A stretch of 53,758 nt of DNA from positions 1-53,758 of the forward strand of contig JABGQL010000076.1 of assembly GCA_018648825.1 (NCBI GenBank), read 5' to 3'. Below, piece after piece: positions 1 through 53,758 of the stretch. The notes beneath the pieces were generated by a model. It did not search any database. It was not told where the DNA came from and worked only from the letters and a program-made list of their open reading frames with translations. The stretch's first letter is position 1, and each line of letters begins with the position of its first letter. Source of the stretch: Gammaproteobacteria bacterium (GTDB lineage Bacteria > Pseudomonadota > Gammaproteobacteria > GCF-002020875). A program made the position numbers and the translations under genes.

Positions 1-1
1 C

Positions 2-2281
2 AAGGGGCTGAACTGTATTAAAGGGTACTTCCTCTCCAAGATTATGTACGGTAAAGACCGCCTGACTCAGCCACTGCTGCGTAAGAAGAACGGCAAGTAT
101 GACAAAGAGGGTGAGTTTACCCCAGTCAGCTGGGATGAGGCCTTCGATACCATGGCCGAGAAGTGGAAGGATGCACTGAAGAAAGATCCTACCCATGTCG
201 GTATGTTCGGTTCTGGTCAGTGGACCTTGTGGGAAGGCTACGCCTCTTCCAAGCTGATGAAAGCGGGCTTCCGCTCTAACAACCTTGATCCCAATGCACG
301 TCACTGTATGGCCTCTGCCGTAGGTGCGTTTATGCGTGGCTTTGGCATTGATGAGCCGATGGGCTGTTATGATGACCTAGAGCACGCTGATGTGTTTGTA
401 CTCTGGGGCGCCAATATGGCAGAGATGCACCCGATCCTCTGGTCACGTCTCACCGACACCCGTTTGACTAAGAAGGACTGTGAGGTACACGTACTCTCTA
501 CCTATGAGCATCGTAGCTTCGAGCTGGCCGATAACGGTATGGTATTTGAACCACAGACCGACCTAGCGATTGCCAATTACATCGCCAACTACATCATTCA
601 GAACAAGGCTTACAACAAAGAGTTCGTTGATGCCCACTGTAACTTCAAGAAGACTCCACTGGATATCGGTTATGGACTGCGTCCAGAGCATCCACTAGAG
701 AAGGCGAAGACTGGTAAGGGCGGCAAGCTCTCAGGGATCACCTTTGAAGAGTATGCGAAATCTGTAGAGCCATACACTTTGGCCCACGCCTCTAAACTCT
801 CTGGTGTGCCGAAGAAGAAACTGGAGCGCCTGGCTAAAGTCTACGCAGATCCAAGTAAGAAGGTCTCTTCCTACTGGACCATGGGTATGAATCAGCACAC
901 CCGTGGTGTGTGGATGAATGGCCTGGTTTACAACATCCATCTGTTGATGGGTAAGATCTCCGAGCCAGGCAACAGCCCATTCTCTCTCACCGGTCAGCCA
1001 TCCGCCTGTGGTACAGCGCGTGAAGTGGGTACCTTTGCACACCGTCTGCCAGCAGACTTGGTGGTGAAGAAGAAGCCACACCGTGATTTTGCCGAGCAGG
1101 TCTGGAAATTGCCAGAGGGTACTATTCCAGCCAAACCAGGCTACCATGCGGTAAAACAGAACCGTATGCTGAAAGATGGCAAACTGAATGCTTACTGGGT
1201 CATGTGTAACAACAACGCACAGGCTGCGGCCAACTTCAATGAAGAGACTTATCCGGGCTACCGTAACCCAGCCAACTTCATCACCGTATCCGACCCTTAT
1301 CCAACCGTATCTGCAATGGCTGCGGATCTGATTCTGCCAACGGCAATGTGGATTGAGAAGGAAGGCGCGTACGGTAATGCAGAGCGTCGTACTCAGTTCT
1401 GGCGTCAGCAGGTGCAGGCACCTGGTGAATCTAAATCTGATATGTGGCAGCTGATGGAGTTCGCCAAGCGCTTCCAGATTGAAGAGGTATGGCCTGCTGA
1501 ACTATTGGCGAAGAAGCCAGAGTATGCTGGTCAATCGCTTTATCAAGTGCTGTATGAGAATGGTCAGGTCAACGCCTACCCCGTAGAAGAGGTGAAGGAT
1601 AGCGAAGGCAACGTCTATGATAATGACGAGTCCAAGCACTTCGGTTACTACGTACAGAAGGGGATGTTCGAAGAGTATCGTATGTTTAACTCTGCCGATA
1701 ACATCATCAAGAAGGGTCATGAGATGGCTCCATTCCAGAAATACCATGAGGCACGCGGTATGCGCTGGCCGGTGATTGACGGTAAGGAGACCCTGTGGCG
1801 CTTCCGTGAGGGCTACGACCCACACGTGAAGAAAGGCGCGGGTGTGCAGTTCTATGGTAAGCCAGACGGTAAGGCCAACATCATTACTGCCCCTTATGAG
1901 CCAGCTGCTGAGAGTCCAGATAAAGAGTTTGATATGTGGCTCTCTACCGGTCGTGTACTGGAGCACTGGCATTCAGGTTCTATGACCCGTCGTGTACCTG
2001 AGCTATACAAGGCAGTTCCTGATGCGGTGATCTATATGCATCCTAAAGATGCGAAGAAGCGTAAGCTGCGTCGTGGCAAATTCGCCAAGGTGATCAGCCG
2101 TCGCGGTGAAATCATGGCACGTGTTGAGACCAAGGGCCGTAACAAGCCACCAGAGGGGCTGATATTTGTGCCTTGGTTCGATGCAGGGCGTTTGATCAAC
2201 AAGGTAACTTTGGATGCGACAGATCCTCTCTCGAAAGAGACGGATTATAAGAAGTGCGCAGTTAAAGTGGTCAAGGCATAA
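2..2281 (+). CDS. napA: Periplasmic nitrate reductase catalytic subunit NapA (Mo-bisMGD), 5'-truncated by the window edge
   Basis: The reading frame is open from base 2 ([21 protein letters not shown]...). It has the length and conserved blocks of the molybdopterin oxidoreductase NapA family and is followed directly by napB and napC. Confidence 0.95.
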
Positions 2282-2298
2282 CGGAGAGGAGAAACGAT

Positions 2299-2739
2299 AT
2301 GAAAAAGACAATGCATGCAATGGTTGGGGTTGTTCTCTCCTTCTTTGTGGTGGGTGCCGTATCAGCAGGCGATGTGGCCTCGTTGCGCGGAGCTTCAGAC
2401 TTAACCACCAAGGCGGTCAAGACCAAAAAGGCCAAACTGGAGAAGGTCTCTGGTGGGTTTGAACGGACTTGGGCTGAACAGCCTCCGATGGTGCCGCATG
2501 AGGTAGATAAATACCGCATCAGTATCAAAAACAATGGCTGTTTGAAGTGCCACGGTGCCAAGACCTACGAGAAAGAGAAATCACCCAAGGTGGGTGATAG
2601 CCACTTCCTCACTCGTGATGACAAGCGTTTAGAGAAGGTCTCTAGCCGTCGCTGGTTCTGTACGCAGTGCCATGCACCGCAGATGAGCCTGACACCGCTG
2701 GTATCCAATACCTTTGAAACGGTAGGTCGTTCTAAGTAA
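2299..2739 (+). CDS. napB: Nitrate reductase diheme cytochrome c subunit NapB
   Basis: 146 aa with a signal peptide and two CxxCH haem motifs (CLKCH, CTQCH). It starts 18 nt after napA, with a GGAGAGGAG RBS. Confidence 0.9.
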   Translation: MKKTMHAMVGVVLSFFVVGAVSAGDVASLRGASDLTTKAVKTKKAKLEKVSGGFERTWAEQPPMVPHEVDKYRISIKNNGCLKCHGAKTYEKEKSPKVGDSHFLTRDDKRLEKVSSRRWFCTQCHAPQMSLTPLVSNTFETVGRSK

Positions 2740-2751
2740 AAAAGTGAGTAT

Positions 2752-2786
2752 ATGGGCGGAGGCAGAAATGTCTTCGCCCATTTTTT
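2752..2786 (+). terminator. Rho-independent terminator-like hairpin after napB
   Basis: The atgggcgga / ttcgcccat stem is followed by a T6 run. Confidence 0.55.
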
Positions 2787-2850
2787 AGGTGAATCAGATA
2801 AAATAGTGAATGGATTTCACTACATTAAAAGCTAAGGGATGAATTGATCA

Positions 2851-3408
2851 ATGAAATTACTACTTATCGGTGGTGTACTGGGTATTATTTTCTGGGGTGG
2901 TTTTAATACCGCAATGGAATTGACCAACAATGAGGCGTTCTGTATCTCTTGTCATGAGATGGAAGAGAATGTCTATCAGGAGTACACAAGTACTATCCAC
3001 TACTCCAACCGTACTGGTGTACGTGCGACCTGTCCAGATTGCCACGTGCCCAAAGAGTGGATCCATAAGGTGATCCGTAAGATTAAGGCTTCCAACGAGG
3101 TCTACCACAAGATTCTGGGTACCATCGATACCCCCGAGAAGTTTGAGGCCAAGCGTATGCAGCTGGCACAGAACGTCTGGAAAACGATGAAAGAGACCGA
3201 CTCCCGCGAGTGTCGTAACTGTCACTCCTTCGAGTTTATGGATTTCGACCGTCAGGAAGAGCGCAGCTCTGATCGTCATGATGAGGCGATTGAGAGTCGT
3301 GACCCAGATAATCCTGAGACACACGGTAATGGCAAGACCTGTATCGACTGCCATAAGGGTATTGCACATAAGCTACCCGAAGGGTATGACCCTTCCGAGG
3401 AGCAGTAA
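2851..3408 (+). CDS. napC: NapC/NirT-family tetraheme cytochrome c quinol dehydrogenase
   Basis: 185 aa with an N-terminal TM helix and four CxxCH motifs (CISCH, CPDCH, CRNCH, CIDCH). Confidence 0.9.
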   Translation: MKLLLIGGVLGIIFWGGFNTAMELTNNEAFCISCHEMEENVYQEYTSTIHYSNRTGVRATCPDCHVPKEWIHKVIRKIKASNEVYHKILGTIDTPEKFEAKRMQLAQNVWKTMKETDSRECRNCHSFEFMDFDRQEERSSDRHDEAIESRDPDNPETHGNGKTCIDCHKGIAHKLPEGYDPSEEQ

Positions 3409-3419
3409 GGATTAGAAGT

Positions 3420-3452
3420 CTCAGTTGACCTTTTTAACAAAGGTCAACTGAG
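3420..3452 (+). other. Perfect 14-bp stem / 5-nt loop hairpin between napC and napG
   Basis: ctcagttgaccttt-ttaac-aaaggtcaactgag. No T-run follows, so it is not a classic terminator. Confidence 0.6.
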
Positions 3453-3528
3453 CAAGTTTGAGAGGAGGGTAACCGACCGACATCCCTGCTATTCTGTTGG
3501 GGTGTCTGCATAGATTAGGAGTGGATCG

Positions 3529-4326
3529 GTGCCACAGAAAAGTAAGCTAGGTCGCAGAGAGTTTCTGACTCAAGGCGGAAAAATGGTCGGCGGGCTCGCC
3601 TTGTTGGGAGCAGCCATTGGTGGATATGGCAAACAGGCGGCATCCATGCCGGCCTATGCACTGCGCCCCCCTGGCGCACTGCCAGAGCAGGACTTCCTCG
3701 GAGCCTGTGTGCGTTGTGGCCTCTGCGTTAAAGATTGCCCCTACGATATTCTTCATCTTGCTGAATGGCAGGAGGAGGTCGCGCTGGGTACTCCCTACTT
3801 TATTGCTCGTGATATCCCGTGTGAGATGTGTGAAGACATCCCCTGTGTACGCAACTGTCCAACCGGAGCGCTAGATCGCGAGATGGAGGATATTGAGCAG
3901 GCAGAGATGGGGGTTGCAGTGCTGGTGGATCAAGAGACCTGCCTCAACATGTTGGGACTGCGTTGCGATATCTGTTATCAGGTCTGTCCGGTGCTGGATA
4001 AGGCGATCACACTGGAGTTGTCGCATAACACCCGTACCAATGTACATGCCAAATTTGAGCCTACAGTCCACTCTGAGCACTGTACGGGCTGTGGCAAGTG
4101 TGAGCATGGCTGTCCGCTACCGATAGCCGCAATTAAAGTGTTGCCGCAAAGTCTGGCGAAGGGGCAGGCAGGAGAGCACTACCGCTTGGGTTGGGAAGAG
4201 AAAGAGGCTGCAGGAGAGGCGCTGGTAGCGCCAGACGTGGCGCATGAGTTTAATCTGCCTGAAGGGTTCCAGTATGACCTGCTCGGTGGTGGTCTCAGTG
4301 GCCCCGGTGTGAAGGGGGGTAAATAG
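3529..4326 (+). CDS. napG: Ferredoxin-type protein NapG (Tat-exported poly-[4Fe-4S])
   Basis: GTG start preceded by AGGAG. It has a twin-arginine signal (RREFL) and four CxxCxxC...CP clusters. Confidence 0.85.
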
Positions 4327-4328
4327 TC

Positions 4329-5168
4329 ATGGCACGACAACCTATTGGTGAGGCGGCTCTGGAACAGAAAGGGTGGTTGCGTAGCAACCTCTGGTTGATT
4401 CTGCGTCGCATTTCACAGCTCTCTATTATCGCCCTGTTTATCTATGCACCGCTGTGGTTGGTGAAGGGAAACCTCGCCTCCAATCTGGTATTGGAGACGG
4501 TGCCGTTGACCGATCCATTCCTCTATCTACAAACGGTTTTTGCAGGGCAAGCCTTTGAGGTGACCGCGCTGATCGGTGCGGCCATTGTGGTGCTCTTCTA
4601 TCTGCTGGTGGGTGGTCGCGCCTACTGCTCTTGGGTCTGCCCAGTGAATGTAGTGACCGACAGTGCGGGTTGGTTGCGGCGTAAATTCAAGATCAAGAAG
4701 AAGTGTGATCTCTCCCCTTCACTGCGTTACTGGGTTTTGGGGCTGGTTATGGTGATCTCCTATTTGGGGGGGAATATGCTGTGGGAGCTGGTTAACCCCG
4801 TGACCCTGTTACAGCGTGGTCTGATCTACGGTATGGGGATGGGGTGGATTGTGGTTGCTGCCATCTTTCTCTACGACCTACTCTGGGCGCGTAATGGCTG
4901 GTGTGGGCACCTCTGTCCGATGGGGGCCTTCTACAGTCTGATTAACCGCTTTAGCTGGTTGCGGGTAAAGGCCAAAAATCGAGAGGGGTGTGATGATTGT
5001 ATGGACTGCTTTGCGGTCTGCCCAGAGCCACAGGTGATTCGTCCTGCGCTCAAGGGTGAGAACGGACACGGCATTGTCATTGATCAGTCGCTCTGTACCA
5101 ACTGCGGCCGCTGTATTGATATTTGTGGGCCGGATGTATTTGCTTACGGCTCTCGTTTTAATAAATAG
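4329..5168 (+). CDS. napH: Membrane quinol dehydrogenase ferredoxin subunit NapH
   Basis: Four TM segments, CxxCP motifs, and two C-terminal 4Fe-4S motifs (CDDCMDCFAVCP, CTNCGRCIDIC). It starts 3 nt after napG. Confidence 0.85.
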   Translation: MARQPIGEAALEQKGWLRSNLWLILRRISQLSIIALFIYAPLWLVKGNLASNLVLETVPLTDPFLYLQTVFAGQAFEVTALIGAAIVVLFYLLVGGRAYCSWVCPVNVVTDSAGWLRRKFKIKKKCDLSPSLRYWVLGLVMVISYLGGNMLWELVNPVTLLQRGLIYGMGMGWIVVAAIFLYDLLWARNGWCGHLCPMGAFYSLINRFSWLRVKAKNREGCDDCMDCFAVCPEPQVIRPALKGENGHGIVIDQSLCTNCGRCIDICGPDVFAYGSRFNK

Positions 5169-5255
5169 TAGAAAACCCGTATAATGAACGAATCGTTATC
5201 TAGTGATATAAGGCTGTTTTAGATGGGTATGGCAACTCAGGTTTAGTAAGAACGT

Positions 5256-5468
5256 ATGGATCAACAAAAAATCGACCGGGCGCTGGAGATCGTAGGACAG
5301 ATGGGCTGCGAGAAAACGCGTGAGATTATTCGCCAGTTGGAGGCAGGGGAGGAGGTTCCCCCTTGCGACAAACTCTCTGTTGATGAGTGTCGCGCTATGC
5401 TGAATGAGTTGAAAGAGGTGATGTCAGTTTATGGCGAGGAGTGCTGTCCGGTGCCGATAGCCTCTTAG
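5256..5468 (+). CDS. Small (70 aa) acidic cysteine-containing protein of unknown function
   Basis: Clean ATG ORF in the gap between napH and the chemoreceptor. It has five Cys, including a C-terminal CC(P) pair. I did not recognise the family. Confidence 0.45.
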   Translation: MDQQKIDRALEIVGQMGCEKTREIIRQLEAGEEVPPCDKLSVDECRAMLNELKEVMSVYGEECCPVPIAS

Positions 5469-5644
5469 AAATCACAGGGCTGAGCCAATGTATCTGCTTG
5501 ATAAAGGCTATTACTCAAATTAGGTACGGAGTATGATGGTCTTAGTCTCTCATACAGAGATAGATAAACGGTGCCAGCATGCTGTAGTCGACCTACTTGG
5601 TTGGCTGCTTTGAGCACTTAAACATGCTTGATTTGGGAAATAAA

Positions 5645-7735
5645 ATGAACCTTTCTAATCTGAATTTGATGCATAAGATGTTCCTGCTTATTGGAACCGT
5701 ATGTACCCTGTTGATTGTTGTGCTATTGGTCATTTCGACTCAGGTTGGCAATGTGCTTCAATATGTTGAGCAGTCTCAAAATGAGAGTGTCCCCTTTGCT
5801 ATGATGGCCAAAGGGATGGATAAGAGTGTTGTTGAGGTTCAGCAGTGGCTTACTGATATTTCTGCTACACGCGCACTGGATGGCCTGAATGATGGATTTG
5901 ATGAGGCAGAGATATCGAGACAGGGCTTTCTTAAGGGGGCTTCAGATTTTCGAAAAATGTACCAGCTGGAAAGCGATACAACAGCCTTGCAGCGTCTGGA
6001 TGAGTTAGAGCAGGCTTTTGAAGCGTGGTACCAAGCGGGCCAAGAGATGGCAAATGCCTATATTGAAGGTGGGCCTGCTCTGGGTAACCCGCTAATGGGA
6101 GCCTTCGATGAAACGGCTGTTCAGCTCTCAGAGCTGTTAGGCCCCTTTGTAGAGGAGCAGCTAGAAGAGTCTAATGAGATGTTAAATCTCACGCGTCTGG
6201 CTGTGACATCGATGCAAAATACAACCATCTTGATCTTTGTGATGACCATCATCATCGCTATCATTATTGGGCTGTTGATTGCGCGGAACATTGTCTCTTC
6301 TGTACTCAAATTACAAAATGTGATGTCGAAGGTGAGGCACTCCGGTGAGTTCCAGCACCGCGTTGAGTTGTCAGGCCGTGATGAAATTATGCGTATGGGT
6401 CGAGCATTTAATGAGCTGTTAGAAAATATGCAAACAGCGATTCATGAGAGCAATCAGGTTGTTGGTGCTGTTGCTCGTGGAGAGTTTGATAAACGTATGA
6501 CATCAGAGCTGAAAGGTGATTTGAAGATCCTAAAAGAGGGGGTCAATGGCTCAGCAGAAAGTGTTGATTTTATGATGGGTGAGCTGGGTAAGGTGATGGA
6601 TGCCCTGTATAACGGAGATTTTGAGTCGCGGATGGACCATAGAGTTGCGGCAGCATTCCGTGATAAAACGGAAAATGCACTGAATGCGATCAGCGGGACA
6701 ATAGTAGGCATTATTACCGTAATGGAGAAAATGGAGGCTGGAAAATTTCAGCACCGTGTCACAGCCAATGCACGGGGGGACCTGCTCAAGCTAAAAGAGT
6801 GTGTCAACGGATCGATGAATGTGCTTGAAGGGGCGATGAAAGATATTACGGATGTGGTCGTTGCACAGAGTGAAGGGGATTTGACACAAACCATAAACAA
6901 CCACTACCAAGGACAACTCCAGGTACTGAAAGAGGCCATCATCAGCTCGTCAGAGAAGCTAAATGGCACTGTATCTACGATTCTTGAGGTGTCAGACTCT
7001 GTGGCGAGTGCCTCCTCACAAGTATCAGAGGGATCAGAGGATTTGAGCCAGCGGACACATGAGCAATCTACTCTGCTGGAGGAGACCACAGCATCTATGG
7101 AACAGATGACAGCCACGGTGCAACAGAATACTGGTGCGGCACAACAGGCTAACCAGTTGTCACTAAACGCCAGCAGAGCGGCAGAGGCAGGTGCATCTAT
7201 AGCAGGGCAAGCAGTTGAGGCGATGAAAGACATTACCGAATCCAGCCAGAAGATTGGCGACATCATCACCTTGATCGATAGCATCGCCTTTCAAACCAAT
7301 CTTCTTGCACTAAACGCTGCAGTAGAGGCCGCTCGTGCAGGCGAACAAGGGAAAGGCTTTGCAGTGGTTGCAGGGGAGGTACGTGCACTGGCGCAGAAAT
7401 CAGCGGGGGCCTCACGAGATATTAAAGCGTTGATCGAAAATTCTGTATCCACTGTTGATAGGGGGGCTAAGTACGTCTCTGAGACAGGGGGCTCTCTGCA
7501 AGAGATTAACGAGTCGATTCAGAAGGTAAATGAGATTATTTCTGAGATCGCTACGGCAACTGCAGAGCAGGGCAGTGGTATTGAGCAAGTGAATAGCGCC
7601 GTTGCGAATATGGATAAGATGACACAGCAAAACTCCACCTTGGTGGAGGAGACATCAGAGGCTTCACACTCCTTGAGCAGTCAGGCGAACCATTTGAAAG
7701 GGTTGATGGAGTTCTTTGTTACCACGCAACGCTAA
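5645..7735 (+). CDS. Methyl-accepting chemotaxis protein with a poly-HAMP array
   Basis: Two TM helices flank a periplasmic domain of about 160 aa. About five tandem HAMP-like units follow (GEFQHRV..., GEFDKRM..., GDFESRM..., GKFQHRV..., GDLTQTI...). The MA signalling domain is canonical ([37 protein letters not shown]). I chose the start at the internal ATG at 5645. Confidence 0.9.
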
Positions 7736-7741
7736 TAAGCA

Positions 7742-8542
7742 TTACAGGTACTGAGACCAATTCCGCTCCCCTTTTCCAAATACGAAAAAATGCGGGTTGA
7801 GTAGTGAATCCTTGGTGTTGTAGCGTAAGGGCTGCATTGCTGTATCGGTGAGTTGGCCTCCGGCCTCTTCTACGACGCATTGCGCCGCTGCGGTATCCCA
7901 CTCTGAGGTGGGGCCAAGTCGTGGATAGAGGTCGGCTTGCCCCTCAGCCACCAGACAAGATTTTAGTGAGCTTCCCATTGGAAAAATGCGATGGGTCCCA
8001 ATTTTATCAAGAAAATCGGTAATAATTTCACTCTGGTGAGAGCGGCTTCCCGCGACCACCAACTGCTCTTCTGAAGGAGTACGAACATGGATCTGCTCAA
8101 CAGCTTGTTCAGGTAGCCGCTTCCATGCCCCCCCCTCACGCCAAGCGTAGTAGAGGATGCCATTCACAGGTACTTGAATTACTCCAAGGATTGGCTCGTG
8201 ATTCTCAATCAGCGCGATATTAACGGTAAACTCACCGTTGCGTTTGATGAACTCGCGGGTGCCATCCAGTGGATCAATTAACCAGTAGCGTGACCACTGT
8301 TGTCGCTCCTCAAACGGGATCGATGTTGACTCTTCAGAGAGGACGGGGATATTTGGAGTCAGTTTTTCCAACCCTTCAGTGATGGTGTTATGCGCAGCAA
8401 GATCAGCATCGGTGAGTGGGGTGTTGTCCTCTTTGTCGGTGATTGAGAAGCCCGCTTCATAGATCTCCAAAATACTCTTGCCAGCAGACTCTGCCAGTGC
8501 GATTACTGGGGCGATCAGCGCCTCTAATTCAGTTGTGTTCAT
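7742..8542 (-). CDS. cysQ: 3'(2'),5'-bisphosphate nucleotidase CysQ
   Basis: Inositol monophosphatase-fold motifs (WLIDPLDGT, WDTAA). 266 aa. Confidence 0.9.
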   Translation of the reverse strand: MNTTELEALIAPVIALAESAGKSILEIYEAGFSITDKEDNTPLTDADLAAHNTITEGLEKLTPNIPVLSEESTSIPFEERQQWSRYWLIDPLDGTREFIKRNGEFTVNIALIENHEPILGVIQVPVNGILYYAWREGGAWKRLPEQAVEQIHVRTPSEEQLVVAGSRSHQSEIITDFLDKIGTHRIFPMGSSLKSCLVAEGQADLYPRLGPTSEWDTAAAQCVVEEAGGQLTDTAMQPLRYNTKDSLLNPHFFVFGKGERNWSQYL

Positions 8543-9099
8543 TGCTGTTGTCTCTCTCGTACCATAAACAGGGCGGCAATTGAACGTGCCTCCGTCATTT
8601 CAGGGTGGGCCAGTAGTGAGCTGAGTTCGCTCAGCTTCCAGGGGATCACCTCCACCTCTTCTGGTTCATCGCCCTCCAGCCGCTGTTCATAGAGCTCTTC
8701 GCCGAGCACAATATGTGTGGTGTGGCTGAGATAGCCGGGGGCAATGGTGACTGAGTCAAGGTGTGTCAGGCGCTTAGCACCATAGCCCACCTCCTCCATC
8801 ATTTCACGATTGGCGGCATCCAGCGTTGACTCGCCAGGGTCAATTTTCCCTTTCGGCAAGGCCAGCTCATAACGCTCAACACCTGCAGCATATTCACGAA
8901 TGAGCAGCACTGTATCCTCATCCAGCATTGGCACAATCAGCACTGCGCCGCGTGAAGAGCCCTTGAGTCGCTCCCACTGCGCCTCCACGCCATTAGAAAA
9001 GCGTAGGTCAATCGACTCTACGGTAAATAGACGACTTTGGGCGCAGACCTCAGTCTTTAGCACCTGCGGCGGTTTTCTTTCTGGATTCACCCTTTCCAT
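8539..9099 (-). CDS. nudE: NUDIX hydrolase, NudE-like ADP-compound hydrolase
   Basis: 186 aa with a Nudix box (GKIDPGESTLDAANREMMEEVGY). It has a 4-nt overlap with cysQ and is divergent from yrfG, as in enterobacteria. Confidence 0.8.
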   Translation of the reverse strand: MERVNPERKPPQVLKTEVCAQSRLFTVESIDLRFSNGVEAQWERLKGSSRGAVLIVPMLDEDTVLLIREYAAGVERYELALPKGKIDPGESTLDAANREMMEEVGYGAKRLTHLDSVTIAPGYLSHTTHIVLGEELYEQRLEGDEPEEVEVIPWKLSELSSLLAHPEMTEARSIAALFMVRERQQQ

Positions 9100-9118
9100 A
9101 GCGGTATCCTACCGCACT

Positions 9119-9781
9119 ATGGTCGATTGGTCACAAATCAAAACCGTTCTCCTCGATATGGACGGTACGCTGCTGGATCTTCATTTCGATAACCATTTTT
9201 GGTTAGAGCATGTGCCGATGCGCTATGCAGAGAAGAATGCGCTCTCACTGGATGTAGCGAAAGAGGAGCTGTTCAACCGCTACAAGGCGATTGAGGGGAC
9301 CATTGAATGGTATTGCGTTGACCACTGGAGCAGAGAGTTGGAGCTGGATATAGTCCAACTCAAAGAGGAGGTCCACCACCTGATCGCCGAGCATCCCCAT
9401 GTGCGAGATTTTTTGGATGCAGTACGTCAGTCGGGGCGACGTGCGGTGCTGGTAACCAACGCTCATGGGAAAAGTCTTGACCTGAAGATGCGTAAAACAG
9501 AGCTTGGCCCCTATCTCGATGCCACACTCTGCTCGCATGACTTTGGTCTGCCCAAAGAGCAGCCACAGTTCTGGGAGAAGTTGCAGGGCGCAGAAACATA
9601 CGATCCAGCGACGACCTTACTGGTGGATGATAGCCTTAATGTGCTGCGCTCTGCGCAGACCTATGGCATTCAACACCTGTTGGCGGTGCATCAGCCGGAT
9701 ACGAAAAACCCTCCGAAAGATGTAGAGGGCTTTGAAGCGATTCACCACTTCAAAGAGCTGCTGCCGATACCTCCACTATAA
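9119..9781 (+). CDS. yrfG: HAD-family hydrolase, YrfG-like GMP/IMP nucleotidase
   Basis: The DMDGTL HAD motif I sits right after the internal ATG at 9119. The longer ORF from 8900 overlaps nudE and has no coding character. Confidence 0.8.
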   Translation: MVDWSQIKTVLLDMDGTLLDLHFDNHFWLEHVPMRYAEKNALSLDVAKEELFNRYKAIEGTIEWYCVDHWSRELELDIVQLKEEVHHLIAEHPHVRDFLDAVRQSGRRAVLVTNAHGKSLDLKMRKTELGPYLDATLCSHDFGLPKEQPQFWEKLQGAETYDPATTLLVDDSLNVLRSAQTYGIQHLLAVHQPDTKNPPKDVEGFEAIHHFKELLPIPPL

Positions 9782-9818
9782 AAGGTATCTCTATTGTTTG
9801 TGTAAGCGGCACAGCGTG

Positions 9819-9977
9819 CTATCTCGAATCGATCATCTCCACTCGACCACTCACTCTGGCGGACCTCTCTTCAAAAGTGCCTGATGTTGAAGACATGAGC
9901 TGAGAAAACAGAAATACCAGTCCAATCAACAGGATGACCCAGATAAGAGGGGGGATATCTTTAGCATAGTAGTTCAT
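9819..9977 (-). CDS. Possible 52-aa single-TM small protein (below the ORF-track cutoff)
   Basis: MNYYAKDIPPLIWVILLIGLVFLFSQLMSS..., with a GAGG sequence 8 nt upstream of the ATG. It lies in the AT-rich gap. Confidence 0.25.
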   Translation of the reverse strand: MNYYAKDIPPLIWVILLIGLVFLFSQLMSSTSGTFEERSARVSGRVEMIDSR

Positions 9978-10233
9978 AGGTATACCTCGATTTTTATGCT
10001 CCCTCTATCCTGATACTAGGTGAACTTACTTAAAACTCAAGTGGGGAAGCGTTGATGTTCGATCGGCTCCAGATGTTTGTCTACTCAAAAACGATTAATA
10101 TATCCATTCCTGATCAATATGTTTGAAGCCAAGGTTGTTGTTTGAACCTGTATATAGAGCTGTTTGGCTGTGATTTTTTAAGCGCAGCAACATGAATGAT
10201 GAATCCATACACTGAAATCAAAAGGCTTAAAGA

Positions 10234-10653
10234 ATGAATGCCACCGTAATAACCGCGACTCTAGTTTTAGCGCTATCTTTCACAATAACGTTTGATGAGG
10301 CCCACAGTGTCACCCCAGAGCCCCCTGCCGTTGTTGTTGAGGGTTCAATACCGAACAGCCTTGAAGAGGTGTCGATCAAGGGGGGTAGTGATCAAGAGGG
10401 GGAGTCAAACGCCACTGGTTCACAAAAAGGGTATGCCTATATCCACTTCTCTGTATTCGGTTTTGAAAGATCGTTAACCGATCTCGCATCAAAATTAACG
10501 CTGGAGATTGACTACAAAGTGGTTGAGGATGGATGGTTTCAAGACAAAGCTGAGTACACTGTAACGGGCAAAGTTGTGGATATAGAGAAGTTCTACAGCA
10601 CGATCCAACCTTATTCTGAGAAATTTCAGCTAGAGAAAGAGCCGCTAAACTAA
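10234..10653 (+). CDS. Hypothetical secreted protein (139 aa)
   Basis: Hydrophobic N-terminal signal-like segment. No motif recognised. It lies in an AT-rich intergenic islet. Confidence 0.5.
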   Translation: MNATVITATLVLALSFTITFDEAHSVTPEPPAVVVEGSIPNSLEEVSIKGGSDQEGESNATGSQKGYAYIHFSVFGFERSLTDLASKLTLEIDYKVVEDGWFQDKAEYTVTGKVVDIEKFYSTIQPYSEKFQLEKEPLN

Positions 10654-10928
10654 CTGAAGTTTTCTACGAATTCTGAAATTCTACTTCATCCACCTTTAGC
10701 AAAAGATCAGTGGTAAATAGTGCGACGTAATAGGTTCTGCAATCGACCCAAACCACATGGGTCTTCTGTTGTTGACAAATGCAGGTGAAACTCGGAGACT
10801 TGGGCTTTGGTGAAGGGGACAATGGCGAGTTAACTGAGGAGCATGCATGCAGCGTGCGGGTAAGGGTACGAAGATCAGGCAACTCTGTTGACCATAATAA
10901 TGAATAATCGAAGAGAGGAATTTGAATA

Positions 10929-11945
10929 GTGAAAACTAAATGGACATGGGCCGCAGCAGCGGTCGCTGCAACATCGATGATGGCTAACGCGCAAGCCGGT
11001 ACGCTTGAGGGTGTGAAAAGCAAGGGGAAGCTGAGTTGCGGCGTGAGTACAGGTCTGGCGGGTTTTTCTCAAAAAGATGAGAAGGGTGGCTGGTCTGGTC
11101 TGGATGTTGATGTCTGTCGTGCCGTTGCAGCAGCCGTGTTAGGTGATGCGAATAAGGTGACCTACAAGCCGCTTACCGCAAAGGAGCGTTTCACCGCACT
11201 GCAGTCTGGTGAGATCGACATGCTCTCGCGTAACACCACATGGACGCATACCCGTGATACCTCACTGGGGCTGAACTTTGCGGGTACCATCTACTACGAT
11301 GGTGCAGGGTTCATGGTGAAAAAAGAGCTTGGCGTTAAGAGTGCGACGGAGCTGGATGGTGCAAATGCCTGTATTCAGGCGGGCACCTCGACCGAGCTGG
11401 CGATTGCGGACTATTTCCGTGAGAACAAGATGAAGTACAAGGCGGTCACCTTCGACACCTCGGACCAGACCCGTAGCGGTTTCGAGTCAGGCCGTTGTGA
11501 CTTCTTGGTTTCTGACCAGTCTCAGCTCTATGCACTGCGTATTGGTCTGAAGAACCCAGCAGCTTCGGTTGTACTGCCAGAGGTGATCTCTAAAGAGCCA
11601 CTAGGGCCGGTGGTACGTCAGGGTGACGATGCCTGGTTCAATGTCGTGAAGTGGTCTGTGAATGCGATGATTGAGGGGGAGTACCAGGGCGTTACCTCTG
11701 CAAATGCGGATGGGATGCGCGCCAATGGTAAGCCTGGACAGAAGCGTCTGCTCGGTAGTGAGGGTGATCTGGGCAACAAGCTCGGACTCTCTGATAAGTG
11801 GGCTTACAACATCATCAAGCAGGTCGGCAACTACTCTGAGTCGTTTGAGCGTAATGTGGGCCAGGGATCTCCACTGAAAATTTCCCGTGGTTTGAATGCG
11901 CAGTGGTCAGATGGCGGAATCCTCTACTCGCCAGCAATGCGTTAA
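10929..11945 (+). CDS. aapJ: General L-amino-acid ABC transporter substrate-binding protein (AapJ/BztA type)
   Basis: Signal peptide and a PBP family-3 fold sequence. It is followed by two long permeases and an ATPase in the aapJQMP order and sizes. Confidence 0.85.
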   Translation: MKTKWTWAAAAVAATSMMANAQAGTLEGVKSKGKLSCGVSTGLAGFSQKDEKGGWSGLDVDVCRAVAAAVLGDANKVTYKPLTAKERFTALQSGEIDMLSRNTTWTHTRDTSLGLNFAGTIYYDGAGFMVKKELGVKSATELDGANACIQAGTSTELAIADYFRENKMKYKAVTFDTSDQTRSGFESGRCDFLVSDQSQLYALRIGLKNPAASVVLPEVISKEPLGPVVRQGDDAWFNVVKWSVNAMIEGEYQGVTSANADGMRANGKPGQKRLLGSEGDLGNKLGLSDKWAYNIIKQVGNYSESFERNVGQGSPLKISRGLNAQWSDGGILYSPAMR

Positions 11946-11961
11946 TCGCACGAAGATGAAG

Positions 11962-11997
11962 ACCAAGGGGCCATCTCATGTGCCCCTTGGTTTTTTT
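11962..11997 (+). terminator. Intra-operon attenuating terminator after the binding-protein gene
   Basis: A 10-bp GC-rich stem (accaaggggc / gccccttggt) is followed by T7. Confidence 0.7.
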
Positions 11998-12041
11998 CTG
12001 CACGAATTAAATGCTCCTCTAGGTTCATAGGTTAAACCGCC

Positions 12042-13229
12042 ATGAATGTTCCACAGAATCAAGCTTCGACAAAGAAGGTTGCGTTCTTCAATAATCCGGC
12101 CAACCGCGCTGTTATTTATCAGGCGCTGTTAATGGTGGGCTTGGGCTATTTTTTCTATACCATCATCTCGAATACGCTGGCGAATATGGAGGCCAGAGGG
12201 ATCAAGAGTGGTTTTGACTTTTTGTGGGGAACCGCCGGTTTTGACATCTTGATGTCACTGATCCCTTATGAGCCGACAGATACCTATGGCAGAACCTTTA
12301 TCGTAGGGATGTTGAACACGGTTCTGGTCTCCAGCATCGGTATCGTCCTCTCTACCGTGGTGGGCTTTGTCATGGGGGTGGCCTACTTCTCCCATAACTG
12401 GTTGATCAGAAAAATTGCCACGGTTTATGTGGAGACCTTCCGCAATATTCCGCTGCTGCTACAGGTCTTCTTTTGGTATTTCGCGGTGCTCTCGGCACTA
12501 CCCAGTGCGCGACAGAGCCTTTCACTGGGAGAGGCGATCTTCCTCAATGTGCGTGGTCTCTATCTGCCTGATGCCGTTGGTGAGCCAGGTTCCGGTGTGG
12601 TGTATGCGGCGATAGCGGTCGCCATTGCGGCCATCGCCCTCCTGCGACGCTGGGCCAAGAGACGTCAGGCGCTGACGGGTAAGCAGTTTCCGCTGCTCTA
12701 TGCGACGTTGGGTCTATTGTTGGGGTTGCCACTGATTGCATTTCTGCTGATGGGGATGCCCTTCCATTGGGACTATCCCGCACTCAAAGGCTTTAATTTT
12801 CAGGGGGGGATCACCATCATTCCTGAATTGATGGCATTGGCTTTGGCCCTGACCATTTATGCCGGGGCCTTTATCGCAGAGGCGGTGCGGGCAGGCGTGC
12901 AGTCGGTGCCGCATGGTCAGACTGAGGCCGCGCGGAGTCTGGGGATGAAGGAGAAGCAGATCATGAATTTGATTGTGGTCCCTCAGGCGATGCGTGTGAT
13001 TACCCCGGTGCTCAATAGTGAGTACCAGAGTCTGGTGAAAAATTCGACGCTCTCTACCGCCATTGGGTATCCCGATCTGTTCACCGTATTTGTGGGCACT
13101 ACACTGAACCAGACTGGGCAGGCGATTGAGATTGTGTTTATGACCATGGCGGTCTACTTTGTATTCAATATGTTGATTTCAGTCGCCATGAATCTGTTCA
13201 ACAAGCGTGTGGCGCTGGTGACAAAGTAG
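12042..13229 (+). CDS. aapQ: Amino-acid ABC transporter permease (AapQ/BztB type)
   Basis: 395-aa polytopic membrane protein with the HisM/GlnP-type EAA loop (EAARSLGM). Confidence 0.85.
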   Translation: MNVPQNQASTKKVAFFNNPANRAVIYQALLMVGLGYFFYTIISNTLANMEARGIKSGFDFLWGTAGFDILMSLIPYEPTDTYGRTFIVGMLNTVLVSSIGIVLSTVVGFVMGVAYFSHNWLIRKIATVYVETFRNIPLLLQVFFWYFAVLSALPSARQSLSLGEAIFLNVRGLYLPDAVGEPGSGVVYAAIAVAIAAIALLRRWAKRRQALTGKQFPLLYATLGLLLGLPLIAFLLMGMPFHWDYPALKGFNFQGGITIIPELMALALALTIYAGAFIAEAVRAGVQSVPHGQTEAARSLGMKEKQIMNLIVVPQAMRVITPVLNSEYQSLVKNSTLSTAIGYPDLFTVFVGTTLNQTGQAIEIVFMTMAVYFVFNMLISVAMNLFNKRVALVTK

Positions 13230-14336
13230 ATGAATAAGCTGCAAACATTTACCCCCTCACCCGCACGGCCTGCGCCTGAAAACACAGTAGGCCCGGCGGT
13301 CTGGCTAAAAAATAACCTCTTCTCTACCCCACTTGATACCGTAGCTACGCTGCTGCTCGGTTATATTCTATTGACGATTTTGCCGGGGGTGATCGACTGG
13401 CTATTTCTGTCGGCAAACTGGACGGGTGACTCTCAAGATGCCTGCGTCAATGACGGTGCCTGCTGGGTGTTTGTCAGTGCCTGGTCGCAGCAGTTCTTTT
13501 ATGGCAGCTATCCAACCGATGAGCTGTGGCGGGTCAACCTGAGCATCGCCATGCTGGTGGTGATCATCGCCGCCTCCTACCAGTTTGAGAAAGGGGTGCG
13601 TGAGAAAATTATCATCCCGCTGTTCTTGCTGCTGCCCGTTATATCGATTGCCATTCTGGATGGGAGCTATCTGGGGCTGGAGCGGGTCAGTACTGACCTG
13701 TGGGGTGGCTTCTCATTGAATGTACTGCTCGCAGCCGCAAGTATTATTGTGGCGTTCCCGCTGGGCTTTATCTGGGCCTTGGGGCGACGTTCGCACATGC
13801 CCTTTGCGCGCAGTATCAGCATCATCTTGATTGAATTTTTCCGTGGCGTACCGGTGTTGGCGCTGTTCTTTATGGGGTCGGTGATGTTGCCCCTCTTCTT
13901 TCCCGAGGGAACCAGTGTGGATAAGCTGGTCCGTGTCTGGATCGTGCTGATTCTGTTTATGGCGGGTTATATGGCCGAGGTGTTCCGTGGCGGCTTTAAT
14001 GCCATCCCACAAGGTCAATACGAGGCCGCCGATTCACTGGGGCTGAGCTACTGGCAGAAGACCGTGTTGATCATTCTGCCGCAGGTGATCAAGGTCTCTA
14101 TGCCCAATATTCTGGCAACCTTTGTCATGCTGTTCAAGAACACCACCTTCTTGCTGATCATTGGCATTTTCGAAATGTTAAGCACCACGCAGACTGCGCT
14201 CAGCAATTCACGCTGGTTGGGAGGGCATGCTGAAGAGGGCTATATCTTTGTTGCCGTTGTGTTCTGGACGGTCTGCTTTAGCATGTCGATGATCGCCACC
14301 AATATCGAACGTAAGCTGAATACGGATCATCAATGA
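13230..14336 (+). CDS. aapM: Amino-acid ABC transporter permease (AapM/BztC type)
   Basis: 368-aa polytopic protein with an EAA loop ([12 protein letters not shown]). It starts immediately after the aapQ stop. Confidence 0.85.
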
Positions 14337-14349
14337 ATCGGAATTTGAT

Positions 14350-15120
14350 ATGACCAATAACCCAGTCAATCGGCTTAAGACCGATGAAGAGATCATCACC
14401 ATTTCGGGTCTGAATAAATGGTATGGGGATTTTCACGTACTCAAAGATATTGATCTGACGGTCAAGCAAGGGGAGCGTATCGTCATCTGTGGCCCTTCCG
14501 GGTCGGGAAAGTCGACACTGATTCGCTGCATCAACCGCCTGGAGGAGTTTCAACAGGGGTCACTGGTGGTGGATGGCACCGAGCTGATTGAGGATGTGAA
14601 GAACATTGAGACGGTGCGTCGTGAAGTGGGCATGGTGTTCCAGCACTTCAACCTGTTTCCCCACCTGAGTATCCTGGAGAATCTTACCCTTGGCCCCATC
14701 TGGGTGCAGAAGATGCCCAAGGCAGAGGCGGAAGCGGTTGCGATGAAATATCTGGAGCGTGTAAAGATTCCAGATCAGGCGAACAAGTATCCCGGTCAGC
14801 TCTCTGGCGGGCAGCAGCAGCGTGTGGCGATTGCCCGTTCGTTATGTATGAGTCCGAAAATTATGTTGTTTGATGAGCCCACCTCGGCGCTTGATCCAGA
14901 GATGATCAAGGAGGTGCTTGATGTGATGATTGAGCTGGCGGAGGAGGGGATGACCATGCTCTGTGTGACCCATGAGATGGGGTTTGCGAAGAAGGTGGCG
15001 GATCGTGTGATCTTTATGGATGCGGGTGAGATTGTTGAGCAGAATACGCCGCATGAGTTCTTTGACAGCCCTCAGGTGGACCGTACGCAGCAGTTCCTGC
15101 AGCAGATTTTGAATCATTGA
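14350..15120 (+). CDS. aapP: Amino-acid ABC transporter ATP-binding protein
   Basis: Walker A (GPSGSGKST), signature (LSGGQQQR) and Walker B ([11 protein letters not shown]). Confidence 0.92.
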
Positions 15121-15154
15121 TTGAGGGGGCTTGGATTACGATTCTGATCTGACT

Positions 15155-17377
15155 CTAGGCCGGTTCCAGCTTGGCATAACTGGCCACCAGCCACTTGGTT
15201 CCTGCCTCTGGAAAGTGAATCTGTATCCGCGCCTGTGGACCACTCCCCTCCAACATCAACACAGTACCTTCACCAAACTTGGCATGGCGCACCTGTTGCC
15301 CCGGATGCAGCCCGGTTCCAGAGTCCTCCACAATACGGGAGCGGCTCTGGTTGGTGTAGGTGGCGGAGTGGCTGCTGACGGGGCGGGAGATGGTAGAGCG
15401 AATCCGCACCTCCTGTAGTAGCTCACTTGGAATCTCTTTGATAAAGCGGGAGACTCTTGGGTAGTGCTCTTTGCCGTAGAGGCGGCGGCTTTCAGCATGG
15501 GTTAGGGTTAATTTTTCACGAGCACGAGTAATCCCCACATAGCAGAGGCGGCGCTCCTCCTCTAGGCGTTCTGGGTCATTGGCAGACATACTGTGAGGGA
15601 ACAGCCCCTCCTCCATGCCACTCAAGAAGACCTGTGGAAACTCCAGCCCCTTGGCACTGTGTAGGGTCATCAGCTGAACGCAGTCCTCCCACTCATCGCC
15701 TTGGGTATCACCCGCCTCTAGAGCGGCCTGTGAGAGGAACTCATCCAGTATATTAAGGGACTCCTCCATCACCGAATCCTCTTGGGGGGCAAACTGCCCC
15801 GCAGCGGTGACCAGCTCCTCCAGATTTTCTACCCGTCCTTGAGCCTTATCCCCTTTCTGTTTTTTGAAGTGATCGAGCAGGGTGGAGTGTTCCAGAGCAA
15901 TCACCACCTGCTCTTTTAGCGTTTTATCGGTCGCTGCGTGGCTCATCATCTCAATCAGCTGGAGGAAGTTACGCAGTGCATTACGCGCACGTGCAGCCAG
16001 CAGTTCCCCTTCGCTCTGTTCGGTCGCCGCCTGCCACATGGAGATGCCAGCGCCACGGGCATGTTCCCGTACCACCTCAACGGTGCGGTCTCCAATCCCA
16101 CGTGTGGGTGTATTGACCGCCCGCTCAAAGGCGGCATCATTATGGGGGTGGGCCATCAGCCGTAGATAGGCGAGCGCATCCTTGATCTCTGCACGCTCGA
16201 AGAAGCGCAGTCCACCGTAGATACGGTAGGGGATGTTGGCACTGAGTAGCGCCTCCTCCAGTACACGGGACTGGGCGTTGGAGCGGTAGAGGATGGCGTT
16301 CTCTTCCCGTTTACCCCCCTTGTCGACCCAGAACTGAATCTGTTCGGCGATAAAACGGGCTTCATCCAGATCATTGAAGGCGGCGTAGAGTTGGATTGGC
16401 TCGCCGTCACTATCTTCGGTCCATAGCTCTTTGCCGAGTCGTCCGGGGTTATTGTCGATCAGTGCATTGGCAGCATTAAGAATGTTTCCTGTAGAGCGGT
16501 AGTTCTGCTCCAGTTTTTGCGTCTCAACATCAGCAAAGTCACGGGTGAAGCTACGGATGTTCTCTACTTGAGCTCCGCGCCAGCCGTAGACGGATTGGTC
16601 GTCGTCCCCCACGACAAAGATACTCCCCTTGTCGCCAGTTAATAGCCGTAGCCAAGCGTATTGAATGGTGTTGGTGTCCTGAAATTCATCTACCAGCAGG
16701 TGGCTGAAACGGTTGCGATAGTGAGCCAGTAGCTCTGGATTATTGAGCCACATCTCATGGGCACGTAGCAGTAGTTCTGCAAAATCGACCAACCCACCGC
16801 GTTCGCAAGCGGCCTCATAAGAGAGGTAGATCTGTACCATCTGGGTTAACCAGAAGTCGTTTTCGGGGTCGATCTGTCCGGCACGTAGCCCTTTGTCTTT
16901 CTGTTCGTTGATAAACCAGTGGGCTTGCTTGGGGGGCCAGCGCTCCTCATCAAGGTTCATCCCTTTGATCAGGCGGCGGATCAGACGTAACTGATCTTCG
17001 CTATCGAGGATTTGAAAATTCTGCGGCAGCTTGGCCTCTTGCCAGTGGCTGCGTAGCAGGCGGTGGGCGAGACCGTGGAAGGTGCCGACCCAGAGTTTTC
17101 CCGTGGGCATATTGAGTAGCGTTTCGATGCGCCCCTTCATCTCCTTTGCGGCCTTGTTGGTGAAGGTGACGGCTAGGATTGACCAAGGGGATACCTGTTC
17201 CGCTTCGATCAACCAGGCTATGCGGTGTACCAGTACCCGGGTTTTTCCGCTGCCTGCTCCTGCGAGCACTAGGGTGTTGCGTGAATTGGCGGTGACGGCT
17301 TGGCGTTGGGCTTGGTTGAGGGGGGCTATGATTTCTGTGATGTCTTCCATCTTTCCGGGGTCAGTTCTAACTTTCAA
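15155..17377 (-). CDS. uvrD: DNA helicase II UvrD
   Basis: SF1 helicase motifs (AGAGSGKT, DEFQDTN, VGDDDQSIY-like, TLHSAKGLEF) and a UvrD-type C-terminal extension. Confidence 0.92.
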   Translation of the reverse strand: MKVRTDPGKMEDITEIIAPLNQAQRQAVTANSRNTLVLAGAGSGKTRVLVHRIAWLIEAEQVSPWSILAVTFTNKAAKEMKGRIETLLNMPTGKLWVGTFHGLAHRLLRSHWQEAKLPQNFQILDSEDQLRLIRRLIKGMNLDEERWPPKQAHWFINEQKDKGLRAGQIDPENDFWLTQMVQIYLSYEAACERGGLVDFAELLLRAHEMWLNNPELLAHYRNRFSHLLVDEFQDTNTIQYAWLRLLTGDKGSIFVVGDDDQSVYGWRGAQVENIRSFTRDFADVETQKLEQNYRSTGNILNAANALIDNNPGRLGKELWTEDSDGEPIQLYAAFNDLDEARFIAEQIQFWVDKGGKREENAILYRSNAQSRVLEEALLSANIPYRIYGGLRFFERAEIKDALAYLRLMAHPHNDAAFERAVNTPTRGIGDRTVEVVREHARGAGISMWQAATEQSEGELLAARARNALRNFLQLIEMMSHAATDKTLKEQVVIALEHSTLLDHFKKQKGDKAQGRVENLEELVTAAGQFAPQEDSVMEESLNILDEFLSQAALEAGDTQGDEWEDCVQLMTLHSAKGLEFPQVFLSGMEEGLFPHSMSANDPERLEEERRLCYVGITRAREKLTLTHAESRRLYGKEHYPRVSRFIKEIPSELLQEVRIRSTISRPVSSHSATYTNQSRSRIVEDSGTGLHPGQQVRHAKFGEGTVLMLEGSGPQARIQIHFPEAGTKWLVASYAKLEPA

Positions 17378-17407
17378 GTAGTTGATGTATGTTTGATGAG
17401 CTGTAGT

Positions 17408-18070
17408 TTAACGGTGGGGCGGTGTGTATGCGAGCGCCCAGAGATCAATCTTTGCAGCCCCTGCTTTTTTTGCGGCAGCAGCTACAGCAAGTAGGGTGCT
17501 GCCGGTAGTGATCACATCATCAAACAGAGCAACATGAACGCCTTGCAGAGAGCGGTTGATCTGGAAGGCCTGTTTCAGATTCTGTTTACGGGCGCTGGCA
17601 TGAAGCGAGGTTTGCGCAGAGGTGGCACGGATTCGCCTGCAGTGGGTGCGATCTAACGGGATCTGTAGCCGTTTTGCGGGTTGTTTGATGATCTCCAGCG
17701 CTTGGTTGAAACCCCGCTCCTGTAGCCGTTTCTTATGCAGGGGGACAGGAATGATGAGGTCTGGTTTTATAAAGTCGTGCTGTTGTAGGTGAGCCTCAAA
17801 CAGTAGTCCAAACAGACGGGCGTAGTGGAGCTTGTGGTCAAACTTGAGTTGATGGATGAGCGGGGAGAGAGGCTTCTTGTAGAAGAAGGGGATGATGATC
17901 TGGTTCCAGTGCCTGTCGTTGTGCAGCTCCAGTGGCGGGTGTATTAACTGGGGTAGCTTGGGTCTGCAGCTGTTGCAGAGGGCGACCTCCCCCATTACGG
18001 GCTGCTTGCAGAGTGCGCACGGCTCTGATGGCATCCAGCGTTGCAGTTGCTTGTAAACTTTTTCTAGCAC
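17408..18070 (-). CDS. comF: ComF/GntX-family phosphoribosyltransferase-domain protein
   Basis: N-terminal CxxC...CxxC zinc ribbon and a C-terminal PRTase motif (LFDDVITTGST). It is divergent from the bio genes, as gntX is in E. coli. Confidence 0.8.
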   Translation of the reverse strand: MLEKVYKQLQRWMPSEPCALCKQPVMGEVALCNSCRPKLPQLIHPPLELHNDRHWNQIIIPFFYKKPLSPLIHQLKFDHKLHYARLFGLLFEAHLQQHDFIKPDLIIPVPLHKKRLQERGFNQALEIIKQPAKRLQIPLDRTHCRRIRATSAQTSLHASARKQNLKQAFQINRSLQGVHVALFDDVITTGSTLLAVAAAAKKAGAAKIDLWALAYTPPHR

Positions 18071-18138
18071 AATTGGTTGACAGTAGTTTTAGGAGCAGTA
18101 GGATGCTGTTTTCTATTTATCTTATGTAGAGTATACCG

Positions 18139-19125
18139 ATGAGTGAGACTGCAGAACTGCGAAATGATTGGAAACTGGAAGAGGTGGAGACGCTATTTGA
18201 CCTCCCCTTTAATGATCTGATTTTTCAGGCTCAGACCATCCACCGTATGACCTTTGACCCCAACAAGGTGCAGGTCAGTACCTTGATGAGTATCAAGACG
18301 GGTGGCTGCTCCGAAGACTGTAGTTACTGTTCGCAGAGCGCTCGCAACAGTACCGATCTGGAGCGGGAGAAGTTGGCTGAGGTGAGTGCGGTGTTAGAGG
18401 CGGCGCGTGAGGCGAAGCGTTCTGGCTCTTCACGCTTCTGTATGGGGGCCGCATGGCGCAACCCAAAGAGTAAGGATATGGAGCGGCTGTTGACCATGGT
18501 CAGTGGGGTCAAGGCACTGGGGATGGAGACCTGCATGACGCTGGGGATGCTTACGGACCACCAAGCGCAGAAGCTGAAGAAGGCGGGTCTGGATTACTAC
18601 AACCATAATCTGGATACCTCGGAGGCCTATTATGGTGAGGTGGTTACTACGCGCACCTATCAGGATCGTCTGGATACGTTGGAGCATGTGCGCGATGCGG
18701 GGCTGAATATTTGTAGTGGTGGGATTGTGGGGATGGGTGAGTCACGTCAGGACCGTGCGGGGTTGTTGGCGACACTGGCGAACCTGCCGAAGCAGCCAGA
18801 TAGTGTGCCGATTAATCGTCTGGTGAAGGTGGCGGGTACACCGTTGGATGATATGGAATCACTGGAGGAGCTGGACCCGTTGGAGTTTGTGCGCACGATT
18901 GCGGTGGCGCGGATTTTGATGCCGAAGTCCTGGGTGCGGTTGTCGGCAGGACGGGAGTCGATGAGTGAGGAGCTGCAGGCGCTCTGTTTTGCCTCTGGGG
19001 CAAACTCTATTTTCTCTGGTGAGCAGTTGTTGACTACACCGAATGCGGGAGAGGAGAGCGATGCCTCTCTGTTTGCTAAGTTGGGGTTGGAGGCGTTGGC
19101 TGGAGAGGAGGTGGTGTTGGGGTAG
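18139..19125 (+). CDS. bioB: Biotin synthase
   Basis: Radical-SAM CxxxCxxC motif (CSEDCSYC) and conserved BioB blocks. Confidence 0.95.
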
Positions 19126-19136
19126 GGTGTGGAACG

Positions 19137-19304
19137 GTGATCAGAATATCTTCTCTCCATCGGGTGATCGCTTCTCTCTTCACCACTGCTCCATTTTTCA
19201 GCGCCTGTTCAAACTCGCTACGCTCAGACAAGAACAGGCTCTTCTCTGAAAAGTGGAGCAGTGGTGAAGCGCGATCAACTCAGTCAAGAAGATATTCTGA
19301 TCAC
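19137..19304. repeat. 168-bp imperfect palindrome (long hairpin, MITE/REP-like) between bioB and bioF
   Basis: The outer 18-bp arms are perfect (gtgatcagaatatcttct / agaagatattctgatcac). The inner 24-bp arms match 23/24 (cttcaccactgctccatttttcag / ctgaaaagtggagcagtggtgaag). A central 8-bp stem is also present (gcctgttc / gaacaggc). Confidence 0.75.
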
Positions 19305-19330
19305 TACAACCTCCTCCATGGGTTTGAATT

Positions 19331-20479
19331 ATGAGTATCGATCACTTATTACTGTCTGAATTAGATAAGCGTAGAGCGCAATCGCTCTACCGTCAGCGTC
19401 GTGTGCTCTCTTCTCCACAAGATGTAGAGGTGGAGATAGATGGCGAGCGCTACCTCTCATTCAGTAGTAATGACTATCTGGGGTTGGCGAACCATCCTGA
19501 GATTGTTGAGGCATTCCAACAGGGGCTATCGCGTTGGGGTACAGGGAGTGGTGCAGCGCACCTGATCACGGGGCATAGTGCCGCACATCATGCGCTGGAG
19601 GAGGAGTTAGCGGAGTTCTTGGGCTACCCTCGTGTGCTGTTGTTCAGCTCTGGTTATCAGGCCAATCTGGGTATACATCAGGCGCTGTTGGGACGTAAGG
19701 ACCGCACTGTTCATGACCGTTTGAATCACGCCTCACTGCTGGACGGGGCCAAGCTCTCTGGGGCCAAGTTGTTGCGCTATGCACACAGTGATATGAATGC
19801 TCTGGAGGGGCGGTTGGCTGACCCTGCTTCAGGTCGTACCCTGGTGGTGACGGATGGGGTCTTTAGTATGGATGGAGATACCGCCCCCCTTGCGGCAATT
19901 GCTAATGAGTGTCGCTGTGGTGGTGCGAGCTTGATGGTGGATGATGCACACGGGGTGGGGGTGCATGGCCCACAAGGGCGCGGTACCGTGGCGAAGTTTG
20001 AGTTGGGTCCGGCAGAGGTGCCGATCTTGATGGGTACCTTGGGGAAGGCGTTTGGGGTCTCCGGTGCCTTTGTCGCAGGCAGTGAAGCGTTGATTGAGAC
20101 CTTGATTCAGCAGGCACGTACCTATATCTACACCACGGCGACACCTCCGGCTCAGGCAGAGGCGACACGCAAGGCGCTACAGTTGGTGAAGGCAGGTGAT
20201 GAGCGGCGTGAGTGGTTACAGCAGTTGATTGGCCATTTTCGCAGAGGGGCGCAGCAGCTTGGGTTGAGTTTGATGAACTCTGCTACGCCGATTCAACCGC
20301 TGCTGATTGGGGAGTCTGCGGATGCTGTACGACTCTCCGAGCGGCTACAGAAGAGCGGGATACTGGTCGCGCCCATTCGTCCACCAACGGTAGCGGAGGG
20401 GAGTGCGCGGTTACGTATCACCCTCTCTGCAAACCACAGCATGGCGCAGCTGGATCGGCTTTTGGAGGCGCTGCAATGA
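19331..20479 (+). CDS. bioF: 8-amino-7-oxononanoate synthase
   Basis: PLP-dependent acyl-CoA transferase family with the GTLGKA lysine motif. Positioned in the bio operon. Confidence 0.92.
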   Translation: MSIDHLLLSELDKRRAQSLYRQRRVLSSPQDVEVEIDGERYLSFSSNDYLGLANHPEIVEAFQQGLSRWGTGSGAAHLITGHSAAHHALEEELAEFLGYPRVLLFSSGYQANLGIHQALLGRKDRTVHDRLNHASLLDGAKLSGAKLLRYAHSDMNALEGRLADPASGRTLVVTDGVFSMDGDTAPLAAIANECRCGGASLMVDDAHGVGVHGPQGRGTVAKFELGPAEVPILMGTLGKAFGVSGAFVAGSEALIETLIQQARTYIYTTATPPAQAEATRKALQLVKAGDERREWLQQLIGHFRRGAQQLGLSLMNSATPIQPLLIGESADAVRLSERLQKSGILVAPIRPPTVAEGSARLRITLSANHSMAQLDRLLEALQ

Positions 20480-21204
20480 GACAGAATTTGGTATTAATTC
20501 ATGGCTGGGGCTTTAATGGTTCTGTGTGGAATTCACTGCTGCCTCAGCTGGAGCAGACCTTTGAGGTGACGGTGGTGGATCTTGCAGGATATCGGGAGCG
20601 TCCCCTTTTGGAGTCGATGACTCTCTCTGCCATGGTTGAGGATGTTGCCGCTCAGGTGCCGCAGCGGGCAATCTGGTTAGGCTGGTCACTGGGGGGGCAG
20701 GTTGCGCTGCAGGCAGCACAGGAGATGCCTGAGCGAATTTCAAAATTGATACTGGTTGGAGCAACTCCCCGTTTTGTGCAGGGGGGAGGGTGGCGCAGTG
20801 CGATCAAACAGAAGGTGCTGGGTGACTTTGCCGCAGCGTTGATTCGATCACGGGAGACCACCATTGGGCGTTTTCTGACCCTGCAGATGTTGGGGGTGCA
20901 GGGTGCCAAAGCACTACTTAAAGAGCTGAAGCACTCTCTGGCTGAGGCGCCGCAGGCAGGTACACTGGAGGCAGGGCTGGAGATTTTGCAGCAGAGTGAC
21001 TTTCGTCCACAACTGCAGCAGATTCAGCAACCCACCCGCTGGATTATGGGTGCGCGAGATCAGTTAGTTCCCGTAGAGGCGGGAGAAGCCGCCGCAACAG
21101 CAATGCCTCACGCGGCTGCGGTGGTGATTGAAGGGGCAGGGCATGCCCCCTTTCTCAGCCATCCAGCCCGCTTTATTGAAGAGGTGACCCGTTTTGCCAG
21201 ATAA
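20476..21204 (+). CDS. bioH: Pimeloyl-ACP methyl ester carboxylesterase
   Basis: Alpha/beta hydrolase (HGWG, GWSLGG nucleophile elbow). The ATG at 20476 overlaps the bioF stop (ATGA). The ORF-track start at 20212 lies inside bioF. Confidence 0.82.
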   Translation: MRQNLVLIHGWGFNGSVWNSLLPQLEQTFEVTVVDLAGYRERPLLESMTLSAMVEDVAAQVPQRAIWLGWSLGGQVALQAAQEMPERISKLILVGATPRFVQGGGWRSAIKQKVLGDFAAALIRSRETTIGRFLTLQMLGVQGAKALLKELKHSLAEAPQAGTLEAGLEILQQSDFRPQLQQIQQPTRWIMGARDQLVPVEAGEAAATAMPHAAAVVIEGAGHAPFLSHPARFIEEVTRFAR

Positions 21205-40000: not shown

Positions 40001-40507
40001 ATGGAGATCCTTACCTATCCAGATGAGCGCCTCAAAGGGGAGGCTCTGCCCGTTGAGCAGTTTGATGATGAGCTACGGCAATTTATTGTGGAGCTGGATG
40101 CCTTTATGCGCACCCAGCCGGGAGGTTCAGGCATTGCCGCGCCACAAGTTGGGCGTAAACAGAGAGTCTGTATTGTAGACCTGACGGGCATGACTCGCGG
40201 TAAAAGGAAGAAACCGATACCCAATCAGGGGCGACTGCTGCTGATCAACCCAGAAATTACAGAGTGGGATGGCTTTGAGTTGGGGCGAGAGGGGTGTATG
40301 TCAGTACCAGATTATACCGGGAATGTGATTCGTGCCACTCAGATCCGTTTTACTGCGCAGGATGAGTGGGGCGAACTCCACCACTACGAGAGTGAAGGGT
40401 TTGAGGCGCGAGCGATTCAGCATGAGGCGGATCACCTAGATGGGCTGCTGTTTCTAGACCGTCTGGTGAGTCGTAGAAGTGATCTATTTCAACGGAAAAA
40501 GCGTTAG
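40001..40507 (+). CDS. def: Peptide deformylase (paralog-type)
   Basis: Motifs GIAAPQVG, EGCMS and HEADH. A basic insertion (TGMTRGKRKKPIPNQG) follows motif 1. Confidence 0.85.
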   Translation: MEILTYPDERLKGEALPVEQFDDELRQFIVELDAFMRTQPGGSGIAAPQVGRKQRVCIVDLTGMTRGKRKKPIPNQGRLLLINPEITEWDGFELGREGCMSVPDYTGNVIRATQIRFTAQDEWGELHHYESEGFEARAIQHEADHLDGLLFLDRLVSRRSDLFQRKKR

Positions 40508-40520
40508 TAGTCTGCTTGGT

Positions 40521-42735
40521 TTAAGAGTCTGTCTGAGAAAGTGCTTCACTATAGGGGGTGAGCTGGTTTCTCCCATTGGATTTGGCAACGTAGAGCGCCT
40601 TATCTGCAGCGGCAATTAGACTCTCAGGGTTCCCCCCCCGTGGTGGGAAGCATTGCAGCAGAACCCAGGCTGACGGTAACGATCGGTTCCAGCGCATCAT
40701 CACGCGATTCATGGGGGATGAGAAGAGCAGCAATATCGCGGCGTACGGTTTCACCTATGGTTGATGCACCGTCCAGATTGGTCCCGCTGAGAATGATCAC
40801 AAACTCCTCCCCTCCATAGCGGGCAACCAAGTCGCCGGGACGTTTTCCGTAGTTACCCCGCTGTAGCAACTCTCCAATACTGCGTAGGCACTCATCTCCA
40901 GTCAAGTGACCATAGTGGTCGTTGTAGCGTTTGAAGAAATCGATATCAAACAGTACCAGTGCGATAGAGTCGTGGTTACGCTGGCTGCGTTGCCACTCCT
41001 TAAGCAGGCGCGCATCGAAGGCGCGGCGGTTAGCGATGCCGGTCAGGCTGTCCCTAGATGCGTGCTCAGCCAGTTTTTGGTTGGAGCGCTCCAGCTCCTC
41101 CTGTGCAATCTTTAGCCGCTCTTCAGTGCGTACACGCTCAATAATCTGCTCTTGCAGGTTGTTATTGATCTTGAGCAGCTCTTCGGTTCGCTTATTAACG
41201 CGCATCTCCAGCTGGTGCTTGGCGGAGTGGATGGATGCCTCATACGCCTTACGATCACTGATGTCTCGTAGAAATGCGGTATAGAGGCTGTCGTGGTTCT
41301 GTAGCATCCGCACTACAGTAATCTCTACCGGAAAACGGCGCCCACCCAGGCTCTGGGCAACCGCCTCAAAACGCCCTTTCTTGCCATCATTCAGAGGGTT
41401 GGCTCTGCTCTTTTTCAGCGCAGTACGGTGTCTGCTTCTAAACTCTGAAGGGATGATCAGCTCTGCCACATCTTTGCCGATTACATCGTGGGAGTTAAAT
41501 TCGAAGAGTCGATTTGCCGAGGGGTTGAACTCAATAATATTACCATTGGCATCGGTGGTGATGATGGCATCAATTGCAGTTTCTAGCGTTGCTGTACGAC
41601 GTTGATGCTGCTCTTCCAGTGCCTGCTGTGTGAGCTGGCTACTGTAGATGGTGTAGGTGCGCCACCAAGACCCTATGAGTACGACGGCCATTAACAGGGT
41701 GCCGTGTAGCAAGGTATAGAATAGTAGAGGCTTGGTTCTCTCTTCAATCTGCTGGCGGGTAATATGGGTGACTATTTTCCAGTAGTAGCCAGAAGAGGCG
41801 AGTGGTTGCTTGCTGGAGGCGTAAGCCTCAGCAGCACCGCTGCTGGAGAACATCTCACTCCCCAGCGGGTAGAGAGTGTCAAAGGTGAAGAGGCCTTCTG
41901 GGGTGTTAAGCTGGCCGCTTTTGAGTAGGTGGATCTGTGTCCACTCGGAAGGGAATGTGTGGGCCATCGTATTTGTCTCCTGCTTCAACATAAACCCCCA
42001 GTTGCGTTCGGCTTGGGGGTGGGCCAACCAGTACCCTTCGCGATTGATGAGCATGGCGTCACTCTGCTGAAGCAGGCTTAATTGGTTCACTTCATGAATC
42101 AGTTCTTGTGCAAAGTAGTTCAGTAGAACAATACCGACCTTGTTCCCTTTGTTGTCGAATACCGGCATCCCGAGGCGGATCATCGGCTTGTAGGGGTCTT
42201 CAATTTTCCCTTTCTCTATATTGAGGTCGAGAGGTGAAATGAAGATCTGACTCTGTTCCAGCGAAAAGCTGTCATAAAAGTAGTAGCGTTTCCCCTTGTT
42301 CTGTAACCTTTGTGAGGGGACTACCAGTGGGCGCCCCTGGTTGAAGTTGATGCGCACCACCTCCATGCCTGATGCATCTAGGTAGCGTATCTGGTCATAG
42401 AGCCCTCTGTGTTCAGAGAGTGCCAAAAAATTTTGTTGCAGGTGTTGCAGTGCATGGTGGTGTTCGGGGCTATTGATCTCATTAAAGGCCTTCAGTTTGG
42501 AGAGAACCAGAAGGTCGTTCACTGCAGTATTTAGATCTTTTAGCAGGATCTGTTTGGTGTTCTGTAGCTGTCTCTGTTCTACGCTCTTTAGCGTGTTGAT
42601 GGTGCTGTTGAAGGCTTGTGTGTAGTAGAGGAAGAAGCCACCAATAAGCACCAGCAGTCCAGGAACAAAAAGTCGCAACGTACCATTGAATATGGTGCGG
42701 TTGAGAGAGTTGGTCTTCTGTTGAGTGAGGGACAT
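40521..42735 (-). pseudogene. Cache-like sensor / PAS / GGDEF diguanylate cyclase, interrupted by a frameshift at a G8 (C8 on +) tract
   Basis: The 703-aa ORF carries GGEEF but stops at 40624. The conserved GGDEF C-terminus (ESLIAAADKALYVAKSNGRNQ) continues in another frame to 40521. Removing one base from the run at 40632-40639 fuses them into a 737-aa protein. Confidence 0.85.
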
Positions 42736-42845
42736 GGGTTCTTAATGGTGTTATTTTGTTGGGCTGTATTGTGTTGATTGAGTGGGTAAGTAGGCCGTAC
42801 TAAGAGTAGGTAGTTTCAAGAGTGTTGTCTACAACTGTTGTGGCA

Positions 42846-45089
<2,244 letters not shown>

Positions 45090-45103
<14 letters not shown>

Positions 45104-45530
45104 CCCACTGCGCTATTGTGGGCGGTGAGCCTGGGACACCTTGGATCACCATAGACAGCTTCCGCTGGGCACCAGAGGCGGCATGTGAGGCGGTGCTGAC
45201 TACGGTGTAGCTGCCAGTGCTGTTGGTTACGGTGGTATCAAATGCGTTCTGCCCCAATTGTCCGCTGAAGCTGGGTAAAATTTGGTTGAGGGTATGGTTA
45301 TTGATGGCCTGCTGTAGACCGGCCTCTGCGGCATAAAATGTGGCAATGCCATAGCGTAGGTTGGCGGCCATCTTCTCTTCTAGTTGTGCACCTTGCATGG
45401 CCCCTAATCCCAGCAGGCTCATTACCGTTAACAACAGTAGACTGATTACCAGTGTGCTGCCACGATATTGTCCGGGAAGGTGAGTGGATCTAAAAGATTG
45501 AGATTTCAAAATTGCGGTATGATTTATCAA
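45090..45530 (-). CDS. PilX-N-domain (type IV pilus minor pilin/assembly) like protein
   Basis: QYRGSTLVISLLLLTVMSLLGLGAMQGAQLEEKMAANLRY...AAEAGL matches the PilX N-terminal pattern. It overlaps the ATPase start by 14 nt. The start codon is uncertain (TTG). Confidence 0.65.
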
Positions 45531-45559
45531 TGATCCAACTATTCTACTGCAATTATTAA

Positions 45560-46087
45560 GTGATGAAAGAGCTGATTATCGGAGGCATTCGTTCGGGTAA
45601 AAGTCGCTATGCGGAGCAGGTTGCGCGGACGAATCAGAATCTACAAGGGCATCAGCTCTGCTATCTGGCGACGGCAACGGCTGGTGATGCAGAGATGGAG
45701 GCGCGTATCAGCCACCATCAACAGCAGCGTGGTCAAGGGTGGTTGTTGGTTGAGGAGCCGATCACACTGGCTTTAACGCTACAGCGAGAGGCAGAAGAGG
45801 GGCGTACGATTTTGGTAGAGTGTCTCACCCTCTGGCTGACCAATCTATTGATGGCAGAAGATGAACTGCAGCTTAGAGGTGAGCAGGAGCAGTTGCTGGA
45901 GCTGTTGCCCACCCTACCTGGTTCTATACTGTTGGTGAGTAATGAGACGGGGCTGGGAGTGGTACCAATGGACCCGCTCAGTCGTCGTTTTTGTGATGAG
46001 GCGGGGCGACTGCATCAGCACTTGGCAGAGCTTTGTGAACGGGCCACTTGGGTGGTTGCAGGGTTGCCGCAACGGATTAAGGGATAA
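45560..46087 (+). CDS. cobU: Adenosylcobinamide kinase / adenosylcobinamide-phosphate guanylyltransferase
   Basis: P-loop (GGIRSGKS). 175 aa. Confidence 0.9.
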   Translation: MMKELIIGGIRSGKSRYAEQVARTNQNLQGHQLCYLATATAGDAEMEARISHHQQQRGQGWLLVEEPITLALTLQREAEEGRTILVECLTLWLTNLLMAEDELQLRGEQEQLLELLPTLPGSILLVSNETGLGVVPMDPLSRRFCDEAGRLHQHLAELCERATWVVAGLPQRIKG

Positions 46088-46093
46088 TCAAAG

Positions 46094-47143
46094 ATGATGA
46101 AAAATTGGTGGAGTGATCCCATCTCAGCGCTGGACCAACAGGCCGCAGAGCAGGCTTCGGCGCGTCAAGCTGAGTTAACCAAGCCGCCCAGATCATTGGG
46201 GCGACTGGAGTCGGTGGCGATCCAGCTGGCCTCCATGCAGGGGGTTGAGTCTCCTGTTGTTGAGCAGGTGTGGATTACGATCTTTGCTGCAGATCATGGT
46301 GTGGCCAGCTTGGGGGTCTCTGCCTTTCCGCAGGATGTGACGGCTGAGATGGTGCGTAACTTCTCACGTGGTGGTGCGGCCATCGCGGTTTTGGCTAAGC
46401 AGTTGGGAGCGACACTGGAGGTGGTTAATGTGGGTACAGTGAGTGCGATTGAGCCACTGCCGCAGGTGCTCGATGCACGGGTGGCTGCGGGAACGCGCAG
46501 CTTTGTTAGCGATGCTGCGATGGACCATTCCCACTTGGAGCAGGCGATGGCTGTAGGGCGTGATGCTGTGATGCGCGCGCAACAGGCGGGCGCTGATCTC
46601 TATATCGGTGGGGAGATGGGGATTGGCAACAGTACGGCTGCGGCGGCAGTAGCGGCTGCACTGTTAAAGCAGGAGGGTAGAGTGGTTGCGGGTGTTGGTA
46701 CTGGAGTTGATGTGGATGGGGTCAGCCATAAAAGTGAGGTGATTCAACAGGCGCTCGATTTTCATCATGACTACCTGAATGATCCACTTGAGGTACTACG
46801 TCGACTAGGTGGGTTTGAGGTTGCGGCGTTGAGTGGTAGCTATATTGCGGCTGCACAGCAGCGGTTGCCGATACTGGTTGATGGCTTTATCAGCTCAGTG
46901 GCGGCACTGCTGGCGACCCGTATTCAGCCAGATGCTCGACAGTGGATGCTGTTTTCACACCGCTCTGCAGAGCAGGGCCATCAACGTGTACTGGAGGCGA
47001 TGCAGGCAGAGCCGTTGCTAGACTTGGGGATGCGTCTGGGTGAAGGGAGTGGAGCCGCTGTTGCACTGCCGTTGCTGCAGCAGGCGTGCCAGCTACATCG
47101 AGAGATGGCTACCTTTGCGGAAGCCAGTGTCTCCCAAGCATGA
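46094..47143 (+). CDS. cobT: Nicotinate-nucleotide--dimethylbenzimidazole phosphoribosyltransferase
   Basis: CobT family blocks (GEMGIGNST, LGEGSGA). Confidence 0.9.
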   Translation: MMKNWWSDPISALDQQAAEQASARQAELTKPPRSLGRLESVAIQLASMQGVESPVVEQVWITIFAADHGVASLGVSAFPQDVTAEMVRNFSRGGAAIAVLAKQLGATLEVVNVGTVSAIEPLPQVLDARVAAGTRSFVSDAAMDHSHLEQAMAVGRDAVMRAQQAGADLYIGGEMGIGNSTAAAAVAAALLKQEGRVVAGVGTGVDVDGVSHKSEVIQQALDFHHDYLNDPLEVLRRLGGFEVAALSGSYIAAAQQRLPILVDGFISSVAALLATRIQPDARQWMLFSHRSAEQGHQRVLEAMQAEPLLDLGMRLGEGSGAAVALPLLQQACQLHREMATFAEASVSQA

Positions 47144-47175
47144 CCCCAGAATGATGGGTAATTGAGGCAGACACC

Positions 47176-47901
47176 ATGCAGCCACTGATTATCGCCTTCC
47201 AGCTACTGACTCGTATTCCAATTCCTGTAGCGGTTGATCATACGCCCTATAACCAAGGGCACTCCATGCTCTTCTATCCGCTGGTGGGCGCGGTGATTGG
47301 GGCGGTGTTGATGCTGTTTGGCGCACTGCTGGAGACGCAGCCTGCGGTGGTGCAGGCCGCACTGCTGTTGAGTATTTGGGTCGGGCTTACGGGTGCGCTG
47401 CACCTAGATGGGTTGGCGGATAGCGCAGACGGCTGGGTAGGGGGCATGGGGGACCGTAAACGCATACTAGAGATTATGAAAGACCCCAGTGCGGGTCCCA
47501 TGGGGGTGACTGCAATTGTGCTGGTGTTGCTGCTGAAGTGGAGTGCAGTGGTGGCACTGATTGAGAGTGATACACTGCTACTGCTCTTCTGGTCCCCGGT
47601 ACTGGCGCGACTGTTGTTGATTTCGTTGTTTCAAACCACCCCCTATCTACGGGCAGGGGGGATGGGAGAAGATCTATCACGTAATATTCCGCAATGGAAA
47701 GCCTACGCTGTTCAGCTGTTGGTGTTTGGGCTGGCGCTCTATTTTGGTGTTCACTGGGCGTTGTTGCTGCTCTATATCTCGATTGCATTTCTGTTCCGTC
47801 TGCTGGTGTTACAGCAGTTGGGCGGGATTACAGGGGATGTGGCGGGGGCGATGGTGGAGAAGATGGAGCTGCTGTTTGTTCTGCTCTGTGTATTGCTGTG
47901 A
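47176..47901 (+). CDS. cobS: Adenosylcobinamide-GDP ribazoletransferase (cobalamin synthase)
   Basis: 241-aa polytopic membrane protein with the LHLDGLAD motif. Confidence 0.88.
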   Translation: MQPLIIAFQLLTRIPIPVAVDHTPYNQGHSMLFYPLVGAVIGAVLMLFGALLETQPAVVQAALLLSIWVGLTGALHLDGLADSADGWVGGMGDRKRILEIMKDPSAGPMGVTAIVLVLLLKWSAVVALIESDTLLLLFWSPVLARLLLISLFQTTPYLRAGGMGEDLSRNIPQWKAYAVQLLVFGLALYFGVHWALLLLYISIAFLFRLLVLQQLGGITGDVAGAMVEKMELLFVLLCVLL

Positions 47902-47941
47902 TTTGGGGTGAGGGTCGATACTGCCAATACTTATGAGATGA

Positions 47942-49402
47942 CTAATATTTCACATCAGAAAATAGCTGCTCCAGCTGCAGGTGCTGCTCCAGCGTATCTG
48001 CCAGCCGCTCTAGGCTCGCTTCGCGCAGCTGCTCCAGATCAACCCGTTGTGCTTGTTCCAGTCCGGCCCACTGCAGCAGCGCCTGCAAACTCTCTGGGTG
48101 GTCAAACAACCCATGTAGATAGCTACCGATCACCTGCTTATCTATGGAGACTGCCCCATCCATACTTCCATCTTCTAGCGATACCAGTGGGTGCTCTAGT
48201 GCAGCGCCTGTGGTGATGCCTGCATGAATCTCATATCCACGTACTGCGGCCTGCTGTAGTGTGAGTTGACCAGAGATATTTCTGAGCTGTTTCTCTGGCT
48301 CCAGTCGGGTGGTGATCTTCAGTAGCCCCAATCCTAGAGTGCTACCGGCTCTGCCCTCAATACCGTCTGGGTCATCAATACGCTCTCCCAACATCTGAAA
48401 GCCACCGCAGATCCCTACCACTTTTCCACCATAGCGCAGGTGGCGTTGAATGGCTGACTCCCACCCTTGACTACGCAGCCACTCCAGGTCTGCACAGCTG
48501 TTTTTACTGCCGGGTAGGATGATCAGATCTGCAGCAGGTGGAGGGCTATTGGGAGCGATGATCTGCAGGTCTACCTGAGGGTGGTGGCGTAGTGGATCAA
48601 GATCGGTGTGGTTGCTGATACGTGGCAGTGCTGGAACAATAATCTTGAGTGAAGCCTCTGGATTGATGACCGTTTGTTGAGGTAGTGCATCCTCTGCATC
48701 TAGGTGAAGCCCATGCAGATAGGGGAGCACCCCAATTACGGGCTTACCGGTGCGAGCCTCTAGCCAATCTAGACCTGACTGCAGCAAGCTGATGTCACCA
48801 CGAAAGCGGTTGATGATAAAACCGACAATCCGATCCTGTTCACTTTGAGATAACAGCTCTAGTGTCCCTACCAGATGGGCAAAGACCCCGCCACGGTCAA
48901 TATCGGCGACCAAGACCACGGGGCAGTCTACCGCCTCGGCAAACCCCATGTTGGCAATGTCACGGTCTCGCAGATTGATCTCTGCAGGGCTGCCCGCCCC
49001 CTCTACCATCACGGCCTGATACTGTTGTTGCAGGCGTTGGTAGGCACCTACCACCTCGTTCAGCAGTTTGGGCTTGAGCTGATGATAGCTGCCTGCATCT
49101 CGATTCCCCAGCGCCTTGCCATGTAAAATCACCTGTGCGCCGATATCTGTAGTCGGCTTCAACAGAATGGGGTTCATATCGGTGGTGGCCTCTACCCCGG
49201 CGGCAATGGCTTGCAGCGCTTGCGCCCGACCAATCTCGCCGCCATCGACGGTTACCGCGCTGTTCAGTGCCATGTTCTGCGGCTTAAAGGGGGCAACTGT
49301 GATGCCTTTGCGGTGTAGCAAGCGGCACAGCCCTGCGGTGATGACACTTTTACCGGCATCTGAGGTGGTGCCTTGAATCATTAAGGTGAATTTCATATCC
49401 AA
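47942..49402 (-). CDS. cobQ: Cobyric acid synthase
   Basis: CobQ/CbiP N-terminal ATPase domain (GTTSDAGKS) and a C-terminal GATase domain (ICGGFQMLG). Confidence 0.92.
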
Positions 49403-49417
49403 CCATTATACGATGGG

Positions 49418-50350
49418 GTGATGATTGAGACCGCAACCATTGTCACCTTGGCACTACTGCTTGACCGTCTGCTGGGTGAGTTAAAACAGTTCCATCCACT
49501 GGTTGGTTTTGGGCGTGTGGCACACCGTGTAGAGTTGATCCTGTTTCGGGGAGAGCCTGCAGCACCGCGTCCGTGTGGGGTGATTGGCTGGATTGCAATG
49601 ATCCTGCCTGTGCTCTTTTTAGGGTTGCTGCTGGCACACCTACAAGGGTGGGTACTGTTTACTGCTGAGGTTCTTGGGCTGTACTTGGTGGTTGGTGGTC
49701 AGAGTTTGAGTAGCCATGCACACGCGGTCAGTGCTGCACTGCAGCAAGAGGATCTACCCCAAGCGCAGCAAGCGGTTGGTTGCATTGTAAGTCGACAGAC
49801 GGATGCGCTGAATGCGCAAGGGGTCGCCAAAGCGGCAACTGAGTCTGTGCTGGAGAACGGTAGTGATGCCATTTTTGGAGCGCTATTTTGGTTTCTGTTG
49901 TTGGGGCTGCCGGGGGTGTTGCTCTACCGTGCTATCAATACACTGGATGCGATGTGGGGCTATAAAACTCCACGCTATATCGATTTTGGCTGGTTCAGTG
50001 CGCGGGTTGATGATTGGGTGAACTGGATTCCCGCACGTTTGAGTGCACTCAGTTATGCCTTGTTGGGCCATTGGCGTAGTGCAATTTACAGTTGGCGTAC
50101 ACAGGCCAAATTATGTAAAAGTCCAAATGCTGGCGTGGTGATGTCGACGGGTGCAGGGGCGCTACAGATTGAGTTGGGTGGGGAGGCGCACTATAACGGT
50201 AAGCGCGAGCAGAAGCCGCTGCTGGGGTGTGGTGATCCAGCTCAAGGCAGGGATATTTCTCGTGCTATTCAGCTGGTTCAACAGAGTCAGCTTCTTTGGC
50301 TGGTGGTGCTCTGGTGCACGGCGCTATTGCAGAGAATAATTTATGGGTAA
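49418..50350 (+). CDS. cbiB: Adenosylcobinamide-phosphate synthase
   Basis: CbiB/CobD membrane protein family (ENGSDAI, SPNAG motifs). Confidence 0.9.
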   Translation: MMIETATIVTLALLLDRLLGELKQFHPLVGFGRVAHRVELILFRGEPAAPRPCGVIGWIAMILPVLFLGLLLAHLQGWVLFTAEVLGLYLVVGGQSLSSHAHAVSAALQQEDLPQAQQAVGCIVSRQTDALNAQGVAKAATESVLENGSDAIFGALFWFLLLGLPGVLLYRAINTLDAMWGYKTPRYIDFGWFSARVDDWVNWIPARLSALSYALLGHWRSAIYSWRTQAKLCKSPNAGVVMSTGAGALQIELGGEAHYNGKREQKPLLGCGDPAQGRDISRAIQLVQQSQLLWLVVLWCTALLQRIIYG

Positions 50351-51353
50351 TCAACCAATCCACGGTGGAGCACGACGCTACTGGGCGCAACGCTACGGTT
50401 TTTCAGAGGGTGAAATGGTTGATCTCTCGACGGGTATTAACCCCAATGGTTGGCCTGTGCCATCTCTTCCAGAGCGGGTTTGGCAGCGACTGCCTGAAGA
50501 GAGCCCTACGTTGATCGCGGCTGCAGAAAATTATTTCGGTTGTGATGGGTTACTTCCTGTGGCTGGATCACAAGCGGCTATACAGGTACTGCCGCAGCTA
50601 CGCTCTCATAGCCGAGTGGGTGTATTGGCTCCTGCCTACTATGAGCATCAGAAAGGGTGGGAGGTAGCGGGTCATCAAGTGGTGGCGTTGGATGCGGCAG
50701 AGATTGAATCGGAGCTGCCGGAGCTGGATGTGCTGGTGGTGGTTAACCCCAATAATCCCACAGCAGCACGGTTCCCCACAGAGCGCCTGCTGCACTGGCA
50801 CCAACAGCTTTCAGATCGAGGGGGTTGGTTGGTTGTTGATGAGGCCTTCATGGATACGAATCCGGAGCAGAGTCTTTGTAGAGAGGGTGAACCGCGTAGT
50901 GGGTTGGTTGTTTTACGTTCGATGGGTAAGTTTTTTGGTCTGGCTGGGATACGGGTTGGTTTTGTCCATGCGACAGCGTCGCTACTGCAGCGGTTGCAAG
51001 AAAAGCTTGGTCCTTGGTCGGTGAGTCATCCTGCCCAGTGGGTTGCAGAGCAGGCGCTGCAGGACCATCTCTGGCAGCAGCAGACTCGTCATACATTGCT
51101 TAAGTCAGAAGAGCGGCTGTATAAACTATTGGAGACAAGCGGGTTTAAGCCCCGTGGAGGTACGGCACTGTTTCAATGGGTGGAGAGTGCTGATGCCGCA
51201 GAGATTATGGATCAACTGGCACAACGGGGGATTCTGGTCCGTTACTTTCAACGGCCAGCATCACTACGTTTTGGATTGCCCGCTAATGAACAAGAGTGGC
51301 AGCAGTTAGCGCAGGCACTACAGCAGTGTGCTCGATTGGGGCAGGTTGCATGA
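50343..51353 (+). CDS. cobD: Threonine-phosphate decarboxylase (class I/II aminotransferase fold)
   Basis: PLP-enzyme blocks (NPNNPT, SMGKFFGLAGIRVG). Overlaps cbiB in the cob cluster context. Confidence 0.85.
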   Translation: MGNQPIHGGARRYWAQRYGFSEGEMVDLSTGINPNGWPVPSLPERVWQRLPEESPTLIAAAENYFGCDGLLPVAGSQAAIQVLPQLRSHSRVGVLAPAYYEHQKGWEVAGHQVVALDAAEIESELPELDVLVVVNPNNPTAARFPTERLLHWHQQLSDRGGWLVVDEAFMDTNPEQSLCREGEPRSGLVVLRSMGKFFGLAGIRVGFVHATASLLQRLQEKLGPWSVSHPAQWVAEQALQDHLWQQQTRHTLLKSEERLYKLLETSGFKPRGGTALFQWVESADAAEIMDQLAQRGILVRYFQRPASLRFGLPANEQEWQQLAQALQQCARLGQVA

Positions 51354-52291
51354 GTCCAGTTATCAACTGCAGAATTGGTATTGATCTTGGGGGTACCAAG
51401 ATTGAGGCTATCGTAATAGATCGTGAAGGGCGAGAGTTGCAGCGGCAACGGGTCGCAACGCCACAAGGCCAGTACCGGGCTACGCTGGAGGCGATTGTAG
51501 GGCTGGTTGCAGCGGTAGAGCAGCAGAGCGGCCTTTACGGCTCTGTGGGTATCGGTATTCCTGGAACGATCTCACCCGCAACCGGGCTGGTGAAGAATGC
51601 CAACTCCACGGCCCTGATTGGTCACCCGCTCGACCAAGACCTGCAGACATTGTTACAGCGCCCCGTGCGCATTGCCAATGATGCCAACTGTTTTGCCCTC
51701 TCGGAGGCGACCGATGGCGCAGCTGCAGGGGCGAATATCGTCTTTGGGGTGATTTTGGGTACAGGAGTGGGTGGTGGTGCCGTTATCAATAGTAGAGTGC
51801 TGGTTGGTGCCAATGCCATTGGTGGTGAGTGGGGGCACAACCCCCTGCCATGGATGCAAGCCGATGAGCTGCTGGGACCAGTGTGCTATTGTGGAAAAAA
51901 AGGGTGTATAGAGACATTTCTCTCTGGATCTGGCTTGCAGATGAGTTATTATCAAAAAACAGGGGTTGAGATCTCTGCTGAAGAGATCGCAATCCGCTCA
52001 CAACAAGGAGAGCAGGATGCAACTGACAGCATGGAGCAGTATGAAGATCGACTGGCACGAGGGCTTGCAACCGTGATTAATCTAATTGACCCTGATGTGA
52101 TCGTTCTTGGTGGAGGGCTGTCGAATATTGATCGCCTCTACCCGCATACCAAAAACCTCTGGGGTGAGTACGTCTTCTCTGATGAGGTGCGCACTGAGCT
52201 GGTTAAGGCGCAGTTTGGAGACTCTAGCGGCGTTCGTGGTGCCGCTTGGCTCTGGTCCGATAAAGAGATCTGGGGAGGCCAGTCTCAGTGA
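51350..52291 (+). CDS. ROK-family sugar kinase (NagK/Mak-like)
   Basis: DLGGTK ATP-binding motif, ROK signature (NDANCFALSE) and a zinc motif (CYCGKKGCIE). The ATG at 51350 overlaps the cobD stop. Confidence 0.85.
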   Translation: MSPVINCRIGIDLGGTKIEAIVIDREGRELQRQRVATPQGQYRATLEAIVGLVAAVEQQSGLYGSVGIGIPGTISPATGLVKNANSTALIGHPLDQDLQTLLQRPVRIANDANCFALSEATDGAAAGANIVFGVILGTGVGGGAVINSRVLVGANAIGGEWGHNPLPWMQADELLGPVCYCGKKGCIETFLSGSGLQMSYYQKTGVEISAEEIAIRSQQGEQDATDSMEQYEDRLARGLATVINLIDPDVIVLGGGLSNIDRLYPHTKNLWGEYVFSDEVRTELVKAQFGDSSGVRGAAWLWSDKEIWGGQSQ

Positions 52292-52623
52292 GTGGGCAGG
52301 CGCTGAGCAGTCTGGATCAGCTCAGCCAACAGCTTACACAGCACCCCGGTCTATTGCTCTACTTCAGTACCCCGCAGTGCAATGTCTGCAAGGTACTGCG
52401 CCCTAAGTTAGAGGCGCTATTTGAAGAGCACTATCCTGAAATCAAAAACTGTTATGTTGATACCACGGTAACGCCAGAGATCTCTGGTCAGTACAGCGTG
52501 TTTGCCGTGCCGACCATTATTCTGTTTTTGGATGGTAAAGAGTTTGTGCGTAAGTCACGTAATTTTAGCCCTATTGAGCTAATTGAAGAGGTGCGCCGAC
52601 CTTGGGAAATTATGCACTCCTGA
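52288..52623 (+). CDS. Thioredoxin-family protein
   Basis: CxxC (CNVC) in a thioredoxin-fold context (VPTIILF). GTG start overlaps the kinase stop. Confidence 0.75.
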   Translation: MSGQALSSLDQLSQQLTQHPGLLLYFSTPQCNVCKVLRPKLEALFEEHYPEIKNCYVDTTVTPEISGQYSVFAVPTIILFLDGKEFVRKSRNFSPIELIEEVRRPWEIMHS

Positions 52624-52643
52624 TGATGCCCTTTATTAGAGGG

Positions 52644-53624
52644 TTATAAATCAAGAGGGCTCACTACGCCGCGACCGCCACGATTTAGAACATGGGTATA
52701 GATCATCGTAGTATTCAGATCTTTATGCCCCAGTAGCTCCTGTACGGTGCGAATATCATAGCCAGCCTGCAGTAGATGAGTTGCGAAAGAGTGGCGCAGC
52801 ACGTGGGGTGTGCATGGTTTTACAATGTTAGCCTGCTTAGCAGCAGAGCGCACGGCACGTTGCACGCTGGATTCGTTAATATGGTGCCGTCTCAGCTTAT
52901 CTGAACGTGGATCGCGAGACAGCAGAGGGGATGGAAAGAGGTATTGCCAACCCCAAGCTTTATCAGTATTGGGGTATTTGTTCGCAAGTGCGTTGGGTAG
53001 GTAAACATGACCGAAACCCTTTTCAAGATCGCGGTTATGAAGTGCTTGAGCTTTTTCCATCTGGCTTTTGATGGGTAGAATCAAATTTTCAGGTAAAACT
53101 GTGATACGGTCTTTATTACCTTTGCCTTCCCGAACAATAATCTCACGACGATCAAACTCAATATCCTTGACGCGTAACCGAAGCCCTTCCAGTAGGCGCA
53201 TTCCCGTTCCATACAGCAGGCTGGTAATCAACCACATAGCCCCTGATAGTTCTCCGAGTAGCTGACGTGCCTCATGTTGTGTTAATACGATTGGCAGTCG
53301 TTTTGCAGTTTTTGCCATCACGATCTCTTCCAGCCATGGAAGATCAATGTCTAGAACCTCTCGATAGAGAAAAAGGAGCGCAGCCTTTGCTTGATTTTGA
53401 GTGGATGCAGAGACCTTACGTTCAATTGCTAGCCATGTCAGAAATTGCTCTACTTCACGTGCCCCCATTTCACTTGGATGGCGTTTGTTGTGGAAAAGAA
53501 TAAAGCGACGAGCCCAGTCAACATAGGCGCTTTCAGTGCGTATGCTGTAATGCTTTAGCCGGATACGATTACGTACTAGGTCGAGAAGTTTTGGTTTTTT
53601 TGAAAGGGAATCTTGATAAGTCAT
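52644..53624 (-). CDS. intI: Integron integrase IntI (tyrosine recombinase)
   Basis: R...HxxR...Y catalytic residues ([33 protein letters not shown]). It also has the IntI-specific insertion ([40 protein letters not shown]). Confidence 0.92.
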
Positions 53625-53650
53625 ACACAAAAATTTAGGCCGCCTAAGTA

Positions 53651-53670
53651 ATGTTACATTTTTGTAACAT
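53651..53670. promoter_or_regulatory. Perfect palindrome in the intI upstream / attI-side region
   Basis: atgttaca-tttt-tgtaacat, 27 nt upstream of the intI ATG. Confidence 0.5.
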
Positions 53671-53703
53671 ACTGTATTTTAATGATTTATGTATCATATC
53701 ATC

Positions 53704-53732
53704 TTGACTTGGTAGGAGGCAAGAGGTAGTCT
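53704..53732 (+). promoter_or_regulatory. Candidate outward (cassette-directed) promoter
   Basis: TTGACT, 17-nt spacer, TAGTCT. The -10 element is weak. Confidence 0.25.
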
Positions 53733-53750
53733 GAGTGTTGTATAAATAGC

Positions 53751-53757
53751 GTTAGGT
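53751..53757 (+). other. Candidate attI core site (GTTRRRY), at the window edge
   Basis: GTTAGGT lies about 125 nt from the intI start, on the side where attI is expected. Confidence 0.3.
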
Positions 53758-53758
53758 T

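Follow-up and report, generated by a model that had tools for sequence, protein, structure and literature searches.

The closest described counterpart of the locus studied here is the superintegron of Vibrio cholerae, with its integrase IntIA (IntI4) and its VCR family of attC sites. We examined a stretch of 53,758 nt (the window) that ends, on its right-hand side, next to a gene for a tyrosine recombinase. The two systems are alike in the alignment of their integrases, in the catalytic residues and the IntI-specific patch of these proteins, in chromosomal location, in an intI gene that diverges from a co-oriented array, and in the frequency of toxin-antitoxin cassettes. In both, the attC sites form hairpins with an R box, an unpaired spacer and a bulged L box. 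They differ in that the attC sites described below are heterogeneous compared with the VCRs (58-136 nt, with 51% mean column identity), in that no LexA box was recognised near intI, and in the host, an uncultured marine gammaproteobacterium.

Class 1 integrons provide a second point of reference. Their integrase, IntI1, belongs to the same family and shares the architecture and the GTTRRRY core, at 57% identity, whereas the integrase examined here scores below the cutoff of the model NF011946, lacks a Tn402/tni or plasmid context, and is accompanied by cassettes that are not resistance genes. Chromosomal integrons of Shewanella are interrupted by insertion sequences (ISs), and the IS91-like ISShvi3 adjoins an attC site (PMC9229058). 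The system described here is likewise marine and gammaproteobacterial, with an IS91-family element abutting attC.

Our analysis indicates that the window very probably ends with the integrase side of a chromosomal integron carried by an uncultured marine gammaproteobacterium. The integron is an ordinary member of a well-known type of system, unusually well documented by population data; integron specialists would find nothing surprising in it, and the IS91-family element is its most novel thread. What it offers is a validated integron platform from such a host, comprising intI, an attI site mapped to the base and a family of attC sites.

The integrase gene and its upstream region

The intI gene occupies positions 52644..53624 on the minus strand and encodes a protein of 326 amino acids from an ATG at 53624. 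The open reading frame as first listed (52644-53630, minus strand) begins at an alternative TTG start at 53630, two codons upstream. The ATG is the likely start and is the form called in public assemblies, where the 326-aa product is found in 247 blocks.

The Pfam domains of the protein, Phage_int_SAM_4 (a SAM-like N-domain) and Phage_integrase (the catalytic domain), are common to all Xer-like recombinases. They would fit a generic XerC/XerD- or phage-type tyrosine recombinase, with the GTTAGGT at the window edge a chance 7-mer, and the XerC, XerD and XerA models also returned significant E-values. However, these models scored only 139-181 bits against cutoffs of 220-335, with the match split in two stretches, and XerC and XerD alone reached 139-142 bits against cutoffs of about 330. 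In contrast, the NCBIfam integron integrase model TIGR02249 scored 480.5 bits, well over its cutoff of 265, with one continuous match to positions 1-313 of its 315.

The initial annotation had read the recombinase as IntI rather than XerC/D, citing an extra segment that separates the two groups, and both statements held. The best match to a solved structure was V. cholerae IntIA/IntI4 (2A3V, E=8.5e-93), and residues 16-325 aligned with residues 8-318 of this protein (VchIntIA) with one 1-residue gap only. Because of this alignment, the IntI-specific additional segment, at residues about 188-248 (positions 52881..53063, minus strand), is recognised as present and colinear. The motifs quoted earlier were located in the protein, with ALANKYPN at residue 212, WGWQYLFPS at 224 and RRHH at 245. 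The Xer-like recombinase of a nearby IS served as an internal control; it is 30% identical to IntI and lacks residues about 188-247, which is exactly the patch in question. As related contigs also diverge, and cassettes join, precisely at the GTT of the 7-mer (see below), the chance that the gene is a generic recombinase is next to negligible.

The catalytic set of IntI is intact (R143, K168, H274, R277, H300 and Y309). By the offsets of the alignment these residues correspond to VchIntIA positions 135, 160, 267, 270, 293 and 302, which we take to be the catalytic residues of that protein. We also compared IntI with the integrases of mobile integrons. NF011946, an 'integron integrase' equivalog that is presumably the model for the class 1 enzyme, gave 391.7 bits, below its cutoff of 435. 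The nearest plasmid-borne integrase was IntI1 (57% identity over 95% of the protein), and every plasmid match lay below 60%. Judged by sequence comparison, IntI is outside all mobile integron classes.

Only 128-134 nt are visible past the intI start codon. This region was compared with that of the closest GTDB representative (L007), a metagenome-assembled genome (MAG) labelled Piscirickettsiaceae with an IntI that is 85% identical. A candidate integrase promoter, Pint, lies at 53693..53722 on the minus strand, with a -35 TTGCCT, an 18-nt spacer and a TG-extended -10 TATGAT. It was the sole sigma-70-like match in 53300-53758, where 1.2 would be expected by chance, so that the match is weak on its own; its -10 and surroundings are conserved in L007.

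The palindrome reported at the outset proved to be one of two. The first, TTTAGGC-C-GCCTAAG at 53634..53648, lies between the candidate Pint and the intI start codon. Its arms are integron core half-sites (TTAGGC and GCCTAA) arranged as two inverted halves, and it is kept with one change in L007; it is a possible binding site of IntI or of another protein. The second, TGTTAC-N6-GTAACA at 53652..53669, occupies an operator-like place between the -10 of the candidate Pint and the start codon, and in L007 the GTAACAT half alone holds its position. Both are perfect 6+6 repeats, and at least two such repeats arose in 12% of shuffles of the 134 nt; taken alone, the palindromes are therefore weak evidence.

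No LexA box of the gammaproteobacterial form (CTGT-N8-ACAG) was found in 53600-53758, the best match having mismatches at 3 of 8 positions. The TGTTAC palindrome, which does not match CTGT-N8-ACAG, was ruled out as a LexA box, and its spacing is unlike that of the CRP consensus with which it was compared. On the plus strand, an outward promoter-like element at 53704..53732 consists of TTGACT (53704-53709), 17 nt and TAGTCT, and its TTGACTTGG block is conserved in L007. Its -10 is poor and the promoter scan did not call it; the sigma-70 scan of 53300-53758 found no convincing Pc, and the element can be considered a weak candidate for one. Toxin-antitoxin pairs usually bring their own promoters, and several of the cassettes described below are such pairs.

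The attI site, cassette arrays and attC sites

The exact IntI protein was looked up in public assemblies, which yielded six contigs (L001-L006), drawn from five samples at ENA and a MAG at NCBI; the NCBI assemblies holding the sequence are GCA_018694055.1 and GCA_018647385.1. A further contig, L106 from JGI, shares 99.4% identity with the window over 4 kb. The population is represented, among others, in ERZ27237589, ERZ27250154, ERZ4231635 and the JGI Ga0233, Ga0209 and Ga0257 sets. These seven contigs, from independent assemblies, carry an identical intI, and L001-L006 also carry its neighbours, the Trx, ROK and cob genes. Upstream of the ATG, all seven match the window without a difference over 131 nt, through ...ATAAATAGCGTTAG.

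After the common ...AGCGTTAG, five different sequences were found across the set of seven: GTTAGGCTAATAAG in L001, GTTAGGTTTCCAG in L002 and L004, GTTAGCTGGAAC in L003, GTTAGGGCTAAAA in L005 and GTTAGGCTGGACGG in L106. L006 stops at the same base as the window, at GTTAGGTT. As a bare 7-mer, GTTAGGT would prove nothing, and its meaning rests on this comparison of contigs. Because the related contigs part exactly after GTTAG, the GTTAGGT at 53751..53757 (plus strand), noticed earlier as a match to the GTTRRRY core, can be assigned as the attI core with its crossover at G53751/T53752. One more base follows the core before the window ends.

The window shows only 7 nt past the crossover, and the description of its array is drawn from other assemblies of the same population. 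In the related contigs, the open reading frames past attI are co-oriented, divergent from intI, and arranged in attC-ended cassettes of 0.7-2 kb. Every cassette junction falls at G/TTAG, that is, at the GTT of the core. The cassettes have a GC content of 0.34-0.38 (about 0.35), against 0.52 for the window. Visible arrays comprise 2-5 cassettes, after which an IS91-family element ends the contig; a large array of the superintegron kind, with tens of cassettes, would extend beyond these contigs.

The order of cassettes differed among contigs. In L001, attI is followed by genes for proteins of 361 aa and 288 aa, a GmrSD type IV restriction enzyme (PADLOC mREase_IV, 721 bits) and a 90+179 aa pair, then the IS. 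In L002, attI is followed by cassette C, which encodes two GTPases (a dynamin-like pair with a weak LeoA/LeoBC-like match), by cassette D (Gp49/HigB-like plus HTH_37), and by the IS. L106 carries cassette A (HicA and HicB) after attI, then cassette D and the IS. The visible part of the array in L117 begins with an attC, followed by A, B (an APH-like kinase, a 102-aa protein and a HEPN protein), C, D and the IS. L003 begins with attI, BrnT with a CopG-like partner, and a small ion channel. Overall, the cassettes encode toxin-antitoxin pairs, GmrSD, the GTPase pair and several unknown proteins. This content is typical of chromosomal integrons, and fits, without challenging, the current picture in which integrons store defence and addiction modules.

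Both A and C adjoin attI directly in some contigs; in another contig each follows an attC. The attC of cassette A is followed by TTAGGC, the start of cassette D, in L106, and by TTAGCA, the start of cassette B, in L117. Such reordering is the signature that IntI-mediated insertion at attI and excision by attC x attC recombination would be expected to leave, and the same cassettes in differing orders across metagenomes are direct evidence of natural insertion and excision. We infer from these arrangements that IntI is probably active at present.

To describe the attC sites, we searched the related contigs with the pattern RYYYAAC...GTTRRRY and by inspection; sites were found directly after open reading frames. 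Nine sites were aligned (alignment A1) and used to build a covariance model (R1). In the alignment, the R boxes span 7 bp, the spacer is unpaired and the L boxes form a stem, and 15 of the 24 predicted pairs carry compensatory changes. With an E-value limit of 1e-3, the model returned 36 matches among the related contigs and those from JGI, corresponding to 33 distinct sequences, which were pooled from many samples and are not assignable to one array. None was found in the 53.7-kb window with this model. The sites range from 58 to 136 nt, and conservation in A1 (51% mean column identity) is confined to the R boxes and some portions of the L boxes.

Pairing was present in 90.7% of cells, against 25-38% when the partners were slid, and double-sided changes numbered 175, against 58 in shuffles; the alignment behind these figures was model-fitted, which somewhat favours pairing. 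Compared with shuffles, the attC bottom strands fold significantly better, with z from -3.9 to -6.2. In the fold, an unpaired spacer lies between the R-box stem and the L stem, and single-base bulges occur on one arm of the latter; in the 58-nt site (L002 851-908), the sole site mapped base by base, they are a T and a G. Bulge asymmetry on one arm is an expected trait of attC sites. The R''/L''...L'/R' architecture proposed as a check was thus recovered in related contigs, and the attC-bearing cassettes that had been predicted to begin just outside the window were observed in other assemblies of the same population.

In the mechanism we propose, the IntI-specific segment would allow the integrase to bind folded, single-stranded attC hairpins. 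IntI would recombine the bottom strand of a cassette attC with double-stranded attI, cutting the G/TT of GTTAGGT (53751/53752), and new cassettes would thus enter immediately beside intI. Recombination of attC with attC would excise or reshuffle them. The array of the window would begin at 53752 and run off the contig. Co-existing strains with different first cassettes would be expected to break short-read assemblies at attI.

A contig end at this point had been named beforehand as a finding that would speak against an integron. The break is indeed present, but its cause lies in cassette heterogeneity: the window ends 7 nt past the crossover because assemblies branch or break at attI, and the break therefore supports the integron. 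More generally, a contig that ends a few bases past a GTTRRRY beside intI points to strain-level heterogeneity of cassettes and not to the absence of an array.

The lack of a visible cassette in the window, with its 7 nt beyond the crossover, might suggest that the integron is empty or degenerate (intI and attI only) in the genome from which the window derives, and that the cassettes belong to other strains. Those 7 nt (TTAGGTT, 53752..53758, plus strand), however, equal the start of the GTPase-pair cassette that stands first in L002 and L004. Moreover, all six of the longer contigs with the same intI bear cassettes, and strain heterogeneity produces contig ends precisely at such a branch point. 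An empty integron is thus extremely unlikely. The first cassette of the window may be the GTPase-pair cassette, 7 nt being too short for a certain identification.

Chromosomal setting and origin of the integron

The genes of the window include those for periplasmic nitrate reductase (nap), an amino-acid ABC transporter, UvrD, biotin synthesis (bio), IspB, PurD/PurH, DusB, a P-type ATPase, NadE and BamD-RluD-YfiH. A look-up of the 949-aa P-type ATPase in the index of public assemblies gave no record. Beside intI are cobalamin genes and genes for NadC, a pilus ATPase, a GGDEF sensor and the Trx/ROK pair. No tRNA, transposase or plasmid genes were found in the 53.7-kb window. As the window consists of housekeeping DNA free of such genes, the integron is chromosomal.

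We weighed this placement against a mobile integron, carried by a transposon, plasmid or integrative element and binned with chromosomal DNA. The GC content of intI, 0.46, is 8 points under that of its flanks (0.46-0.475 against 0.54), the closest relative, L007, has its integron in a different location, and IS elements are abundant around the arrays, all of which would suit a mobile origin. Against this, intI is physically joined to over 50 kb of housekeeping genes, a stretch that has no transposase, tni/tnp, rep, mob or tRNA gene, and the same junction with the Trx, ROK and cob genes occurs in every independent assembly. The best plasmid IntI is just 57% identical and the score with NF011946 is sub-cutoff. 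We therefore regard a mobile integron as very unlikely, and a chromosomal integron remains our reading of the locus.

The locus had been described initially as a sedentary chromosomal integron. The housekeeping context bears out the chromosomal part of this description, while the sedentary part stands only partially. The homogeneity of attC sites typical of superintegrons (over about 80% identity) was not observed, the mean column identity being 51%. Nor was the locus conserved in the closest relative by IntI identity, as vertical inheritance among related species would predict: the integron neighbours in L007 are unrelated to those in the window. The L007 contig likewise stops close to its integrase gene, about 100 nt upstream of the intI start codon. 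In a synteny comparison, none of 80 related loci had the Trx, ROK and cob neighbours. Given the low GC content of intI and the different neighbours in the closest relative, the integron platform may have been acquired horizontally.

An IS91-family element at the ends of the arrays

The contigs L001 and L002 share a terminal sequence that begins immediately past an R'' CCTAAC. A 24-mer from this shared end matched 50 JGI contigs, mostly at contig ends. The full element is about 2.48 kb long and encodes an IS91-type Y2 transposase (PF04986 Y2_Tnp, 144 bits; PF14319 Zn_Tnp_IS91, 76 bits) overlapping a Xer-like tyrosine recombinase. Plasmid relatives of the transposase are at most 41% identical and are annotated 'IS91 family transposase / site-specific integrase'. 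As an IS91-family repeat, the element explains the assembly breaks at the ends of the arrays. An Rfam search of the shared end of L001 and L002 gave no match, including to group II intron RNA. Three other identities considered for this end (a long conserved attC, a group IIC-attC intron, and a structured-RNA element of the IS1111 type) were dismissed, since the full copy encodes the Y2 transposase and the recombinase.

The sites of insertion were compared across contigs. All 37 distinct left flanks of the IS end in NAAC, mostly TAAC, and 14 of them fit RYYYAAC; most have the low GC content of cassettes. Members of the IS91 family are marked by a Y2 HUH transposase with a zinc ribbon at its N-terminus and by insertion 3' of a particular tetranucleotide, and the element conforms to both traits. 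At 18 sites an attC was found upstream on the same contig at a cassette-like distance, and 37 of 38 attC matches were co-oriented with the IS. In many different attC sites, the element thus sits immediately 3' of the R'' ...TAAC, in one orientation. The identical CCTAAC that R' carries on its opposite strand was not used in any of the insertions observed.

The ends of the element resemble the boxes of an attC, with an R'-like GTTAGAT on the left and an R''-like GTCCAAC on the right. Ends of this kind would restore an interrupted attC and could let the IS move within a cassette. In contig L112, the remainder of the interrupted attC is present past the IS; the GTCCAAC of the IS replaces R'', so that the model recognises a whole attC there, with 72.5 bits.

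Known attC-targeting parasites are IS1111-attC elements and group IIC-attC introns, which likewise insert into the attC sites of arrays in a specific orientation. The element described here differs from them in having neither a DEDD transposase nor a reverse transcriptase, and carries instead a Y2 HUH transposase with a Xer-like recombinase. Tentatively, it could represent a dedicated, orientation-specific parasite of attC sites and thereby a third class of attC-targeting element, a proposal that we consider possible and less than likely. Compared with the report on ISShvi3, to which it is likened by description only, the present element occupies many attC sites, always in one orientation. One contig, L131, also contains an IS1380 transposase, which was rejected as a component of the IS91-family element because it belongs to a separate IS nested inside it.

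An IS91-family element at attC sites

An IS91-family element was found at 50 JGI loci (L087-L136), which were matched by a 24-mer from its end. A full copy of ~2.48 kb lies in one of these, L112 (1077-~3556), and only the ends are present in L001 (1-93) and L002 (1-135), two public-assembly contigs whose intI is identical to that of the window, as well as in L106 and L117, a near-identical and a related contig. The element encodes a Y2 HUH transposase and an overlapping Xer-like tyrosine recombinase. Insertion was immediately 3' of the R'' box (...TAAC) in many different attC sites, with 37 distinct insertion sites counted, and the element nearly always pointed the same way as the array (37/38 attC hits). 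As its ends carry GTTAGAT and GTCCAAC, which resemble R' and R'' respectively, the split attC is restored. The element may be a dedicated attC-targeting IS.

One insertion site is common to L093 (~1060-1270), L126 and L131, which share the same left flank. Some of these contigs carry a full IS at this site, and one carries just the first ~150 nt, terminating in ...GTACAAC; this short copy could be a miniature derivative, a product of premature termination or an assembly collapse. At L131 5837-10400, a copy of the element is disrupted by an IS1380-family transposase gene and followed by IS1595-, IS3- and IS66-like genes, together making up a stack of ISs within the same population.

Cassette genes

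L001 carries a GmrSD-type type IV methyl-directed restriction enzyme (1025-2947, minus strand; PADLOC mREase_IV, 721 bits) as the sole gene of its cassette, and this is an anti-phage defence gene borne on an integron cassette. Four further L001 cassette proteins, all on the minus strand, of 361 aa (4070-5155), 288 aa (3072-3938), 90 aa (635-907) and 179 aa (95-634), had no Pfam family, and PADLOC matched one of the four, marginally. A two-gene cassette in L002 (914-2491, minus strand), also present in L004 and L117, encodes paired small GTPases (MMR_HSR1) that weakly resemble LeoA/LeoBC, which are dynamin-like defence proteins. The window's own contig probably has this cassette in first position.

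The intI gene and its upstream palindromes

Two palindromes lie upstream of intI in the window. TTTAGGC-C-GCCTAAG (53634-53648), just upstream of the start codon, consists of two integron core half-sites in inverted orientation and, with one change, is kept in L007, a relative whose IntI is 85% identical; it may be a binding site for IntI or a regulator. TGTTAC-N6-GTAACA (53652-53669) is placed as an operator of the candidate intI promoter would be and does not match the gammaproteobacterial LexA box; only one half keeps its position in L007.

The GC content of intI (0.46-0.475; 52400-53600) exceeds that of the cassettes (0.35) and is clearly below that of the adjoining cob/ROK genes (0.53-0.58; 46000-52400). 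This base composition hints that the integron platform was gained by horizontal transfer.
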